In this document: positions 1 through 64,000 of the stretch, piece by piece
Layout of the letters: each line of letters begins with the position of its first letter
Position numbering within the stretch: the first letter of the stretch is position 1
Source: a virus
Lineage: Duplodnaviria > Caudoviricetes
Strand: one strand, 5' to 3'
DNA: 64,000 nt
Virus record (IMG/VR): IMGVR_UViG_3300044709_000179
Location: 32,001 to 96,000 of that record
Notes under the pieces: generated by a model
What the model was told of the DNA's origin: nothing
What the model saw: the letters and a program-made list of their open reading frames with translations, nothing else
Databases searched by the model: none
Translations under genes and position numbers: made by a program

Positions 1-90
1 ATGAACGCGGCCGATGGGCGGGAATCCTCGTGGCACCCGCGAGGTGGAGGTCAAGCTGTGGCCGAGAGGGATGCCGACGCCGTCGGGCAT
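1..90 (-). CDS. Partial hypothetical protein (runs off window start)
   Basis: ATG at 90 preceded by GGGAGG RBS; only 30 codons visible. Confidence 0.35.
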   Translation of the reverse strand, partial: MPDGVGIPLGHSLTSTSRVPRGFPPIGRVH

Positions 91-252
91 CTGGTGCCTC
101 CCGTCGGGAATTGCAACGGCCCCAGCCTGTGGGGGCCGGGGCCAGAGACGATCCGGGCTGACAACTGCCGGCTAGGCCGGGTGTCCCGCAATGCGGTACT
201 GCCAGTGGGTCCCGCAATCGCAGGTTCAGGATACGCCGTGGGGTGCGACCGG

Positions 253-648
253 TCACGCCGGTTCAGCCTCGCGCGTCGTGCACGCCTCGCACGCACACGG
301 ACGGATCTCGATCAGCGCACTACGCCAGTGGCCATCCCGCGAACTGTAGTGCTCGTTGGCCCAGGTCTGCGGTTGGATCTGGAAGTCGATCGGTAGCCCC
401 GTCATCTCCTTGCCGAGCGCCGCGAACGCCAGCGTGATCGCCGCCAGTTTCGGATTACCCTCGGCGTTGTGGATGCGCCCGAACCGCTCCTCGAACTCGT
501 CATCGTCCATGATGAGCCGCACGTCCACGTCGCGCCAGTCCTTCGTCTTCAGCGACGACCCGACGTGGTAGGCGACAGACCCGAAGTAGTCGCGGACGAT
601 GGTGCCGAACTTGTGCAGCCAGATGCCGGCGGGCATGCCTGTGCTCAT
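253..648 (-). CDS. Minimal nucleotidyltransferase-like protein (Pol-beta superfamily)
   Basis: YHVGSS...WRDVDVRL (hG[S]...DxD) and a later PIDFQI third Asp; GGAGG RBS. Confidence 0.65.
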   Translation of the reverse strand: MSTGMPAGIWLHKFGTIVRDYFGSVAYHVGSSLKTKDWRDVDVRLIMDDDEFEERFGRIHNAEGNPKLAAITLAFAALGKEMTGLPIDFQIQPQTWANEHYSSRDGHWRSALIEIRPCACEACTTREAEPA

Positions 649-660
649 CGCACCTCCCGG

Positions 661-918
661 TCAGTACTTCTTGCCGTCGTCGGCCGGCGTGCGCATCTCG
701 TGCGTCCAGCCGCGCTCGGCGCACGTGCATCCGTCGACCGGCCCCCACGACGGGCACACGTCGCGGTAGTCGGACCGGTGCTCGCACGGCACCAGCATGA
801 GCGGGCCGGGGACGTCGAGGGCGCCGTCGATCCAGTTGTCGCACTGGCGGCACTTCTTGTACGGGTCGGCGAAGATGGTCGCGTTGTGGGTGCGGGTGAA
901 GGTGTGGGTCAAGGTCAC
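661..918 (-). CDS. Small Cys-rich hypothetical protein
   Basis: CxxC, CxH, CxC motifs; in operon. Confidence 0.65.
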   Translation of the reverse strand: MTLTHTFTRTHNATIFADPYKKCRQCDNWIDGALDVPGPLMLVPCEHRSDYRDVCPSWGPVDGCTCAERGWTHEMRTPADDGKKY

Positions 919-922
919 GTGA

Positions 923-1204
923 TCAGCCTACGGGCGTCCAGCCCGTCCCCGGTGCGCCGACAAGCAGCTCGTACGACTCGGCCTCGCCAGTACCGTCGAT
1001 CCGCTCGACCGTGACGCCAGCCGTCCGGGCCGCTGCCAGGAACGCCTCGCGGTGTTCGTCGAAGCAGGTCACCAACCACGTCTCACGGGCGCCGTTCTCG
1101 CGGCCTTCGATCCAGTTGGCGTACGCCCCAGTTGTCGCCCAGACATCCATGCGTCGGGCGGTGTCGGACGTCACGAGGAACCGGTGCACACTCACGTTGG
1201 CCAT
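923..1204 (-). CDS. Hypothetical protein
   Basis: Natural composition; co-directional packing. Confidence 0.65.
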   Translation of the reverse strand: MANVSVHRFLVTSDTARRMDVWATTGAYANWIEGRENGARETWLVTCFDEHREAFLAAARTAGVTVERIDGTGEAESYELLVGAPGTGWTPVG

Positions 1205-1264
1205 GATTCCACGTCAGCTGACCGGGACGCCGGGGCTGGCGGGTGGCGGGAGCCGACGGCGGGT

Positions 1265-1347
1265 GCGACAGTCCGGGGTCCCCTCTCGGTTCGCCGACCT
1301 TCGTCATCCCGGGTTTAGGCCGACCCGCTTGCGCGCCCCGCTGTCGC
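1265..1347 (-). ncRNA. Candidate structured RNA / leader
   Basis: GCGACAG-CGGGG...CCCCG-GA-CTGTCGC closing stem with internal GNRA hairpins, just downstream of a TACGCT -10-like box. Confidence 0.4.
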
Positions 1348-1363
1348 TTCAAGCGTAGGGCAA

Positions 1364-1744
1364 CTAGTCGCGCTCCCGCCGCCACCGCGCCCACTCGCTG
1401 ATCCGCCGCACCTGCTCCAGAATTAGCTCTTTCGCGCGCTCGTCGGCCAGGTCGTACTCGTCGGCGAGGTTGTCGAACGCGGCCGGCAGCGGCTTGGGTG
1501 GCGGGCGGTCCTCGGTGCCGAAGGCGGCGGCGAACAGGTCGGCCTCCTCGACACGAAGGTGGGGGGCTGCGCGCAGGAGGAGTGGGGCCGTGGGCTCCGT
1601 GGTGCCCGAGATCCACCGGAGGACGACGGACGGCTGCATGCCAGCCGCGCGGGCGAACGCCGTGGGCGAGCGGTAGCCGGCCGCCTCGATGGCGGCGACC
1701 ACGTAGTGCCCGAACTCCCCGGACGGCGCTCCGCCTTTGCCCAC
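1364..1744 (-). CDS. XRE-family HTH repressor (CI-like)
   Basis: SPTAFARAAGMQPSVVLRWISGTTEP HTH; divergent from a Cro-like gene. Confidence 0.8.
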   Translation of the reverse strand: MGKGGAPSGEFGHYVVAAIEAAGYRSPTAFARAAGMQPSVVLRWISGTTEPTAPLLLRAAPHLRVEEADLFAAAFGTEDRPPPKPLPAAFDNLADEYDLADERAKELILEQVRRISEWARWRRERD

Positions 1745-1831
1745 GAGCCAACAGTAAGGGACTACCGAGCGAAACCGGTCACTCGTCGGATCGTGCGTGT
1801 CTTAGCTTTCAGGCCAATGAACTGGTAGCAT
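1745..1831. promoter_or_regulatory. Divergent promoter/operator region of the genetic switch
   Basis: 87-bp lower-GC gap between two divergent HTH genes; TAGCAT -10-like box just before the + gene. Confidence 0.6.
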
Positions 1832-2101
1832 GTGAGCATGCAGACTTACGCACCACGACGACGCCGAGGCATCGAGGTGCGGCCCAGTGAAGTTCGGCGC
1901 CGAGGTCGCGAACGCTTCGGCGTCCAGACCGACCGCGCGCTTGCCGAACGCCTCGGCTTCCATCCGGTCAACCTGTCGAAGCTGTTTCACGGCCAGCAGC
2001 CGAGCGGCATCGTCATCGCGACCCTGCTCGACGCGCTCGACGCCAAGTTCGAAGACCTGTTCCTGATCGTGCCGTTGAAGTCGGAGGCGGCGAGCCCCTG
2101 A
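1832..2101 (+). CDS. Cro-like HTH regulator
   Basis: TDRALAERLGFHPVNLSKLFHGQQPS...KFEDLF. Confidence 0.8.
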   Translation: MSMQTYAPRRRRGIEVRPSEVRRRGRERFGVQTDRALAERLGFHPVNLSKLFHGQQPSGIVIATLLDALDAKFEDLFLIVPLKSEAASP

Positions 2102-2260
2102 GATGCATCAGGCCCGGTGGCGTTGGCGCGCCAACCGGGCCCCTGTGAACCACCCAGCCGTAGGAGGTCCGACCGCAATGCCTCGTGGTTTCCATGCTAA
2201 CGCATGCAGTCGCGTCGTGGCACGCAAGCCATCGCGCAACCGCAGCCATCGGGACGCGGC

Positions 2261-3340
2261 GTGACTGACGTCCACAAGCCCAACTTCGACCCGAGCCTTT
2301 GGGCCGCCTACGAAGCTGGCGCCGGTCAGGAGCCTCCGGGCGGCAACGGTAACGGCAAGGTCGTGAGCATTGCTGACGCAGCGGCGTCGCGGGCCGCCCG
2401 GATCAGGCGCCTCACGTATCGACGGTCCGAACTCGACAACATCCCGCCGCCGAGCTATCTCATCGACGGCGTCCTCAACGACAACGTCCTTGCCCTACTC
2501 GCGGGCAAGTTCGGCACCTACAAGTCGTTCGTGTCCGTGTCGTGGGCGTGCTCGGTCGCCACCGGAAAGCCGTGGTTCGGCCACGACATCGTCAAGCCCG
2601 GCCCAATCGTCTACATCGCCGCCGAGGGCGCATCCGGCCTGAAGCAGCGCACGGAGGCATGGGAGAGCGTCTACAACCGCGGCCAGCGCATCCCCGACGA
2701 TCGGTTCATTGTCGTCGGAGGCTCGGTCCGGTTGACCCTCGGCGGCGACATGGACGCGATCAGCGAACTGTGCGCCGAGGTGAAGCCGGTCTTGCTCATC
2801 TGGGACACCCTGCACCGCTGCGCGCCCGGCGTGGAGGAGAACTCCAACACCGAGATGGGCATGGTCGTCGCGGCGATGGACCGCCTGCGCGAAGCCCATG
2901 CGTGCACGCAGCTCGTCAACCACCACACCGGTCACGCCGGAAAACGTTCGCGCGGCGCGTCGGCGATCGAGGACGACTTCGAGAACTCGTGGGTGATCAA
3001 GCTCCGCGATCCCGAGGACCGGTCGCCCAAGAATCCGCGCACCATGGAGCACCGCAAGTGCAAGGACGACGTACTGCAGGAGCCGATTCCGATCCGGCTG
3101 GCGCTCTGCGACATCTCCGCCACCGTCGAGCGCGATGAGGATCGGGACGAGGACAGCAAGTGGCTCATCGAGGACAAGGCGAAGCGGAAGGCGGCCGAGT
3201 GTGACGCTGCCGGAATTCCGACGGGACTCGGCCGTGATCGGCTGAAACTGGCCGCCCAGCAAGCCGGGATCGCGGGGGTCTCGGACACGCTGTGGGCGCT
3301 GGTCGTCAAGGCCCGAAAGGGGCTGGACCGTGCGGCATGA
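2261..3340 (+). CDS. AAA_25 / RepA-like (SF4-related) helicase
   Basis: Walker A AGKFGTYKS, VYIAAEG, Walker B LLIWDT, EENSN, HHTG...RGASA; start could be 2204. Confidence 0.85.
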   Translation: MTDVHKPNFDPSLWAAYEAGAGQEPPGGNGNGKVVSIADAAASRAARIRRLTYRRSELDNIPPPSYLIDGVLNDNVLALLAGKFGTYKSFVSVSWACSVATGKPWFGHDIVKPGPIVYIAAEGASGLKQRTEAWESVYNRGQRIPDDRFIVVGGSVRLTLGGDMDAISELCAEVKPVLLIWDTLHRCAPGVEENSNTEMGMVVAAMDRLREAHACTQLVNHHTGHAGKRSRGASAIEDDFENSWVIKLRDPEDRSPKNPRTMEHRKCKDDVLQEPIPIRLALCDISATVERDEDRDEDSKWLIEDKAKRKAAECDAAGIPTGLGRDRLKLAAQQAGIAGVSDTLWALVVKARKGLDRAA

Positions 3341-3360
3341 CATCGATACCCGCGAGCGCC

Positions 3361-3522
3361 GACCTGTTCCGAACAGGTCAGGACCACAACCTGTACCGGC
3401 GAGATCAGCACAGTTCCCGCATTTCCGCAGGTCAGACCTGTTCCGAACAGGTGCCGGCACAGGTCAGAACAGGCACAAAAACCTGTACTGTACCGGCCCG
3501 CCCCTAGGGGGCGGTACAGGTC
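3361..3522. repeat. Palindromic repeat cluster, putative replication origin
   Basis: ACCTGTTCCGAACAGGT at 3362 and 3436, further ACCTGT/ACAGG half-sites, directly after the helicase stop. Confidence 0.65.
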
Positions 3523-3699
3523 GGTTGCCCGCCTCCGGTACGGAGAAGAAGGCAAGGATCAGACCCCTGGCCCGAGCCTCATCCGGTACGTCTCTGACCT
3601 TAGCCACGCCCCACCCGGAGCAAGACCGCAAGCCCAGCCCGCGTTCACAGCCGCACTCCACGCCACGACTGAACCGCCGAGCACCGGAAGGAACCCGCC

Positions 3700-3966
3700 A
3701 TGCTGACCATCGATAACCTGCCCACCGACCTGCAAACCGCCATCCGCCAGTTCCAGCGCGACCGCGCCAACGGCTCCCGCTCCGCATCCGCGTACTTCGA
3801 AGCGTTCAGCGACTACCTTCAGAGACGCGCCCACGTCAGCGAGGTCAACGCCCAGCGCCTCATCGACAACATCTGCGCCCTGCGGATGCCGGACCGCCCG
3901 GACGCGGCCCCGTGCTTCGAGGAGCCGAACCACGACGGCTGCCACACCTGGGAGCGGTGGCACTGA
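3700..3966 (+). CDS. Hypothetical protein
   Basis: AAGGA RBS; coupled to next ORF. Confidence 0.7.
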   Translation: MLTIDNLPTDLQTAIRQFQRDRANGSRSASAYFEAFSDYLQRRAHVSEVNAQRLIDNICALRMPDRPDAAPCFEEPNHDGCHTWERWH

Positions 3967-4274
3967 TGACCATCGACCCGGAGGTCGCCGATGCCCCTAT
4001 CGGCCTGCCGTACCAGCACTACTGGGACGACGAAGAATACAAGGCCGGCCTCCACGCCGAGATCGTGGAGGCCATCGAATACGCACGGGAGCGCGGCGAG
4101 ACGACCAAGGACTACCTGCTGGCCGACCACATCATGGACCGGGTGTTCAAGCGGGTGAAACTGCACACGTGGTGCGCTCGCGTGTCCTGCGGCGGGCACT
4201 GTTCCGGCCCGACCCACTACGCGTTCGACATCACCACGCACCCACGACGGTTCGCGGACGGGGACGTCGAATGA
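3966..4274 (+). CDS. Hypothetical protein
   Basis: TGATG overlap with upstream ORF. Confidence 0.65.
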   Translation: MTIDPEVADAPIGLPYQHYWDDEEYKAGLHAEIVEAIEYARERGETTKDYLLADHIMDRVFKRVKLHTWCARVSCGGHCSGPTHYAFDITTHPRRFADGDVE

Positions 4275-4291
4275 CCCAGGGAGGATTACCA

Positions 4292-4699
4292 ATGACCGAG
4301 GAGCCCGCCGCTAAGGATGCCGCACCGACCGTGACCGTTTTCTCGGCCACCGGAGCCGTCCGCACCTTCCGCGACGTCACCGACGACGACGTGGCGCAGG
4401 TGATCGTTCAGGCCCGCGCGCTCATCCGCCTCGACAAGCAGTTGTGGGACGCTCGACAGCGGGCCGAGCAACTGGAACGCCGGCTTGCCGAACGCGAGCA
4501 ATACGCGGAAGCCGCCCGCTCCCGCGAAGCCGACCTTCAGGCCCGCCTCAATGCCGTCCGGTCGATCCACTGGGAGGCCGAGCAGCCCTCCTGCGCCGAC
4601 GGTTGCTGCCACGAAGGGCTCGGTTGGTGCCGGGAATGCGGCGAGGGCACACCGTTTCCGTGCAAGACATACAAGGCCGCACGTGGGGAGACGTCGTGA
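4292..4699 (+). CDS. Coiled-coil protein with C-terminal Cys cluster
   Basis: GGAGG RBS; H...CxEC...FPCxT actinophage-type motif. Confidence 0.7.
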   Translation: MTEEPAAKDAAPTVTVFSATGAVRTFRDVTDDDVAQVIVQARALIRLDKQLWDARQRAEQLERRLAEREQYAEAARSREADLQARLNAVRSIHWEAEQPSCADGCCHEGLGWCRECGEGTPFPCKTYKAARGETS

Positions 4700-5070
4700 T
4701 GGCCAGCACCACCGCATGGCTCGACCGCGCCGAAGAGGCCCTCACCGCCGCGCGCAGCGAGACCACGCCGCAGTTCCGCTACCGCAACGCCTACCTGGCC
4801 GCTGCCCGTGCCGCCGCAGCCGTGTTCGCCGAGCGGGGCAACGGACCCGCCGACGGCGCCATCCTCGTCGACATCTGGACGCATCTGCCGCAACTGGCCC
4901 CCGAACTGGCCGACTGGGCGCGAACCTACGACCTCCGATCTGAAGCGCGGGCGACCGCCGACGCCGGCATTCGGCAGGTGCGGGGCGAGGAGGCCGACGG
5001 GGAGATCGACGACGCCGCGCACTTCCTGACCACCGTCTCACTTCTGCTCGGGATTGGAGGGGCGCGATGA
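4699..5070 (+). CDS. SAV_6107-like HEPN domain protein
   Basis: RYRNAYLAAARAAAAVF...IWTHLPQLAPELADWA...ADAG...AAHFL pattern. Confidence 0.7.
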   Translation: MASTTAWLDRAEEALTAARSETTPQFRYRNAYLAAARAAAAVFAERGNGPADGAILVDIWTHLPQLAPELADWARTYDLRSEARATADAGIRQVRGEEADGEIDDAAHFLTTVSLLLGIGGAR

Positions 5071-5444
5071 CCACCCACGTGACCATCGACCCGCCCACTC
5101 TCGACGGCTTCGAGACCCACTACGGTATCCCGGTGGCGATCCTCGGCGAGGACGGCGATCAGTTCGTAGCCCTCGGTCGCCACGACAAGCGTCGCGTGCT
5201 GGCCGCGTTCAACCGGATGTGCCGTGTGGATCTCGGGTGGCGTAACGGGCTCAGCGCCGAGTTCTCCACCGTCAAACTCGCCAACCTTCGCTACGAGCAG
5301 TGGGTGCTGGCCACCGACTGCGGTGACTGCGGGGACAACCCCGAGTGCACCTACTGCGCTGAGATCCGCAGCGGCAGGTGGTGGCTGCGGATGGCCACCG
5401 ACCGAGACGCCGAAGCGTTTCCGGTCACCGTCTGGATTGCGTGA
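5067..5444 (+). CDS. Hypothetical protein, Cys-rich
   Basis: ATGA overlap; CxxC...CxxC. Confidence 0.7.
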   Translation: MTTHVTIDPPTLDGFETHYGIPVAILGEDGDQFVALGRHDKRRVLAAFNRMCRVDLGWRNGLSAEFSTVKLANLRYEQWVLATDCGDCGDNPECTYCAEIRSGRWWLRMATDRDAEAFPVTVWIA

Positions 5445-5457
5445 GAGGAGCCCGATC

Positions 5458-5688
5458 ATGAAGCCCTGGCTGCTGATCCGCCCCGACGAAGACGGCAACC
5501 CCTGCCGCTGGCTCGACGACAACGACGTGCGGGAACTGCTCGCCAACCCGCGCGACCACGGCGTCGAGACCTTCCTGACCGAACCCCCGGACCGGGGCCC
5601 CAACTACTGGCCCGACGGCTCCGTGCTGCGGCTCAAGGTCGAGGCCGTGGTGCCGAAGCCGGCCGTTACCGCCTACGTACTGCCCTGA
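5458..5688 (+). CDS. Hypothetical protein
   Basis: GAGGAG RBS. Confidence 0.65.
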   Translation: MKPWLLIRPDEDGNPCRWLDDNDVRELLANPRDHGVETFLTEPPDRGPNYWPDGSVLRLKVEAVVPKPAVTAYVLP

Positions 5689-5703
5689 CGAAAGGAACCC
5701 GCC

Positions 5704-6147
5704 ATGACCACCTACTACTTCGCCGCCCGGTACTCCCGCAACGCGGAACTACGCGGCTACCGCGACGAACTGCAAGACAGGGTCCCGGACGCCAAGGTCA
5801 CGTCTCGCTGGATCGACCAGCACGGCGGAACGCAGGAAACCTCCTACCTGCCGGAACTCCTCAACGCCGACCCAGAAGGCTGCTGGGCGAACGGCCAGGC
5901 CGACTTGGAGGACCTCGCCGCCGCCGAGGTGATCGTGTCGTTCACCGGAGGCGGCGGGAAGGGTGGCCGACACGTCGAGCACGGCATCGCCATCGCGTAC
6001 GCCGACAACGGGCCGTGGTTGGCACCCAACGCCGCCCAGTTTCGGCTCGTAGTGGTCGGGCCCCGTGAGCACATCTTCCACTGCCACCCGGCAACCGAGG
6101 TGCACGCGACGTGGGGCGACTTCCTGGCGGCGGAGGTGGCACGGTGA
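5704..6147 (+). CDS. Nucleoside 2-deoxyribosyltransferase / N-glycosidase-like protein
   Basis: YYFAARY, DLEDLAAAEVIVSF, GGRHVEHGIAIA (catalytic Glu position), VVVGPREHIFH. Confidence 0.7.
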   Translation: MTTYYFAARYSRNAELRGYRDELQDRVPDAKVTSRWIDQHGGTQETSYLPELLNADPEGCWANGQADLEDLAAAEVIVSFTGGGGKGGRHVEHGIAIAYADNGPWLAPNAAQFRLVVVGPREHIFHCHPATEVHATWGDFLAAEVAR

Positions 6148-6227
6148 CCGCCGAAACGGAAGCCCGCCTCCATCTCCTCGACGCCCTCATCGCCGGAGTC
6201 CACCACCTCGAAGGGGAGGGTGGCGTC

Positions 6228-6303
6228 GCGGGCTCCTTCCGAGAGGCGTCCGTCAGGCCCCGGGCGATGCCAGTCGCGCCGGGGCCACCCATCTATTTTC
6301 CCA
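6228..6303 (-). repeat. Orphan copy of the HNH promoter-hairpin leader
   Basis: Shares TCCGTCAGGCCCCGGG, CGCCGGGGCC and ATTTTC with 9329-9412. Confidence 0.7.
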
Positions 6304-6378
6304 GGTCAAGGCCACAATCGCCAGTCAAAATCCATTCAAGAAAAGCAAAATGTCTTACCGGTCTGGCAGACTCTGGCC

Positions 6379-6879
6379 GTGACTTCCGTGCCCAGCGACG
6401 ACATAGGGATGGCGATCTGGACCGAGCCTGGCCGCCAGCCCGTATTCCTGGTGGTCGACGGCGGCAAGGTTGTGGACTGCACCCCGTTCGCGGAGCCTTG
6501 GGCGAAAGGTCGTAGTGCTGCCCAACTGCTGGAGCGCGCCGAACGCCTCGGAGTCAAGGTTGAGTGGATCCCGCTCAACTCTGTACCGACACGTCGGTCC
6601 GCGCATTTGGTCGAGCGGACCCGCCTGCGCCACTGGGCGACCAAGCACGACCGGGGCATCGTGAGCACGCTGGAGTTCGGCCAGACCGCCGACGGATTCA
6701 CCGTGGACGACGGGACTGAGCCGCACCTGTGGATCTACCCAGACCGCGACGATGCTGTCCGCGAGGTGCGACGTCGACTGGCGGTCGGGACGTGGTGGCG
6801 GATTGCGGCTGACCACGACGCACAGGGGCGACCGAAGCCGGACCCGGAGTTGCCCAGCGAGTGGGGCGTGCCCGACTAG
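6379..6879 (+). CDS. Hypothetical protein
   Basis: Preceded by an A-rich promoter-like stretch; start uncertain (6379 or 6409). Confidence 0.6.
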   Translation: MTSVPSDDIGMAIWTEPGRQPVFLVVDGGKVVDCTPFAEPWAKGRSAAQLLERAERLGVKVEWIPLNSVPTRRSAHLVERTRLRHWATKHDRGIVSTLEFGQTADGFTVDDGTEPHLWIYPDRDDAVREVRRRLAVGTWWRIAADHDAQGRPKPDPELPSEWGVPD

Positions 6880-6912
6880 GCCCTACTGGGTCACTGTCTC
6901 GCGATCCGCGCG

Positions 6913-7287
6913 TTACTTGGCACCGGTTCGCGCCGTCAACTGAGCGCGGAGTGCGATCGTCAACTCCTCCATCGTCCGCATCTGCAGCTCCAACGTCCGC
7001 ACCTGATCGCGGAGCACGTTGGAGGCGTCGCGCTCCTTGGCGAGCTGCTCCGACACCCGGGCCATCTGGTCGTTCATTCGATCCTGCTGCGCCCGCAAGC
7101 GGTCCAACTGCTTGTCGGCGTCGGTGAGCGCCTTTTCGTAGATTGCTCGTGACCGTTCGTACGCCTCCGCGTCGACCTTCTTCTCGCTGACCTGATTCGC
7201 CTGCGAACTGGCTCGGTACGCGAAGGCTGCGGCTGCGATCGCCGGGATGCCCGCGACCGCGGCGACGATGATCTGACCAGCGTCCAT
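6913..7287 (-). CDS. Lysis-cassette membrane protein (1 TM + coiled coil)
   Basis: N-terminal hydrophobic helix, long heptad region; last gene of late operon. Confidence 0.7.
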   Translation of the reverse strand: MDAGQIIVAAVAGIPAIAAAAFAYRASSQANQVSEKKVDAEAYERSRAIYEKALTDADKQLDRLRAQQDRMNDQMARVSEQLAKERDASNVLRDQVRTLELQMRTMEELTIALRAQLTARTGAK

Positions 7288-7712
7288 CAGGACCCCCGGC
7301 GGTGCCGTGCTTCAGCCGGGGAGGGCTCCGGCCAGGTGGAGATGAGGCCGACAACGGCCGCGAACGCCAGCCAGATGACCGCGCCTACGTAGGCACGCTC
7401 CAGGTGGGCGACGATCGCCCCGGCGATGTAGGTGGCACCCCACAGCACCTTCACGCCCATGGCGGCGGCGTAGGCGGCCCGGTCGTTGCGCATGAACGCC
7501 TGAATAGCGCAGAGGATGCCGGGGACCAGCCAGATGGCCGACCAGACCGGTAGCGGCGCGAGGTGTGCGATGAAGTGCATGGTCGCGGAGCGGCGCGCAG
7601 ACTCGGGCGGGTTGAACAGGCTGTAGGCATAGACAAGATCGAGTTGGGCGAGGAAGAGCAAGAAGCAGCCCCGTCGGCCGATTCGACCGGCGAGGCTTCG
7701 AAGCGCTGACAT
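7287..7712 (-). CDS. Holin-like 4-TM membrane protein
   Basis: Four hydrophobic segments; directly after endolysin. Confidence 0.65.
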   Translation of the reverse strand: MSALRSLAGRIGRRGCFLLFLAQLDLVYAYSLFNPPESARRSATMHFIAHLAPLPVWSAIWLVPGILCAIQAFMRNDRAAYAAAMGVKVLWGATYIAGAIVAHLERAYVGAVIWLAFAAVVGLISTWPEPSPAEARHRRGS

Positions 7713-7739
7713 GTGGGCCCCCGCTCTCCGATGGTGCAG

Positions 7740-8666
7740 TTACGGCGTTCCGGAGCCCTCGCGCAGCGCCTGCTTCAGATCGGCAACCACGCCGGCGTGA
7801 TCGGCCGCGGTGAGCCCGTTGGCGCCGCTGGCGATCAGCCGGTCCGCGATCAGGTTGGCCTGCGCGGTCACCTGCTCGTCGGTGACCGTAACGACCGGGT
7901 CACGGAGCACCGTTCCGAACGCCGCCTCCGTCCAGCCGAGCCGCGACCAGCCGCCGTCGCCCCACTCCGCGCCCTCGGCGCCGTGGCCGTAGCCCATCTG
8001 CTTGGCGAGGTAGAGCACATCCGGGACCGCGAACGGCGGCACCGGCCGGGAGTGAACGAGGTCGCAAACGTAGTACTGGCCGGTGGTGGTGTCTTTGGCG
8101 ATGAACGGCATGGGGGTCTCCGGGGTTGCGGGGGTGGATTCGGTGCGGGGGTTGATCGCGGCGTCCATCAACTGCAAGATGCGGGCGAACGACGCTTGCC
8201 GGGCGTTGATGGTGTTTCGCCACCATTCGACATGCGTGTGGATGTTGACCGTATCCGTCGAGCTGATGACACCCTGACTGCGGTTCGCCGTGTCGAACCG
8301 CTTCTTGGCGGTGCCGTCGGGCGAGAAGTTGATGGCGCGCACTGCGACAAGCGCTGGGTCCGCGACCTTCAGGGCTGCGACCAGCAGGTTGTTGAACCGG
8401 ATCCAGGCCGAGCGTCCGCCGTGCGGCCAGTCGTCGCCGATGTCCATAGCTGACGCCTCATTGCCGCCGACGCTGCGGTCCCTGACCTGCCGGGTCGAGT
8501 AGTCGTTGTCGAAGTTGCCAGCGGCGCGAATCGCGGACACGCCGACGTGGTAGCCCTTGACGTGATGCTCGTCGGGCGCGATGCCAACCTCGACCGGGTT
8601 GGTGAAGCCCGTCGTACGCATGACGGCGGAGCGGAAGCTAAGCAGGTCGGCCGGCGCACTGGTCAC
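7740..8666 (-). CDS. Putative endolysin (Zn-peptidase-like)
   Basis: GTG with GGGAGG RBS; GYH...ASAMDIG...HTH ligand pattern; Pro/Thr linker; upstream of holin-like genes. Confidence 0.65.
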   Translation of the reverse strand: MTSAPADLLSFRSAVMRTTGFTNPVEVGIAPDEHHVKGYHVGVSAIRAAGNFDNDYSTRQVRDRSVGGNEASAMDIGDDWPHGGRSAWIRFNNLLVAALKVADPALVAVRAINFSPDGTAKKRFDTANRSQGVISSTDTVNIHTHVEWWRNTINARQASFARILQLMDAAINPRTESTPATPETPMPFIAKDTTTGQYYVCDLVHSRPVPPFAVPDVLYLAKQMGYGHGAEGAEWGDGGWSRLGWTEAAFGTVLRDPVVTVTDEQVTAQANLIADRLIASGANGLTAADHAGVVADLKQALREGSGTP

Positions 8667-8722
8667 AACAAGCCTCCCGGGGGGGATGGGATCCAACCGA
8701 AGCTCTCAGGAGGGGTGGCGCA

Positions 8723-9328
8723 CTACGCCACGCTTGCCCAGGTCTTGCGGCGGACTACTGACTCGACTGCGGACGGCCAGACAACCGGATACGAGCGAGC
8801 GATACTGGCCGCAGACTCACCCTGGGCGGCGCGCTCGCGGATCACACGCACGTCGGCAACCGTGAGTTTCGGCCCACCCTTCGGAAGCCATGCGGGATCC
8901 GTAGCCTTCAACTTCAGGCATTCGCGACAGGAGCGCCGCCTGCGTCCGCTCGTGTGCCAGATCGTGTTTCCGGGCGTGAACTCGTGCCCTCGGCAGCACT
9001 TGGTCCGCGCCCCCAAACGGACGGGATGCGTGTCCCCGCGCCGGGTGTTCTGAGAGCGGGTAGTGGCCTCAAGGTGCGCTGGGTTGCAGCAGATCCGAAC
9101 ACGGCACAAGTGGTCAATGACCAGACCCTGCGGGATTGGTCCCTTCCAAATCTCGTACGCCACGCGATGGGTGTACGCCTTCCTGGCGTGGCGGATGCCG
9201 ATCGTCCCATAGCCATTGGGGAGCCGGGTTCCTTGCCAAATCCAGCAACCGCTTGAGTTCATGTCAACTCGCGCGAGTAGCCGATCCTTGATCGGCGTTC
9301 GTCGCGGGAGACTAGTAGCCTTTTCCAC
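8723..9328 (-). CDS. HNH homing endonuclease with C-terminal HTH
   Basis: CWIWQG...GYG...THRVAY...IDHLCRVRICCNPAHL...N; KCCRGH...CREC. Confidence 0.92.
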   Translation of the reverse strand: MEKATSLPRRTPIKDRLLARVDMNSSGCWIWQGTRLPNGYGTIGIRHARKAYTHRVAYEIWKGPIPQGLVIDHLCRVRICCNPAHLEATTRSQNTRRGDTHPVRLGARTKCCRGHEFTPGNTIWHTSGRRRRSCRECLKLKATDPAWLPKGGPKLTVADVRVIRERAAQGESAASIARSYPVVWPSAVESVVRRKTWASVA

Positions 9329-9412
9329 TGCGGGACTCCTCTAGTCAGGCGTTCCGTCAGGCCCCGGGGCGCTCCAACGTCGCCGGGGCCGTCCATCCTC
9401 CCCATTTTCTCA
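9329..9412 (-). promoter_or_regulatory. HNH promoter + GC hairpin leader
   Basis: TGAGAAAAT -10-like box, GGCCCCGG...CCGGGGCC hairpin, GAGGAG RBS. Confidence 0.55.
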
Positions 9413-9460
9413 CGGTTCCACTCGGCTGCGTACTGCGGAACCGTTCTGCTGCAACGGGTT

Positions 9461-9586
9461 TTAGGCGACGCCACCGCCCGCGAGGTGGCGGGGGTCGGCG
9501 GCAATGCCCACGTCGTTGCCGGTGAGCCCCGTGACGGCCATGACGTCGCGGCGGAAGGCGAGGAGGTCGGGCGGGGCGTTGGACAT
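9461..9586 (-). pseudogene. Truncated original N-terminus of the endolysin (41 aa)
   Basis: MSNAPPDLLAFRRDVMAVTGLTGNDVGIAADPRHLAGGGVA with GGAGG RBS; about half identical to the first 38 aa of 7740-8666. Confidence 0.85.
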
Positions 9587-9607
9587 GGGAACCTCCGGGG
9601 GCGAGGG

Positions 9608-10306
9608 TCAGGGGCGCCGCCCGGTCAGGGCGGGCACGTCTGCGGGCGGTGCGGCCCAGCCGTAGGCCGGCCCGAGCACCCGCTCGATCTGGTGGGCCAT
9701 CGCCGCGTAGCCGATGTCACGAGGATGTATGCCGCCCGCATCGAGATCGGCGTGGGGGATCACCTGGAAGTCGACGAAGCCCGCGAACCGCGCCGGCCGC
9801 GGCGACGCCATGAAGCCGTGGGCGTAGCTGGCCCGCCAGATCGCGTCGTTGGCGTAGCCGACCCGCACCCCGAGCAGCCCGGCCGGGTAGCCGAGAAACG
9901 CCACGGCAACCTTGGCGCGGCAGATGTCGATGGCGACGTTGAGCAGCCAGTTGTAGCGCCACTCGAAGAGTCCGATGTCGCCGAGCGCGTCGTTGGTGCC
10001 GAGCGCGATCAGGACCAGATCCGGGTCTTTGTCCAGCAAGAGCGTGCCCAAGCCGGGCAGGGCGTCCGCCGTGCCCCAGCCGCCGACGGCGTAGGAGGTG
10101 ATGGTGAGTTCGGTGCCGGATGCCGCCACGTCCGCGATGAGCTTCGACCGCCAGCCTTGCCCGTCCGATGAGCCGTAGCCCTTGGCGATGGAGTCGCCAA
10201 CGACGACCAGATGTAGCCGTGCGACCGCCGCGCGGGTCGGAGTGGATCCGGCCAGCAGCAGCGTGGCGAGCAGGGCGAGGGCGAGTAAAGCGGCTTTGGC
10301 GCGCAC
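9608..10306 (-). CDS. Secreted SGNH/GDSL hydrolase
   Basis: Signal peptide; VVGDSI, GTND, DAGGIHP. Confidence 0.88.
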   Translation of the reverse strand: MRAKAALLALALLATLLLAGSTPTRAAVARLHLVVVGDSIAKGYGSSDGQGWRSKLIADVAASGTELTITSYAVGGWGTADALPGLGTLLLDKDPDLVLIALGTNDALGDIGLFEWRYNWLLNVAIDICRAKVAVAFLGYPAGLLGVRVGYANDAIWRASYAHGFMASPRPARFAGFVDFQVIPHADLDAGGIHPRDIGYAAMAHQIERVLGPAYGWAAPPADVPALTGRRP

Positions 10307-10379
10307 GGGGTCTCCTGTCGTGGGGTACGGGTACACCGACAGGCGGGGCGGAGGGGTGACGGGCGGTCCCTCGAACGGG

Positions 10380-11018
10380 TCAGGTCTGCTCGCCGTAGGC
10401 GGCCATCACGCGCACGCCGATCGTGCCGGGGCCCGCGGTGCGACGGGCCTGCACAGTCACGTCAACCGAGGCGAGGTGCGCGTAGGCGATCGGCAAGGCG
10501 GCCGGGCCGAACTGGAGGTAGCCGAACATCCCGGCCGTCACCGTCTGTGCGGCGGCCAGCGCGACCCCACCGACCAGCACCTGCACCTCGCCGGTGGTGG
10601 TGCCGTCGGACGCGCGCGCCAGGACGTTGACGGACAGGCGCGGATGCTGCGGCCTGTACCGCGCGATCGCGAGATCGACGAACGTGGCCGAGGCCGTGGT
10701 GTCGGTCGGCACTGTCGTGCTCGCAGAAGCGAACGGCACCGGGATGTAGGGACGCGCGAGCCCCGTGCCGTTGGAGTCAACGGTGGCGAGAGTGTTGCCG
10801 ACCGCGTCGTAGACCGCGACGCCGTAGACGTCCACGCCGTCCTGCACGAACTTGCCGATACGAGCCACCACATCACCAGCGGCGTTGCGCACCTCCATGG
10901 CGCCGTGCGACAGGACCGCGCCGTTGAGGGTGATGCCGCGTCGCAGCACTGCGACTTCGCGCTCCAACGCACGGAGCCGTTCGATGAAATCCTGGGGGTG
11001 GTTGGTCTGGTGGGACAT
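10380..11018 (-). CDS. Minor tail protein
   Basis: DFIERLRALEREVAVL N-terminus; position after hub protein. Confidence 0.7.
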   Translation of the reverse strand: MSHQTNHPQDFIERLRALEREVAVLRRGITLNGAVLSHGAMEVRNAAGDVVARIGKFVQDGVDVYGVAVYDAVGNTLATVDSNGTGLARPYIPVPFASASTTVPTDTTASATFVDLAIARYRPQHPRLSVNVLARASDGTTTGEVQVLVGGVALAAAQTVTAGMFGYLQFGPAALPIAYAHLASVDVTVQARRTAGPGTIGVRVMAAYGEQT

Positions 11019-12169
11019 CAGGCCACGTCGTCCAACATCGGATTCATCGTCAGGGTGGCCAACTCGACACCGTCCTGACCCGGGTCCACGTCGACCCCGA
11101 CAATCCGCATCGTGGTGTCCAGGCCGGCCGAGAAGAACAGGTCCTGGATGACGACCCGGGCGTCGTCGCCGGGGCCGTAGTCGCCGACGGTCGGCCCGAC
11201 CACGGCGCCGCTGGCGTTCCGGCCATCGCCGCGCACCTTCAGCGCCGGTGTGGCGACCGGCAGCCGGGAGGCGTGCAGGTCCCCGTCGGCGTGGGCCTGC
11301 AGCGTGGTCGGGTCGCTGACCCCGGATTCGCTGCTGTCGGCCTCCAGGAGGGGCCAACCGTCCGCGTATTTGGTGGTGTCCTCGGCGACGGCGATGGCCT
11401 GCCCGACCTCCATGCCTTCCCCGGCCGCGAACTGGCGGGTGACCATGCGGGTGCCGTCGGACGGCCATGTGTAGGAGAGCAGGTTGCCGCCGAGTTCGAA
11501 GACATGCGGGGAGCCCATCTGTCCGATCTCCGGGGTGCCGACCCGCATCAGGCGGACCGGTCGGCCGGAGGTGTCGAGGTCGGCGGCGACGTCGAACATG
11601 ATGTCGCAGCCGCCTTCGATGTGGCCCAAGTTGCGTAGCGCTTCGCCGACGTCGGTGCGGTCATGGCCCCACCACGTTCGGTCGCGCAGCACGCCAGAAA
11701 CGGTCGAGTCCAGTTGGATGCCGATGTCGCCGCCCGTGTGCGACTGGGCGAGGATGACGAGGTTGCGGGCGATCTGGTTCTGGTCGACGGCGGTGTAGAC
11801 GGTGGACAGTCCGGCGATCGTGGTCACGTCACCGATCACACCCAGCGCGGGCAGGACCTTGCGGTGGTCGAAGTAGGACCACCAGTCGGCCGCTCCGAGG
11901 CGAATCGCGTTGCTGCTGGAGTCGAACTCGGATGTCCAGAGGATGCCGCCCCACCACGGGCGCCCGTCACGCAGCAGGTAGAGCGCGGTACGGGCTGGAC
12001 GGGTCAGCCCGTACGGGTCGCCGCCACGCCACGAGCTTGACAGCGTCCACGTGCCCGTCACGGACCCGGAAGCGTTCAGCTTCTTGGACGGGGCGAACCC
12101 GGTCAGCGGGATCTCGGCGGTGATCGCGTTGGTCCGCAGATCGGCGAGCCAGCACGTCCACTCGGCCAT
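11018..12169 (-). CDS. Minor tail / baseplate hub protein
   Basis: WWGGILW...YFDHR...GDYGPGDDARVVI; follows Dit. Confidence 0.8.
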   Translation of the reverse strand: MAEWTCWLADLRTNAITAEIPLTGFAPSKKLNASGSVTGTWTLSSSWRGGDPYGLTRPARTALYLLRDGRPWWGGILWTSEFDSSSNAIRLGAADWWSYFDHRKVLPALGVIGDVTTIAGLSTVYTAVDQNQIARNLVILAQSHTGGDIGIQLDSTVSGVLRDRTWWGHDRTDVGEALRNLGHIEGGCDIMFDVAADLDTSGRPVRLMRVGTPEIGQMGSPHVFELGGNLLSYTWPSDGTRMVTRQFAAGEGMEVGQAIAVAEDTTKYADGWPLLEADSSESGVSDPTTLQAHADGDLHASRLPVATPALKVRGDGRNASGAVVGPTVGDYGPGDDARVVIQDLFFSAGLDTTMRIVGVDVDPGQDGVELATLTMNPMLDDVA

Positions 12170-13471
12170 CTACAACCACGCCTCAAGCGTCGCCTCAGTG
12201 CCGACCACGAAGTTGCCCAGGTTGGCGATCAGGGTGATCGACGCGTAGGGTCCGGCCACGTTGTAGACGCCGCCACCGGTCTCGTGCATCGACGTCGCCG
12301 CCGACGGGTAGACCGCCGAATGGGCCGTGAAATTGAGCATGTGCGAGGCCTGCGACCACCCGGTCAACTCGATCGTCGACTGTCCGAAGTGGTTGCTCGC
12401 GGCGACCGGGCCGGAGATCCAGCCGACAGCCGCGACGGTGCTCACGCTGTAGTTCTGGATCGATTCGGTGGTGTTGGCGATGGCGTGCCTGATCCCGTAA
12501 TAGTTGCCGCCGCTGTCGCCGTTGATCCGCATGTACAGCTGGACGACGGTGGCCCCCGCCGCGTCGCCCCGGCCGGTAACTCGAAGGGTGATGGTCTTGG
12601 TGGTCGCGGGGATCGACGAGAATACGATGCTCGCGGCGGTGCCGGTGAGGGTGACGACCTGCCGGTGCGGCGTGATGGACTGCCAAGCGCTGCCGGTGTA
12701 GCGGTGCAGCACCGCGTTGCCGGTGTCGGACGCGACCAGCCCGGTGTGCGGGTTGGAGACGGCGGACAGGTCGGCGATGGACGTGACCACCGGGAGGCTC
12801 TGCACCCGCCACGCGCCCGAGTCGCGGACCTCGACCCAGTCGCGGTCCTGACGGTAGGCGGGCATCCCGTCGTAGACGCCGGTGAGGCTGTCCCGGGCGG
12901 CCTGGGTGGGCACGGGCAGGATGCCGCCGACGGCGACCGTGTAGGGCGCCGAGGGCCGCAGGTCGGTGATGTTTCCGGACGTGATGGTGGTGGCGCTGGC
13001 GTTGACCCGAACGCGGGCCAGGATGATGCAGTCGGGGAATGCGGCTGTCGACGGGTCGGCGGGGGTGGCGCTGGGGGTGCCGACCACCTGCCGAACGGTC
13101 ATGTTGGAGTTGGCGTCACCGTAGAAGGTGTCGGCCTGGTGCGCGATGACGAGATCGTTGCGGGGGTTGGTCGCGTTGGCCGGCGTCGACAGAATGTTGA
13201 TGTCTTTGACGCTGTCCAAGGTGAGGACGTACGGCCCGCCCGGGGTGGCGCGCGAGGTCTGCAACGTCGCCTGGAACGGCTGGACATGGACGTTGCCGTC
13301 CGGCGTGCCGCTGGCGTAGACCGTGCCCGGGGTGACGGATCCGGGGCCGGGGCGGAAGCCGGTCTTGGCCGCGATGGCGGACGAGCCGGGGGTCCACAGG
13401 GCGCCGATGGCCATGCGGGCGTCCTGCTGGTCGATGCCGCCGGTGGTTGCCCAGCTATCCCTCTCGGCCAT
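12170..13471 (-). CDS. Minor tail / fibre protein
   Basis: ANATNPRNDLVI...LARVRVNASATTITSGNITDLR; beta-rich C-terminus. Confidence 0.8.
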   Translation of the reverse strand: MAERDSWATTGGIDQQDARMAIGALWTPGSSAIAAKTGFRPGPGSVTPGTVYASGTPDGNVHVQPFQATLQTSRATPGGPYVLTLDSVKDINILSTPANATNPRNDLVIAHQADTFYGDANSNMTVRQVVGTPSATPADPSTAAFPDCIILARVRVNASATTITSGNITDLRPSAPYTVAVGGILPVPTQAARDSLTGVYDGMPAYRQDRDWVEVRDSGAWRVQSLPVVTSIADLSAVSNPHTGLVASDTGNAVLHRYTGSAWQSITPHRQVVTLTGTAASIVFSSIPATTKTITLRVTGRGDAAGATVVQLYMRINGDSGGNYYGIRHAIANTTESIQNYSVSTVAAVGWISGPVAASNHFGQSTIELTGWSQASHMLNFTAHSAVYPSAATSMHETGGGVYNVAGPYASITLIANLGNFVVGTEATLEAWL

Positions 13472-13502
13472 GGCCTACCTTCCGTCCACAGTGGTCATGG
13501 CG

Positions 13503-14372
13503 TCACAGCCAAGCGTCCCTGAACTTGACTGTGAGCGAAGCGGCCGGGTCGTAGGCGCCGGCCGAGGCGAACAGGATGTGGTTGGCGCCCGGGTTGAGCG
13601 GGAACCACTGCCGGATTCGCAGTCGGTCGCCGCGCGGAACGCCGGACAGCGTGACCGACTGGGCTGCGGTATCGACGGTCAGGGTCTGCCCAGCCTCGAC
13701 CGTGAAGGTCGGGTCGAAGAGCAACTGCTGGCCGGTGTCCTGGTTGACGATTGCCGGACCCGTGATCGGTCCGGTGATGTCGAACGTCGGCCACGTGGCG
13801 GCCTTCCCGGCGTTGGTGGCGGTCGCCTGCGAGGTCGAGGTGGCCGAGCCGAATGACAGGGGGAACGTCAGCGGGAACGACAATCCGCCGGTCGCCCCTG
13901 ATGGCAGCCCGATCGTCGTCGAATGCTCGGTCACCGAGTAGCGGCGCGGATCTGTGGCCACCCACTGGGCCACGAGGTGCTCATCGCCGACCGACCAAGC
14001 GTGACCGGTGGGGACACTGGCGCGTTCTAGCCGGGCCCACACCAACTCCGGGGCGGCGGTACCGAACCAGGCGACCAAGGCCTCCTCAACGGGATCCTCG
14101 GCCACCGCGGTCGCCGCAAGCATGGCCGTCAACGTGGTCCCGCCGTCCGGGTCGAGCACCGACAGGTCGGCTTCGATGACGCGCTCACCGATCCGTTTCC
14201 GGCCGGGCATGCTGCCGTGCCGGTTGGGCCGGGGCGCGTTCTCGCCGCGCATCGCTGGCCGGTCCAACCACCCGTCGAAGTTTTCGACGTTGACGTTGGT
14301 CCCGGGCTGCCCCCACAGCACGCCGCGCCATTCGAGCTGATACGGGGCGGTGATGAGGTCGCCTGCCGCCAT
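13503..14372 (-). CDS. Distal tail protein (Dit)
   Basis: After TMP; ATDPRRYS, FPLTFPLSF, WFPLNPGAN. Confidence 0.85.
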   Translation of the reverse strand: MAAGDLITAPYQLEWRGVLWGQPGTNVNVENFDGWLDRPAMRGENAPRPNRHGSMPGRKRIGERVIEADLSVLDPDGGTTLTAMLAATAVAEDPVEEALVAWFGTAAPELVWARLERASVPTGHAWSVGDEHLVAQWVATDPRRYSVTEHSTTIGLPSGATGGLSFPLTFPLSFGSATSTSQATATNAGKAATWPTFDITGPITGPAIVNQDTGQQLLFDPTFTVEAGQTLTVDTAAQSVTLSGVPRGDRLRIRQWFPLNPGANHILFASAGAYDPAASLTVKFRDAWL

Positions 14373-14373
14373 G

Positions 14374-17300
14374 TCAGCCCCGCCCTCGTGACAGCCAGTC
14401 GAGTTCGCGGGCCACGTCGTAGGGGTCGTCGCTGCGGGCGTAGAAGTTGTCGATGGCGACGACCGCGCGCGGCTGCGGTGTCGCTAGGGCCGCTTCCTGC
14501 TCGCGGGTGCGGACCGTCTCGTTGCCCCTGGTGCCGTTGTATGCCAGCGTCAGACCGGGGCGAAGCACGCCGCCGCCGTCGTAGGTGCCGACGTGCAGCG
14601 GCAGGCGCGTGGTTGGCACGCCGAGGTGCTGGGCTAGACCGACCTGTCCGCCGCTGGCCATGGCGATGTGGATGTGGTTGCGGTGGGCCTGCATCAACCC
14701 CTCGTTGAATGAGCCCCGGTCGCGGCCACGGGTGTAGGCGTAGTCGCGCTTGCTGGTGCGGTGGATGAGTTCCAGCGGCCGACGCTCGGCGAGGAAGGTG
14801 GCGAGGGCGTCCTGTTCGTAGCCCATCCAGTCGACCGAACGTCCGGAGCCGTGCCACAAGGGATCGCCAGCCCTGTATGCGTTGCCGAACGAGCCCGAAA
14901 GCGGCCCTGTGGAACGGATCAGCGCGACGATCGACCGCCACACCCCACTGTCGCCACGTGATGCGGCTGGCGAGGACGGCCACGGCGGGAAGCCGGGCCC
15001 CGGGCCGAAGTTCGGGTTGACTCCGATGCCCTGCGGCCGGGTCGCGGCTTTCCATGCGTCCCACAGGCTGTCGACGGAAACGGGAAACACGACGTTGGAG
15101 GGGATCTCGACCGGCCACGTGCTCGACACCGCGCCGCCTTTAGCGAACCCGGGCAGCACGCCCTTGAGTCCGCCACCCAGGATCGTCTTGCGTAGGGCGT
15201 AGATGTTGCCGTGCCCACCGGCGGCCTTGACCTCGGCCGCGGTGAGGATGTGCTCGTCGTTGGACAGCCGGTAGCGGGTGCCGGTCTCCGGCAGGTAGGC
15301 GGGAACGTCATCCGAGGTGCCGGTGCCGGGGCCGAAGACTGGGCCACCGTCCGCCTTGAAGCGCGCACTCTGTCCCGTCTGACCGTTGACGGAACCCTTC
15401 AGAAAGTCGATCTCCGACTTGATCTGATCTTTCGTCCATGGCGGCTTCATCGCCAGGCCGACCTGCACGGCGTGCGCCTCGATGAGGTCGTCGATCGCCT
15501 TGTCGAGACCAGGGGTGGACACGTCGGTGGTGACCTTCGGTGGAATGTCCCCGTACTTCTTGGCGAGATCCTTCACGGCGGCCGTCTGCCGCTGGGTGGG
15601 ATCGATGCCGTTCATGATGGACTTGACCGTCTTGTCGTGCGTGTCGCGGGCCTTGTCCTCCGACACCCCGTTGGCCACGTCCTGCACGTACTTGTCGCGG
15701 GCGGCCAGCAACGCCGCTTCGAGGGCGTCGCGGTTGCGCAGGACCTCCTCGGTGTTGCCGCGCTGCTTGCCCTTGTTGAGGTCGAAGCCGGCCGAAGATG
15801 TAGCGAGTTGTTTGGTGAGGTCGGACTGTGTGCGGGCCAACTTCTCGTCGACTTCGACCTGGTCGATGGCAGTGCCGTACATCTGCTCGACGGCTTGGTT
15901 GAGCAGCCGGACCTTGTCGCGGGCGTCGATGGACGACTTGGCAATGTTGCCGAAGGCGAGGGCCAGATTGTCGAAGACTGGTCCGGAGTTGGAGGCCGAA
16001 TCGCCGATGCCGGACAGGATGTCGGCAAACAGGGACGTCTTGTCGGCCGCGTCGAGGTTGGCGTCGGCGACCCGCCCCGACATAAGGGCCAGCACTTCGG
16101 CCTTGGATGCCGCGTCGGCCTCGAAGCCGGCCAGCCGCTCGATGCCGCTGCGGTAGGCGTCTACTGAGTCGCCAGCGCCATTCAGCGCCGTCTTGACGGC
16201 ATCGAGCGCGCCCACCGAATCTTCGCCGGCCTCCGCCAGCGCGCGGGTCAGGTCGGCGGACTCAGCCATGGCCGAGTTCTGGCCCTCGAACGCCTTCGCC
16301 ATCTCGCGGAGTTGCTTGATCCGGTCGGCATGGGCCTGGGCTTCGCGCTTGTCGTCGGAAGAGTTGGCGAGGGCCTGTCGCTGCTGGATCTTCTCGGCTT
16401 CGATCTGCTTGTTGATCGCGGCGACCACCTGGCCGCGTGCCTCTCGGTCGCCGTTAAGCCCCTTCACCAGGGTCTGAGACTGCACGCCGGCCGCCTCGGT
16501 GGTCCGCACCAGATCCCGCAGGGCGGCGTTCTGAGCGAGCGCCTGCCGCGCCTGCTCGGCGGCGGCCGGTCCGGTGCCGTCCTTCAACGTCTGAGCATAG
16601 GAGGCGGCGGCGGCACGGAGCGCCTCGATCCGGCTACGAGCCTCCTCGTTGGCGGCGACGAAGGCCCCGATGATGCCCAGGGCGATGGTGAAGCCGGCGA
16701 GGAACGGGCCGCCGATGAACGAGGACACCGAGGCGACGCCGGTCCGGAACGCGGACGCCGAGGTGGTCGCGGTCGCGGTGGCGGTGGAGAAGCCGAGCAT
16801 CCGCGCGCCACCGGCCAGCAGTCCGCTGTTGAGCAACGTCTGCGCGCCGCTGGTGAGCAGCGCCGCCGTCTTGTAGGCGGTGATGGCGAACGCCAGCGCG
16901 GTGATGACCGGGACCGGGATGGCGTTGATGATGGAGGCGAGCAGCTTCAGTTCGGTGGCGACGACGGACCCGACCGGCGCGTACGCCTCGACGACGTGAA
17001 GCCCCGCGCGCGCCAGTTCGCCGATGGTTGCGACGACGTGGGGGCCTTCGGCGAGGACGAACCGCACGAAGCGCTGGAAGCCTTGGTTCTGGTCGAGGGT
17101 GCGGGACCAGTCGGCGAACCGCTCGCTGATGGTGAGGATGCCCCCGCCGACCTGCCGCTCAACCGGGATGAACTGCTGGACGATCCGCGCGAGGCCTTCG
17201 GCGACGTTGAGCGACGTGCGGAACATCAACTCAAGGTTGGGGTTGGCCTCCGAGGCGATGAAGCCGAAGAAGCCACGCCAGAACGGGTTGGTGAGTGTCT

Positions 17301-18939
17301 TCGCGGCACGGACCTCAAGCTCGCCGAGCTTCGCGGAGATGCCGCCAACAGACCGGTCGAGGCTGCCGAAGTAGGGGAGCAGAGTCGTGATGGCCTCTTG
17401 TGCGCCGGGCAAGATGCCGCCCTCGGCACTCGCCTTCAGGTCGTCCACGTTGGACTTCAGGCCGAACAGGAACCGGGCGAAACGCTGCCCGCTCGGCGAC
17501 AGTCGGTCCATCGCGTCGGCGAGCCCGTCCATGGCCGCGCCACCGGTCGCCCCGGCAGCGACCGCAGCGGCACCGATCCCACGCTGCGCGGTGACGACCG
17601 CCTGGCTGGCCTGCTGAATCTGGAACGCAGCCTGCCGCGCAGCGGTCGCCTGCTGAGTTTGCGCGTCCTTCACGGCCTGCGTGGCGTCGGCGACCCGTTG
17701 CTGGGCCGCGCGCACCGCGTCGGAGCCCTCGACGCCGGTCTTGTCGTTGCGGGCCTTCTCGTCGGCCAGCCGCTTCCCGGCGATCCGCAGGTTTTCGAGG
17801 CGTAGTTCGGCCTGCTCGGCGGCGATCTTGTCGACCTCGGTGCCGGACGCGGCGCGCTTGCGGGCGTCGGCCAAGTCGAGGACGGCCTGCCGCTGGTCGA
17901 TGGCGTTGCCTTTGGCCTGCTGGGCGAGATCCTGCTGGCTGCGGGCCTCCTGTTCGCGGACATCGGCCAGATCCCGCTCGGCCTGCTTCTCGGCGCGGCG
18001 GGCGTCGGCGACCTGTCGGGAGGCGCGCAGCAACGCGTCGGAGGCGTTGGCGCGGGTGTTCGCCAGAGACGCTTCGGCGGAGCGGACCTGGTCAGCGCCA
18101 CCGGCGAGCGACTTCTGTTGGCTGGCCAGCGTTGAGCCGGTCTTGGCCGCGTCCTGCTGGGCGGTGTCGAGCGCCTTGACGGCGTCGGCCACGCCATGGA
18201 ACGCGAGCGCGGCCACGCCGCCACCGGCCAGCGCCGACGTTGCCGCCGACCCGATGGCCAGGATGGCGCCCGCCGCGGCGATCGCGCCGGGGATGATGGC
18301 CGGACCGATCGCGAAGCCCGCCGCGACCAGAAGGTTGACTTCTTGCGCGGCCTGGCGGGCGTTGGTGCCCACCCGGATCTGCGGGTTAAGGTGGCCCACC
18401 TGCTGGGCCTGCGCGGTAATGGCGGCGAGTTGGGCGGAGGCGGTGCCGAGGTCGGTGCGGACCTGGATGGAGGGCGAGCGCCGGCCGAGTTCGGCGAGCT
18501 CCAGTTGGATGCGCCGCAGTTCGGCGAGCGCGTCGGCGTCGGAGATGTCGATGCCGATTTTCTGCGACCGCAGCGTGTCGATCGAGTTGCGAAGGTCGCG
18601 GACCTTCTGCTCGGCCTCGGTGGTGGCCGCGCCGATCTGAGGGGTCGGCAGTGCTCGCAGCGCCTTTTCGAGGCGGGCGCGGACTGCGTCGCCGAACCGG
18701 CCGCCGTACTCGGCCCCGGCGCGGGCGCCCTGGACGCCGATACCTGTGCCGTCGAGGCCATCGCGGACGGCTTTGCCGATGCGTGCGGAGATGGCCTTGC
18801 CGATACGGTCGCCGAGGTCCTCACCGGCACGGGCGGCCCCTACGCGGTTTTCGGCAGACCACTTGGCCCAGGCGTCTTTGGCCGTCTTGAGATAGACGTC
18901 GGCATGCACATCGCCGATAGAAATGCCGTCGTCGGCCAC
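14374..18939 (-). CDS. Tape measure protein with C-terminal peptidase-like domain
   Basis: 1521 aa, Ala-rich helical, TM segments; GPGTGTSDDVP; WHGSGRSVDW...HRNHIH. Confidence 0.93.
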   Translation of the reverse strand: MADDGISIGDVHADVYLKTAKDAWAKWSAENRVGAARAGEDLGDRIGKAISARIGKAVRDGLDGTGIGVQGARAGAEYGGRFGDAVRARLEKALRALPTPQIGAATTEAEQKVRDLRNSIDTLRSQKIGIDISDADALAELRRIQLELAELGRRSPSIQVRTDLGTASAQLAAITAQAQQVGHLNPQIRVGTNARQAAQEVNLLVAAGFAIGPAIIPGAIAAAGAILAIGSAATSALAGGGVAALAFHGVADAVKALDTAQQDAAKTGSTLASQQKSLAGGADQVRSAEASLANTRANASDALLRASRQVADARRAEKQAERDLADVREQEARSQQDLAQQAKGNAIDQRQAVLDLADARKRAASGTEVDKIAAEQAELRLENLRIAGKRLADEKARNDKTGVEGSDAVRAAQQRVADATQAVKDAQTQQATAARQAAFQIQQASQAVVTAQRGIGAAAVAAGATGGAAMDGLADAMDRLSPSGQRFARFLFGLKSNVDDLKASAEGGILPGAQEAITTLLPYFGSLDRSVGGISAKLGELEVRAAKTLTNPFWRGFFGFIASEANPNLELMFRTSLNVAEGLARIVQQFIPVERQVGGGILTISERFADWSRTLDQNQGFQRFVRFVLAEGPHVVATIGELARAGLHVVEAYAPVGSVVATELKLLASIINAIPVPVITALAFAITAYKTAALLTSGAQTLLNSGLLAGGARMLGFSTATATATTSASAFRTGVASVSSFIGGPFLAGFTIALGIIGAFVAANEEARSRIEALRAAAASYAQTLKDGTGPAAAEQARQALAQNAALRDLVRTTEAAGVQSQTLVKGLNGDREARGQVVAAINKQIEAEKIQQRQALANSSDDKREAQAHADRIKQLREMAKAFEGQNSAMAESADLTRALAEAGEDSVGALDAVKTALNGAGDSVDAYRSGIERLAGFEADAASKAEVLALMSGRVADANLDAADKTSLFADILSGIGDSASNSGPVFDNLALAFGNIAKSSIDARDKVRLLNQAVEQMYGTAIDQVEVDEKLARTQSDLTKQLATSSAGFDLNKGKQRGNTEEVLRNRDALEAALLAARDKYVQDVANGVSEDKARDTHDKTVKSIMNGIDPTQRQTAAVKDLAKKYGDIPPKVTTDVSTPGLDKAIDDLIEAHAVQVGLAMKPPWTKDQIKSEIDFLKGSVNGQTGQSARFKADGGPVFGPGTGTSDDVPAYLPETGTRYRLSNDEHILTAAEVKAAGGHGNIYALRKTILGGGLKGVLPGFAKGGAVSSTWPVEIPSNVVFPVSVDSLWDAWKAATRPQGIGVNPNFGPGPGFPPWPSSPAASRGDSGVWRSIVALIRSTGPLSGSFGNAYRAGDPLWHGSGRSVDWMGYEQDALATFLAERRPLELIHRTSKRDYAYTRGRDRGSFNEGLMQAHRNHIHIAMASGGQVGLAQHLGVPTTRLPLHVGTYDGGGVLRPGLTLAYNGTRGNETVRTREQEAALATPQPRAVVAIDNFYARSDDPYDVARELDWLSRGRG

Positions 18940-18942
18940 GCG

Positions 18943-19431
18943 CTACGCCCCTTCCGGCTGGTCGAGGTCGTAGCCGTGGAGCCGGGCGTGTTCTTCGGCG
19001 ATGGCGCGCAGTTGCGCCACAACGCGCGGGTCGCGACGGTACTTGCGCTTGAAGATGCCGGGGCGGTTGTACGGCTCTGGCACCTTCTCGTAGACCTTCA
19101 GGCCGTAGCCGAGGTGGCCGAGCCGGTCGATGATGTCGGCGAGCAGTAGATCGGTGTGGCTCCACTTCCCGTGCCCGGACCGTGGTTGGTCGATCAGATC
19201 GCGCAGCGTGTCCTCGTCGAGATCGTCGCGGACCGCCGTCTTGTACTGGCCCTCGCCGGGCAGTGCGTCAAGCAGGACATCGAGCCGCCGCCACGTCAAT
19301 CGCGACGGCCCACCACGAGGGCGGAACAGGTCGCGCAGGTCGACGCCACTTGGCAGGCAGGCCAGGTCGCCTTCGATCTGGCGACAGTAGCGCTCTAGCT
19401 GGCCAGCGAGGTCAACCAGCTTCCCAAAGGG
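18943..19431 (-). CDS. Tail assembly chaperone, -1 frameshifted extension (gpT-like)
   Basis: -1 frame open from the slippery site through the 18943-19299 ORF. Confidence 0.85.
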   Translation of the reverse strand, partial: PFGKLVDLAGQLERYCRQIEGDLACLPSGVDLRDLFRPRGGPSRLTWRRLDVLLDALPGEGQYKTAVRDDLDEDTLRDLIDQPRSGHGKWSHTDLLLADIIDRLGHLGYGLKVYEKVPEPYNRPGIFKRKYRRDPRVVAQLRAIAEEHARLHGYDLDQPEGA

Positions 19432-19778
19432 AAGCCGATCACGCCCTCGATCGCGGCGATGAACTCAGCGGCCTGCCGATTGGTCGGGTTGATTTTCGCC
19501 CAGGCCGCGAACTCGTCGGCCGGCATGACCTGCGACGCCCATTGGACGATGAGGCCACGCGCGAGCAGTTCGTTCGCCGCCGCTGGCCAGTCCCAGAAGT
19601 CCTTGACGAGGACCGTGATTCCGGCGAACGGCACAGGATGCAGCCGCGGCCCGCCATCCGGCAGTTCGGCCGCGACCTCGGCACGCAGGGCGTCGAGGCC
19701 GGACCGCCTGACGGTGGCGGGCCGCTTGGCCGCGAGGTCCGCAGGTGCGGACCCCGCCTTCTTGGCGCGTGGGGGCAT
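19395..19778 (-). CDS. Tail assembly chaperone (gpG-like)
   Basis: Between major tail gene and TMP. Confidence 0.82.
   Translation of the reverse strand: MPPRAKKAGSAPADLAAKRPATVRRSGLDALRAEVAAELPDGGPRLHPVPFAGITVLVKDFWDWPAAANELLARGLIVQWASQVMPADEFAAWAKINPTNRQAAEFIAAIEGVIGFPLGSWLTSLAS
19425..19431 (-). other. -1 programmed frameshift heptamer C CCT TTG
   Basis: X XXY YYZ in correct phase near the chaperone 3' end. Confidence 0.8.
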
Positions 19779-19790
19779 TCAGAGCTCCGA

Positions 19791-20369
19791 TCAGCCGAGG
19801 TAGGGGAGCGCGAAGTAGGTGTAGATGGCGTTGCCGGACGTGTCCGGGTAGGCGGACATTTCCACCGAGAACTCCAGCGTCTCGGAGTTCGCGATCTTGA
19901 TGTCACCCTGGTTGACCACTTCGACCGACGGCATGTAGTACCGGATGTGGTTGGTTCCGTCGACCATGTCGACGACGAGGGCGTAGAGCTGCCGCACGTA
20001 GGTGCCGGCCGTGACGGAGAATGCGCCGGTTGTGACCGCAGGAGTGATCGAGTTCAGGGCCTTCCTGAAGAAGACCTCCATCGTCCTGGCGTTGACCTCC
20101 CCGAACACGGCAGACACGGTGAACTTCTGGTCCGTGATCAGGGTTCGCTGCACGGCGGGACTGCCGTAGAATTTCTTTTCCGACGTGGTCGTCGCCTGCT
20201 TGATGGTGACGCCGGCCTCCGTCTGCCCCCCCATGTTCTTCCATGCTGCGGCCAATGCGGTCGTCGCGTCCGTCGGCGCGGTCGACCCGGTGGCCGCCAT
20301 CCACACCAATGCGAGACCGTCGGCCCCAGTGGCGGAGGTACCGGCGAGCAAGCCCCTGTTGTCTGCCAC
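19791..20369 (-). CDS. Major tail tube protein
   Basis: APTDATTALAAAWKNMG...GVTI...AYPDTSG. Confidence 0.85.
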   Translation of the reverse strand: MADNRGLLAGTSATGADGLALVWMAATGSTAPTDATTALAAAWKNMGGQTEAGVTIKQATTTSEKKFYGSPAVQRTLITDQKFTVSAVFGEVNARTMEVFFRKALNSITPAVTTGAFSVTAGTYVRQLYALVVDMVDGTNHIRYYMPSVEVVNQGDIKIANSETLEFSVEMSAYPDTSGNAIYTYFALPYLG

Positions 20370-20391
20370 GGTCGGGTGTCCTTTCTAGACG

Positions 20392-20427
20392 GAAAACAGC
20401 CCCGACCGACATCCGGTCGGGGCTGTT
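20392..20427 (-). terminator. Terminator-like / stabilising hairpin
   Basis: AACAGCCCCGACCG-loop-CGGTCGGGGCTGTT followed by a short T run. Confidence 0.6.
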
Positions 20428-20444
20428 GAGTGGCTTGCAGGCGG

Positions 20445-20840
20445 CTAGCTGACGCCGACGTACCTGCTGATGGTCAGTTGATAGGAGGCCGACGCCCTGA
20501 ACACGTTGGTGGCGTCGTACGGGATGAGCTTCGGCGCGGACATGGTCTCCACCTTCGACACCGTCGACCCGTCGAACATGTAGCGGACCAGTCGTGTCCG
20601 CATCGCCGCCCGTATCTGCTCGGCGAAGTCCTCAGCGGTATCGGCAGCGGCTGCGTACGTGTCGATGTCGACGCGGGCGATGTCCAGCCAGTTGGCGCGG
20701 TCGGCCCCGCCGAACCGCTCGACGACATGGAACGGAAGGTCGAAGGCGAGGTTGGACGGCACTTCACGCCCGACGTTGGTGTGCCCGACGGTGGCGAGGA
20801 ACGCCTTCAGGAGCGCGTAGATGGAGGTGTAGCCGGCCAC
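20445..20840 (-). CDS. Tail terminator protein
   Basis: LPFHVVERFGG...ARVDIDTYA. Confidence 0.8.
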   Translation of the reverse strand: MAGYTSIYALLKAFLATVGHTNVGREVPSNLAFDLPFHVVERFGGADRANWLDIARVDIDTYAAAADTAEDFAEQIRAAMRTRLVRYMFDGSTVSKVETMSAPKLIPYDATNVFRASASYQLTISRYVGVS

Positions 20841-20861
20841 CGCGCACCCCGTCTCAGTCGA

Positions 20862-21143
20862 CTACTGCGCGTCTTCGGTGTCATCGCCGTGGAGTAGGAT
20901 GCTGCCGGTCGCAGCGCGGGTGAACAGACCGGGCGGAAGATCGCCGCCGTTGTCGTACCGCTCCGCATCGCCTTGCGCCGCACCGTGGTAGGCCGCCAGC
21001 TCTTCCTCGGTCGGCTTCCGCGCGGTGCCCAGGTCGAGCATCGGTCGCGCCACCTCGTCGGGGATGTCCTCCACCTTGCCCAGCCGATCCAGGTCGGGCC
21101 CCGTGTTGTCCGCGTTGGGCGCGATGACGATGGTGACCAGCAC
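20862..21143 (-). CDS. Hypothetical virion-module protein
   Basis: AAGGAG RBS before GTG. Confidence 0.6.
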   Translation of the reverse strand: MLVTIVIAPNADNTGPDLDRLGKVEDIPDEVARPMLDLGTARKPTEEELAAYHGAAQGDAERYDNGGDLPPGLFTRAATGSILLHGDDTEDAQ

Positions 21144-21154
21144 GGATTTCTCCT

Positions 21155-21553
21155 TCAGGCGAGGTTGACGGCGTCGAGGGCGCGGCCCAAGATGCGTTGC
21201 TTCTTGATGGTGTGGGTCCGCCCGGTCCGCTTGTCGACCCACGTCAGCCCGTATTCCAGGGCGGCCCCGTACCCGAACCCGTTCGGAAATCGCCTCGAAG
21301 GGCCCGAGCGAACACGGTTGATGACCCGCACGCTGGCGACGCCGTTACGGATGCCCGCCTCGACCTTGAAGCCGCCACCGTGGGCGCCCTTGCGGGATTC
21401 GATGCCGAACGCGTACGCGCCGCTGTCGACGGGCGCGATCTCTTCGGCGCGAATCCGGATCAACTGTCCGATGTGGTCCATGGCCGCCACTGCTCGCGGG
21501 GTCCGCAGCATGGCGAGCATTCCGGCGCGGTTCTCCCGGAACTCGGTAGGCAT
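21155..21553 (-). CDS. Neck protein (HK97 gp10-like)
   Basis: APVDSGAY...ALEYG...RILGRAL. Confidence 0.75.
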   Translation of the reverse strand: MPTEFRENRAGMLAMLRTPRAVAAMDHIGQLIRIRAEEIAPVDSGAYAFGIESRKGAHGGGFKVEAGIRNGVASVRVINRVRSGPSRRFPNGFGYGAALEYGLTWVDKRTGRTHTIKKQRILGRALDAVNLA

Positions 21554-21892
21554 TTACGCGACGAACATCGCGGTCGCGCCGGTCGTCGAGGTGAAGTTGA
21601 CGCCGATGAGGCCAGAGGAGTTGATGTAGCCCGCGAGCTGCAACCGGCCGAACGCCTTCGAGGTGTTGGCCGCAACCGTTGTTGCGGCTGGCGTTCCGGC
21701 TGCGGTTCCGGCGGGGGTGTGGCCAGGGTCGGTGAAGCTCACGTCGGTCGGGGTGTTCCCAACGGTCACGATGAAGACGCCGCCGTTGTTCACATCGTTG
21801 CCGTTGATTGTGTCGGCGGAGGCGGTGACCTGAACTCCGGTGCAGACGAGTGCAGTGGCGCCGGGGGTAACGGCAGAGAAGGCGGTAGCCAT
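21554..21892 (-). CDS. Small beta-rich virion structural protein
   Basis: AGGAGG RBS; T/A/G-rich. Confidence 0.65.
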   Translation of the reverse strand: MATAFSAVTPGATALVCTGVQVTASADTINGNDVNNGGVFIVTVGNTPTDVSFTDPGHTPAGTAAGTPAATTVAANTSKAFGRLQLAGYINSSGLIGVNFTSTTGATAMFVA

Positions 21893-21944
21893 CGAGTCCT
21901 CCTGTAGGCGTGATGTTGGGAGGCCGCATGGACGGCCTTACGTT

Positions 21945-22442
21945 TTACGGGATGAGCAGCTGGTCGCCCCAGGCGACTGCGCTGGGAAACGACCACACGG
22001 GCGCGATCTCCAGGAACCCCGAGTCCTGCGGATCCGTGCCGGTCAACGCTTCGTTGGCCAGCGCCAGTTCGTCGCGCGCCTTCTCGGCCTGCTTCAGCCG
22101 CTCTTTCGCCGTGGCGATGGCGTCTTCCCGGTTGAGGTGCGAACGCTCCGGGTAGTAGAGCTCGATGTTGCCGCAGGCGAACAGGGACGCGACCGTGTTG
22201 GCTTGCGGCCGCAGCGTCTCGTCGATGGTGCCGCATTTCAGCGTGACCCAGCCGCAGGCGTCGGCGATCAGACGGGTAACACGGGCGGCGGTCGGCCGAG
22301 TCGTGGTGGTGAACGCGTCCTGTTCGTCGTTGGCGCCCGTCGTCGGGTTCGGCACCAGCGTGCGCGCCGTCGTGTAGTCGGCTACCTCGGCCAGGGTGGG
22401 CGCCCAGTCGGGCAGGGTGGATGGCCCGGCGGGGATCGGCAT
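21945..22442 (-). CDS. Head-to-tail adaptor
   Basis: APTLAEVA...FTTTTRPT...IELYYPE; position. Confidence 0.65.
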   Translation of the reverse strand: MPIPAGPSTLPDWAPTLAEVADYTTARTLVPNPTTGANDEQDAFTTTTRPTAARVTRLIADACGWVTLKCGTIDETLRPQANTVASLFACGNIELYYPERSHLNREDAIATAKERLKQAEKARDELALANEALTGTDPQDSGFLEIAPVWSFPSAVAWGDQLLIP

Positions 22443-22449
22443 GCGGCAC

Positions 22450-25400
22450 CTACCTCGTGAACCAGTTGGTGCCGTTGGAGTACACGGTCGTCTTCGCGTA
22501 GGCCGCATTCAGCACGAGGTTGGCCGCGCCGTCGATCGTCCCGGAGGCGGGCGTGACCGTGATCGTGTTCGACACCGAGCACGAGCCTGACTCGTCTTTG
22601 ACCGTGAATTCCTGGCTGCTGGCCGACGACACCGACGGCAGGGTCGCCACCCGCGCGGCGGTGATCGACGTGTACGCCACCGTCATGTCGGTCAGCAGGA
22701 TGGTGTAGTTGGCGTCGGCGACGGTTGTCCGCTTGCGGGTCAGCCCCCCGCGCAACTGCAGCCGGTTGTCGAACAGCACCCCGCCGACCGTGTCCGGCCC
22801 GACGACGAGGGTGGGCATCGGCACCCGCGGTCCGGGAATGATGGTCCGCACGACGGCGGTTCCGGACTGGGTGAACGGGTTGGCGGACCCGGACGTCACC
22901 ACGTTGATGGCGGTCAGGTACAGCGGCGACGGCGTGGTGCCGATGGCCACGATGTTGACCGGGAAGCCGGTGGCGCCGTGGATGGACACGTTTTCCAGCG
23001 TCAGCGGCATCGAGTCGGTGTGCCGGATGGCGGTCCAGTCGGTGGCGTTGAACGCCTTGCATTCGACCGACGCGATCCGAGTGGCCGGCCCGATGGTGCC
23101 GCCGTACGCACTTTCCCAGAACAGTGCGGCCCCGTCGCAACGGACCCCGTCGATGACGATCTCTTGGATGCCCGGCTTGATCCTTTTAAAAAAGATCAAG
23201 TTGGTGCCGGTGCCGCCGCCATGCCAGCCCGCATTGGCCCCGTTCATGGTGACCGTGCTGCCGCACTGGTCGGCGCTACACCCGTACATGTGCAGGTTGA
23301 GGACGTTGGCGGTGGTGCCGTTGCCGAGATGCCATGCGCTCTTCGCCACGGCGGTCACGTCGCACTGCAGCCACGACAGTTGGGCGATGTCGAGGTCGGC
23401 CGCCCCCGGATGGTCGGCACCGACAGAGAAGCCGTTGAGCAGCCAGCCGACCGAGCCGGGCTGGATCCGCAGCGGCGCGACCCCGTTGGAGACGGTGGCG
23501 GGCACGTTGTCGGCGAGGGTGGCCGAAGAGAACGAGACGGTGGCCCCGGCGGTGTGCACGGCTGCGGGATAGACGAGACCTCGCCCGCGTGACGTGCAGG
23601 TGAGCGTGGTGGTGGTGCCGCCACTGGAGACGAAGAACAACTCCCCGTCGATGTTGACGACGAACCCGCCGGACGGTGCGGTCGGCGACAGCGGGGCAAC
23701 CAGCGGGATCGTCAGCGTCGAGGAGTTGATGTCACTGGCCAGGGTCGCCGTGTACTGCTGGACGGCGGTGACCGTGGAGGCGAACAGGTCCAGTCCGGAC
23801 AGTTGGATGGTGACGAGCCCGCCGACGTCGGCCGCGGAGAACTGCGCCGACTGCCACGGCGAGCCGCCCTGGTAGTCGGTCTGGCCGGTCTGCGCCGTGT
23901 AGATGGTCGGGGATCCGGCGGTGGTGACGCCGTCCCAGGCGCGCCGGAAGTTGATCGGCCCGTTGATGAACACCTTCTGGAACAGGCTGTGGTGCGCGCT
24001 TCCCGGCGACGACGTCGTGTAGTGCACGGCGTGCGTCACCTTCGCCGTACCCGACGCGGAGAACCGCATGTTGTCCATGCCGAACCGGTTGCAGGTTTCC
24101 ACCCGCAGCAGTTCGGTGGCGGTCGCAGTGGTGGTGCGGATGTGCGCGCCGGTGCCCGCGCCGACGAACCGGATGTCTTGCTTGCCCTGCAGTAGCAGAA
24201 TCCAGCCGGCGACATTGACGGTGCTGCACTGGTAGATGCCGACCGGAAAGTAGACGGTGGCACCGCCGGTGGCGGGGAGGCTCGCGAACAGCGCGTTCAA
24301 CGCGGCACTGTCGTCGGTGGAGCCGTTGCCGACCGCGCCGTAGTCTTTGACGTTGAACCACAGATTCGCTTTGTCGGCCTTCAGGTTCAACGCCGTCTGC
24401 TGCGCGGTGCTGACCGGCTTCGCGGTGTCGGCCGTGTTGTCGACGTTGCCGAGGCCGAGGTTGGTCTTGGCGGTCGCCGCTGAGGCGAGATCCGACAGGT
24501 TCGACGCCTTCTGTGCGGCGCCGGTGATCCTGGTGTCGTTGCCCTGCGCGGCGGTCCCGCTGCTGGTGCCATAGCTGACGACGAACGTCCGGTCGGCGGA
24601 CAGGTCCCCGCCGCCGATCAGGCCGGTCCCGGCGGTGAGCAGGCGAGCGACCGACACCGCCCCCAGGTTGGTCCGGGCCGTGGTGGTGGATGCGAGGTCG
24701 GACAGGTTGTTGGCCTTCTGTGCCGCACCGGTCACCCGCGCGTCGTCGCCGGCCGCGACCGTCCCGGCGGTGGTGCCGACGTTGAGGGTCGCCGCGCCGC
24801 CGAGGCCGAGGTTGGTGCGCGCAGTGCTCGCGGAGGTCAGGTCGGCGAGGTTCTGGCTGCGGGTCGCCTTCGCGTCGAGGGCCGTCTGCTGGTCGGTGCT
24901 AACCGGCTTGTTCGCGTCACTGGTGTTGTCGACGCTGCCGAGTCCGACCATGGCCTTGGTGACACCGCCGACGGTGCCAGTAAACGTCGGCCCGGCGATC
25001 GGCGCCTTCAGGTCGAGCGCAGCCTGCGCGGCAGTACTGACGGGCTTGTCAGCATCCGCAGTGTTCTCGGCGTTGGCGAGCCCGACGTCCGACTTGGTGA
25101 CGACGACGGAGCCGGTGCGGCCCGCCACCGAGGTGACCGGCGCAGTTGGGTACGGCAGTTCCGTCCAGTTCGACAGTTGAGTCGGGTCGGCACCAGTGAT
25201 GACCCAGCCGGTTGACAGGTCGTCGCGAATGACGAAGTCGGCCAACTGGCCATTCGTCGCGAGCATCGCCGCCTCGTCGGCTACGTGGCCGATGAAGTTG
25301 ACGATGCTGATGGATGGAATCTGCGCTGCGGTGAGCTTGCCGTCCGGCCCCAGGGTGGCAACGCCGAGGGCTGCACCCTTCTGCCCCAAGGGGATTGTCT

Positions 25401-26193
25401 GGGTGGCGAGGGCGTCGACCTTCGCCTGCGCGCCCGCCGACGTCTCCAGCAGCGACGTGTCCGCGATGCCGTGCACGGCGGTCGTGTCGATGATGTGCGT
25501 GCCGAGCATGGCGGCGGCAGTTCCAGCCGGCTCCGATGCGGCGATGGCTGCGGCCTGCGCCGCCTCGGCCTTGCTTGTCGCGTCGGTAGCCGCGGCGGCG
25601 ATAGCGGCCACCTGGGCGGCGTCGGCCTTCGCCTGTGCCCCGGACGTCGTCTCCAGGGCCGCGGTGTCGGCGATGCCGTGCACCGACGTCGTGTCGCCCT
25701 CGTGGGTGGCCAGTGCGGCCAGGGCGACTGCCTGCGCGTCGTCGGCCTTGGCCTGCGCTCCGGCTGGGGTTTCCACGCCAGCCACGTCGGCGGCGGCCAG
25801 CACGATGTCACCGGTGCGCCCGGCCACCGACTGGACCGCGCCACCGCCCCCTCCACCGGAGATCTCGACGGCGGTGACCCGTACGTCGAGGGCGTCGATC
25901 CGGTCGCCGGGGATCGCGTCGACCGGCCACGGCGCGACGATGCCGTCGGACAGCCACAGTCGCTTCGTGCCGTCGGTCGGGCCCCACCAGATCGGCAGGT
26001 AGCCGTAGCTGTCGGTGGGCACCTTCGAGTCGGCGATGACCGCCCCGGGGGCGCCGCCGCTGTCGGCCGCGATGGTGGCGAGGATGGTGCCACCCGAGTT
26101 GCTGTAGACGGTATAGGTGCGGTTCGGAACCGGGTTGCCGGCTGAGTCGTCAGCGCGGCGGCTGCCGGATTCGGGGAAGGGGAGGCGGGCCAT
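22450..26193 (-). CDS. Large fibre/spike with pectate-lyase-like beta-helix
   Basis: Repeats SVAGRTG, GAQAKAD, NLSDLAS..ARTNLG, VDNT.D..KPVST; FNVKDYGAVGNGSTDD...VYFPVGIY. Confidence 0.85.
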   Translation of the reverse strand: MARLPFPESGSRRADDSAGNPVPNRTYTVYSNSGGTILATIAADSGGAPGAVIADSKVPTDSYGYLPIWWGPTDGTKRLWLSDGIVAPWPVDAIPGDRIDALDVRVTAVEISGGGGGGAVQSVAGRTGDIVLAAADVAGVETPAGAQAKADDAQAVALAALATHEGDTTSVHGIADTAALETTSGAQAKADAAQVAAIAAAATDATSKAEAAQAAAIAASEPAGTAAAMLGTHIIDTTAVHGIADTSLLETSAGAQAKVDALATQTIPLGQKGAALGVATLGPDGKLTAAQIPSISIVNFIGHVADEAAMLATNGQLADFVIRDDLSTGWVITGADPTQLSNWTELPYPTAPVTSVAGRTGSVVVTKSDVGLANAENTADADKPVSTAAQAALDLKAPIAGPTFTGTVGGVTKAMVGLGSVDNTSDANKPVSTDQQTALDAKATRSQNLADLTSASTARTNLGLGGAATLNVGTTAGTVAAGDDARVTGAAQKANNLSDLASTTTARTNLGAVSVARLLTAGTGLIGGGDLSADRTFVVSYGTSSGTAAQGNDTRITGAAQKASNLSDLASAATAKTNLGLGNVDNTADTAKPVSTAQQTALNLKADKANLWFNVKDYGAVGNGSTDDSAALNALFASLPATGGATVYFPVGIYQCSTVNVAGWILLLQGKQDIRFVGAGTGAHIRTTTATATELLRVETCNRFGMDNMRFSASGTAKVTHAVHYTTSSPGSAHHSLFQKVFINGPINFRRAWDGVTTAGSPTIYTAQTGQTDYQGGSPWQSAQFSAADVGGLVTIQLSGLDLFASTVTAVQQYTATLASDINSSTLTIPLVAPLSPTAPSGGFVVNIDGELFFVSSGGTTTTLTCTSRGRGLVYPAAVHTAGATVSFSSATLADNVPATVSNGVAPLRIQPGSVGWLLNGFSVGADHPGAADLDIAQLSWLQCDVTAVAKSAWHLGNGTTANVLNLHMYGCSADQCGSTVTMNGANAGWHGGGTGTNLIFFKRIKPGIQEIVIDGVRCDGAALFWESAYGGTIGPATRIASVECKAFNATDWTAIRHTDSMPLTLENVSIHGATGFPVNIVAIGTTPSPLYLTAINVVTSGSANPFTQSGTAVVRTIIPGPRVPMPTLVVGPDTVGGVLFDNRLQLRGGLTRKRTTVADANYTILLTDMTVAYTSITAARVATLPSVSSASSQEFTVKDESGSCSVSNTITVTPASGTIDGAANLVLNAAYAKTTVYSNGTNWFTR

Positions 26194-26234
26194 TTACACC
26201 GCCTTCAGCCGTTGAGTGTCGCGCCAAGACATGA

Positions 26235-28385
26235 TCAGAAGTAGGTAATAACTTGGCAATAGCCACCGCCACCCGCGCCGCCGGCACCTGAGTTGCTGCC
26301 GTTGACTGAGGCGCCGCCACCGCCGCCGCCGCCGCCCCAGGAGCCACCCGCGCCGCCGGTTTGACCCACGCCGGAAGTCGACGAAGCACCGCCGCCGCCG
26401 CCACCACCTGGGAGGCTTCCGCCGGGCGTGGAGCCGGCTCCAGGGCTGGCGCCTCCTGCGACGCCTGCGGATGCCGCCGCGGCGGCAACGCCGGACATGG
26501 CCCCGCCCGCGCCGCCGTTACTCGCCGTCTCCGACGCGGAGATGATGCCGCCACCCGAACCGCCGCCGGTCGCGCCGAAACCCGAGGAGCCCGCGTTGCC
26601 GACGGTGCCTGTCGTTGAGGCGCTTCCGCCACCCGAGCCTGTGATGTAGCCACCGCCGGCCGACCCGCCGGTGCCGGTCGCGTTGGTGCCTCCCGCGCCG
26701 CCGGACGAGGAGGAGGCGCGCACGTAGGAACCGAACGTAGTGGTTCCGCCGGCGCCGCCGTTGCCGCCGTTGGTGTCGTCAGCGGTCGCCGCCGCGCCGG
26801 CGGAACCACCCGAACCGATGGTGACAGTCACGGGGGAGGTGATCGCCGACGCGGCCAAGGTGACGCGGGTGATGCCGCCGGCCGCGCCACCTCCGCCGCC
26901 GCATCGCACCGATGCGGCGGCGCCGCGACGTCCGCCACCCCCGCCGGAGCCGCCGGAGATGACGAGAATGTCGACGGAGACAGCACCGGTCGGCTTGGTC
27001 CACGTGCCGCTGCCACTGAAGGTCTGCACGTCGGGGGACCGTGCCGCCCATTTCATGCCATCGGTCTGGGTGGAGTCGGCGACGAGCGCGTAGCCGTCGG
27101 TGCCGATCGCCTTGCGCGCCACTGTGTCGGCAGCCGTGGCGACGATCAGGTCGCCTTTCGCATCCACCAGCGCCTGCGCCACAAACCGCGCGTCCAGACT
27201 GGACAGGGTGACCCGCCCAGAGGCGATCGTCCACACCCCGGCCCCGTTGGAGGTGAGGACCAGCGCCTCGTCCGTCAGGGTCAAGGTGACCGACGTGCCG
27301 GCCGCGTTGATGGTGTCGGTGCCGGCCCGCGCGATCGTCAGCGCGTTGGACCCGGAGGTGGCCAGCAGTTTGAATGCGACCTGCGCACCGGCCACGTTGG
27401 CGGCGGGCAGCGTCGCGGTGAACGAGCCGCCGGAGACGTCGCAACGCACCAGTTCCCACGCGGCTGCGGTGTACGTCCCCGTCTTGGTCGCGGTGACCGT
27501 CCACTTCGGCGTGACGTCGGCGGCGGTCAGTCCGTTCGGCCACGCGCTCGCACGGTCCAGCGGGTCCCGGTCGGTGACCGCGGTCGCCTTGAGCGCGGTC
27601 ACCTGGGCGGTCCAGTAGGTGGCGAGGGCGTTCCAACTCGTGTCCGTGACCTGCGTGGTGTAGCACCAGCGGGCGCCGAGCGATGCGGCGTGCGCGATCG
27701 CGGCAGCCATGTTGCCGGACGACACCCCGTAGACGAGGTGCAGGTACTTCGACGGCGGGTGCAGGTGGTACCAGTCTGCGGCATAGCCGGGCACCGTCGC
27801 GGCGAGGTAGGAGCCCGAGGTGAAGTCGCCCTCCCAGGTGCACACGATGTCGGCCGGCGCGACGTAGGCGTCGGCGAGCGGGTGCGTGCCCGGGTTGACG
27901 ACCACCGTCCAGCCGGAGGCCTTGCGGCGGGCGTAGTCGCACAGCGCCTGGAAGTACGTGACCTTGTCGCCGTTGGCGCCGGTCGGGGAGATGTCGTAGA
28001 AGATGCCGTCGACCGTGTACAGCGACGCCCACAGGTCCACGTCGGCCTGGACGGTCGCCTGCGCACGGGTGCCCGGACCGGTGCCGCCGTCCATCGACAC
28101 GTAGCCGAGAACGCGCGTGCCGGCCTTGCGGGCGTTGGCGATCGCGGTCACGTAGTCGCTGTTGGCAGACCCGCCGGGGCCGGTGGCCGGGTTGGCGATG
28201 ACCATGCCCGACGGGTTGGCCGTCATCGTCACCCAGTCGCTGCCCGCGAAGCTCGGGTAGACGTACAGGGGCACAATGGGGCGCATCGCGACGCCGTTGA
28301 CGGCCGTGGTGATGGCGGTCGCCTGAGCAGCAGCGACATCGGCGGCGCCGCCGCCGTCGCCCAGAAAGAGGTAGCCGTCGCTCAC
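26235..28385 (-). CDS. Spherulin-4 (GH135)-like domain fused to glycine-rich fibre domain
   Basis: IVPLYVYP, IANPATGPG, RVLGYV, VDGIFYD, VVVNPGT, ADIVCTWEG, YLHLVY; TWTKPTGA Gly-rich tail. Confidence 0.82.
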   Translation of the reverse strand: MSDGYLFLGDGGGAADVAAAQATAITTAVNGVAMRPIVPLYVYPSFAGSDWVTMTANPSGMVIANPATGPGGSANSDYVTAIANARKAGTRVLGYVSMDGGTGPGTRAQATVQADVDLWASLYTVDGIFYDISPTGANGDKVTYFQALCDYARRKASGWTVVVNPGTHPLADAYVAPADIVCTWEGDFTSGSYLAATVPGYAADWYHLHPPSKYLHLVYGVSSGNMAAAIAHAASLGARWCYTTQVTDTSWNALATYWTAQVTALKATAVTDRDPLDRASAWPNGLTAADVTPKWTVTATKTGTYTAAAWELVRCDVSGGSFTATLPAANVAGAQVAFKLLATSGSNALTIARAGTDTINAAGTSVTLTLTDEALVLTSNGAGVWTIASGRVTLSSLDARFVAQALVDAKGDLIVATAADTVARKAIGTDGYALVADSTQTDGMKWAARSPDVQTFSGSGTWTKPTGAVSVDILVISGGSGGGGGRRGAAASVRCGGGGGAAGGITRVTLAASAITSPVTVTIGSGGSAGAAATADDTNGGNGGAGGTTTFGSYVRASSSSGGAGGTNATGTGGSAGGGYITGSGGGSASTTGTVGNAGSSGFGATGGGSGGGIISASETASNGGAGGAMSGVAAAAASAGVAGGASPGAGSTPGGSLPGGGGGGGASSTSGVGQTGGAGGSWGGGGGGGGASVNGSNSGAGGAGGGGYCQVITYF

Positions 28386-28666
28386 CAGACACTCACCGAA
28401 ACCGTCGGAGTGCCGGCCGAGCGCAGCCGGACCTTCGCCACGCCGGACATCTTGATCGGGCCCTCGAAGCTCGCGAGCACGGCGGGGATGACGTCGTTGC
28501 CGTCCATGTTTCCGCTGACGGTACCGATGGCGACGTCCTTGGCGTTGAAGTAGACGGGCGCCGGGTTGTCGAGCACAGTTACGCGGTACCGGCTGTAGCC
28601 CTCCCCGAAGGTGAGGGTCGTCTGCGTGTCGGCGGACAACGTCACATGCTGCGGCGAAACGCCCAC
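28382..28666 (-). CDS. Small beta-rich virion protein
   Basis: GAGG RBS; GTGA overlap with next gene. Confidence 0.65.
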   Translation of the reverse strand: MGVSPQHVTLSADTQTTLTFGEGYSRYRVTVLDNPAPVYFNAKDVAIGTVSGNMDGNDVIPAVLASFEGPIKMSGVAKVRLRSAGTPTVSVSVW

Positions 28667-28700
28667 GTCCTCACCTCACTTCCTGGTTGGGATGAGCGGA

Positions 28701-29057
28701 TCAGGTGGACTGGATGCCGGCGGCGCGCAGCGCGGCCAGTTCGGCGTTGAGCTTCGTGCGGGCCGCGGCGAGGTCCACCACGGTCGCAGCGACCGTCGAG
28801 CGCAGTGCGGTGATGTCGGTGACCAGCGCCGCCACCGTGGTCCGCAGCGCGGTCACGTCGGCCAGCAGCGCGTCGAATTCGTCGTCGGTCGGGGTGGCCC
28901 CAGCCGCCGTCACTGCGGTGAGCGCGGCCGGAGCCGACGCGGTGAGCGCCGATGGGGTGCTCGACGTGAGTGCGCCCTGGTCTGCGACAGCAGCGGCCGG
29001 GTTGACGCCAAGCGTCGGCTTGTCGCCATAGTAGGCGGCCCGTGGTGCTCCGGTCAT
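28701..29057 (-). CDS. Head fibre/decoration-like protein
   Basis: Coiled coil ending KLNAELAALRAAGI. Confidence 0.65.
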   Translation of the reverse strand: MTGAPRAAYYGDKPTLGVNPAAAVADQGALTSSTPSALTASAPAALTAVTAAGATPTDDEFDALLADVTALRTTVAALVTDITALRSTVAATVVDLAAARTKLNAELAALRAAGIQST

Positions 29058-29290
29058 GGCTGGTTCCCCCTCTTGCCGCGCCGGGGCTGCCGGACGGTAG
29101 CGGTCGTCCTGGTAGATTCCGGCGGCACGGCCGGCTCCGTGAGTTGGAGCTCGACCGTGCCGACGGGTGGTTGCTTGACCTCGTTGAGGCCGTGGATTCG
29201 AGCCAGCAGCCGGTTCTGTTCGGCCAGCAGCGCGCACATCTCGTGCAGAAACTGCTGGTCATTGGTGACCGGCTGCGGCAGGTCGGTCAT
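29054..29290 (-). CDS. Hypothetical protein after capsid gene
   Basis: LPQPVT...LTEP; ATGA overlap. Confidence 0.6.
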   Translation of the reverse strand: MTDLPQPVTNDQQFLHEMCALLAEQNRLLARIHGLNEVKQPPVGTVELQLTEPAVPPESTRTTATVRQPRRGKRGNQP

Positions 29291-29291
29291 G

Positions 29292-30437
29292 TCAGGAGCC
29301 GTCACCCTGTGAGCCGATGGTCATGCGGGGGTCGATTCGGCTCCCGCCAAATACGTGAACAACCTTCTTCTCCGCCGCGCTGTGGTTGAACGACCACGGC
29401 ACCTCGCCGCCGCCGATGCGGCGCATGTCCGGCAACTTCTCGTACAGCGCCGGGGCCTCATAGCCGCGCAGGCGGCCGAACTCCAACGCCGGACGGGACT
29501 CGCCCGGGTTCGCGAATAGCCACCACGAGGTGTCCGCGTTCGCCGTGGTGGCGACGGTCGGGATGAAGTAGTTGACGTTCACCCGCAGGTTGGCGGCGAC
29601 GCCGTTGCCCCGGATGATCGTCACGTCACCGTTGGCGCCGACCGCACGGTATTCGGTCGCGTTGACGATCTCGTTGGCGGCCAGCGCGAGGCCGGGGCCG
29701 ACGACGAGCTCGACGCTCTTGACCTGGATCGGCATGCCTTTGTCGTCGACCCGCTTCGTCAGCACGGTGATCGCCGCCTGCAGCGCGGCGCGGGTCAGCG
29801 CCGGGTTGCCGGTCAGGATGTTGAGGTTGCCGGACGTGTAGAAGCTCGCGTGCGGGCCGCTCGCGTCACAGAACAGTTCGGTGACAAAGAGTTCCTCGGA
29901 GTCGATCGCCGACTGGGCGAGGTCCTGCGGCAGCCGCATGAACGCGTCCAGGTCGTCGTTGATCATCGCCTCGAAGGACAGCCCGAAGCCGGCCTCGTAC
30001 TTGTCGACCGCGTACTTGTACTCGGCCAAGCTCTGCGCGCGGCGCTTGTGCTCGTCGAGCTCCTGCACCTTCTCCAGCCGGCCACGGATGCCGGTCGTGG
30101 CGAACCGCTTCACCTCGCGGAAGTCGTTGACCGTCGCCGCGCGGGCGTAGTTGCGCCACGTCGGCTCCGTCGCCGTGTAGGCGCCGTACATCTGCCGGTC
30201 CAGGCTGTCGGCGAAGTACAGCGGGAAGTCGCTGCGGGTCATCGCCTCCTGGAAGTGGTGGATCGGGCGACGCCCCCGCCGGATGTCATCCAGGAAGCGC
30301 TCGGCCTCGACGAGTAGTTCCGGCTTCAGATGCGGCCGGTTCAGCGCGACCGCCTGCCGGTCGCCGAACAGCACACCGTACGAGGCGGACTCGGCGTCGA
30401 GTTCCGCCACGGTGCGGGAGAACAGAGTGTTGGTCAT
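29292..30437 (-). CDS. Major capsid protein (Mu gpT-like)
   Basis: EAMTRSDFP...VNDFRE...LSFEAMINDDLDAF...SWWLFA...LRGYEAP. Confidence 0.88.
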   Translation of the reverse strand: MTNTLFSRTVAELDAESASYGVLFGDRQAVALNRPHLKPELLVEAERFLDDIRRGRRPIHHFQEAMTRSDFPLYFADSLDRQMYGAYTATEPTWRNYARAATVNDFREVKRFATTGIRGRLEKVQELDEHKRRAQSLAEYKYAVDKYEAGFGLSFEAMINDDLDAFMRLPQDLAQSAIDSEELFVTELFCDASGPHASFYTSGNLNILTGNPALTRAALQAAITVLTKRVDDKGMPIQVKSVELVVGPGLALAANEIVNATEYRAVGANGDVTIIRGNGVAANLRVNVNYFIPTVATTANADTSWWLFANPGESRPALEFGRLRGYEAPALYEKLPDMRRIGGGEVPWSFNHSAAEKKVVHVFGGSRIDPRMTIGSQGDGS

Positions 30438-30450
30438 GTCGGTCGTCTCC

Positions 30451-30810
30451 TCAGCCGGCCAGGCGGACTTCGATGTTCGTGCCGGTGGCTCCCGACGCGA
30501 CGGTGTCGACGGCGTGACCGATCAGGGTGCCGGTCGCCTTCTTGCTGACCGGCGGGGTGTCGGCGTCCGTGTAGTAGAGGGCGTCACCGGTCGCCACGGC
30601 GCTGTTGCCGGACCCGTCGATGCCCTTGACGGTGAGCGCGGCGCAGCCGTTGAACTTGACGGTCGTCTTGCCGGTGACCGTGTCCTCGTCGGTCAGCGCG
30701 ACCCCGGCCTTGACGCCCCAGCGGACCGGCGAGCCGGAGGTGGGGGTCGTCGGGTGCGAGACGGTGACGGCGAGCTGGTCGCCGAGCTCGCGGGTGATGT
30801 TCGTTGCCAT
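30451..30810 (-). CDS. Capsid cement protein (DUF2190-like)
   Basis: SGSPVRWG..GVALTD...GDALYY...IGHAV. Confidence 0.8.
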   Translation of the reverse strand: MATNITRELGDQLAVTVSHPTTPTSGSPVRWGVKAGVALTDEDTVTGKTTVKFNGCAALTVKGIDGSGNSAVATGDALYYTDADTPPVSKKATGTLIGHAVDTVASGATGTNIEVRLAG

Positions 30811-30826
30811 GTCGATTTCCCCCTTC

Positions 30827-32422
30827 TCAGATCGCTCGGCCGCGGGCTGCCGCGGTAGCCGCTTCGGCGGTCAGGCCTCGGGACTTGTAGGCCTCCACGA
30901 GGGCGGTGTTGACCGGCGTGGTCGGCGTGGCCCACGAACTGGCCGACGCCGTGTCGGTCGCCGTCGCGACCGGCTGACCGAACCCCGTGACCCGGCCCGC
31001 GCCGTCGGCCTCGGCCAGCGACGCCAGGTAGGTCTTCTCGGCGGTCGCCTCGGCCTCGACGAGGGTCTTGAACGCGGCCTCGTCGAAGGTGCCGGACTCG
31101 GTGAGCGGAACCCGCCGTTCGACGGAGGCGAGCACGCGGGCTTGCGCCGCGGGCGGAAGACCGGACTCCGCGAGAGCGACCGCGGCGATCGGGCGGGCAG
31201 CCTCGACCGCGCGGAACCGCTGCAGCTCCGTCTTCGCCTCGGCGGCCTCCCGCAGCGCCACATCGCGGGCCTGCTCGGCGGCGGCGCGCGCCCGGTCAGC
31301 CTCCTGCGCCTGAATGTTGACGGTTTCGATGGCCGGCGCGACCTCGGCCGTACCCGCCGTTCCCGGCGCCGGGCCGGTGGTGCTCCCCGACATGGGGTGC
31401 TCCTCTCGTTGTGGTGGGTTGGGTGCGGTCGGCGCCGTGCCGTCCGTCACGTCTTCTGCGGGGGTTTCGCCGCCGCCGGCGGCGTGTGCGTCCGGCTCAA
31501 CCTCGGCGGTGCTTGGCGGCTCGGGCCCGCGGAACGCCTCGGCGATGGCCGCAGCGGTCTCCGGGCACTCCCACGGCGAGCGCTGGAACAGCTGCGGCGC
31601 GTCCGCTTCGACCCGCGCCGACCACGCCTGAAGGCCGTCGCCGATCGCGGCCGACAGGGTGATCCGCTCCTCGCGGGTCAGTCGACCGTCGCCGTACATG
31701 TCGTCAGCGAACGTGGTCAGGGCGAGATGCAGCCGCGACTCCAGCCATGCGCCGACGTTGCGGGCCTCGCGCAGTTCGACCGGCTGCGGTGCGGGCTCTG
31801 AGGCCTCACGTCGCGCGGCCTCACGTGCAGACTCCAGCAGCGACACGATCCGCCCGCCCGCGCCGGCCGAGGTGACGAAATCGACGCTCTTGCCGACACT
31901 GATGGACTCCACGATCAAGCCCTTGCGGCCTTCGCGGGCGCCGTAGACCCCCTCGCCGTCAGCGTTGATGGAGACGCCGATGTTCTCCCATGCCTCCCGG
32001 ATGAACGGGGCATACGCGCTGAACACCTTCACCTTGGCCCGCATCGTCTTGCCGCCGTCCGGCGTGTACGGCGTCTCGTCGATGACCGCGGCGAGGGTCT
32101 GCAGTGACCGCTCAGGGCGTTCGACCGCCTCGCTGATCGAGGGGTGGTCGAGGTGGACGTGGGTGCCTTTGCCGAGCACGGTCGGCACGTCACGCACCAG
32201 CACGTCGGCCGGGTAGTAGCGGGTGCCGGCACGGTTCCAGCCGGCAGAGATGATCTGCATGTCGACGAGCAGCGGGCCCGCCCCGGTGGCGGGCGCTTCG
32301 CTGATGGCGCGGACGACCGACTCGCGCAGTTCAGCGCGCTCCACGGTGACAGCGGACTCCCGCAGCGGAATCACCAGCCGTGCCGCGAGGTCGCGGTTGG
32401 TGGGGCCGAGACTGTTCGGCAT
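30827..32422 (-). CDS. Prohead protease / scaffold fusion
   Basis: RYYP, HLDHP, IGVSINA, SVDFVTSAGAGGRI; Ala/Glu-rich C-terminus. Confidence 0.85.
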   Translation of the reverse strand: MPNSLGPTNRDLAARLVIPLRESAVTVERAELRESVVRAISEAPATGAGPLLVDMQIISAGWNRAGTRYYPADVLVRDVPTVLGKGTHVHLDHPSISEAVERPERSLQTLAAVIDETPYTPDGGKTMRAKVKVFSAYAPFIREAWENIGVSINADGEGVYGAREGRKGLIVESISVGKSVDFVTSAGAGGRIVSLLESAREAARREASEPAPQPVELREARNVGAWLESRLHLALTTFADDMYGDGRLTREERITLSAAIGDGLQAWSARVEADAPQLFQRSPWECPETAAAIAEAFRGPEPPSTAEVEPDAHAAGGGETPAEDVTDGTAPTAPNPPQREEHPMSGSTTGPAPGTAGTAEVAPAIETVNIQAQEADRARAAAEQARDVALREAAEAKTELQRFRAVEAARPIAAVALAESGLPPAAQARVLASVERRVPLTESGTFDEAAFKTLVEAEATAEKTYLASLAEADGAGRVTGFGQPVATATDTASASSWATPTTPVNTALVEAYKSRGLTAEAATAAARGRAI

Positions 32423-32460
32423 CAGGCCTCCTCGTGAGGTGGGTGACGCCGGATGCGGCG

Positions 32461-32610
32461 CTAGTGGATTTGCGCGACGATCGACACCCAGAAGGCGCCG
32501 AGAAAGACGAGGGCGAAGCCCAGCCACTGCGGCTGGAAGCGCGGGTGACTAACGCCGAAGCCCGCTAGGGCCAGCAGCGCGACGCCGAGGAAGACGAGGA
32601 GTGCGGCCAT
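32461..32610 (-). CDS. 49-aa two-TM membrane protein (absent from ORF track)
   Basis: GGGAGG RBS; MAALLVFLGVALLALAGFGVSHPRFQPQWLGFALVFLGAFWVSIVAQIH. Confidence 0.7.
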   Translation of the reverse strand: MAALLVFLGVALLALAGFGVSHPRFQPQWLGFALVFLGAFWVSIVAQIH

Positions 32611-32628
32611 GTCGACCTCCCGGTTGAG

Positions 32629-32952
32629 CTAAACCCTGGGTGTCAGTGTTTTTTGGGCACTGGCGAAGTGGCGGTCATCGCGCTCGGCAGAGAACGCCCA
32701 GGCCTCGGATCCATCGCCGAGTAGGTTCCAACCCGTCACGGTTCCCGCCTCATCAGTAATCAACGCCAGCGCGAACCCACGAGGATGGAAGACGACTCGG
32801 TTGATCAGCCACAACAAGCCGGTGTCACGCAGTTCGCTCAGCGGTTTCGGCGGGGTGCGCCCTTCGCCGGACCCATCGCACCCGTGGCACGCTTCGCCCT
32901 CGTCTCCGGCCGCTCCAACGCCACCGCAGGTGCCACAGTCGGGCGCGACCAT
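32629..32952 (-). CDS. Protein with two CxxCxGxG motifs
   Basis: CGTCGGVG, CHGCDGSG; GLLWLINRVVFHPRG. Confidence 0.7.
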   Translation of the reverse strand: MVAPDCGTCGGVGAAGDEGEACHGCDGSGEGRTPPKPLSELRDTGLLWLINRVVFHPRGFALALITDEAGTVTGWNLLGDGSEAWAFSAERDDRHFASAQKTLTPRV

Positions 32953-33494
32953 CAGGCGCCTTCGCGGAGCAACGTGAACGGTCCGCGCACCCCGGCGCTG
33001 TGCCGCTCGGCCGCCTGAAGTGCGCCCATCACCCGCTCATCGGCGGACAGGCCCAGGGCGCGGGTTGCGTGTAGCGCGCCCAGCGCGATGTCCGCGCCGC
33101 AGCCGACCGCCGCGTAGCCGTCGAGCGGTTCACCGACCTGATAGTCGGAGTCGACCTCGAACAGCCGCCCGCGCACCCCGACCAGGAAGGTGCCGCCCGA
33201 CTCCTGCCCGGAGTAGTTGGCGGCGTAGCCACCTTCCTGCAGGCAGCCCCGGACCGCATCGATCCACTCGGTGACCATGAACTGTTCGAGCTCGTCGCCG
33301 TTCGGCGGCGGGGGCTTCAGCGACCAGCGGAGCAGTTGGCCCATCCGGAACGACGAAGTGAACCCCATCACGTATGGACCGTTGATGAAGACCTTGCTAT
33401 CGCGGCGCACCGTCAACTGGTAGCCGCCGATGCCGGCCGAGTCGCCACCGATCAGGACGGCACCGCTGTCGACCACGCCCGCGATGACGGTCAC
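32952..33494 (-). CDS. HslV/proteasome-beta-like Ntn hydrolase
   Basis: M-T-V-I-A-G N-terminal Thr, GGDS, SKVF, YAAVGCG...ALGAL. Confidence 0.75.
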   Translation of the reverse strand: MTVIAGVVDSGAVLIGGDSAGIGGYQLTVRRDSKVFINGPYVMGFTSSFRMGQLLRWSLKPPPPNGDELEQFMVTEWIDAVRGCLQEGGYAANYSGQESGGTFLVGVRGRLFEVDSDYQVGEPLDGYAAVGCGADIALGALHATRALGLSADERVMGALQAAERHSAGVRGPFTLLREGA

Positions 33495-35146
33495 GACGCC
33501 TCGCCCTCGTCGACTTCGCCCGGCTCATTGACCTCGGGTTCTTCGTCAGGCGGCGGCTCATCGTCCGCGAGGTCCGGCAATGCGCCCGGCTTCACCGAGG
33601 GCCAGAGGAACCGGCCGTCCTCGTCCAGCAATGCCTCGATGATGGTGTCGGCCTGGCGAACCCCGAGTGCCGCCAGGAGCAGGCGCAGCACAACCTCGGG
33701 CGGAATCGTGCCGGTCTCGTTGGCGCTGACGATCGCCTCGACCGCGTCCTTGACCTCGGTGTCGTCCAGGTCCGGCCAGACGATGTCGACGGTCATGTCC
33801 GTCTCGCCGGTCAGCTCGACAGTCTCGACGTCCCGCCAGCGGTCGCGCCGAATCGTGCCGCGCAGCATGCCCTGCGGAGCGCGGACCGACTCGGTGATGA
33901 CGTAGCGGGCGATCCGCTGCTCGACCTCGGACCACACCTCGCGGCGGTCACCCATGGCCAATTCGGTTGGCTGGTCCAGGGTTTCCGCGACGGCGCGGGC
34001 GCCGGTCTGACCCGGGTCGGACAGCAGCATCGTCACCGGCAGGCCGAGTGCGGCGGCCACCATCATGGCGAGCGGACGGCCCGACTCGGCGTCGATGGTC
34101 GCACCCGACTTCGGAATTGCCTCCAGCATCCGTCCGTCGCCGGTGATCGCGGTCGCGCCGACGTCGTCGCGCTCGCCGGTGGCGTAGTTGACGCTCGGCT
34201 GGGTGGCCAGCGCCGACCGGATCGTCTTCGCCTGCTTCGACCCGGCGGCCGTGGTCCGCCATGCGAACCTCGACAGCGCGGCCATCAGGGTGGCCCACTG
34301 CTCCAGGAACGTCTTGTAGGCGCGGGCCCAGTTGATGGCGCTGTACACGTCGGGTACGCCGTGCTGCCAGTGTTCGGGACGGTTGACGTCAACGTGCAAC
34401 ATCGGCGCGTCCCACGCGATGTCGACGCTGCCGATACGCTTCGGCCGAGCCATTGGTCGGTAGTCGACGCACGGGTAGAGCCGTTCCCGTGCCGTCTGCG
34501 CGACGGACCCGTCCGGCCCGTAGACGTTCTCGACCCACATGCGCCGGTAGAACCACGGCTCGGTGCGGTCTTCGGGGTTGCAGATGACCTCTGTGATCTC
34601 GTCGGCGAGCACCACGCGCACCTGCACGTCGCCGGTCATCGGCCGTGTGAACAGGGCCAGGAACAGTTCACCGTCGGTACCCAAGGTGCGCTCCAGGCGA
34701 CCGCGGGCCTTGGCGCCGGTGAACGCCCGCCTGTTGCCGTGGTCGTCGCGGAACGCGACCAGGGCGGCCTGCACATCCTGCTCGCCGTCGTAGCCTTTGC
34801 CGTTGGCGCGGGCCGTCACCTGCATGCCGCCGCCGTGCACGTAGGCGGTGCGCAGACGCAGTCCTTGCACGAGCAGCGGGTTGACCACGCTCATCAGCCG
34901 GCAGACGGACCGCATCTGCCGGCGACCCTCGTCGGTGAACTCCTGCTCGACGGCTACGGCGAAACGCTGCCAGCCCGGGTCGAGGAGTCGCTGCTCGAGC
35001 TCGGTGACCGACTCGCGGAACGGGGTCGAGTCGCTGAGGCGACGTTCGGCGAGTTCCAGGTTGTTGGCGGCGACCCTCAAGGCGCGGTGCGGGTCGGCCT
35101 CGACGACGTGCACTGGGCGACGACGGGAGGTGCGGGTGCGGCCCAA
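33491..35146 (-). CDS. Portal protein
   Basis: After TerL; NPL, DGELFL, acidic tail; 551 aa. Confidence 0.88.
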   Translation of the reverse strand: MGRTRTSRRRPVHVVEADPHRALRVAANNLELAERRLSDSTPFRESVTELEQRLLDPGWQRFAVAVEQEFTDEGRRQMRSVCRLMSVVNPLLVQGLRLRTAYVHGGGMQVTARANGKGYDGEQDVQAALVAFRDDHGNRRAFTGAKARGRLERTLGTDGELFLALFTRPMTGDVQVRVVLADEITEVICNPEDRTEPWFYRRMWVENVYGPDGSVAQTARERLYPCVDYRPMARPKRIGSVDIAWDAPMLHVDVNRPEHWQHGVPDVYSAINWARAYKTFLEQWATLMAALSRFAWRTTAAGSKQAKTIRSALATQPSVNYATGERDDVGATAITGDGRMLEAIPKSGATIDAESGRPLAMMVAAALGLPVTMLLSDPGQTGARAVAETLDQPTELAMGDRREVWSEVEQRIARYVITESVRAPQGMLRGTIRRDRWRDVETVELTGETDMTVDIVWPDLDDTEVKDAVEAIVSANETGTIPPEVVLRLLLAALGVRQADTIIEALLDEDGRFLWPSVKPGALPDLADDEPPPDEEPEVNEPGEVDEGEAS

Positions 35147-35164
35147 CGTCGCACCCCCGGGGGA

Positions 35165-36628
35165 TCAGTACATGCTGATGGAGCCTTCGGCCTCCACCTG
35201 CTCCTCGTCTTCGTAGACCTCTTCGGGTGGAGCGACGTCCGCAACGGCGGTCAGCATCAACCCGTCAGCGCGGTCAGGCGACGGCAACTTGCGTTTCCGC
35301 ATGTCGTCTTTCGACTCGATCAACACCTGGCCGCGCGAGGTGTATTTGTACTTGACCGCGCCGAGTTGTGCCGCCAGGTCGTCGTCGTCCGGGTCGATGT
35401 CGATGTCGCCGTCTTCGAACCGTTCGCGCAAGGCCCAGTACCATTCGGCCCGCGCGTTGGCGAAGCGCTCCGAATCGAGCGCAGCGGCTCCGGCCTGCAT
35501 GTCCACGACGGCATGGCCCTGCTCGGCCAGTTGGTCAACGACACCGCCGCCGACGCCGACGCCGTCCACCCGGACCTCACTCACGGCGTGGGTACGTTTC
35601 GCCACGACCACGTGGCCGGTGGTCTCGGTGGTGGCGAGTTTGGCGTAATCGCCAATGCAGCGTGCGACCGGCCCGCGGCGCAGCATCAGGATGGTCCGGT
35701 CGGAGCCGAACCGAGCCACATCTACGCCGAGCACCGACCACGGACCCGGGGGCAGACTGCGCTGTTGAGCTGCCGCAATGAGCGATGGCGCGATGAGGAC
35801 GTCTTCACCGATGTCCGGGAAGTCGCCAGTGACCTTGGAGACGAATGCGGGTGACTCGACGCCCCAGCGGCGCACCTTGTCGTCGACCCATTCGGGGTCC
35901 AGTAGCAGAGGGCGGAGCGCCTCGGGTACTGGCTCGTCGGTGAAGTTGGGGGTGTCGTAGCCGTTGATTCGAATGACGTTCCAGCCGGAGCCCGGTTTGC
36001 AGACCTCGCGGAACTCTGTGGACGGGTCGTCGGGGTTGCCGATGGCGAGAATTCGGCAGTCGGCATTGGTGGTGATTGCTTCGACGGCGGTCCACAGTTG
36101 CCGGGGGATGCCGCACGCCTCGTCGAGAATGACCAGGACGTAGCGACGGTGAATGCCTTGGAAGCCGTGCTCATCGGTGTCGGCGGGCTTGCGCCCGAAG
36201 CCAACGAGGGTGCCGTCGTCAAGCTTCCACTCATCGGATTGGAGGACCCGCCCGGGGAGCGGAGTGCTGCGGGCCTTGGCCTTCTTCGCGGCGGCGCGGA
36301 TCTCCTCCCAGAGGATCGCGTGAACCTGCTTGTAGGTCGGAGCCGTCGACACCACGAACGCTTCGCCTGGTGGGTGAACATCGATCCACCAGTTGGCGAT
36401 TCTTGATGCGATGAAGCTCTTGCCTGCGTCATGGCAAGACTTGACAGCGGTCCGTCGCTGCGTGACGACCGACTGCGCGATCTCCCGCTGTTTGCTCCAC
36501 AGAAACTCGCCGAGGCGGTCCTCAACCCACTTCACCGGATCCGTCAGGTACGGGCTGGGCGGCTTCGGCGTGAGATGCTCCAGCGCCGCCGCCGCGACCA
36601 TCCGCGTGAGTTCGTCGACCACGGTCAT
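35165..36628 (-). CDS. terL: Terminase large subunit
   Basis: SCHDAGKS, LDEACG, AIGNP, GVDVARFGSD, SPDRAD. Confidence 0.95.
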   Translation of the reverse strand: MTVVDELTRMVAAAALEHLTPKPPSPYLTDPVKWVEDRLGEFLWSKQREIAQSVVTQRRTAVKSCHDAGKSFIASRIANWWIDVHPPGEAFVVSTAPTYKQVHAILWEEIRAAAKKAKARSTPLPGRVLQSDEWKLDDGTLVGFGRKPADTDEHGFQGIHRRYVLVILDEACGIPRQLWTAVEAITTNADCRILAIGNPDDPSTEFREVCKPGSGWNVIRINGYDTPNFTDEPVPEALRPLLLDPEWVDDKVRRWGVESPAFVSKVTGDFPDIGEDVLIAPSLIAAAQQRSLPPGPWSVLGVDVARFGSDRTILMLRRGPVARCIGDYAKLATTETTGHVVVAKRTHAVSEVRVDGVGVGGGVVDQLAEQGHAVVDMQAGAAALDSERFANARAEWYWALRERFEDGDIDIDPDDDDLAAQLGAVKYKYTSRGQVLIESKDDMRKRKLPSPDRADGLMLTAVADVAPPEEVYEDEEQVEAEGSISMY

Positions 36629-36737
36629 CGCGCGCTACCAAGGCGCCCGGAACTCCAGCGCCGTCGAGCCCCGCCTGCGCCGGTACGGCCAGTCGTGTCC
36701 CAGGTGGGCATGGCTGAACTCAACGGACACGGGTGGA

Positions 36738-37271
36738 CTACGGGGTCGGCTGCTCGACTGGCGTGCCCTCGGTGATACCGATGGTCGCCGTCCCGCCCGG
36801 CACCACATCGACGGCGAGGGTCGCGGACAGCACCCCGTCGGTGACGGTGACAACCGCCGAGCCGGGCACGCCGGCCACGATGGTGACCGTCTTGGAGGTG
36901 CCGTCGTCGGTGCCGACCAGCGACACGACGTCGCCGTTGTCGACCGACCAGGCGATCTCGTCGGGGGTCTCGAAGCCCTTCGCGTCCTTCGTCGAGACGC
37001 TGACGTCGACCTGCTCGTTGTCGTGCAACTGCATGAGATCTCCCTGGGGTGCGGTGCCGGTGGCTTGGCGGGTGGTCTGGTCGACGACGGCGCCGACCCG
37101 GACGGTCATGGTGGCGACGCCGTTGACCCAGGCGAGGAGGGCGTCGGCGGTGTCGAGGAGTTCGGCGCGGGCCACGTCGAGGCGGCCGGCCTTGGCGAGC
37201 TGGGTGTAGCGGCGTTCCTGGACTCGGGCGGCCAGGTCGAGGGCCGCGATCCGGATGTTGCGCGCTGGCAC
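36738..37271 (-). CDS. Protein with C-terminal Ig-like beta-sandwich
   Basis: IAWSVDNGDVVSL...PGSAVVTVT; possible internal start at MQLHD. Confidence 0.55.
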   Translation of the reverse strand: MPARNIRIAALDLAARVQERRYTQLAKAGRLDVARAELLDTADALLAWVNGVATMTVRVGAVVDQTTRQATGTAPQGDLMQLHDNEQVDVSVSTKDAKGFETPDEIAWSVDNGDVVSLVGTDDGTSKTVTIVAGVPGSAVVTVTDGVLSATLAVDVVPGGTATIGITEGTPVEQPTP

Positions 37272-37502
37272 GGTGCCGCCCTTCGGGGGTTTGATGTTTC
37301 GGGTCGGCCGGACGCCACATCGCAGCAACGTCCGGCCTCTACCCGCCCGCACCCTCCGGCGCGATGTACGGGCCACCCGTGGCGTTGGGGAGGCTGGGCG
37401 GCCCGAGCTGTGCCGGGTCGGGGAAATCGGTACCCCCGTCCGATCGCCGACCCGGCGGTCCCGCTCAACGTCCCGGCACGCGGAGGACGGAGCGTGGACA
37501 AC

Positions 37503-37527
37503 AAAAAGCCCGGCGGGGTGGCCGGGC
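37503..37527 (-). terminator. Intrinsic terminator just after the late promoter
   Basis: GCCCGGC-6nt-GCCGGGC-TTTTTG. Confidence 0.75.
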
Positions 37528-37563
37528 CGAAGATCCACTCTCGTTGAGAGTAAGACTGGCCCC

Positions 37564-37592
37564 TTTATCGCAGATCTTGGTGCGACTGTCAA
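37564..37592 (-). promoter_or_regulatory. Putative late promoter
   Basis: TTGACA-17nt-GATAAA with TGn extension. Confidence 0.55.
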
Positions 37593-37610
37593 GCCACTCG
37601 CCCGAACGGC

Positions 37611-38315
37611 CTACGCCGCTACCTGGCCTTCCCGCCGGCGCCGGACCTCCACCGCCGCCGCCCGTGCCGCCGCCATCGTCTCGCCCGACTGGCGCTGATA
37701 GGCGGTCACGTGCGCCGCCAGGATGGTGATCTGACCCTCACCACCGCTCGGGTCCTGCGTCCAGCGTGCCCCGCAGCCGACGCAGCGGGCGACGGGGTTG
37801 TCGGCGTCCGGGTGGGCGAGCAGGGAGCCCCGGGCGTTGCAGGCGGGACACGGGGCCAGCAGTTCGCGCGGCGCCGCCCGCCAGCCACAGATGATCTCAC
37901 TCTGCCACTGCCACGACCGGAGTTCGGAGCGCAGCACTCGCTGATCGTCGTGACTGCGGCGGCTCGCGGCGCCGACCAGCCCGCGGATGTGGTCCTCGAC
38001 CTCGGGCCGATTGGCCAAGTCGAGCCCCCACTGCAGTGCCCGCCGCTTCGCCCCGAACGCGACGGCGGCCAGCAGTGAGACGGCGTCGATGGCGACCGGC
38101 ACACTGCCCTCGCCACCGCCACCGCCCTCGCCGCCGTCGTTGCCCGGCTCGGCCCGGTCTCGAAGCTGTTGGATGAGTCCGGGCACGATGGTGCGATGCG
38201 GCTCGATGGGCTTGCGGTGGCGGTTGCGGTCCCACTCGTAGCGGGGCTCGGCGTGCTGGCGAGGGTCGCAGAGTTGCTCGGCGGCGTCGGCGATGTCCTG
38301 GAGGGTGTCACTCAT
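37611..38315 (-). CDS. Zn-ribbon protein, putative late-gene regulator
   Basis: CPAC...CVGC; last gene before the late promoter. Confidence 0.55.
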   Translation of the reverse strand: MSDTLQDIADAAEQLCDPRQHAEPRYEWDRNRHRKPIEPHRTIVPGLIQQLRDRAEPGNDGGEGGGGGEGSVPVAIDAVSLLAAVAFGAKRRALQWGLDLANRPEVEDHIRGLVGAASRRSHDDQRVLRSELRSWQWQSEIICGWRAAPRELLAPCPACNARGSLLAHPDADNPVARCVGCGARWTQDPSGGEGQITILAAHVTAYQRQSGETMAAARAAAVEVRRRREGQVAA

Positions 38316-38432
38316 CGGGGGAACTCTCCCTGTTTTCGCAGGTGGGGCCTATGATCGCGATCAGGAAGAGCCTCGCTGGCGGCTCTGACGCGGTCCCCGG
38401 GCGGGCAGTTCGGGGACCGCGGTAGTTTTCGG

Positions 38433-39035
38433 TCAGCCCCTACGTCTGCGCCGCTTCGCCCGCCGCCAGTACGCGCCCCGCATCGGCGACAGGTGCCGCG
38501 AGTCCGCGAACCGCCGACGCCACTTCCGCCGGAACTCCTCGCGCTTCGTGGCCCGACGCAGCCGGGCAGCCTCACTCGGCGACAGGATCGGCACGAATGG
38601 CTGATAGGGCACCGACATGGCCGTTCGTGCCCACGCCCGCATGTCGGCCAGCGGGTCGAACTTAGGCGAGTTCCACGTGAACGGTCCGACCGGCATCTCC
38701 AGCGCCTTGTTGTCGATCAGGTAGAGGTGGTCGGCGTCCGGCAGGTGCGGCGACTCGACCACCTCGACCCGGGGCCAGACGTCGCGGGTTGCTTCGCGCA
38801 CTCGGTCCGCGCGGTCCGGATGGACGATCGCGGTGTGGGTCGGGCGCATGAACCGCTCCAGGGTCGCCCGAACCTCCTTGCCGGTGGGTGGTGGCGGAAC
38901 GGTGGCCCGGATGGTCGACGCGAACTGCGCCAAGAGGTCATGGCAGCCAGTGGCCGTCAGGGGGCCCTCGTACTGCTTGGTCAGGTCGTGCGGAACCGTG
39001 TAGCCCCACTTGCCGACCTCCGGCGCCTCACTCAC
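38433..39035 (-). CDS. Hypothetical protein
   Basis: GTGA-coupled. Confidence 0.6.
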   Translation of the reverse strand: MSEAPEVGKWGYTVPHDLTKQYEGPLTATGCHDLLAQFASTIRATVPPPPTGKEVRATLERFMRPTHTAIVHPDRADRVREATRDVWPRVEVVESPHLPDADHLYLIDNKALEMPVGPFTWNSPKFDPLADMRAWARTAMSVPYQPFVPILSPSEAARLRRATKREEFRRKWRRRFADSRHLSPMRGAYWRRAKRRRRRG

Positions 39036-39319
39036 GGCCCCACCTCGAATTCCACCGCGAACTCGTCGACCGCCGATCGCGTCCACCCGCCAGGGCACTC
39101 GACCACCCAGTCGAAGTCGTACATGAGCCGCCAGGTCCCGCCGTGCTTGGCGGACCGGACCGCCGCCGTGGCATCCGGATCATCGGGGCAGTCCTCGACC
39201 GCCTCAAACGTGTCGGGGCCAAGCAGGGCGACGATCTCGGCTTCGTTGTTGCCGGTCCACTGAATGGCGCGGACCGTGGCGGCGTGGCGGCGGAAGGCGC
39301 CCGGAGACTCGTCGCTCAC
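39032..39319 (-). CDS. Hypothetical phage protein
   Basis: VRAIQWTGNN...DWVV conserved phage pattern. Confidence 0.7.
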   Translation of the reverse strand: MSDESPGAFRRHAATVRAIQWTGNNEAEIVALLGPDTFEAVEDCPDDPDATAAVRSAKHGGTWRLMYDFDWVVECPGGWTRSAVDEFAVEFEVGP

Positions 39320-39786
39320 AACCCACCACCCCCGAGTGCCGCGTACCCGATCGCCGTCTGCCGCATCTGGCAGGCGTCAAGCATGATCAGGTGGTCGGCG
39401 GTCCGCTCTTCGGGTGGCAGCGCCCGCCATTCGGCGTAGAGGCGGTCGGCCTCGCGGAGTCGGCGCAGCGCTTCGGCGCGGGCCTGGGCGTGGGTGATGT
39501 CGTCGTGATCCATGACGGTCTCCTCCAGGTCCGTCGGTGCGGACTCCGCAGCGTTGTGGCACGGGCAGATGCACCGCGCCCCGCACGCCTCCGCGTGCTT
39601 GCACTGCGAGGGCTTGCGTTCCACGCCCGGCGCCAACTCGTCCGCCTTGCACAGGTCGTGCAGTTCCGGCCGGTCGTAGGCGAGCGCGTGCCGACAGTGG
39701 GTTGACCAGTACGTGTGCGTGACGCCGTCCGGGGCCACCTCGATCACGTCGAGGTAGACCTCGTGGCGCTGATCAGATTTGGTCAT
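39316..39786 (-). CDS. Cys/His-rich hypothetical protein
   Basis: HTYWSTHCRH...CICPCH. Confidence 0.7.
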   Translation of the reverse strand: MTKSDQRHEVYLDVIEVAPDGVTHTYWSTHCRHALAYDRPELHDLCKADELAPGVERKPSQCKHAEACGARCICPCHNAAESAPTDLEETVMDHDDITHAQARAEALRRLREADRLYAEWRALPPEERTADHLIMLDACQMRQTAIGYAALGGGGL

Positions 39787-40013
39787 GCCGCCTCCCGTTG
39801 CTCGCCAGCCGCCTCGGCCAGCACCTGCCGCAGCGACTCCATGAGTTGCTCCCTCGTCGCCCCGTCGCCGGCCCGATCGATCGCGGCCTCCAGCCAGCCG
39901 GCCGTCAACTTCGCCTGATCGGCGACGAACGCGCCGCGGATCAGGGCGAACCCGGCGAGGATCTGCTGGCAACGGCCGTAGTCGCAGATAGGGCGGAGAC
40001 CGGGTGCGGTCAT
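39783..40013 (-). CDS. Hypothetical protein
   Basis: ATGA-coupled on both sides. Confidence 0.6.
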   Translation of the reverse strand: MTAPGLRPICDYGRCQQILAGFALIRGAFVADQAKLTAGWLEAAIDRAGDGATREQLMESLRQVLAEAAGEQREAA

Positions 40014-40540
40014 GACGGTCGCGCCTCGATCTGGGGCAGCGGCAGGCCCAGTTCGCCGGAGAGCCGGACCATCTCCGCCTCGATCATGTCGACGGTGATC
40101 GCCTCGACCTTAACGGGGGCGTAGAGGCCCAACAGCTTCGCGCGGTGGTCGCTGATCTTCAGGACGCGGTCGATGGCGGCGAGGATTGGTCCGTGGTCGA
40201 TGAGCGGCTCGTCGGTGTCCGGGTCACAGACGACGCGGCCTTGGCTGACCACGATGTGCTTGGCGCACAGCACGTCCCAGGCCTTGCGCAGCAGGATGTT
40301 GAGTCGGGCGATCTCCATGGCGCGGACCTGGGCGGCCGGCTCCTGAACCGTGGCGAGCAGGGCGCGTTCGACGGCCTTGTAGGCACCAGAAGGATCCTGG
40401 TAGCCGAGCTGTGCCGCGATCTCATGGAACTCCAAGCCCTGCGCCCGAAGGCGAGCCGCGTTCGCGTCCCGTTCGGCAGTATCGACCGTTCGCAGGAACC
40501 GCCCCTTACCGGAACGGTTGCCGGGGCTGGTGTTTGCCAT
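40010..40540 (-). CDS. Terminase small subunit-like HTH protein
   Basis: LRAQG...EIAAQLGY; AIDRVLKISDHRAKLLGLYAP. Confidence 0.65.
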   Translation of the reverse strand: MANTSPGNRSGKGRFLRTVDTAERDANAARLRAQGLEFHEIAAQLGYQDPSGAYKAVERALLATVQEPAAQVRAMEIARLNILLRKAWDVLCAKHIVVSQGRVVCDPDTDEPLIDHGPILAAIDRVLKISDHRAKLLGLYAPVKVEAITVDMIEAEMVRLSGELGLPLPQIEARPS

Positions 40541-40543
40541 GGT

Positions 40544-40993
40544 TCAGACCCCCCGGCCTGCGGAAACGTCGTTCAACTCGGTCAGCAACCACGGCAGGAG
40601 ATCGGCGTCCCAGACCTCGGCGAAGACCGCCAGTTGCGCCGGGGTGGGGTGGGTCAGGCGGAGGACCTCGACGGTGCGGGTCCGGATGGCATCGGCGAGG
40701 GTGGACCGCACCCCAGATGCCTCGCCCGCCCGCTCAGCGCCACGCTGGACGTCTAGCACCCCCGGGTCGGTGGAATCGGACGCCAACGGTTCCGGGAGGC
40801 TCTCAGGGCGTTTTGGCCAGGCGCACGGCAGCGGCTCCGGCTTCTCGCCCGGCTTGACCGGCACGAGGTGCCCGTGCTGGCGCAGCAGGTGCCGGTAGGT
40901 CACGCCGTCGCCGCCCGACTGGCGCCAGAGCTCAAACGGGGTCAGCCTCGGTGGCAGGACGTCGGATGGCCCGTCGCCTCCTTGGCCAGTCAC
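40544..40993 (-). CDS. Hypothetical protein
   Basis: Coupled in operon. Confidence 0.55.
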   Translation of the reverse strand: MTGQGGDGPSDVLPPRLTPFELWRQSGGDGVTYRHLLRQHGHLVPVKPGEKPEPLPCAWPKRPESLPEPLASDSTDPGVLDVQRGAERAGEASGVRSTLADAIRTRTVEVLRLTHPTPAQLAVFAEVWDADLLPWLLTELNDVSAGRGV

Positions 40994-41259
40994 GCCGCAC
41001 TCCGCAGTGCGCGCAACTGCTCCATGCGCGCCTCGTCAGCGGGCATGCCCCATACGACGTAGCCGGGTCGCTCCCGGGCGACCATGCCGACGCTGGCCGG
41101 TGGCACGCACGCCCCGTTGCGGCGGTGCCGGTCGAAGCCGCCGACCGCCGTGAAGGTGTTGTGGCACGCCCCGCAGTGCGCGGTGGAGGTGCCGGCCCAG
41201 CGGTTCGGGCACTTCCCGCAGGCGTGCGGTAGCTGCCGCTCGACGTCGGGGGTGGTCAT
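40990..41259 (-). CDS. FDXHR-type zinc-binding protein
   Basis: HCGACHNTF....FDRHR...C.PP. Confidence 0.75.
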   Translation of the reverse strand: MTTPDVERQLPHACGKCPNRWAGTSTAHCGACHNTFTAVGGFDRHRRNGACVPPASVGMVARERPGYVVWGMPADEARMEQLRALRSAA

Positions 41260-41591
41260 CGCGCCTCCCTGTGGGCAGATGTGGGGTCGAGGAGGGTCCC
41301 GCGTCCGTTTTCACGCGGAAGCCCGGATCTTGGCTCCACGGCCGACGGTGAACCGCCGTTGGGGCCTTCCTGTCGCAGGGCGGCCCTGACGGCTCGCTCC
41401 CGCAGGTGGCTGAGGATCTTCCGCTCGTCGTCGGTGGCTTCACGCGCCGCTGCGTGGTGCGGCTCCTCGCTCCGCCCCCACGTGCACGCCCCATGACCGT
41501 CGCAGGCCGCGTCGTGCTCACGGTTCTGTTCGACGGTCAGATGTCCGCCGTGGCCGGCACGCCAGTAGCCGACCTTCATCTCGTCGCTCAC
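41256..41591 (-). CDS. Hypothetical protein
   Basis: Coupled in operon. Confidence 0.55.
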   Translation of the reverse strand: MSDEMKVGYWRAGHGGHLTVEQNREHDAACDGHGACTWGRSEEPHHAAAREATDDERKILSHLRERAVRAALRQEGPNGGSPSAVEPRSGLPRENGRGTLLDPTSAHREAR

Positions 41592-41884
41592 CGCGCCACC
41601 TCCGCCATCCGCTTCCGCAGGCTGGTCAGCGCCTGCCGCTCCGTCTCGGCGGTCGGATCCGCCTCACGCTGCGCCCATCCGCCGTGGGCTTCGATGCTGG
41701 CCTCGACCCTGCGCCAGTCGGCGGACTTGCGGATGACGCAGGCGGCGGTGTCGAAGGTGCCGAGCCAACGGAAGCCACGCCTGTCGGTAGGGTCGTTGAC
41801 GGTGACGTTGAGCCAGCCGGATGGAAACGGGACATCGGCGAGTGCGGCACAGTGGCCGCAGTGAGGGACGTTCGCGCGGGTCAT
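41588..41884 (-). CDS. Hypothetical protein
   Basis: CxxC; coupled. Confidence 0.6.
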   Translation of the reverse strand: MTRANVPHCGHCAALADVPFPSGWLNVTVNDPTDRRGFRWLGTFDTAACVIRKSADWRRVEASIEAHGGWAQREADPTAETERQALTSLRKRMAEVAR

Positions 41885-42219
41885 GCGGCAGCCCTCACGC
41901 TGTCACGCGCCACCTTGACCGGCACGCGGCACGCCGTCACGGTCACCTTCAACTGCGGCTGGTCCTTCCACATGCCGACGCCGCCAGTGCCCTTGATCTC
42001 GACCTCGTCACCTTTGGCGAAGCCAGCGAGGGCGGGAGCTACGTCCTTGAACGCGATGATCGAGGCGACCACGCCGTCACCTTCGGTCCAGCCGTCGTCG
42101 CCCTTACGCCACGTCTGGAATTTGAGGACGGCGCTGCACCATGGCGAGCCGTCCTGGCTCGCGCCTTGCTTCGGGTCGGTCAGTAGCTTGCCGGTGCCGT
42201 GGAGGGTGGGGAGGCTCAC
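41881..42219 (-). CDS. ssb: Single-stranded DNA-binding protein (short, no acidic tail)
   Basis: LHGTGKLLTDP...AF...KGDEVEIKG OB-fold. Confidence 0.75.
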   Translation of the reverse strand: MSLPTLHGTGKLLTDPKQGASQDGSPWCSAVLKFQTWRKGDDGWTEGDGVVASIIAFKDVAPALAGFAKGDEVEIKGTGGVGMWKDQPQLKVTVTACRVPVKVARDSVRAAA

Positions 42220-42515
42220 AGGTAGTCCTTTCGGGGGTCAACGACATGGAGGCCACGTGCGGGGGTTGGCCAGTCGCACTCGACGGTTGGGTTGGGGAAC
42301 GCCTTGCATGGGCGGGCGCGCAACGCTTCGGCGCGTGATTTAGGGGCGAGGTCGCCGAGGATGCGCTCCCAAGTCGGCTCGTCCACGAAGCAGGCGACCT
42401 CGCGCCACGTGGTGATGGGCTTGGCTGCTCGACCGGCGGCCAACGAGCGCTCCATAACGCGGGCGGCCTGCGCGTCGTTCTCGGCTGCCCATCGCTCGTA
42501 CTGCTCGCTGGTCAT
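42216..42515 (-). CDS. Hypothetical protein
   Basis: ATGA-coupled. Confidence 0.55.
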   Translation of the reverse strand: MTSEQYERWAAENDAQAARVMERSLAAGRAAKPITTWREVACFVDEPTWERILGDLAPKSRAEALRARPCKAFPNPTVECDWPTPARGLHVVDPRKDYL

Positions 42516-43894
42516 GCGGCTACCGACCTGCTGGGGGTCCAGGCGTCCGCCATGGACACGAACCGGGTCAGGTGAAACTGGGCCCCAAGAGTGACGCAGT
42601 CCTTGACGCCACCGCGGTTCTTCTCGATGAGGAAGTCGGCCTCTCCCGCACGGGGGGACTCCTTGTCGTAGTAGTCCTCACGGTGGATGAGGATCACCAC
42701 GTCGGAGGAGTTCTCGATCTCGCCGGACTCGCGTAGGTCGCTGAGGGCGGGCCGCTTGTCGGGGCGCTGCCCCGGCCCCCGGTTGATCTGCGCCGCAGTG
42801 AGGACCAGCAGCCGCTCGTTGAGCGCGAGCTCCTTCATGCGCTGAACAATCGACGACACGTCGAGCTGGCGGTTCTCCTTCTTGCCGTCGGGCTTGACGA
42901 TCTGCAGGTAGTCGATGATGACGGTGTGGATGGCACCGTACCGGTGTTGGTGCTGACGGATGGTGTTGATGATCTGCGTCATGGACTTGACGCCCTCGAC
43001 GATCCACAGTGGCGACGCCTCGAAGCGTTGGCGGGCGTTGTCGACGCGCACGAGCTCATCGGGGCTGAGTTCCCGCCCCTTGACCAGGTGCTCCGGAATG
43101 CCGGTGAGCGCCGACAGGATGCGGTACAGCACATGCTCGGCGCTCATCTCCAGCGTGAACATGATGGTGGGAATCTGCCGGTCCACGCCGAAATGCCGAG
43201 CGCAGTCGGTGACCGCGATGGACTTGCCCATGCCGGTCGCGCCACCAAAGGCGACGACCTGACCGCGCTCAAAGCCGCCAGCCGGCAGGAGACGGTTCAC
43301 GTCCACCCATGGCGTCGGAATGCCCGCGTCCTGGCCGTAGTCGAAGTAGGTGGTGATGTAGTCGGCAGCGAGTTCGCCGATGTGCCGCACGCCCGTATCT
43401 GGGTTCACGACCCTGTTGGCCGCGGCGACGACAGTCTCCGCGAGTGCGGCGACCTGTCCGAGTTCCATGCCGGGGGTCTTGAGCGCGTTGCCGAGTCGAT
43501 TGGCCTGGACGTCAACCGTCCGCCAGGTGTGGCGTTCGGCAAGCAGTCTCGCCCAGTAGGCACCCTGTGCGGCTACTGCCTGCTGGTAGAGGTCGAAGAC
43601 GTAGGCACTGTGGGGGAGTCGACCGATGAGTCCGTTGCGGATGAGCCGCTCCGTGATCGCGGTCGGATGCACCGGCTGGTTGCCGTCGGCCGCGTCACAG
43701 ATGACAGTCCAGATCTCACCGTGGCGAGGGTCCGCGAACGACGCTGCTTCGATGAGCACGCGCATGCCGGGTATCTCGCCGGGGGATTCCATGGCGGTGC
43801 CAAGGACGTGCCGCTCGATGCCGACCCCGTTGTCGTCAGCGACGGGATTGCCGGGGGCGGGCACGGCGGCAAGGTGTCGGGCTGCGTCAGGCAC
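42512..43894 (-). CDS. dnaB: Replicative DNA helicase
   Basis: GATGMGKS, FTLEMS, IIDYLQ, AQINR, LSDLRESGEIE, KNRGG. Confidence 0.95.
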   Translation of the reverse strand: MPDAARHLAAVPAPGNPVADDNGVGIERHVLGTAMESPGEIPGMRVLIEAASFADPRHGEIWTVICDAADGNQPVHPTAITERLIRNGLIGRLPHSAYVFDLYQQAVAAQGAYWARLLAERHTWRTVDVQANRLGNALKTPGMELGQVAALAETVVAAANRVVNPDTGVRHIGELAADYITTYFDYGQDAGIPTPWVDVNRLLPAGGFERGQVVAFGGATGMGKSIAVTDCARHFGVDRQIPTIMFTLEMSAEHVLYRILSALTGIPEHLVKGRELSPDELVRVDNARQRFEASPLWIVEGVKSMTQIINTIRQHQHRYGAIHTVIIDYLQIVKPDGKKENRQLDVSSIVQRMKELALNERLLVLTAAQINRGPGQRPDKRPALSDLRESGEIENSSDVVILIHREDYYDKESPRAGEADFLIEKNRGGVKDCVTLGAQFHLTRFVSMADAWTPSRSVAA

Positions 43895-45140
43895 TGGCTT
43901 GGTCGCTTTCGTTCCGGAGGTGGGTGACGAGGTCGGTTCCGGCGCAGGCGGCTGAGGCCGCGAGCGTTTCGATCTGCCGGAGGGTGGCGCCGCGCTTCTG
44001 AAGTTCGTCGCGCTGACGGGCGATGGTGGCCATGCGTTCGAGACTCGGCTCACCGTGGGCAGCGCGGTGAAGGCTGCGGTAGGTCTCGACAGGGTCCGGG
44101 AGGTTGGTCGGCGGTGGCGGCGCTCCGGTACGACAGAGGGGGCACAAGGCCTGACCGGTGCGGGGGTGCTCTCGATCCCCGCCGGGTTCACCGTGCTGGC
44201 AGCGCGGACCCTTCCGCAGGCGCGTAATAGCCTCGACGGTTGCGGCCTTGGCTGCGGTCCGCACCTCGACAAGTTGGGTGCGCCACGGGATGCCGCCGTC
44301 GGCCGCGATCATCTCGTAGAGGCGAGTGCCTCGCGGCTTGGACGCGGCGATGAACGCCCGCTGGACGGCCCGCGCCTCCTCCTCGGTGATCTGTTCGTCG
44401 GCGAGGGTGTCGGCGATGAGGCGCAGCGAGGCGGGCAGCGTTGATGTTGATTGCGCGACTAACTGCTCTTCTGGTTGGTCGCTTGTAGATGGTCTATTGG
44501 TAGGGGGGTCCACTGGACCCTGTTTAACGGTTCCATTGGACCCTGTTTGAACGTCGTCGCGGGGTCCACTGGACCCTGTTTGGGATTCCCATACCGGGTC
44601 CACCGGACCCTCTTTGGCGGGGCATACAGGGTCCACTGGACCCTCGTTGAGTTCCGTCCATACCGGGTCCAGTGGACCCTGTATGAGCGCCTCGCCGGGC
44701 GCCTCCGACACGATCGGCTGGGCACCGTCATCGATGCCTCGCCGATCCGTCGGCCCCCTGCGGAGATCTTCTGGCGTAAGGATCGTCACAGGCTGCCAGC
44801 CACTTACCGGCAGTGTCAGTCGGTACACGTCCCCGCTGCCGTACCGCCGAGCGCCACCCTGGACTCGCTCCAGAAAGCCGTGTTCAATCAGTGCCGCCTT
44901 GACGGTCCGCACGTTCTTGATTGCGGACTCGGCGAGGGTCGCTACGGTCGTCTCGCTCGGTCGAACATCGGCCCCGTCGGGTCCGGCATGGCTGGCGTAG
45001 GCCCACGCGATAGCGCGAATGACGGCGCCGGAAACGCCGCCGCGGGTCCCCCTGCCGTTGCCCTTGATGATCCCCGTCCAGCGCGCGCGCAGCACCGCCT
45101 GCTCCCACTCGAAGCGGCCAGCGGGCCGGCGCCCGGTCAT
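43887..45140 (-). CDS. Replication initiator (lambda O-like, N-terminal winged HTH)
   Basis: VRPSETTVA...LIEHGFL...YRLT; internal iterons; directly upstream of dnaB. Confidence 0.75.
   Translation of the reverse strand: MTGRRPAGRFEWEQAVLRARWTGIIKGNGRGTRGGVSGAVIRAIAWAYASHAGPDGADVRPSETTVATLAESAIKNVRTVKAALIEHGFLERVQGGARRYGSGDVYRLTLPVSGWQPVTILTPEDLRRGPTDRRGIDDGAQPIVSEAPGEALIQGPLDPVWTELNEGPVDPVCPAKEGPVDPVWESQTGSSGPRDDVQTGSNGTVKQGPVDPPTNRPSTSDQPEEQLVAQSTSTLPASLRLIADTLADEQITEEEARAVQRAFIAASKPRGTRLYEMIAADGGIPWRTQLVEVRTAAKAATVEAITRLRKGPRCQHGEPGGDREHPRTGQALCPLCRTGAPPPPTNLPDPVETYRSLHRAAHGEPSLERMATIARQRDELQKRGATLRQIETLAASAACAGTDLVTHLRNESDQASA
44506..44680. repeat. Six palindromic iterons (origin) inside the initiator gene
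   Basis: GGGTCCA(C/G)(T/C)GGACCCT at 44506, 44529 (variant), 44562, 44596, 44629, 44665. Confidence 0.8.
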
Positions 45141-45721
45141 CGCGTGACCTTCTTGTTCAGGTAGGGCCGGTGTTCGGCGAGCAGCTCCTCTTCGAGGGCA
45201 AACGCGGCCTCGCGGTCCTCGCACCCGTAGGCGATCCACCACGCCAAGGCGTCCGGCTTTTGGCGACGGTGGGCATTGAACCGGGTCCAGAACGCCGCCG
45301 TGCTGCCCGTGTAGGCAGGTACCCATTGGCCGTCGAAAATGACGTAAGCCACGGGCGTGCCGGGCCCAGGGATGCGGTCATCTCGCTCGATCGGAAAGGC
45401 TCCGTGCCACGATCCATGTGGACCGTTTGGCGCGTGGCGAATTTCCATGGCTACGGCGTGACGGATTCGCTTGGAGGGGATGCTGACGTGCTCGTCCCAC
45501 ACCTTCGTGAAGCCGGGGCCGTGAAGCTCCTTGACCTCGTCGAATATGGCCAGCAGGTCACCGATGCCGATGACGCCGGTGCGATACATCCGGCCGATTG
45601 TGACCGCGAGTTGCTCCCACGACTCGTGACGCACCTCGGCCAGGCGTGCGATTCGGTCCTGGACGACCTCGATATGGCGGGCCGTAGCGGCGAGGTCCGG
45701 CCAGCACCACAGGGCGGTCAT
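45137..45721 (-). CDS. GIY-YIG nuclease domain protein
   Basis: VAYVIFD...AYTGST...RFNAH...E...RPYLN. Confidence 0.75.
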   Translation of the reverse strand: MTALWCWPDLAATARHIEVVQDRIARLAEVRHESWEQLAVTIGRMYRTGVIGIGDLLAIFDEVKELHGPGFTKVWDEHVSIPSKRIRHAVAMEIRHAPNGPHGSWHGAFPIERDDRIPGPGTPVAYVIFDGQWVPAYTGSTAAFWTRFNAHRRQKPDALAWWIAYGCEDREAAFALEEELLAEHRPYLNKKVTR

Positions 45722-45963
45722 TCCGCATCGCCCGCTTCGGCCTTCATTCGCCGCCGCAGGTTGGCGATAGCCGCCTCGGTTCGCCCAAGGTGCCGCGCGA
45801 TGTCCGCGACCTTCAGGTCGCGCCGGAGAGCCATCGCGACTTCGTCTGGCCACCAGGGCTCGCGGTTGTGGTCGTCGACTCCGCCGTAGCGTCGCTGGTA
45901 TGGGGGCATCCAGATGACGTCGGCAAGATGTTCGTGGTGATCGTGGTTGATTTCTGCAACCAT
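45718..45963 (-). CDS. Small HTH/SANT-like protein
   Basis: PWWPDE...DIARHLGRTEAAI. Confidence 0.65.
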   Translation of the reverse strand: MVAEINHDHHEHLADVIWMPPYQRRYGGVDDHNREPWWPDEVAMALRRDLKVADIARHLGRTEAAIANLRRRMKAEAGDAE

Positions 45964-46041
45964 GAGAGGGGCTCCTGTCCGAGCCTTCTTGGGGACCCGG
46001 CCTAGTCGAGGGGGCCGGGTTCTTCCCGTGTCGGGCAAGGA

Positions 46042-46380
46042 CTAGGCGGCGACCAGCGCGGTCAACTGCCGGAACTGGGCGCGGCGCGCGGCGAGGTCGT
46101 CACGGCGGGTCTGAATGATCCGCTCGGTGAGTGCCGCGAACTGCTGCTCGCGGTTCTCGATGTCAATCAGCAGGCGCGCGGCAGCACGGCGCTCACGGGG
46201 ATGGAGCAGCCCGTCGGGGTCAATGGCCTGTTCCTTTTCGCGAAGGCGGCGCAGTCCCTCGCGGGCCGGCGCGATGTGCGCCGCGCGCGCGGCCTCGTCG
46301 GCACCGTCAAGACGCTTGCGGATGCCGGCGGCGCCGGCTTCGGAGAGGCGCTGGCGCTTGGCCTCGGCAGTCTCGGTCAC
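46042..46380 (-). CDS. Hypothetical basic helical protein
   Basis: APAR...IDPDG.L...ER pattern. Confidence 0.6.
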   Translation of the reverse strand: MTETAEAKRQRLSEAGAAGIRKRLDGADEAARAAHIAPAREGLRRLREKEQAIDPDGLLHPRERRAAARLLIDIENREQQFAALTERIIQTRRDDLAARRAQFRQLTALVAA

Positions 46381-46722
46381 GATCGGGTCCCTTCGGGGTC
46401 CCCGCCACGCGCCTCGATCATCTGGTGCGGCCCGGCTGCTTGATGCTGGCCGGCTGTACACCTAGGCTGGTGTCGACGCATGGCGAAGCTGTGTCGTCGG
46501 TACCGGCGGGGCGCCGTATTTCACTTTGGCGAGTGGGCGCTCCGCCGGTTTCTTACTAGAAGCCAGACTAATGCTTCGGTGTCACTCTGCGCTACTCGAT
46601 GTGGCCGAGATTCGACGTGTCTTTTTCGCGTCCGCGCGAATCGCCCGAACTTGGGCCTGCCGGACCTACGTTCCGCCTGGCATAACGGGTTGAGCCCATC
46701 CACACGCGGACGGCGGCGACCC

Positions 46723-46760
46723 AAAAAAGGGCCGACTTGGATCGACCAACGCCTAGCCCT
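46723..46760 (-). terminator. Intrinsic terminator
   Basis: AGGGCTAGGCGTTGG-TCGAT-CCAAGTCGGCCCT-TTTTT. Confidence 0.65.
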
Positions 46761-46902
46761 GTCGATTACTTAGCGTGAGATCGGCACGAACCCCGGCGTG
46801 CTTTACGCTGCCCGCCTCTGCAATCTGACGCACTCCCTGCGATCGTAGATAAACGTTGCGATCAGGATTGTTTACAGTAGGCCTTGCGCAAGCGGTCCAT
46901 GG

Positions 46903-47097
46903 TCACCCGGCGTTACCGCCACCAACCCCCTCCCTCGCCGTCCAGACCACCCACTGCCCGCACCCACCGCACCGCGACTGCACGTGCGTTCGCGCCTTCT
47001 CCGCCATCCACGCGCTGCGCGCCGCGTACCCGTCGGGCATGTCGGCGTGCACGGCGACGTTCGGACACGGCTGCGGCTGGAACCGGTCGGCGGTCAC
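46903..47097 (-). CDS. Small Zn-ribbon protein
   Basis: QSRCGGCGQWVVW; GTGA-coupled. Confidence 0.6.
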   Translation of the reverse strand: MTADRFQPQPCPNVAVHADMPDGYAARSAWMAEKARTHVQSRCGGCGQWVVWTAREGVGGGNAG

Positions 47098-47528
47098 GGC
47101 TGCACCTCGGCCGGCTTCAGCCACCGCTCGAACATGCCCCAGATGACGGTCGCCCCAACGGCCTTGTCGCCGCGCCGCGCGTCCCGCCGTTCACACTCCT
47201 CCGGCGGCACGCCGGCCAGATCCACCACCTCGACGGTCGCGCCGACCAGTTCGGCGACTCCCCGCAGGCCGTTCATGGCCCGGTCGGACAGGTTCGTGTC
47301 GTCACACACCACGTCCCAGCCCGATTCCAGCAGCGCCGCCACCGCCGTGTGCTGTGCCGTGGTTACCGCCGACTCGTGCCGGTCGACGCCGGTCCAGCCA
47401 CCGAACATCATGGCCCGCAGGCCATCGCGATTGACCCGCGTCCGCTTGCCGGAGTCTTCGGCGACCCAAGCGCGGGCCCACGTGGTTTTGCCACTAGCCG
47501 GAAGCCCGCGGGTAAGTACGAGTTTCAC
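47094..47528 (-). CDS. AAA_33 / polynucleotide-kinase-like P-loop kinase
   Basis: RGLPASGKTTWA, RVNRD, VVCDDTNL, CERRDARR. Confidence 0.85.
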   Translation of the reverse strand: MKLVLTRGLPASGKTTWARAWVAEDSGKRTRVNRDGLRAMMFGGWTGVDRHESAVTTAQHTAVAALLESGWDVVCDDTNLSDRAMNGLRGVAELVGATVEVVDLAGVPPEECERRDARRGDKAVGATVIWGMFERWLKPAEVQP

Positions 47529-47767
47529 GTTGCCCCTCCTCGAACGCTCGCCGCCGGCCGGGTGAACTGCCGCAGCGATGCCTGCAACCAGACCAGCAGT
47601 GAGCACAGCGCGTCGACGTCCGGCCGCTGTCCGTCGGCGAGTCGCGTGAAGGTGGACGGTGATAGTCCGGTTTCAGCGGCCACCTGCCTCCACGACAGCC
47701 CGTCCTCGCCGCGCTGCTGGTCGAGGGCGGCGTAGAGCGCGGCGACGTTGAGGACGTGGCGGGCCAT
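47525..47767 (-). CDS. XRE-family HTH protein
   Basis: LSWRQVAAETGLSPSTFTRL. Confidence 0.85.
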   Translation of the reverse strand: MARHVLNVAALYAALDQQRGEDGLSWRQVAAETGLSPSTFTRLADGQRPDVDALCSLLVWLQASLRQFTRPAASVRGGAT

Positions 47768-48516
47768 CAGGCGGCGCCGCCGAATACGTCCAGGTCGTAC
47801 AGGTCCAACTGGCGACCGTCCACAGACCGAGGTTGGTTCTCCAGCGCCCGGCGACGAGCACTCACGACAGCCTCACTGATCTGCCGTGTCGAAGCGGTAG
47901 CCAGCCAGTCGGCCAGATAGCCGACCTGGATCCGGTCCAGCCACCCCAGCACCTTCGGCAGGTTGACGTCAGGCCCAAACACCAGATAGGTGCCATCCAC
48001 CGAGTCGCAGCCGATCAGGCGGGCGTACCAGAACCGGTTCCACGAGTTGACCCGCCCCATGTGTGTCCACTTGCCCCGACGGTTGGCTTCGGCGACCAAC
48101 TCCGCGGCCGGTTCGCCCAATTTCCAGGCCGTGTCGCCCCCGACGAACAGGGCGTCGAAGTCGCTCCACGGCACTGTCAGATCTTCGAGCCCATTCTGCG
48201 CGACAAACGCCACCCGGTAGCCGAGGCTGCGAATCTTGTCGAAGAACGGCGTTGAGCGGGCTAGGGTGGCCACGGCGTCGCCGAGGACGTCAGGGGCTGT
48301 CGCAAACACGCAGTACTCCAGATAGGAGCGCCGCCTGAGCCAGTCCAGGAAGCCACTGTCGCCGGGGTACCCCTTGCCGAAGCATCCATTGTCGACGCAG
48401 TGCGTGACCCCGCCAGGGATGAGGTTGCCCTGCGCCGGAGTGTCGATGGCGCCGAGCCGACCGGCCAACATGGCGCTAGTCACGGGCCCCGTGCTCGGAT
48501 TCGCGAAGTACCACAT
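47767..48516 (-). CDS. dpdA: DpdA-like 7-deazaguanine DNA transglycosylase (TGT fold)
   Basis: VDNGCF, APDVLGD, VAQNG, FVGG, HMGRVN, DSVDGT; directly after queD. Confidence 0.75.
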   Translation of the reverse strand: MWYFANPSTGPVTSAMLAGRLGAIDTPAQGNLIPGGVTHCVDNGCFGKGYPGDSGFLDWLRRRSYLEYCVFATAPDVLGDAVATLARSTPFFDKIRSLGYRVAFVAQNGLEDLTVPWSDFDALFVGGDTAWKLGEPAAELVAEANRRGKWTHMGRVNSWNRFWYARLIGCDSVDGTYLVFGPDVNLPKVLGWLDRIQVGYLADWLATASTRQISEAVVSARRRALENQPRSVDGRQLDLYDLDVFGGAA

Positions 48517-48874
48517 CGTCGTCACCGCCCCGGTAGGTGACACCCGACGTGCACGTCTCCCGAACGGTCACCGCCGCCAGCGGCAACGCTCCGGCGAGCC
48601 GTTCCCAGATCCAGCGGGCGACGTTCTCGCTGGTTGGGTTTTCCAGGCCCGCCACCTCGTTGAGGAACCGGTGGTCGAGGGCGTCGGCGACCGGCGCAAA
48701 CGCCACCTTGACCTCAGCGAAATCCATGACCCAGCCGCGTTCCGGGTCCACCTCGCCGCGGATGCGCACCTCGGCGCGGTAGGAGTGCCCATGCAGTCGC
48801 CCGCACTTGTGCGGCGTTGGCACGTTGGGTAGGTAGTGGGCAGCTTCGAACGTGAACTCTTTGAAGATCTCCAT
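48476..48874 (-). CDS. queD: 6-carboxy-5,6,7,8-tetrahydropterin synthase
   Basis: FTFEAAHYL, CGRLHGHSY, DF, LDHRFLN, NPTSEN, ET. Confidence 0.95.
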   Translation of the reverse strand: MEIFKEFTFEAAHYLPNVPTPHKCGRLHGHSYRAEVRIRGEVDPERGWVMDFAEVKVAFAPVADALDHRFLNEVAGLENPTSENVARWIWERLAGALPLAAVTVRETCTSGVTYRGGDDDVVLRESEHGARD

Positions 48875-49512
48875 CAGCGCACTCCGATGAGTTTGTGGGT
48901 CTGAATGCTGAGCGACCACTGCGGGTGCGCAAGGCAGTAGTCGATGGCGGCCCGCGTGTTGGCGGTCGCGTCGGGGCCGTCCATCGGTTGCAGCCGGAAC
49001 GACGCGAAGTCGAGGTGGGCATACCGCTCGGGCTCGGCGCCAACCTGCGGGTAGACGAGCTTCAGTTCGTCGCCTGCCGCGACAATAAGGTCCGTCCCGG
49101 CTTTCGGACTCACGCACACCCAGTCAATGCCGAGTGGCAGCGGCAGGATGCCGTTGGTCTCGATGGCCACCTCGAAGCCGCGTGCGGTCAGCGCCGCCAT
49201 GGCGCCGTCGTCGAGTTGAAGCGCCGGCTCACCGCCGGTGCAAACGACGAACGGGCGCCCGCCGCCGGGCCAGCAAGAGGCAACCGCGTTGGCCAACTCC
49301 TCCGGCGTGGCGAACCGTCCGCCGTCCGGCCCAACGTCCACGAAGTCGGTATCGCACCACAGGGAGCACGACGGGCCGCGCTTGCGGTCCCGCTCGTGGC
49401 CGGTCCACAGGTTGCAGGAGGTGAACCGGCAGAAGACGGCGGGACGTCCGGCGTGGTGACCCTCGCCCTGCAAGGTGTAGAAGATTTCCTTGACGCGGTA
49501 GCGGGTTCTCAT
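48874..49512 (-). CDS. queE: 7-carboxy-7-deazaguanine synthase (radical SAM)
   Basis: [14 protein letters not shown]...C...CDTDF, TGGEP, ETNG, VSPK, QTHK. Confidence 0.95.
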
Positions 49513-50171
49513 CGGGCTACCGCCGGATCGTCGATGCCGACAGCCGCGAAGCCGGCGGCGCGAGACCGGCAGGCGTCGCACCGCGCGCACGGCTTCTCGT
49601 CGATCGGGTCGTAGCAGGACCACGTGGCGGCGAAGTTCACGCCGAGGTCGAGTCCGAGTCGGATAACGGCCGCCTTGTCGAGGTTGATGAGCGGCGTGTG
49701 GATCTGGACCGGTTCGCGGGTGGCGAGGCCTGCCAGTCGCGCCCATGCGTCGAAGTAGGCGGGTCGGCAGTCGGGGTAGCCCTCGTGGTCCTCCTGGTTG
49801 GCACCGATGAAGATGTCGCGGGCACCGACGGTCTCCGCGAAGGCGAGGGCGTACGACAGGAAGATGGTGTTGCGGGCGGGGACGTAGGTGGCGGGAATTC
49901 CGGCGGTGGGCTCTGTCGGCACCGCGATGGCGGAATCCGTGAGCGCAGACCCGCCAAATGCGCGCAAGCCGACGTCAACGTCGCGGTGACGACGCTCTAC
50001 CCCCGCGCTCCGAGCAGTTCGGCAGGCTGCGGCGAGTTCGATGCCGTGGCGCTGGCCATAGCGGAACGATAGGGGGTGCACGGCGAAGCCCTCCGACTGG
50101 GCAATGGCGAGCGTGACGGCGGAGTCGAGGCCCCCACTGAGGAGCACGACTGCGGGATGTTGCTGACTCAT
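49509..50171 (-). CDS. queC: 7-cyano-7-deazaguanine synthase
   Basis: SGGLDS, YGQRH, YVPARN, YPDCR, TWSCY...CARCDAC. Confidence 0.96.
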
Positions 50172-50800
50172 GCCGAAACTCCAACCGTTAGAAGGTCTTG
50201 GACTCGCGACCAGATCGCCTCTTCGAGCTCTTCCACCGCCCGCGTAGCGTCCAGCAGCAGGTACCGCTCGGGCGCCCGTGCCACGCAGTCCAGAAACCCC
50301 GCCCGCACCCGCTCGTGAAACGCCAAGTCTTCCCGCTCCAGCCGGTCCAGCACCCCATCCCGTGTGGCCCGTGCCAGCCCCACCTCTGGGTCGATGTCGA
50401 GCACGATCGTCAGGTCCGGCGTGAGCCCTTCTGTGGCCCAGCGCGACAGGTTGGCGACCACCTCCCGGTCCATGCCGCGCCCCGCCGCCTGGTAGGCCAG
50501 CGACGAGTCCACGCCGCGGTCCTGGACGACGACGGTGCCCGCTTCGAGCGCGGGCCGGACCACCTCGGCGACGTGCTGGGCCCGGTCGGCGGCGTACAGC
50601 AGTGCCTCCGTGCGTGGGTCCAGGCGTGACACGGGGTCGAGCAGCAGTTCGCGGATCACCTTGCCGGCGTTAGTGCCGCCCGGCTGGCGGGTCAGGACGG
50701 CGGAAATGTTGGCGGCGAGCAGGCGGGCGTGGAGGAGTTGGGCCTGCGTGGTCTTGCCACAACCGTCCCCACCGTCTATCGCGACGAATAGGGCGCTCAT
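50168..50800 (-). CDS. tmk: Thymidylate kinase
   Basis: [23 protein letters not shown]...[14 protein letters not shown]. Confidence 0.92.
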
Positions 50801-51276
50801 CGCTTACCGCCGGGAGTGGTCCGATCGAAGTTGCACACCCAGCCCGGGGTTGACGCGTAGTGCCACTCGCGAATGCACCAAAGCGCGATTGTGTCGCCTG
50901 GCTTCACCAGTGAGCAGCGGGTGTCGTCACAGCGGTACTCACCGCCGTCACCTTGCAGGCGAACCGCGTAGCTCTGCGTGGTTCCGCCATCGCCACCCAG
51001 CATCCGTACTCCCACCTCGGCGATGGTGCCTTCGACGTGGCGGTACGAGTGGTACTCCCACTGGTACGGGTAGAGACCCCACGCAAGGAGGCCGACGGCG
51101 ATGACAGCGACCGAGGCCCCGGCGATCGCCATGCTGAGGCCGAGTAGCGGCCGGTCGTCGTATGAGTCGCGCTCCGGCATCCGGCGCCAGCGCAGACCGA
51201 CGAGAGCGCAGATAACTGAGGCGACGAGGATGGCCGCGGCGATGCTGACGCCCACGATGAAGTCAATGCTGATCAC
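50797..51276 (-). CDS. Two-TM membrane protein
   Basis: Two hydrophobic helices and a Cys-containing domain; start uncertain. Confidence 0.65.
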   Translation of the reverse strand: MISIDFIVGVSIAAAILVASVICALVGLRWRRMPERDSYDDRPLLGLSMAIAGASVAVIAVGLLAWGLYPYQWEYHSYRHVEGTIAEVGVRMLGGDGGTTQSYAVRLQGDGGEYRCDDTRCSLVKPGDTIALWCIREWHYASTPGWVCNFDRTTPGGKR

Positions 51277-51354
51277 GATGTGCCAATCTGGTCGGTGCCG
51301 GCAGTTCGGTGGCAGTTGGCCGAGCGGGTACCACACCGCCCCGCCCGGCCCGTC

Positions 51355-51624
51355 TCAGTCGTCGTTGGACTTGCTCGACGTCGAGCCGAGCGAAGGCATC
51401 ACCGCCATGAACAGCACCGCCCACCAGAAGCCGATGGTCGGAATCGTGTGCCACCAGTGCGCATGAGCGACGCCGACGGCCAGCATGAACAGCCAGCCCT
51501 TGAGGAAGGTCAGCATCGCGCTGACGATGATGCCCTGGACGAACTTGCCAAGGGCGGCGGCCCGTCGTTCGGAGCGACGACCGCGCTGGATGAGTCGGTA
51601 CGCCTCGGCGTAGTTGATGCTCAC
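51355..51624 (-). CDS. Membrane protein
   Basis: AAAGGA RBS; IPTIGFW. Confidence 0.7.
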   Translation of the reverse strand: MSINYAEAYRLIQRGRRSERRAAALGKFVQGIIVSAMLTFLKGWLFMLAVGVAHAHWWHTIPTIGFWWAVLFMAVMPSLGSTSSKSNDD

Positions 51625-51663
51625 GGGGATCCTTTCGTGGTGCGGGTTGGCGGGGTGGTAGAT

Positions 51664-52191
51664 CTAGGCGGCAGTAGCTTCCTCGACGACGTCCACGAGC
51701 GACATCCCGAGCACGCCGCCCAGGGCGCGCCACAAGCGCATCGGCGTAGCCGTCTTCAGCTCGCCGACCGGGTTCTCCATACGGTGAACCGCGCTCTCGC
51801 CGGCGCCGATCAGCGCGCCGAGTCGGGCGAGGCTGAGCCCCTGCCGAATCCGCTCGGCTCGGACTCGGGCCATCAGATGCGAACCAAGGTAGGTCGGGTT
51901 GCCGGTCTGCGCGAACATCGCCGCCATGGATGTCGCGCACCGGTCCTCGACCTCCGGGAGTCCATCGAAGCGGAACGCCAGGTCGGTGCCCAGCCCGACG
52001 GCGGCGCGATGCAGGGTGGAGACGAACACGTTGGGATGCGGCCAGCGCTCCAACTCGCACAGGCGCGGCGGGCTGGTGCCCATGCGGTGGCTCATCTCGA
52101 CCAGCGAGACGTGTGCGCTGAGGCGACGCCGACGCAGGTCGTCGGCCAGCGTCTGGATGGTGGCCTCGTCGTCTGGGTGTGGCGGGTTCAT
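51664..52191 (-). CDS. Tandem XRE-HTH protein
   Basis: Two HTH repeats (VSLVEMSHRMG; LSLARLGALIG). Confidence 0.75.
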   Translation of the reverse strand: MNPPHPDDEATIQTLADDLRRRRLSAHVSLVEMSHRMGTSPPRLCELERWPHPNVFVSTLHRAAVGLGTDLAFRFDGLPEVEDRCATSMAAMFAQTGNPTYLGSHLMARVRAERIRQGLSLARLGALIGAGESAVHRMENPVGELKTATPMRLWRALGGVLGMSLVDVVEEATAA

Positions 52192-52892
52192 GCCGCTACC
52201 TGCGCGCGGGCCTGCCACATTCGGGCCTTCTCGTTGCTGATCCGCAATGTGTTCCTGACGCTGGACCAGCGGTTGGCGGGAACGTGGTCGCGGAACAACA
52301 CGACCTTCTCGGCGTCGGACAGTTCGCCGAACGCGCGCTTGCCCTTCAACGCGAGACTGATGGCCACCTCGTCGACCGTAGGCGCCGGCACCACCCGGAT
52401 GCCGAGGCGCCCACCGAGGGCGCGGGCGTAGCGCTGATACGTGGACAGCAGCAACTCCCGGTCGGTCGCCTCGATCTTCCCGACCGCCGTGACGTAGAGC
52501 CCCATGCGAGCGGCAACGTCCGCCTGCGACAGGCTCCGCGCTCGACGGACGTCCGCCAGTTGCCGGAGGAGGTCGGTGCGGTGCCGCGCGTCGGCTTCGC
52601 TCGGCGACAGGTGCGGATATTCGGGCAGGTCGGATGCGTCGAGGCGCAGCAGTCGGAACCGGATGGCCCGATCGAGACCGCGGGCGTGGCGCTGCACGTT
52701 GGCGACGATCGAGTCCTGGATCTGGAACGACTCCGCTTTCGAGATGACCGACTCCGACACGCCGATGTCTTCGGCGACGTCCAGTTGGGTCATGCCGAGG
52801 TCGACGCGGATCTGCCGGAGGCGCTGCGCGAGCGCTCGGCGGGACGCGATGTCGGCGGGGTAGTGCGGGGCGCGCGGGCCGGTCTTGGTCAT
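52188..52892 (-). CDS. Tandem XRE-HTH protein
   Basis: MTQLDVAEDIGVS; LSQADVAARMG. Confidence 0.8.
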   Translation of the reverse strand: MTKTGPRAPHYPADIASRRALAQRLRQIRVDLGMTQLDVAEDIGVSESVISKAESFQIQDSIVANVQRHARGLDRAIRFRLLRLDASDLPEYPHLSPSEADARHRTDLLRQLADVRRARSLSQADVAARMGLYVTAVGKIEATDRELLLSTYQRYARALGGRLGIRVVPAPTVDEVAISLALKGKRAFGELSDAEKVVLFRDHVPANRWSSVRNTLRISNEKARMWQARAQVAA

Positions 52893-52902
52893 GGCGGTCT
52901 CC

Positions 52903-53247
52903 TCAGGCTGCCTGCTGGTTGCGGCGTGCCGCGCGGTGGCGAAGGATGGTGCGCCGAGACACCCCGAGCCGCTCCGCGCGCTGCCAGTCCTTCAGGTCGT
53001 AGCGGTCCAGCTGGGCAACCGCCGCGGTGCGCTCAACGGGTCGAAGTGCCATCGGGTGTCCGGCCACGGCCAGATCTACGGCGAGCTCATCGACGCCGCG
53101 GGCAGCCGTAGTACCGCAGGCGCGGCGGTTCGCCGCCCACTCGCGGGCGTAGGCGCGCTTCGTTTCCACCGCGTCGGGGCAGCGGCAGCCGTCCACTGTG
53201 TACGCGGTCAGGGTGCCGTGACGGGTCGCGTTGCACTGGGTGGTCAT
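52903..53247 (-). CDS. HGT..Y..GCRC motif + HTH protein
   Basis: HGTLTAYTVDGCRC; AERLGVSRRTILR. Confidence 0.7.
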   Translation of the reverse strand: MTTQCNATRHGTLTAYTVDGCRCPDAVETKRAYAREWAANRRACGTTAARGVDELAVDLAVAGHPMALRPVERTAAVAQLDRYDLKDWQRAERLGVSRRTILRHRAARRNQQAA

Positions 53248-53720
53248 GACGGCGCTCCAGCCACATGCCGTTCCAGGGCCCGCGTCGCCGCGACCACGGA
53301 TGCCAGCACCTCGCCGCGCAGCCGATCCGCCTCGCCGTCGGGCAGTGTCCGCCAGCCGCGCAGGTCGTACATGAGCTTGGTGAACGTCCCAGACAGGCGC
53401 TGGGTGTCCCAGATGGCCACGCCGTCGACCAGCAGCGTGTAGTGGTGCGGCCATGCGTCGCGGAGGGCCTCGCGCCACGTCGCCTGGATCATGGGCCATT
53501 CGGTGACGTGGTTGGCGGGCTTCCATGTACCGGAGTCGTCCGTGCCGAAGTAGGCGCAGCCGTCGTTCCAGACGGACGGGTGGTTGAGCCGGCCGTACGA
53601 CTCGCCGCCGTAGGTCCACAGGGGCAGGTCGGCGGTCGGACCCAACGCCTCGTCGAGGCGTTGGCCGAGGATGGACGGCAGGTCCATGTCAAAATCGTCG
53701 GCCCAGAAGCACTCGGTCAT
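53244..53720 (-). CDS. Hypothetical protein
   Basis: ATGA-coupled. Confidence 0.6.
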   Translation of the reverse strand: MTECFWADDFDMDLPSILGQRLDEALGPTADLPLWTYGGESYGRLNHPSVWNDGCAYFGTDDSGTWKPANHVTEWPMIQATWREALRDAWPHHYTLLVDGVAIWDTQRLSGTFTKLMYDLRGWRTLPDGEADRLRGEVLASVVAATRALERHVAGAPS

Positions 53721-54283
53721 GACGATCCCACCAAGGCACCACACCGGACCCAGTCCACCGACAGCCCGGCGTCCATTGCCGCTACGTTCTCGTCCCAGTT
53801 GTCGCCGTCGAACGCGTCGAGCACGACCTGCACGCGGTTGCCACCATCGGCCAGCATCGACTCCACGTCGCCGTAGAACCACACCTGTACGCGGTTCTCT
53901 TCGCACCAGCGTTCGGCCACCACGTCCGCGGCTGTGAACTGGCAGCGGGTGGTGACCTCCATGCGCGGGTGGTGTGAGTGCAGCACATCGAGGCGGTGTC
54001 GGATCGTCGTGACCATGTCGGGCAACTCGGGAATGTCGACCCCGCCAAGGACGAGCACGCGGAACGGCGCGTCAAGGACGGAGCCGATCTGGTCGTACAG
54101 CGAGCGCAGCTCGGCCTCGGTGAACGACACGGAGTGGCTGGTGGTGCCGGGCCGGAAGCCGCGCGGCGGTCCGATGCGCACCTTGTACGGCTTGGGCTCG
54201 CCGTCGTGGAACGCGGCGTCCGGCTCAAGGTGGAGGCAGTCGCGGTCGGGGAGAGTCCACGGGAGCGGGTGCTGGTAGGTCAC
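53717..54283 (-). CDS. Hypothetical protein
   Basis: GTGA-coupled. Confidence 0.6.
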   Translation of the reverse strand: MTYQHPLPWTLPDRDCLHLEPDAAFHDGEPKPYKVRIGPPRGFRPGTTSHSVSFTEAELRSLYDQIGSVLDAPFRVLVLGGVDIPELPDMVTTIRHRLDVLHSHHPRMEVTTRCQFTAADVVAERWCEENRVQVWFYGDVESMLADGGNRVQVVLDAFDGDNWDENVAAMDAGLSVDWVRCGALVGSS

Positions 54284-54618
54284 GACGCCACCTCGACGCC
54301 CTGCTCACGCACCGAGTTGTCGGTGAACGCCGTGTACCCCATCGTGCCGTCGTCGAGCGCAAGACGGCCGATGTTGTTCCAGGCGAAGACGAACCGGCCC
54401 GTCTGAACCGGCCAGCCCAACGGGTGCATGCTGGCCGGGGTGGTCCACCGCTGGTCGAGGGCGGGCGCACCGTTGCTCCTCGCGGAGGCTCGCCAGCCGG
54501 CCGCACCGCCGTGGTGGATGTAGAACTTCTCGATCTGCTCGCGCGCTTTGGCCGGGACCCAGTCGGGCCATGCCCATTCGGTCTCGGCCTGCACGTTGGT
54601 GTCGAGTTGGTCGCTCAT
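54280..54618 (-). CDS. Hypothetical protein
   Basis: AAGGAG RBS; WPDWVP...GRFVFAWNNIGR. Confidence 0.65.
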   Translation of the reverse strand: MSDQLDTNVQAETEWAWPDWVPAKAREQIEKFYIHHGGAAGWRASARSNGAPALDQRWTTPASMHPLGWPVQTGRFVFAWNNIGRLALDDGTMGYTAFTDNSVREQGVEVAS

Positions 54619-54685
54619 GATGTACTCCTTCCGTTGAGACGCGTCGGTCCCGGGTGGGGGTCTAGCCGGCGCGCCTCGGCTTGTC

Positions 54686-54892
54686 TCAGGCCTTCTCACG
54701 CCCCGGCTCGTGCATGCCCCGCGCCAGCGCGATCACGTCGGCGCGCATCGTGTCCAGCGGCGTCGCGTCGTCGACCGACGACATGTAGCGGGTGACCGCT
54801 TCGAGGCGGTTACGGCACACCTGAGCCTCGTGGCGGGCTGCGTCAGGGGGGGGGTTGGTGCGGGTGAGCTCGAACGGGAGTGGGGCGGTCAT
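54686..54892 (-). CDS. Hypothetical protein
   Basis: ATGA overlap with clamp gene. Confidence 0.5.
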   Translation of the reverse strand: MTAPLPFELTRTNPPPDAARHEAQVCRNRLEAVTRYMSSVDDATPLDTMRADVIALARGMHEPGREKA

Positions 54893-56046
54893 GAGCCGGG
54901 CCGCATCGACGCGATGAGCTGTCGGTGGGTGGGCTTCGGGGACTCCTCGTCGTTATCCAGGACGGCTGCCGAGTCGAGAACGAATGGCGCCCCGCGGGTT
55001 GCGGCGAACGTCAGAACCACCTCGGTACCGGCCTCGGCGGTAAGCGCCGCCAGTAGGTAGCGCACGCTCATGGCGACCTTGGTTGGCGGTCCGTCATAGG
55101 CGCAAGCGATCTCCTCGGCCGTGGAGGCGTCCTGCCCCGAGCCGCACACCTGCACGACGCCCTCCGCGAACGTGAGCGTCACCGACGGGAAGTCTTTGGC
55201 TGCGGTCATCAGGCGCACCCGGTCCAGCACCGGCTTGAGGTCGGCCACCGCGACCCGCGCAGGCGTCCGTGACCGCTCCGGGAAGATGCCTCGCAGGTTG
55301 GGGTGGAACGGCTCACCGATCTGGCGGACCACCACGCTACGGGTCGCGGTTGACAGCCCCAGCAGCGTGTCAGTGCACCCGATGGTGACGGATCCGTCGT
55401 GCGCGAGGTCTGCGGCGACCGCCAGGAACTCGCCACCGTGCGGCAGTGCAGAGACGGCGTCCGTCGCGTGGGGCTGCCATGGAATGTCGATGTAGGCGGC
55501 GCGGTACCGGTCCGACGCCTCGACGGTCAGCAGGTCACCGAACTTCAGGTTGATGCCCGCCAGTGATGGCACGCCCTTTTCTCCGGTCACGTCGCACGAG
55601 ACGCCGACCAGCTTGACCGCCCGGGCCAATGCCGAGGCGTCCACCTCGCCTACGGTCGGCGGCAGTGCCGGGATGGTCACGAAGTCCTCAGCGATCATCA
55701 ACGGCAGCGTCACCTTGGCCCGCCCGCACGTGATCGCCAACGAGTTGCCCTCGACGGTGGCTTGGACCGGCTTGTCGGGCAGCGTGCCCATCAGGTCGGC
55801 CAGCAGGCGCCCGGAGACGAGCACCTTGCCGTCGGAGCCCTCGACGTCCACCGTGGCCGTGGCGCTGGCGTTCTCGTTGTAGCCGGCCACCGTCAACACG
55901 CTGTCCGCGACGGTCAGCAGGATGCCGCCGTGGGCCGGGATGGTCGGGCGTGATGAGACGCGCTTGGCGGCCCAGGTAACGGCGCTGGCGAATGCGGTGC
56001 GGTCGGCAGTGAAGACGAGGCCAGTGCTGGTCAGGGTGGCGGTCAC
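54889..56046 (-). CDS. dnaN: DNA polymerase III beta sliding clamp (divergent)
   Basis: RPTIPAHGGILL, GKVLVSGRLL, ASDRYR, C-terminal SMR; three-domain length. Confidence 0.88.
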   Translation of the reverse strand: MTATLTSTGLVFTADRTAFASAVTWAAKRVSSRPTIPAHGGILLTVADSVLTVAGYNENASATATVDVEGSDGKVLVSGRLLADLMGTLPDKPVQATVEGNSLAITCGRAKVTLPLMIAEDFVTIPALPPTVGEVDASALARAVKLVGVSCDVTGEKGVPSLAGINLKFGDLLTVEASDRYRAAYIDIPWQPHATDAVSALPHGGEFLAVAADLAHDGSVTIGCTDTLLGLSTATRSVVVRQIGEPFHPNLRGIFPERSRTPARVAVADLKPVLDRVRLMTAAKDFPSVTLTFAEGVVQVCGSGQDASTAEEIACAYDGPPTKVAMSVRYLLAALTAEAGTEVVLTFAATRGAPFVLDSAAVLDNDEESPKPTHRQLIASMRPGS

Positions 56047-56279
56047 GCCGCACTCCGCAGCGCTGCACCGTCGACCTCTTCCGGGCCGACCAGTACGAGG
56101 CGTCGAACCGCGGTGCCGTTCCTGTTGACGTATCGCTCGTAGGTGATGGCGAACTCGGCGGTGACGACTTCGGCGAGGCGACGGCCAACGGTCTGGTCGG
56201 ACTGTCCGGTGGACAGGTCGCCGAGGAACATCACGGCACGGTGGGTGGCGACGGGATCGGCGCCGGGATTCTCGAACAT
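56043..56279 (-). CDS. Hypothetical protein
   Basis: AAAGGA RBS. Confidence 0.6.
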   Translation of the reverse strand: MFENPGADPVATHRAVMFLGDLSTGQSDQTVGRRLAEVVTAEFAITYERYVNRNGTAVRRLVLVGPEEVDGAALRSAA

Positions 56280-56298
56280 GACGGTTCCTTTCGGGGGG

Positions 56299-56862
56299 TT
56301 ACGGGCGGCGACGGCGGCCGAGGATGAGCAGGGCGGCGCCGAAGTCGATCGCGGCTGCCCCGCCGACAACGAGGGCAACAAGACCCCACGGCGTCGATCC
56401 GGTCACCGGCAGTTCGGCGACGGCCGTCGTGGACGGGCTCGGCGTGGCCGCGGTGGAGGCGCTGCCGAAGGCCGTGGCGGTTGCGGTCGCAGACGGGGTG
56501 GCGCTGGGTGAGGTGGAAGGGCTGGCGCTCGGCGTCACGGAAGGCGACGCGCTGGCCGAGGTTGACGGGCTGGCGCTTGCTGACGGGCTGCACTTCTTCT
56601 GACACGCGCCGACCGGCCATGCGGTGCGGGTGCCCTTCGGCACTTCGGGCGAGTACTGCCAGTGCCAGTGGCCGCACGTCTCGCCGTCGCGCCGCTCGCA
56701 CCGGTACGTCTGGCCCTTGTGCAGACCCTCCGCGCCGATCGTTTCGCAGGCGGCGCCAGGAACGACCCGGCTGGGAGTCGTGGCGAAAGCGATGCCGGCG
56801 GGCGCGAGCGTCAGGGCGGCGAACGCGGTGGTGGTGAGAAGGAACTTGGTCTTGGGCTTCAT
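56299..56862 (-). CDS. Sortase-anchored (LPXTG) surface protein
   Basis: Signal peptide, Cys-rich domain, S/P/T linker, LPVTG + TM + RRRR. Confidence 0.82.
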   Translation of the reverse strand: MKPKTKFLLTTTAFAALTLAPAGIAFATTPSRVVPGAACETIGAEGLHKGQTYRCERRDGETCGHWHWQYSPEVPKGTRTAWPVGACQKKCSPSASASPSTSASASPSVTPSASPSTSPSATPSATATATAFGSASTAATPSPSTTAVAELPVTGSTPWGLVALVVGGAAAIDFGAALLILGRRRRP

Positions 56863-56970
56863 TGCAGGACCCCCGCTTGCGTGATCAGTTTGTGCAGGTA
56901 GAAGCGGCTGTCAGATTTAGCATGACACACGCCGCGAGAATTTGATAGCCGCTATGGGACACTCATCCAC

Positions 56971-57195
56971 ATGGGCCCCCACAACGAGACGGTCATCGGA
57001 GTCCGCGCTACGACGGCGCGGCGCGACCTGGCGCACGAGGCACTCCACGAGCACGGATGGAAGCTCCAGGAGTTCGTGACGGCGTGCCTGGAGGCGGTCA
57101 TAGCCGACCCGGCTAAGTTCCTGCGGCATGTCGCCCGGCACCGACCTGAACGCAAGGCCGCCGGACGCCCACGCAAGCGCCAACCCGACGCCTAG
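56971..57195 (+). CDS. Small DNA-binding protein (RHH-like, AT-hook-like GRPRK)
   Basis: Lone + strand gene divergent from the LPXTG gene. Confidence 0.55.
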   Translation: MGPHNETVIGVRATTARRDLAHEALHEHGWKLQEFVTACLEAVIADPAKFLRHVARHRPERKAAGRPRKRQPDA

Positions 57196-57200
57196 CCCCT

Positions 57201-57512
57201 TCACGTCACGTCCCCCAGCACCGCCCGCACCTCAGCGAACGCCGCCTCCTCGGGCGACGGCTTCGGCTTGGTCTTGCGCCTGCGGTGAATCTTCGTCACG
57301 GCACCCGTGTTTGCGCTCCACTCCGACCCGTCCACCTCGTTGCGTGGCACGACGAACGCGTCCACGGCGTCGGCGTCATACCGGCGATGCAGTCCGGACG
57401 GTAGGCGGATGAAGGGCAGCTTGCCCGCGTCTGCGTAGCGGGTGACCGTGGTTGGATCCACTTGCAGGACCGCTGCCACCTCACCGCGCGTATACCAGCG
57501 GGGGACCTTCAC
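57201..57512 (-). CDS. BldC/Xis-like MerR-type HTH protein
   Basis: EVAAVLQVDPTTVTRYADAGKLPFIRLPSGLHRRY. Confidence 0.8.
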   Translation of the reverse strand: MKVPRWYTRGEVAAVLQVDPTTVTRYADAGKLPFIRLPSGLHRRYDADAVDAFVVPRNEVDGSEWSANTGAVTKIHRRRKTKPKPSPEEAAFAEVRAVLGDVT

Positions 57513-58069
57513 GCCGCCACCTCAATCGCGGCGTCCAGCGCCGCTGGCCACTCGACCCCACTCAGCGCCGTCCGATGCGTCTGCGGCATGACGACCATCG
57601 GCACCCCGAGGTGATCAGCGGCGAGCGAGGCAAGAATCAACGCGTCCGCCGAGTCGTTGCCACCTTGGAACCAGTCGAAGCGGCGGGACACCTCGCGCAT
57701 GATGTCGTCCTTATTGGCATTGCCCTTGCCCGTTGCGTAGCGCTTGACGTTCGACGGCGGCACGATTGCCACCCGATCGTTTCGGCGCCAAAGCGCGTGG
57801 GTAATCAGCCACCACATGCCGGCAAGCTGGTGATAGGCGGAGCCCTTCGCCCCGAACGCGGGACCCTCCACGGCGATGAGATCGGCACCCGCCGATCGGT
57901 CGAGGATTTCGGTGCGCAGGAAGGCGAGCCGCTCGTGGCCGCGAAGTTTCGCGGCCGGGCGGATCACGTCGGCCCAGCCCGCGTTGGATGCGATCCCTGT
58001 TGACGTCAGCGAGAGGTCGAGGCCGTAGACGCGTGGGGTGCTCACACCGACCTCCGTACGTGTGGTCAC
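57509..58069 (-). CDS. RuvC-like Holliday junction resolvase
   Basis: GLDLSLTSTG, AVEG, KRYATGKGNANK, NDSADA. Confidence 0.88.
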   Translation of the reverse strand: MTTRTEVGVSTPRVYGLDLSLTSTGIASNAGWADVIRPAAKLRGHERLAFLRTEILDRSAGADLIAVEGPAFGAKGSAYHQLAGMWWLITHALWRRNDRVAIVPPSNVKRYATGKGNANKDDIMREVSRRFDWFQGGNDSADALILASLAADHLGVPMVVMPQTHRTALSGVEWPAALDAAIEVAA

Positions 58070-58980
58070 GGCGCCACCTGCGCGATTGGCCACCCCGGCG
58101 TCATCGAGTCGAGCTTGGCGCCAAGGTCTTCCATGTCGAGTGCCGCAGCCGCGGCCCGCTCCTCGTCGCCCCGCTCCAACGCGGCGTCATAGGCATGCGT
58201 GGCCTCCATGAGGCCCTGCTGCCAGAATTCGGCGAGTCCTTCCGCCTGGTCCTCGGCCCATGTCGCTTGGTGCTCGTGCAACTCCATCGGCGACATGGCG
58301 GCCACCTTGGCGAACCACTGCGCGTCCTCGTCGCGGACCTTCTTCCACGTGGCCGACAGGCATGTCTGCTTGCGCATCAACTCGTGGCGGGGTAGGGCGC
58401 ACCAGGACGCCATCTTCCACGCGACCCGCGCCGTGGTGAGCGCGTCATAGGCGGCACCGTGCGCCTGCTCGTCGTCCCACTCGACCCCGTAGATCGCGGC
58501 GAGCGTCTTGAGCGAGCGGGCGCCCTGATCCTCGGACACCCGCTTGCGGAAGCGGATCAGTCTGCGGTCGATGACGATAGGGTCGATCACCGGTGCAATC
58601 GATCCGTCGAGACGATCGGTCAGTGACCGGATACCCAGCCGTGCTGCCTCGCACTGGAACACGGTGGCGTCATATCTGGCATTTTGGATCAAGAGCACCG
58701 CGCCGTTGCGCATCGCCGCCGCGATTTCGCCGAGGAACAGGTCCAGCACGTCGGCGGCCGGCTTGCCCTCGGCCTGGATCTTCTCGTCCGTGATGTGGTG
58801 CACCTTGATCGAGTCCGGCGGTATCGGCATGCCGGGGTCCACGTAGGACTGTCGCAGGTCGAGCGGCTGGCCGGGAGTGACGTAGGCGGCGGCGATGTCT
58901 ATGACGCGGGCCTCTTCGGCATACTTCGAGGTCGACTCGCAGTCGACACTGACGATGGGGGTGGTTGGTAGCCACAGCAT
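58066..58980 (-). CDS. DEDDh 3'-5' exonuclease (DnaQ-like)
   Basis: VDCEST, NARYD, AHGAAYDA. Confidence 0.88.
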   Translation of the reverse strand: MLWLPTTPIVSVDCESTSKYAEEARVIDIAAAYVTPGQPLDLRQSYVDPGMPIPPDSIKVHHITDEKIQAEGKPAADVLDLFLGEIAAAMRNGAVLLIQNARYDATVFQCEAARLGIRSLTDRLDGSIAPVIDPIVIDRRLIRFRKRVSEDQGARSLKTLAAIYGVEWDDEQAHGAAYDALTTARVAWKMASWCALPRHELMRKQTCLSATWKKVRDEDAQWFAKVAAMSPMELHEHQATWAEDQAEGLAEFWQQGLMEATHAYDAALERGDEERAAAAALDMEDLGAKLDSMTPGWPIAQVAP

Positions 58981-59240
58981 CAGGACCCACCGCTCTCTCC
59001 GTGCGTCTTCACGTGATCGAGCCCAAAGCGGATGAACCCGTCGAGGTCGTTGAAGGCGAAGTACGGCAAGCCGTTCACGTCCCGCTCGCTAACGCCCCCG
59101 ATGTAGGCGATCGGCCAGTAGGCGGCAGCCTGACCCGGCGCGTTGATCGCGCATTCACCGCAGTGAAGTTCGACCCCTGTCCCCTCGTCCGCGACGAGTT
59201 GTAGGTAGTCGGGGATGCGGAAGGTACTCATAGCGTCCAC
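58980..59240 (-). CDS. Hypothetical protein
   Basis: CxxC...H...H; coupled. Confidence 0.55.
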   Translation of the reverse strand: MDAMSTFRIPDYLQLVADEGTGVELHCGECAINAPGQAAAYWPIAYIGGVSERDVNGLPYFAFNDLDGFIRFGLDHVKTHGESGGS

Positions 59241-59689
59241 TCCGGAGCGTCGCCCTGAAGCAAGTCCTCAGGAATCCCGTCGACCATCGCCCGGTAGAGC
59301 GGTGTCTTGCGCAGCCAAGCCACCGGGTCGGCGCTGCGGGCGTCTAGTTCGGCATCGAATGCGTCATGCGCCCAGTCGCTCATCAAGTCGAGGTGGCTGA
59401 AGCGAGGGCCAGATTCAACGACTTGGCCGTCCACCTCCCCGAACGCCATACGCATTGACGGTTCGCTCATGGCGCACGTCTCACCGACTCCATACATGAA
59501 CTCGAACCACCCGGCGCGGCGCTCCATCCAGCGGGCGGCGCTGCGGCGCCAGGGCGTGCCCATGTCTGCGACGCGCACGATGGGGCGGACCTTTGGCTTC
59601 CAGTGGGTTCCCTGGTTCAGGTAGGCGTAGATAAGGTATGCCTGCGCCTTGAGGTCGGCGGCGGTCACCGGTTTGCGGGCGTCGTTCAC
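59228..59689 (-). CDS. Hypothetical phage protein
   Basis: DPVAWLRKTPLYRA motif. Confidence 0.7.
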   Translation of the reverse strand: MNDARKPVTAADLKAQAYLIYAYLNQGTHWKPKVRPIVRVADMGTPWRRSAARWMERRAGWFEFMYGVGETCAMSEPSMRMAFGEVDGQVVESGPRFSHLDLMSDWAHDAFDAELDARSADPVAWLRKTPLYRAMVDGIPEDLLQGDAPEWTL

Positions 59690-60561
59690 GACTGCTTACC
59701 ACCCTGTTGCGCCTTGCGCACCTCCAGCGCCTCGGCGGCAACGTCCGCCTGCTCGGCAGTTAGGTCGGCCAGCGACGCCAGCACCTCGACCCCGACGATC
59801 TTCGCGGTAATAGTCAGACGGTTCTGTTCGTTCTCCTCGCCCACGAAGCCGAGGTCGTCCCACAGCCCGAGCACCCGCTCGACCTGCTCCGGCGATGCCA
59901 GTGTCACCTCGTGGGCAGGCTGGTCGCCGGTCGCGCCGAGGATCTCGGCCGCCGTCACCCGACGGGCCGGGGTGCGTCCCTCGAACGCGGGCGACTCGTG
60001 GTCGCGGATCTCCTCCGCGCTGTACGGCATGCCCATGATGGCGTCCATCGCGATCCAGCGGCACGCTTCGGAGGTGGCGCGGGCGATGAGCATTGCGCCG
60101 GGCTGCTGCTTCCACTGCGACTTGCCGGTCAGGCTCATCTGCTCAGCGCGGGCCAGATCCCAGGTGGAGGTCTGCCATTCGGTCTCGCCCTTGCGGCGAC
60201 CGGTCACGACCGCGCGGTCCGGGGTGGACTCGACGATGCGGACCTCGTGTCCGTGCGCCTGCGCGATTGCTCGCAGCGTGGCGGCCTTCGGCGCCGGGGT
60301 GCCCTGGATATTGTCAAACGCCCGCAGGGACGCCATCGGCGACAGCCCGACCTCCGCGCCGGCCAGCATTGCGGCGGCGGCCTCCTGCGCTTTGCCCCGA
60401 TAGGCGGCAGGCGCGAACTGGGTGGCGCACAGCGCGTCGGCGAGCTGGAACGCGGCCTGCGCGGCCTGCGCCCACTCGACGAGTTGCATGGCCGCGGACT
60501 CGTTCTTCGATGGCAGTGCGATGGCGTTGCTGTGGTTGGCGGTCGGGATGGCGACGGTCAT
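59686..60561 (-). CDS. RecT-like single-strand annealing protein
   Basis: GAEVGLSPM...IQGTP...WKQQPGAMLIARA; adjacent to RecE. Confidence 0.8.
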   Translation of the reverse strand: MTVAIPTANHSNAIALPSKNESAAMQLVEWAQAAQAAFQLADALCATQFAPAAYRGKAQEAAAAMLAGAEVGLSPMASLRAFDNIQGTPAPKAATLRAIAQAHGHEVRIVESTPDRAVVTGRRKGETEWQTSTWDLARAEQMSLTGKSQWKQQPGAMLIARATSEACRWIAMDAIMGMPYSAEEIRDHESPAFEGRTPARRVTAAEILGATGDQPAHEVTLASPEQVERVLGLWDDLGFVGEENEQNRLTITAKIVGVEVLASLADLTAEQADVAAEALEVRKAQQGGKQS

Positions 60562-61463
60562 GACACTTCCTTGCTGTAGGCGGGGTCGAAGTAGTCGAAG
60601 TTCTTGGACAGCCATGCGGGCGGGGAGACGGTGGCCACGTCGTCGGCGTAGCCGGGCCAGGCGTTGGCCTCGGAGCATTCGGCGAAGATGCGGCGGGCGC
60701 GGCGGGCCAGGGTCTCGCCCATCTGGACCGCCTCGTCGTCGAACTCGAAGACGGTTACCAGGTACGGCGGCGTTTTCTCCTGGACGATGAACACGAACGA
60801 CGGGTCGGTGTCGATGCCGAGTGAGCGGACGCCATCGCAGTAGAACCAGTGCTGAATTTGGTAGCCGTAGCTGAACATGAGCCGCTGCATCTGGCTCGGG
60901 TCGGCCGTGGTGGACGTCTTATAGTCGGGAATGATGAACCGCCGCCCCCGCACCGCCGTGGGCAGCCAGTCCAGCCGGGAGCGGCACCAGATGCCAGCCT
61001 GCTCGTCACGCCAGAAAAGCGACTGTTCCGGCTTGCCGGAGTCGGGCTTCAGTAGCGCGTACGCGAACGGGTGCTGTCGCAGTGCCGCGGCCATGGCCTG
61101 AACCTGTCGGTACGTGGCCACCAGCAGCGGCACCTTGCCGGCCTCGTGCGCTTCGTCGCGCGCCTCGCGGGCCGCCTTGGTCCGCCAGTCATCGGCGTCG
61201 ACCGGCACGATCTCGGGTCCGACGCCGAGCACCAGTTTGTGGGCGGCGTGGCCGACGTCGAACTGCGATTTGGGCGTGGATGGGTGGTCCATCTCCCAGC
61301 GGTACTTGGCGGGGCACGACGGCGGGAGTAGGAGCTTCGCGCCAGACGTGGAGAGGGATCCGCCCTCGACGGGGTCGCCGAAGTAGTCCGCCTCGTCCAT
61401 GTCGTAGACGCCGGGGCGCTCGATGCGCAGGGATGTCGTGCGGGGCGGTAGGACTGCGGTCAT
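60558..61463 (-). CDS. RecE / exonuclease VIII-like PD-(D/E)XK nuclease
   Basis: LSTSGAKLL, GHAAH, EQSLFW, SRLDW, DYKT, VQEKTPPY. Confidence 0.9.
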   Translation of the reverse strand: MTAVLPPRTTSLRIERPGVYDMDEADYFGDPVEGGSLSTSGAKLLLPPSCPAKYRWEMDHPSTPKSQFDVGHAAHKLVLGVGPEIVPVDADDWRTKAAREARDEAHEAGKVPLLVATYRQVQAMAAALRQHPFAYALLKPDSGKPEQSLFWRDEQAGIWCRSRLDWLPTAVRGRRFIIPDYKTSTTADPSQMQRLMFSYGYQIQHWFYCDGVRSLGIDTDPSFVFIVQEKTPPYLVTVFEFDDEAVQMGETLARRARRIFAECSEANAWPGYADDVATVSPPAWLSKNFDYFDPAYSKEVS

Positions 61464-61846
61464 CGCCTGACCCCCGTCCGCCGAGTCCCCCGGTAGCGCC
61501 ACTTGGCCAGCACGTCGTCGCGACGTTCGACCGCGCGCGACGCCAGCAGTGCCGGCACGTTCTCGAACACGCCGGGCACCGGCAGCAGGGCCGTGTCGTC
61601 GCCGGAGACGTCACGCAGCGGGTCGAGTGCCTCCGACGCCCGCTGCGCATCGGCGACCACCTCGTCCGCCCGGCGGAACTCGTTGGCGTAGGCACCCCAG
61701 ATCACGAAGAAGGCGACGGCGACCGGAAGCGCGGCAGCGCCCTTCACCCACGCGGGGCCGCCCAGCACGTCGATGAACCACGCGACGCCAATGCCGACTC
61801 CCACCGTGAACGCGAGACGTACCGCGAACCAGATCAGGTTGCTCAC
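61460..61846 (-). CDS. Two-TM membrane protein
   Basis: GTGA-coupled; hydrophobic N-half. Confidence 0.6.
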   Translation of the reverse strand: MSNLIWFAVRLAFTVGVGIGVAWFIDVLGGPAWVKGAAALPVAVAFFVIWGAYANEFRRADEVVADAQRASEALDPLRDVSGDDTALLPVPGVFENVPALLASRAVERRDDVLAKWRYRGTRRTGVRR

Positions 61847-62007
61847 GGCGCCTCCTCGCGGCACATCAGTCGCGCCATGCCATACGCGGCCAGACCGGTC
61901 AGCGGCGCCACAACCAGCGCGGCCGGCGTGAGGTCGATGTTGACGCCCAGCGCCAGCGCGACGGTGACGAACAGGCCGACGGCGGGAGGGAGGGTGCGGC
62001 GGGTCAT
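61843..62007 (-). CDS. Small membrane protein
   Basis: ATGA-coupled; hydrophobic. Confidence 0.55.
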   Translation of the reverse strand: MTRRTLPPAVGLFVTVALALGVNIDLTPAALVVAPLTGLAAYGMARLMCREEAP

Positions 62008-62297
62008 TGAGCACCGTCCAGTTGCCGCGCACCTTCGATGATGGCCGAACCGACCCACGCGAACGTCTCGCGCTGGTCGAGGAAGCCGCAGCGCTGTGCG
62101 CCCAGCAGTCGGTACGCCTCGCGGATCACGTACAGGCCGATCTCGTCGACCTGCTGCTGCGCGTTCTCCAAGTCGGTCCGCGCCGTCAACTGGGCGAAGC
62201 GGAGACGGCGGGAGGCCCGAAGCATGACGTCGCCGAGGACCTTCTGCTCCCGCTTCGAGAGACCGGCGATGCGCTGGGCGGGGATTGCGGTAGTCAT
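62004..62297 (-). CDS. Hypothetical protein
   Basis: ATGA-coupled. Confidence 0.6.
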   Translation of the reverse strand: MTTAIPAQRIAGLSKREQKVLGDVMLRASRRLRFAQLTARTDLENAQQQVDEIGLYVIREAYRLLGAQRCGFLDQRETFAWVGSAIIEGARQLDGAQ

Positions 62298-62794
62298 GCG
62301 GCCATTCCCTCGCCGCCGCCTGCCGCCGCCGCAGCCCTCCTCGCCTTGTAGGCGGCCACTGCGGCGCGATTACAGGCCCGGCACCCCCGGCGAAATCCCC
62401 TCTTTAGTTGCAGGACATAAGTATTCGACTCGTCGTACGGGTGACCGTTGTCGCATTTGGTTTTGCGAGCGTTCACTGCCGAGAAGCTTCGGCCACGAAG
62501 AAGGTTCACGCGTTCCGGAACCAACTGGAGGTGTAGGAGATTGACGCACCTTCGATGGAGGCACGCGGGACCCCCGACGCAGTCCAGGTCGTGACTGTGG
62601 CACACATGGTCTACCACCAAGTTGGGCAGTATTGACGTAGAGAGTCGCTGGAAAATGACTCGGTGAGCGCCCTGCCCCGTGTGCCACTTGCCATAGCCCT
62701 CGCGGTCAACGGGGCCTACCCAGTAGACGCACCCGTTCACCTGAGGTTGGCACTCTCGCCAAATACTGGACCGTGTAGTAGGTCGCGTCCTCAT
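62294..62794 (-). CDS. HNH endonuclease
   Basis: CVYWVG...GYG...AHR...VDHVC...CVNLLHL...N; KTKCDNGH...CRAC; lower GC. Confidence 0.88.
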   Translation of the reverse strand: MRTRPTTRSSIWRECQPQVNGCVYWVGPVDREGYGKWHTGQGAHRVIFQRLSTSILPNLVVDHVCHSHDLDCVGGPACLHRRCVNLLHLQLVPERVNLLRGRSFSAVNARKTKCDNGHPYDESNTYVLQLKRGFRRGCRACNRAAVAAYKARRAAAAAGGGEGMAA

Positions 62795-63039
62795 GCCGCC
62801 CCCCCTGACGTCTCGCGGTCGAGCCGCGCCAGCTCCCGCGCGGCGGCCTCGGTGAGACGCCGCTGCAACGGGACGTTGGCGTGGGCCGGCGGGTGGTTGG
62901 ACAGTTCGCGCAGGTAGGCACGGCGCAGGTGGACGTACTGGCTGGCGAACTTGGGGTCTTTCGCGTACAGGTAGGCCACCAGATCGGTTTCGGTGGCTTC
63001 GTCGGGCTGCGGCACGACCGGCAGGAAGTGGACGCTCAC
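62791..63039 (-). CDS. Hypothetical protein
   Basis: Coupled on both sides. Confidence 0.55.
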   Translation of the reverse strand: MSVHFLPVVPQPDEATETDLVAYLYAKDPKFASQYVHLRRAYLRELSNHPPAHANVPLQRRLTEAAARELARLDRETSGGAA

Positions 63040-63326
63040 GGAGCCATCACCGCCTTCACCCGCGCCGCGAGCTCGGGCTGGTTGGCGGTCGCAGTGGCAC
63101 CCGCGCCGAGGCTCAGTTCGGCGTACGCGCCCGCCGCCTTCAGCGCGGCCAACACGAACGGGATGGCCTGCGCCAGTTGGCGATGGTTGCCACCCGCCTC
63201 CAGCTTCTCGACCGCGTCGGCGCACATGCCGGCGACGAACTCGCCGGCCGCCAGCGGGTTCTGTGCAAAGTTGCAGGCGACGAAGTTCGCGCCCATAGCG
63301 ATCTGGGCGGTGGCATTCGGGCTCAC
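63036..63326 (-). CDS. Hypothetical protein
   Basis: GTGA-coupled. Confidence 0.55.
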   Translation of the reverse strand: MSPNATAQIAMGANFVACNFAQNPLAAGEFVAGMCADAVEKLEAGGNHRQLAQAIPFVLAALKAAGAYAELSLGAGATATANQPELAARVKAVMAP

Positions 63327-63529
63327 GACGTCACCGCAATTCCGGCGGCCTTGTGTGCGTCGATCCACAGCCATTCGGCATGCTGCTTCGGCATCTGGTC
63401 CAGCAGGAGGGGATACAGGGCGCCGCGCTGCTCGGGGTCAACGAAACGCGGATCCGTTGCGAGGGCGCGCGGGCTGGTCGGGACGCCATCGATGCGGCGC
63501 ATGCCGTTGGTGATGGTTTTGAGGCTCAT
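63323..63529 (-). CDS. Hypothetical protein
   Basis: Fills the gap; coupled to next gene. Confidence 0.5.
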   Translation of the reverse strand: MSLKTITNGMRRIDGVPTSPRALATDPRFVDPEQRGALYPLLLDQMPKQHAEWLWIDAHKAAGIAVTS

Positions 63530-63554
63530 GGTTGGGCTCGATTCGGTGCGAAGG

Positions 63555-63992
63555 TCAGGAGTCGGTGGGGCGCGCGGCGAGCAGCACATCCCAGTCGTAG
63601 AAGGGAATCGGGTCGGCGTGCCGGTCGCCGAGGCTGCGCGGAAAGGCCTCCAGCGTCTCGTTGAGGAAGCGGCGTGTCGGGTCGAACGGCAGGTCCACCA
63701 GCCCGACCTCGGACCGGTTCGACAGGTGCAGGCGCAGCACCTGCTCGCCGCCGACCAGCAGCGGCCACATCTGCACGTCGCCCTTGCGGAACGTCTGCGC
63801 CGCCACGAGCGCGTCCACCATGACGTCGCGGGACAGCAGCCACGGCACCTCATCGCCGCCGACATAGAACATCGCGCGCACAGTCAGGGGGTCCTCCACC
63901 TGGAACGCCAGGCGGGCCTTTATCGGCGTAGCGCTGCCGCCGATGACGTCGCGACTCACCGCGACGAACTCGCGGACGATGACGCGGGTCAT
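63555..63992 (-). CDS. SsgA-like sporulation/cell-division protein (SALP)
   Basis: EDPLTVRAMF...VPWLLSRD...GDVQMWP...LRLHLS...RFLNET. Confidence 0.8.
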   Translation of the reverse strand: MTRVIVREFVAVSRDVIGGSATPIKARLAFQVEDPLTVRAMFYVGGDEVPWLLSRDVMVDALVAAQTFRKGDVQMWPLLVGGEQVLRLHLSNRSEVGLVDLPFDPTRRFLNETLEAFPRSLGDRHADPIPFYDWDVLLAARPTDS

Positions 63993-64000
63993 TGCGCACC

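Follow-up and report, generated by a model that had tools for sequence, protein, structure and literature searches.

Free-standing homing endonucleases of the T4 type are known to spread by 'intronless homing', a process accompanied by the co-conversion of flanking markers (PMC2988022). The genes encoding these enzymes either lie between other genes or divide a gene into two working pieces, as described for mobE in nrdA of phage Aeh1 and mobA in the topoisomerase gene of T4, and the targets of homing typically encode invariant residues (PMC2988022). In fungal mitochondria, mORFs located in atp6 of Allomyces macrogynus and in atp6, atp9, cox2 and nad3 of Glomus bring with them a foreign 3' end of the invaded gene (PMC3630166).

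The locus analyzed here lies in a stretch of 64,000 nucleotides, referred to below as the window, that belongs to a 118-kb IMG/VR virus record of high G+C content (IMGVR_UViG_3300044709_000179; Caudoviricetes). It carries an HNH endonuclease gene between a 41-codon stub, which corresponds to the start of a putative endolysin gene, and a complete endolysin gene with a divergent start. This arrangement was probably produced by a free-standing HNH homing cassette that invaded the lysin gene at a fixed site, immediately before a Tyr-His pair, and that spreads without splicing.

As with the Seg and Mob enzymes of T4, an HNH or GIY-YIG endonuclease gene is situated outside any intron or intein, beside or inside an important gene, and occurs sporadically among relatives. 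Co-conversion of the T4 type, through break-induced gene conversion, would explain both the foreign 5' end of the lysin and the divergence gradient observed in a second locus described below. Unlike the T4 cases, the invaded lysin gene is neither split nor left intergenic but possesses a full replacement start, the old start having been discarded as a stub, and homing activity is here a prediction.

In the fungal mORFs, as in this locus, an endonuclease ORF interrupts a coding gene and is accompanied by a foreign, diverged version of the end that it displaces, and the native end is left unused beside it. The two copies are also similarly related at the DNA level in both systems, with identities of about 60-65% (63.5% for Glomus atp6 (PMC3630166) and 66% for the window lysin). 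In the fungal genes, however, it is the 3' end that is replaced, in frame, whereas in the window the replacement concerns the 5' end and includes a start codon and a ribosome-binding site of its own; in addition, the gene targeted here is a phage lysis gene, and the nuclease is of the HNH type rather than LAGLIDADG or GIY-YIG. The native fragment in fungi is, moreover, near-identical to the corresponding sequence of close relatives (PMC3630166), whereas the stub in the window is at most 66% identical to any relative.

Homing endonucleases borne by introns and inteins likewise occupy invariant catalytic codons of a needed gene while preserving the function of that gene, although in the present locus function is preserved by a second start and neither a ribozyme nor an in-frame protein-splicing domain is involved. 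Literature searches returned no description of such an arrangement in phages, which is not proof of its absence. The arrangement is a phage variant of known homing biology, a 5' mirror image of the fungal kind with an HNH enzyme.

Organization of the interrupted lysin locus

On the minus strand of the window, the genes follow the order of tail genes, GDSL hydrolase, 41-codon stub, HNH_3 endonuclease, 308-residue lysin, and two small proteins. The features of the locus are as follows.

9608..10336, minus strand: GDSL-type hydrolase gene (PF13472, E 5e-16), upstream neighbor of the stub
9461-9586, minus strand: stub ORF of 41 residues, with GGAGG 6 nt before the ATG
9470..9586, minus strand: stub proper, codons 1-39 of the resident lysin allele; the native leader with the ribosome-binding site precedes it at 9587-9607
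9461..9469, minus strand: junction of two non-family codons and TAA, which closes translation of the stub
9329..9460, minus strand: left end of the insert, 132 nt non-coding, comprising a hairpin, a 12-nt block and, after these, the ribosome-binding site of the HNH gene
8723..9328, minus strand: HNH_3 endonuclease gene, 201 residues (PF13392, PHROG 826)
8667..8722, minus strand: spacer of 56 nt bearing the lysin ribosome-binding site GGGAGG (8673-8678)
8553..8666, minus strand: codons 1-38 of the functional lysin, which repeat the stub segment in divergent form
8547-8555, minus strand: invariant Gly-Tyr-His codons of the functional lysin
7740..8666, minus strand: complete putative endolysin, 308 residues, with a GTG start at 8666
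6913..7712, minus strand: two membrane/coiled-coil proteins, at 7287-7712 (141 residues) and 6913-7287 (124 residues)

The stop codon of the GDSL gene is separated from the ATG of the stub by 21 nt, which corresponds to the native position of a lysin start. The original prediction, made from the letters of the window, had described a 41-residue ORF with its own ribosome-binding site upstream of the HNH gene, about 19 identities in 38 residues between this ORF and the lysin start, a break just before the Gly-Tyr-His codons, and a complete lysin restarting downstream from a new ribosome-binding site. These observations proved accurate, as the GGAGG and GGGAGG motifs are present before the ATG of the stub and the GTG of the lysin, 20 of 41 aligned residues are identical between the stub and the N-terminus of the 308-residue lysin (E 3e-9), and the match of the stub to the lysin family ends at the proposed break. 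At the DNA level, the two copies are 66% identical over 139 nt, and their similarity begins approximately 22 nt upstream of both start codons, indicating that the leader and the ribosome-binding site have been duplicated as well.

Residues 1-39 of the stub can be aligned with the N-termini of approximately 90 lysin homologues, with identities of up to 62-66%. The stub retains Gly20, Gly28, His35 and Gly38, which are invariant in the family, and diverges just past the Gly run, where all members read Tyr-His. Judged by these alignments, the 41-codon ORF is a real N-terminus of the family rather than a chance ORF. Its closest relative is the lysin N-terminus of locus L100 (62.5% identity over 40 residues, E 3e-13; 66% in a separate comparison), while that of the functional lysin start in the window is P0004 (68%). 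An in-place tandem duplication was rejected as the source of the two copies, because they are only 50% identical in amino acids and 66% in nucleotides and each has closer relatives elsewhere.

The 308-residue protein has no match in Pfam or PHROG and belongs to a family with approximately 100 homologues in soil metagenomes. The conserved catalytic domain spans residues 1-172, and a variable linker connects it to a helical domain at the C-terminus. Family-wide invariance was found for His35, His40, Asp55, Asp63, Asp75 and the motif His143-x-His145, with His40, Asp75 and His143-Thr-His145 invariant across 26 members. By analogy with LAS enzymes, His40, Asp75, His143 and His145 are putative metal ligands, an assignment that would place Tyr-His40 in the zinc site. 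The predicted structure is confident over residues 1-172, and the best structural match, to the LAS-type LD-endopeptidase domain at the C-terminus of VldE, aligns 102 of 107 residues with an rmsd of 3.0 and a Z of 7.9, a score that stands 1.8 Z units above the next match and below the level that the tool calls safe. The match points to a LAS fold for the modeled protein in a way that is suggestive but not conclusive.

The reading of this protein as a putative endolysin is derived from the location of its gene after the tail genes, from the pair of membrane proteins encoded downstream, and from relatives in which the same C-terminal part, common to the PF01510 amidase proteins P0035 and P0086, is joined to an amidase_2 domain. 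The locus thus presents both a lysis-cassette context and modular domain swaps. The 141- and 124-residue proteins are likely to be the rest of the lysis cassette; the latter matches PHROG 2466, an Rz-like spanin (E 7.5e-6), and the pair is also found 3' of lysin homologues in L011/L117 and L105. A cultured-phage database contained no DNA match to the region and no protein match to the window lysin, and the lysin of the second locus, used as a query against it, matched only Micromonospora phage pMLP1, at 32%. Single-protein scans of IMG/VR with the GDSL protein and with the lysin gave no matches, and a sequence search of solved structures gave nothing useful for the lysin or the HNH protein.

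The HNH protein matches PF13392 (E 4.7e-15, 55.4 bits against a cut-off of 24.8) and PHROG 826 (E 7e-45). Its core is intact, as an alignment with its counterpart in L098 and with P0100-P0105 shows no variation at the Asp-His, Asn and His positions, and it contains a Cys-rich region and a C-terminal helix-turn-helix tail. The gene has its own ribosome-binding site and start codon, with stop codons on both sides. The composition of the gene is foreign to its surroundings, with a GC3 of 0.73 compared with 0.87-0.95 for the flanking genes. The closest relatives of the protein, P0100-P0102, are 60-65% identical to it. Two other HNH paralogues are encoded by the same phage, and neither is flanked by a duplication.

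Occupied and uninterrupted loci

A profile scan of metagenome contigs led to a second instance of the same stub-HNH-lysin layout, L098, a contig of 7964 nt with the following features.

2916-3032 plus stop: stub, a 39-codon lysin start
3160-3621: HNH gene, its product 58% identical to the HNH protein of the window
3700-4635: complete lysin, 311 residues

The stub of L098 ends at the same point between Gly-Gly and Tyr-His as that of the window, with a TAG directly after the last Gly codon. Beyond the junction, the two inserts are homologous in the first 15-20 nt, in a GC-rich hairpin (9360-9390 in the window) and in a 12-nt block (9347-9358) that precedes the HNH start. The gene upstream of the stub in L098 is other than a GDSL hydrolase. 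The best match of the L098 stub is P0080 (82%) and that of the functional start is the lysin of L097 (76%), while between the window and L098 the stubs share 53% and the functional starts 45% identity. All four N-termini consequently have a closer relative among intact lysins than in their own neighboring copy, which excludes local duplication and disfavors a long-dead inherited relic; in both loci, the two copies are of foreign origin with respect to each other. The window and L098 look like independent instances of site-specific invasion rather than the outcome of a one-off accident.

The functional starts of the two loci are no more alike than the family background, so that a cassette-borne 5' end is not visibly co-inherited with the HNH gene. 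It also counts against the homing interpretation that the lysin instances number only two and that their HNH genes have diverged widely, to 58% identity. A 17-nt pattern derived from the conserved left end had 34 matches in IMG/VR, none of them near a lysin or a close HNH relative, and these were discarded as chance matches.

An HNH gene together with a duplicate N-terminus is present in two of 41 lysin loci, namely the window and L098. The remaining 39 (8 viral, 30 metagenomic and 1 genomic) contain neither a second N-terminal match nor such an HNH gene. Duplication without the HNH gene, which the original prediction had named as contrary evidence, is therefore absent from every HNH-free lysin locus in the collection. 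Uninterrupted counterparts of the locus are provided by L007, L097, L099 and L100. In L100 and L101, a GDSL gene (35% identical to that of the window) is followed after approximately 20 nt by an intact lysin gene. L007 comes from a relative of the L098 phage (80% nucleotide identity in a tail gene) and carries a lysin gene at the position of the L098 stub, the corresponding region of L098 being longer by 784 nt. The functional lysin of L098 also matches two loci of its own assembly, L097 and L099, at 89% and 86% nucleotide identity, respectively, and this similarity begins exactly at the start codon. The loci found include no close HNH-free relative of the phage in the window itself. A lysin profile search of 401 genomes from the class of a Dactylosporangium match gave 5 genomes with matches and no adjacent pair of stub and lysin, and a search for further stubs among short called proteins returned only three fragments of 103-142 residues, none of which is a stub.

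Relatives of the window HNH protein were also considered in other genes. When 160 IMG/VR loci carrying such relatives were scanned for fragments upstream that duplicate the beginning of the gene downstream, two clear cases of 5' duplication emerged, both checked by ORF listing. In L077, a 69-residue DNA methyltransferase stub is followed by an HNH gene and then by the full methyltransferase gene, with 82% identity over 66 residues, and in L037 the stub and the HNH gene form an in-frame fusion. Together with the two independent insertions at the same lysin codon, these cases suggest that the layout of stub, HNH gene and full gene is a general habit of this HNH group.

Extent of the imported segment and competing explanations

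In its strict form, as originally predicted, the mobile unit would consist only of the HNH gene and the first 39 or so lysin codons, the remaining lysin would be resident, and the product would be chimeric. The lysin of the window, however, resembles P0003 and P0004 evenly on either side of residue 40, with identities of 67/64/60% and 59/63/67% over residues 1-39, 41-100 and 101-172, whereas L100, the best relative of the stub, is only 50-54% identical to this lysin throughout. A quick tree of residues 41-172 also groups the window lysin, weakly (SH-aLRT 83), with P0003, P0004 and P0013, which are relatives of its own N-terminus. In L098, the lysin body is 88-94% identical to those of the HNH-free alleles L097 and L099, but the stub and the N-terminus of L097, the allele nearest to that body, share only 53% identity. 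The expectation that the stub and the downstream region together would restore the ancestral allele thus found no support in either locus, and because neither stub matches the allele of the body downstream, additional recombination events must be assumed under the homing reading as well.

The strict form nevertheless agrees with the distribution of divergence along the L098 lysin, which is much more divergent from L097 and L099 in its first 100 nt or so than beyond. Compared with L097, it diverges by 29% over nt 1-99, 12% over nt 100-300 and 3.5% thereafter (Fisher p 4e-4), while L097 and L099 differ from each other by 10% and 6% over the first two of these segments; the amino acid identity of the L098 lysin to L097/L099 rises from 77% to 88% and 94% over successive segments. 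This divergence, steepest near the HNH gene, indicates a separate history for the HNH-proximal end, as would arise from a conversion tract. Among approximately 85 homologues, identity to the body of the window lysin (residues 41-172) is weakly correlated in rank with identity to the stub (rho 0.26, p 0.014) and uncorrelated with identity to the present N-terminus (rho 0.03), which is again in line with a resident body. Taken with the lineage of the window lysin across residue 40, these results leave the strict form rather unlikely. The part of the original prediction that derives the two 5' ends from different alleles stands, each being closer to other lysins, while a chimera between an imported start and a resident body was not confirmed. 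Judged from the alignments, import may have extended across the catalytic domain, or the pattern may have been obscured by recombination at a later stage. It had also been proposed that the new 5' end is recoded and immune to cleavage; in L098, such immunity is not evident, since the functional lysin reads almost the same codons at the junction as HNH-free alleles do, and the true cut site may lie elsewhere than in these codons.

Another explanation dispenses with homing and treats the HNH gene as a passenger, a single illegitimate recombination having exchanged codon 40 onward for a foreign HNH gene and lysin. Endolysins of this family are highly mosaic, with N-terminal types scattered over the tree of lysin bodies and a C-terminal domain held in common with amidase_2-type lysins, and the resemblance of the entire catalytic domain in the window to one lineage is what such an exchange would leave behind. 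The two instances, which differ in their stubs, lysins and upstream genes, nevertheless share the junction codon and a homologous insert end, whereas chance breakpoints would neither coincide nor hit the most conserved codons of the gene, and related HNH genes show a like layout in unrelated genes. A recombination scar of this kind is accordingly regarded as improbable.

The homology of the junction and of the left end of the insert in the window and L098 could also reflect a single ancient insertion, in which the stub, the HNH gene and the lysin were already present in a common ancestor and have descended vertically with no later mobility. This possibility is very slight, because the stubs are only 53% alike and each is nearer to an intact lysin elsewhere (66% and 82%), because they have kept both an open frame and the invariant residues, contrary to what would be expected of a fragment long out of use, and because the flanking genes of the two loci differ and an HNH-free relative of the L098 phage exists in L007.

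Although phage homing endonucleases often reside in or beside introns (PMC10448857), the view that the stub is a first exon, connected to the rest of the lysin by splicing, through an intein or by translational bypass, is ruled out for practical purposes, as the original prediction had anticipated for introns and inteins, by the lack of any match to Rfam intron models in 7000-10500 at E up to 1, the lack of an in-frame protein-splicing domain at the locus, the stop right after the junction, the separate ribosome-binding sites of the HNH and lysin genes, the full N-terminus and own start of the downstream gene, and the distance of approximately 900 nt that a bypass would need to cross.

Proposed homing mechanism and its significance

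The preferred reading remains invasion by a free-standing HNH homing cassette, and the splicing-free homing element put forward in the original prediction is supported by the recurrence of the insertion at the same codon in L098, by its association with the HNH gene, and by the existence of empty sites. The cassette would have entered between two codons, immediately ahead of the invariant Tyr-His pair in the probable zinc-binding motif, and a lysin site that encodes invariant residues fits the typical targets of homing (PMC2988022). Codons 1-39 of the resident gene would stay upstream as a stub that is closed almost immediately by a stop codon, while the insert would bring, in order, the conserved non-coding left end, the HNH gene, a new ribosome-binding site, and a lysin start from another allele. 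This imported start would read on into a complete lysin, allowing lysis to proceed without splicing.

With regard to mobility, we infer from this anatomy that the HNH enzyme would cut or nick HNH-free lysin alleles during co-infection and that recombinational repair would then copy the cassette from the HNH-bearing genome, the two homology arms being the stub on the left and the functional lysin on the right. The length of the foreign lysin would be set by the conversion tract, which would cover at least the 5' end and, in the window, possibly the whole catalytic domain.

A broader proposal can be offered only tentatively. The stub might be a working left arm, so that the stub, the HNH gene and the new start would together constitute an intron-like but splicing-free unit able to home into any endolysin of the family, whatever its neighboring genes. 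Each jump would drag foreign lysin sequence along and act as a motor of endolysin mosaicism in soil actinophages, and the same design would be common to related HNH genes in other targets, such as the DNA methyltransferase gene.

The analysis defines an endolysin family that had not been annotated and marks the Gly-Tyr-His motif as functionally central. For homing endonucleases, it adds a third way of residing inside a needed phage gene, besides splicing and a working split, in which a fresh gene start is supplied. Such a habit would explain the short orphan ORFs located upstream of HNH genes in phage annotations, as well as part of the mosaicism of endolysins.

Conserved element upstream of the HNH gene

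The HNH genes of two cassettes, that of the window and that of L098, a metagenome contig carrying a second arrangement of lysin stub, HNH gene and lysin, are preceded by a common element, while the remaining spacer has diverged.

Window 9347-9390, minus strand: GC-rich hairpin and adjoining 12-nt block, just 5' of the HNH start
L098 3100-3143: GC-rich hairpin and adjoining 12-nt block, just 5' of the HNH start

The hairpin retains a 6-bp stem in both, and the hairpin and block are a candidate control element that may govern HNH expression.

HNH architectures, paralogues and other targets

A C-terminal helix-turn-helix tail is present in the window HNH and its close relative P0100, and is absent from the L098 HNH (3160-3621) and from two other close relatives, P0101 and P0102; the clade therefore comprises two DNA-binding architectures. 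Two further HNH_3 paralogues, 33-38% identical, are encoded by the same phage, and neither of them is flanked by a duplication.

Window 62294-62794, minus strand: HNH_3 paralogue
G000:C1:105880-106065: HNH_3 paralogue

The layout of the lysin cassette recurs in the IMG/VR locus L077 (1117-4334), where a DNA methyltransferase gene is arranged as a 69-aa stub, an HNH gene and the full gene, the last of which seems to include an intein-like insert. In locus L037 (3803-4863), the HNH ORF is fused in frame to the initial ~27 codons of its target gene, and a complete copy of that gene follows, overlapping the HNH stop. Related HNH genes in L043/L071 and L067 are flanked by repeats of 27-28 aa (68-81% identical).

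The lysin family and its GDSL neighbour

Window 7740-8666, minus strand: 308-aa putative endolysin, unannotated family
Window 9608-10336, minus strand: GDSL-type hydrolase gene, directly 5' of the lysin position
L100 476-1099: GDSL-type hydrolase gene, directly 5' of the lysin

Pfam and PHROG searches with the 308-aa protein returned no match, and about 100 homologues were found in soil metagenomes. The sole cultured phage to match the family is Micromonospora phage pMLP1 (32%), and genomes contribute a match in a prophage of Dactylosporangium. The protein is the first member of an unannotated, putative endolysin family, probably with a LAS-like fold. In the window, as in L100 and L101, loci with an uninterrupted lysin gene, the gene immediately 5' of the lysin position encodes a GDSL-type hydrolase. 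This hydrolase may be a second lysis enzyme, for example an esterase, accompanying the 308-aa lysin family.

Follow-up and report, generated by a model that had tools for sequence, protein, structure and literature searches.

The window analysed here is a 64,000-nucleotide stretch comprising bases 32001-96000 of an IMG/VR virus record (IMGVR_UViG_3300044709_000179) that is 118,071 bp long in all. The record has a G+C content of 68%, is 97% complete according to CheckV, and carries almost every gene on the minus strand. A megablast search of phage records with 14 kb of the window as query returned no match.

Within the window, a run of overlapping minus-strand genes resembles a pathway for 7-deazaguanine synthesis. 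A thymidylate kinase gene and queC (49509..50171; PF06508, 2.1e-69) are followed by a queE-like radical SAM gene (48874..49746), which falls just below the Pfam cut-off and whose assignment leans on context, and by queD of the PTPS family (48476..49117; Pfam 7e-38), whose listed open reading frame has a long 5′ extension such that the Pfam match starts at residue 83. Directly downstream lies a DpdA-like transglycosylase gene assigned to phrog_15826 (47767..48543; 258 aa as listed), and in the sequence TGATG its stop codon runs into the start codon of a small HTH gene (47525..47767). Further upstream in the same orientation is dnaN, encoding a β sliding clamp of 385 aa (54889..56046). The virus record also encodes DnaB, a DnaQ/RNase T-like exonuclease, a RuvC-like nuclease and a PD-(D/E)XK protein. 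The original prediction, made from the window alone, had noted that no DNA polymerase was visible, and this extends to the full 118,071-bp record: PolA, PolB and PolC/DnaE are absent from all 118 kb (no match to PF07733, PF00476 or PF00136).

Architecture and assignment of the DpdA-like protein

Alignment with homologues places the probable true start of the DpdA-like protein at M10 (ATG at 48516), while the public gene call begins at M25. An AlphaFold2 model built with 86 homologues divides the protein into three parts, all encoded on the minus strand. Residues 10-206 (47926..48516) form a TIM-barrel core modelled with pLDDT 94-98, and six residues of this core (D51, D85, Q116, H161, R164 and D183) are invariant in the 86 homologues. 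A helical extension follows at residues 207-239 (47827..47925), with helices at 209-216 and 219-235 and pLDDT 72-86. The remaining residues, 240-258 (47770..47826), are predicted to be a disordered C-terminal tail (pLDDT below 50) and contain QLDLY (residues 245-249; 47797..47811), a candidate β-clamp-binding motif identified from sequence. The protein ends in ...RQLDLYDLDVFGGAA, or over a longer stretch ...SVDGRQLDLYDLDVFGGAA. The placement of QLDLY at 47811-47797, after a helical extension, had been predicted from the letters alone; the coordinates are exact, and the model adds that two extra helices precede the disordered tail. Among 5.8 billion clusters, residues 207-258 are common to one other protein only (P0002), whose tail ends ...DERQMDLFDLDVVGGAA and which carries QMDLF at the position of QLDLY. 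P0002 comes from a 2.9-kb contig, and the closest relative of the phage clamp from a 2.0-kb contig.

Searches of the DpdA-like protein against Pfam (no match at E 0.01 or below, TGT included) and NCBIfam were negative, and phrog_15826 is a family without assigned function. Actinophage homologues have been labelled 'DpdA-like tRNA-guanine transglycosylase' by SEA-PHAGES annotators. Structural comparison by Foldseek, at E about 1e-4, and by VIA-align put the core among TIM barrels. Chains of the TGT family scored well, with Z-scores of 13.9 for 1iq8 (ArcTGT) and 9ntn (the TGT-like Cap10), 13.5 for 3unt (bacterial TGT), 13.2 for 6fv5 (QTRT2) and 12.9 for 7ui4 (the DNA preQ0 insertase DpdA). The barrels of pyruvate kinase and ribulose-phosphate epimerase tie with them at Z 14, so that the family cannot be assigned from the fold by itself. 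Alignment of the family profile to Rosebush gp2 (DpdA) with hhalign gave a weak match (probability 49%, E 1.8e-4, 114 columns) that brings the pair of motifs conserved best into register: DNGCF of the family faces DSGAF of Rosebush DpdA, and APDVVGD faces ALDVIGD. The single PDB match of the family profile, 'Prod 1', was rejected as chance (E 0.046). TGT structures contain a zinc-binding CxCxxC...H subdomain. CxCxxC is absent from the 258-aa sequence, which has four scattered cysteines (C49, C54, C78 and C179) and terminates shortly after the barrel.

The strongest argument for the identity of the enzyme is its genomic context, a queC-queE-queD run that is closed by the gene. The record has no match to canonical TGT (PF01702) and lacks FolE and QueF, both of which were searched for; the DpdA-like gene is thus the only candidate insertase, and preQ0 would be expected to arise through host FolE. 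Among 50 related virus records QueC is absent from 44 and present in six, and in all six no more than about 3.5 kb separates it from the homologue. Most family members are 'singletons' without QueC. Singleton DpdAs have been described, and phage Orion, one such carrier, is reported without modification (PMC6884629). Membership in DpdA is indicated by operon context and by weak remote homology. We consider it likely that the product of the window gene is a DpdA-like preQ0 insertase, while for the family as a whole this role is putative.

Conservation of the tail motif

The bacterial clamp-binding consensus QL(S/D)LF is usually C-terminal, is acknowledged to be variable, and is short and degenerate (reviewed in PMC9690074). 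The mycobacterial ImuB motif QLPLWG has been validated: ImuB-clamp foci are lost when it is changed to AAAAGG or when the cleft-binding antibiotic griselimycin is added (PMC10421592). The resemblance of QLDLY to this consensus, which had been proposed at the outset, holds at four of five positions (Q1, L2, D3 and L4), with an atypical tyrosine at the fifth.

We inspected the tails of about 350 homologues, most of which are proteins of about 200-210 aa. Typical tails end a few residues past the last core helix, as in SRVENQLSLFA, VNDQPALFGGAA, EDQQPLFI, QGSLWEAS and QLPLFA. In the ~200-aa family, 76 of the 262 unique tails contain the pattern Q..L[FW], mostly ending 0-6 residues before the C-terminus, as against only 4/321 cores. 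Composition-preserving shuffles of the tails averaged 4.7 occurrences and never exceeded 15 (500 trials), so that the observed count is about 16-fold higher; the family sequences are related and the counts are not independent events, and representatives of 50%-identity clusters agree. Conservation of such motifs in homologues, named in advance as a check on the original prediction, is thereby borne out.

The same motif emerged when none was supplied. Enumeration of all 3-of-5-residue patterns in 86 short-tailed representatives of 50%-identity clusters ranked QP.L, Q..LF, P.L.L and Q..LW at the top, and a pentapeptide or hexapeptide form was found in 37 of these 86. The family consensus is Q-[P/G/L]-[A/T/S]-L-[F/W]. 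Strict patterns cover only some 30-45% of the tails in the family; the tails of some complete phages, for example ReqiPine5 and Weirdo19, lack the motif. The two forms, pentapeptide (Q..LF) and hexapeptide (QPALEL, EPVLNF, QPTFDW), occupy one position, and the tail peptide of the family fits both forms of the clamp motif. At position 5, phenylalanine (62) outnumbers tryptophan (21), and tyrosine is found in 2/85 motif instances.

The position of the motif is constant although the linker that precedes it can be as short as about 8 residues or longer than 45. It is kept at the far end of long linkers in P0010 (...VGQASLWEVPS), P0016 (...IPQDGLWGEVVR), P0028, P0116, P0138 (...PQLALPFGDVA), P0149 (...HQISLFALGA), the window protein and P0002. 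It also spans host phyla, being carried by phages of Actinobacteria, Alphaproteobacteria (QADLF) and Cyanobacteria (TPTLF): the tail of gp10 of Erythrobacter phage R6L reads ...QADLFAPALR, that of Synechococcus phage Ssp-JY42 ...TPTLFDTEQAA, and that of Roseobacter phage CRP-701 ...NNQPIFKL. In a model of a short homologue, pLDDT drops to 52-76 over QLSLF, the stretch in which the last helix frays out. Among the 162 coding-like open reading frames of the virus record, the DpdA-like one alone has a motif of the Q..L[FW] or QL.L[FWY] type in its last 25 residues. The conserved motif, its constant C-terminal placement despite variation in linker length, and the low pLDDT argue for a short linear motif rather than an element of the fold. 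These sequence comparisons lend strong support to the view that the tail motif behaves as a real β-clamp-binding short linear motif.

The phage clamp and the probable partner

The divergent dnaN that had been recognised at 54889-56046 proved to be a clamp gene, with a cleft that appears partly changed. Its product matches the N-terminal domain of DNA_pol3_beta (PF00712; 84 bits, 1.2e-23) and the C-terminal domain (PF02768; 41.8 bits, 1.1e-10), with the central domain under the cut-off at 17 bits; it also matches phrog_947 (1.5e-56) and, over its full length, solved mycobacterial β clamps (E about 1e-47). The protein belongs to a small diverged clade (P0272-P0277), and a search of viral contigs with the single phage clamp protein found no relatives. 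We compared it with E. coli β at aligned positions which we take to be the peptide-cleft residues of published clamp-peptide structures. L155, T172 (S), R176, P242, V247 (I), Y323, V360 (L), V361 (I), M364 and R365 are kept, and the alterations are L177A, R246G, N320S, M362A and P363S. From this alignment the cleft looks retained but remodelled, a state compatible with co-adaptation to the unusual tail or with weakened binding.

Co-occurrence with a phage dnaN, which the original prediction had led one to look for, was not general. Among the 50 related virus records, PF00712 matched in six and phrog_947 in seven. Taking both profiles, a clamp gene is present in 4 of the 22 relatives that are at least 90% complete and in none of the other 18. 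Tails could be read in 17 of these clamp-less phages, and at least 9 of the 17 nevertheless carry a pentapeptide or hexapeptide motif, with an LF/LW remnant in 2 more; the motif is also present in 3/4 of the near-complete relatives that encode a clamp, and its frequency shows no visible difference between the two groups. The motif thus does not depend on a phage clamp, and, most relatives having no clamp gene, its usual partner would be host DnaN. If the tail binds a clamp at all, the host β clamp is the default partner for the family on these sequence data; in the window phage, the host clamp or its own may serve, or the two together. Enrichment of clamp genes in the relatives was weighed as support for a phage-clamp partner and set aside for want of a baseline frequency from comparable phages, with only 7/50 records concerned.

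Gene order provides independent hints of a link between the family and replication. In Vibrio phage R29Z and the E. coli phages phiG7 and SHIN8, a distant homologue lies directly between the genes for a phrog_947 clamp and a DNA polymerase, and in seven clamp-encoding relatives the homologue and the clamp gene are 1-12 kb apart. In R29Z, a SLOG-type gene comes after the distant homologue. In the window, 18 early-region proteins were examined for a second clamp client, and the sole candidate, a SLOG/YAcAr-like protein with an N-terminal QHPLPW, was set aside: HPLPWT is conserved in both homologues found, and the glutamine is not.

A model for clamp-docked base exchange

Taken together, these observations are consistent with a model, read from sequence, that we regard as reasonably probable: the tail motif would recruit the DpdA-like enzyme to the β clamp on replicated DNA. 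The protein would be a minimal TIM-barrel enzyme of the TGT/DpdA kind, with a core of ~200 aa, translationally coupled to queC-queE-queD, and the core would exchange guanine for preQ0 in duplex DNA. The disordered tail (QLDLY in the window protein; relatives have Q-x-x-L-F/W or Q-x-x-L-x-L/F) would fit into the β clamp's hydrophobic cleft, concentrating the enzyme on clamp-loaded, newly replicated DNA, where the tethered enzyme could scan the duplex one-dimensionally. The two extra helices and the roughly 10-residue spacer of the window protein would lengthen the tether. The original prediction had base exchange tethered to the replication fork through a phage clamp that restricts modification to phage DNA. 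Its core, a clamp-type motif on the enzyme, is conserved across the family, whereas the phage's own clamp is unsupported as partner or restrictor. Because clamps load wherever DNA is primed, the clamp alone would not tell phage from host DNA; selectivity would more plausibly come from timing, phage DNA being what replicates during infection.

The restrictive version, in which the tail binds the phage-encoded clamp alone and a private clamp confines base exchange to phage DNA, draws on several features of the window phage. It has a clamp and an unusually long tail together, long tails also occur in two other clamp-encoding relatives (L016 and L060), the cleft of the phage clamp clade is remodelled at L177, M362, P363 and N320 (to A, A, S and S), and the atypical tyrosine followed by the acidic DLDVF could reflect co-adaptation. 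We nonetheless judge it unlikely, given that 18/22 near-complete relatives are clamp-less, that the motif occurs there too (at least 9/17 readable tails), at a frequency not visibly different from that beside a clamp gene, and that the ring is blind to whose DNA it encircles; moreover, P0002, alone in sharing the tail, has the canonical phenylalanine (QMDLF), which suits ordinary clamps. A combined scheme, with clamp-coupled hypermodification family-wide in three phyla and, in addition, a co-adapted private pair of diverged clamp and QLDLY-DLDVF tail steering the enzyme to phage replisomes, is similarly improbable. Phage-encoded inhibitors that target clamps exist, and the tail might instead block the host clamp, making the protein an inhibitor or hijacker of replication for which tethering is beside the point; a diverged phage clamp could escape such a block. 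The motif is carried, however, by an enzyme whose core is conserved and has invariant acidic positions, and not by a small stand-alone inhibitor; most relatives, moreover, have no replacement clamp, so that a block of the only one would halt their own replication. This reading is very unlikely.

A different question is whether the peptide is addressed to a clamp. TGT-family enzymes act as dimers, and Q..LF could serve another contact, such as one between subunits of the enzyme, one that latches it in an autoinhibited state or one with a different hub protein, with its likeness to clamp motifs coincidental. The short homologue, in whose model the motif closes the last helix and is not coil, and the shortness and degeneracy of clamp motifs (PMC9690074) leave some room for this. 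A fixed intramolecular contact is hard to square with a C-terminal position that stays constant over linkers of ~8 to >45 residues, pLDDT over the motif is low in both models, and the pentapeptide and hexapeptide clamp forms share one position; we give a contact other than the clamp a low probability. The motif might also have no protein function, arising by chance or from a nucleotide-level constraint where the overlapping next gene begins. The stop codon does overlap the next ATG, and many family tails end GGAA, EEAA or ..AA, perhaps as a ribosome-binding site for the next gene. The window motif, by contrast, precedes the next start by 27-41 nt, more than the usual distance of a ribosome-binding site, and the motif is kept in low-GC phages of other phyla. 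Alternation between phenylalanine and tryptophan requires two base changes (TTC to TGG), which indicates that selection acts on the protein, and the enrichment is about 16-fold over shuffles. An origin of this kind is highly improbable. Recruitment to the β clamp, in most relatives that of the host, thus remains our preferred reading.

The original prediction knew of no description of this coupling, and a literature search found none. The search returned no paper joining 7-deazaguanine with a clamp-binding motif, and none joining 'clamp-binding motif', phage and DNA modification. The 2023 DpdA paper never mentions 'clamp' (PMC10516641), the passages on replication and polymerases in the 2019 paper draw no link between DpdA and the clamp (PMC6884629), and papers naming both 'DpdA' and 'clamp' appear unrelated by title and abstract. 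What appears to be new is a canonical bacterial clamp motif, recognised by sequence, carried by a separate family of short DpdA-like proteins and kept in phages of three host phyla, and its presence mostly in phages that encode no clamp or polymerase, which points to the host clamp. How DpdA finds phage DNA and reaches a high density of modification appears unaddressed in the relevant passages of both papers (PMC10516641, PMC6884629). If correct, the model would offer a concrete answer, an enzyme riding clamps on newly copied DNA, and a DNA-hypermodifying enzyme would join the clients of the β clamp. Drugs of the clamp cleft, such as griselimycin, would be predicted to lower phage DNA modification, and conservation throughout the family makes the model testable in phages under cultivation, such as Arthrobacter phage Sonali, which has QDALF and QueC, and Erythrobacter phage R6L, and not only in an uncultured virus like that of the window.

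Like the genes of known DpdA proteins (bDpdA and DpdA1-DpdA4; Rosebush, CAjan, 9g; 7ui4), the window gene shares an operon with those for preQ0 synthesis; its product is modelled as a TIM barrel, and DSG.F-like and.DV.GD-like motifs align, in a weak profile match, with Rosebush DpdA. The protein differs in its core of about 200 aa, which has neither a Pfam TGT match nor CxCxxC, and the Rosebush DpdA sequence has no Q..LF tail. Rosebush DNA contains dPreQ0 at about 28% of G (PMC6884629), and insertion of 7-deazaguanine by DpdA is viewed as post-replicative (PMC10516641). With established β-clamp clients (Pol II/IV/V, Hda, MutS, ImuB and DnaQ), the tail shares a similar consensus in a terminal flexible motif, including the tryptophan at position 5 of ImuB. 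The carrier here is instead a putative phage DNA base-exchange enzyme rather than a polymerase, repair or initiation factor, and has tyrosine at position 5. A parallel closer to tethering of a modifying enzyme comes from eukaryotes, where DNMT1 and UNG2 are tethered to PCNA via PIP boxes: there too a peptide docks a DNA-modifying enzyme on the clamp for new DNA, while clamp, motif and chemistry differ. Among bacterial enzymes, Nei2 and XthA of M. tuberculosis are base-excision enzymes that are recruited or stimulated by the β clamp (reviewed in PMC9690074). Like the proposed phage enzyme, they act on single bases in duplex DNA; they belong to host repair and remove bases, whereas the phage enzyme would replace guanine by preQ0 as an anti-restriction measure.

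Replication genes of the virus and of distant relatives

The gene content of the whole 118,071-bp record includes DnaN, DnaB, a DnaQ-like exonuclease, a RuvC-like nuclease and a PD-(D/E)XK protein, while no PolA, PolB or PolC/DnaE was found anywhere in it. That the virus encodes a clamp but no polymerase of its own implies that it relies on the host replicase. Distant homologues of the DpdA-like protein are encoded in E. coli phage phiG7 (locus L082, 1375-1967; also present in SHIN8) and in Vibrio phage R29Z (locus L084, 1480-2064), and in all three phages the homologue is flanked by a clamp gene (phrog_947) and a DNA polymerase gene. The phiG7 and SHIN8 homologue is annotated as two overlapping ORFs of 94 and 109 aa, and therefore may be frameshifted or split.

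Boundaries of the DpdA-like gene

The start codon of the DpdA-like gene (47767-48543, minus strand) is uncertain. The ORF as listed begins with GTG at 48543, the public gene call places the start at M25, and the alignment of homologues begins at M10 (MWYFANP, ATG at 48516), a start that would create an overlap of ~40 nt with the end of queD. At the other end of the gene, the codons GGC GGC GCC GCC (47767-47781) come directly before the next gene's start codon, which overlaps the DpdA-like stop, and therefore the terminal codons may serve as the ribosome-binding site and spacer of that next gene. Very frequently, tails of the DpdA-like family end in GGAA, EEAA, GAA or ..AA; alternatively, this C-terminal Ala-Ala could constitute a putative degradation signal.

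Neighbouring genes and the preQ0 pathway

The second gene downstream of the DpdA-like gene, separated from it by a small HTH gene, encodes a polynucleotide-kinase-like P-loop protein (47094-47606, minus strand; AAA_33; phrog_505). The phage early region also contains an SsgA-like gene (63555-63998, minus strand; PF04686, 3e-14). The SsgA-like family is typical of sporulating actinomycetes, and the gene hints at the phage host range. Among the 50 related records carrying the DpdA-like family, QueC is encoded in six (two of the 22 that are near-complete), and the majority of family members are singletons without a phage preQ0 pathway.

Comparison with known clamp motifs and with Rosebush DpdA

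The third gene downstream of dnaN encodes a SLOG/YAcAr-like protein (53717-54283, minus strand; PF10686, below cut-off) with the N-terminus MTYQHPLPWTLP. Only two homologues were found; HPLPWT(L/M)P is invariant in both, and the Q ahead of HPLPWT is not kept across them. This N-terminal peptide resembles the mycobacterial ImuB motif QLPLWG and the Hda-type N-terminal clamp motifs. In Vibrio phage R29Z, the gene immediately after the DpdA-like one is of the SLOG type (phrog_289).

DpdA (gp2) of Mycobacterium phage Rosebush (locus L085, 789-1946) contains four copies of the peptide GP[HN][LI]H[LQ], one N-terminal and three in the C-terminal third. The Rosebush protein has no Q..LF tail.
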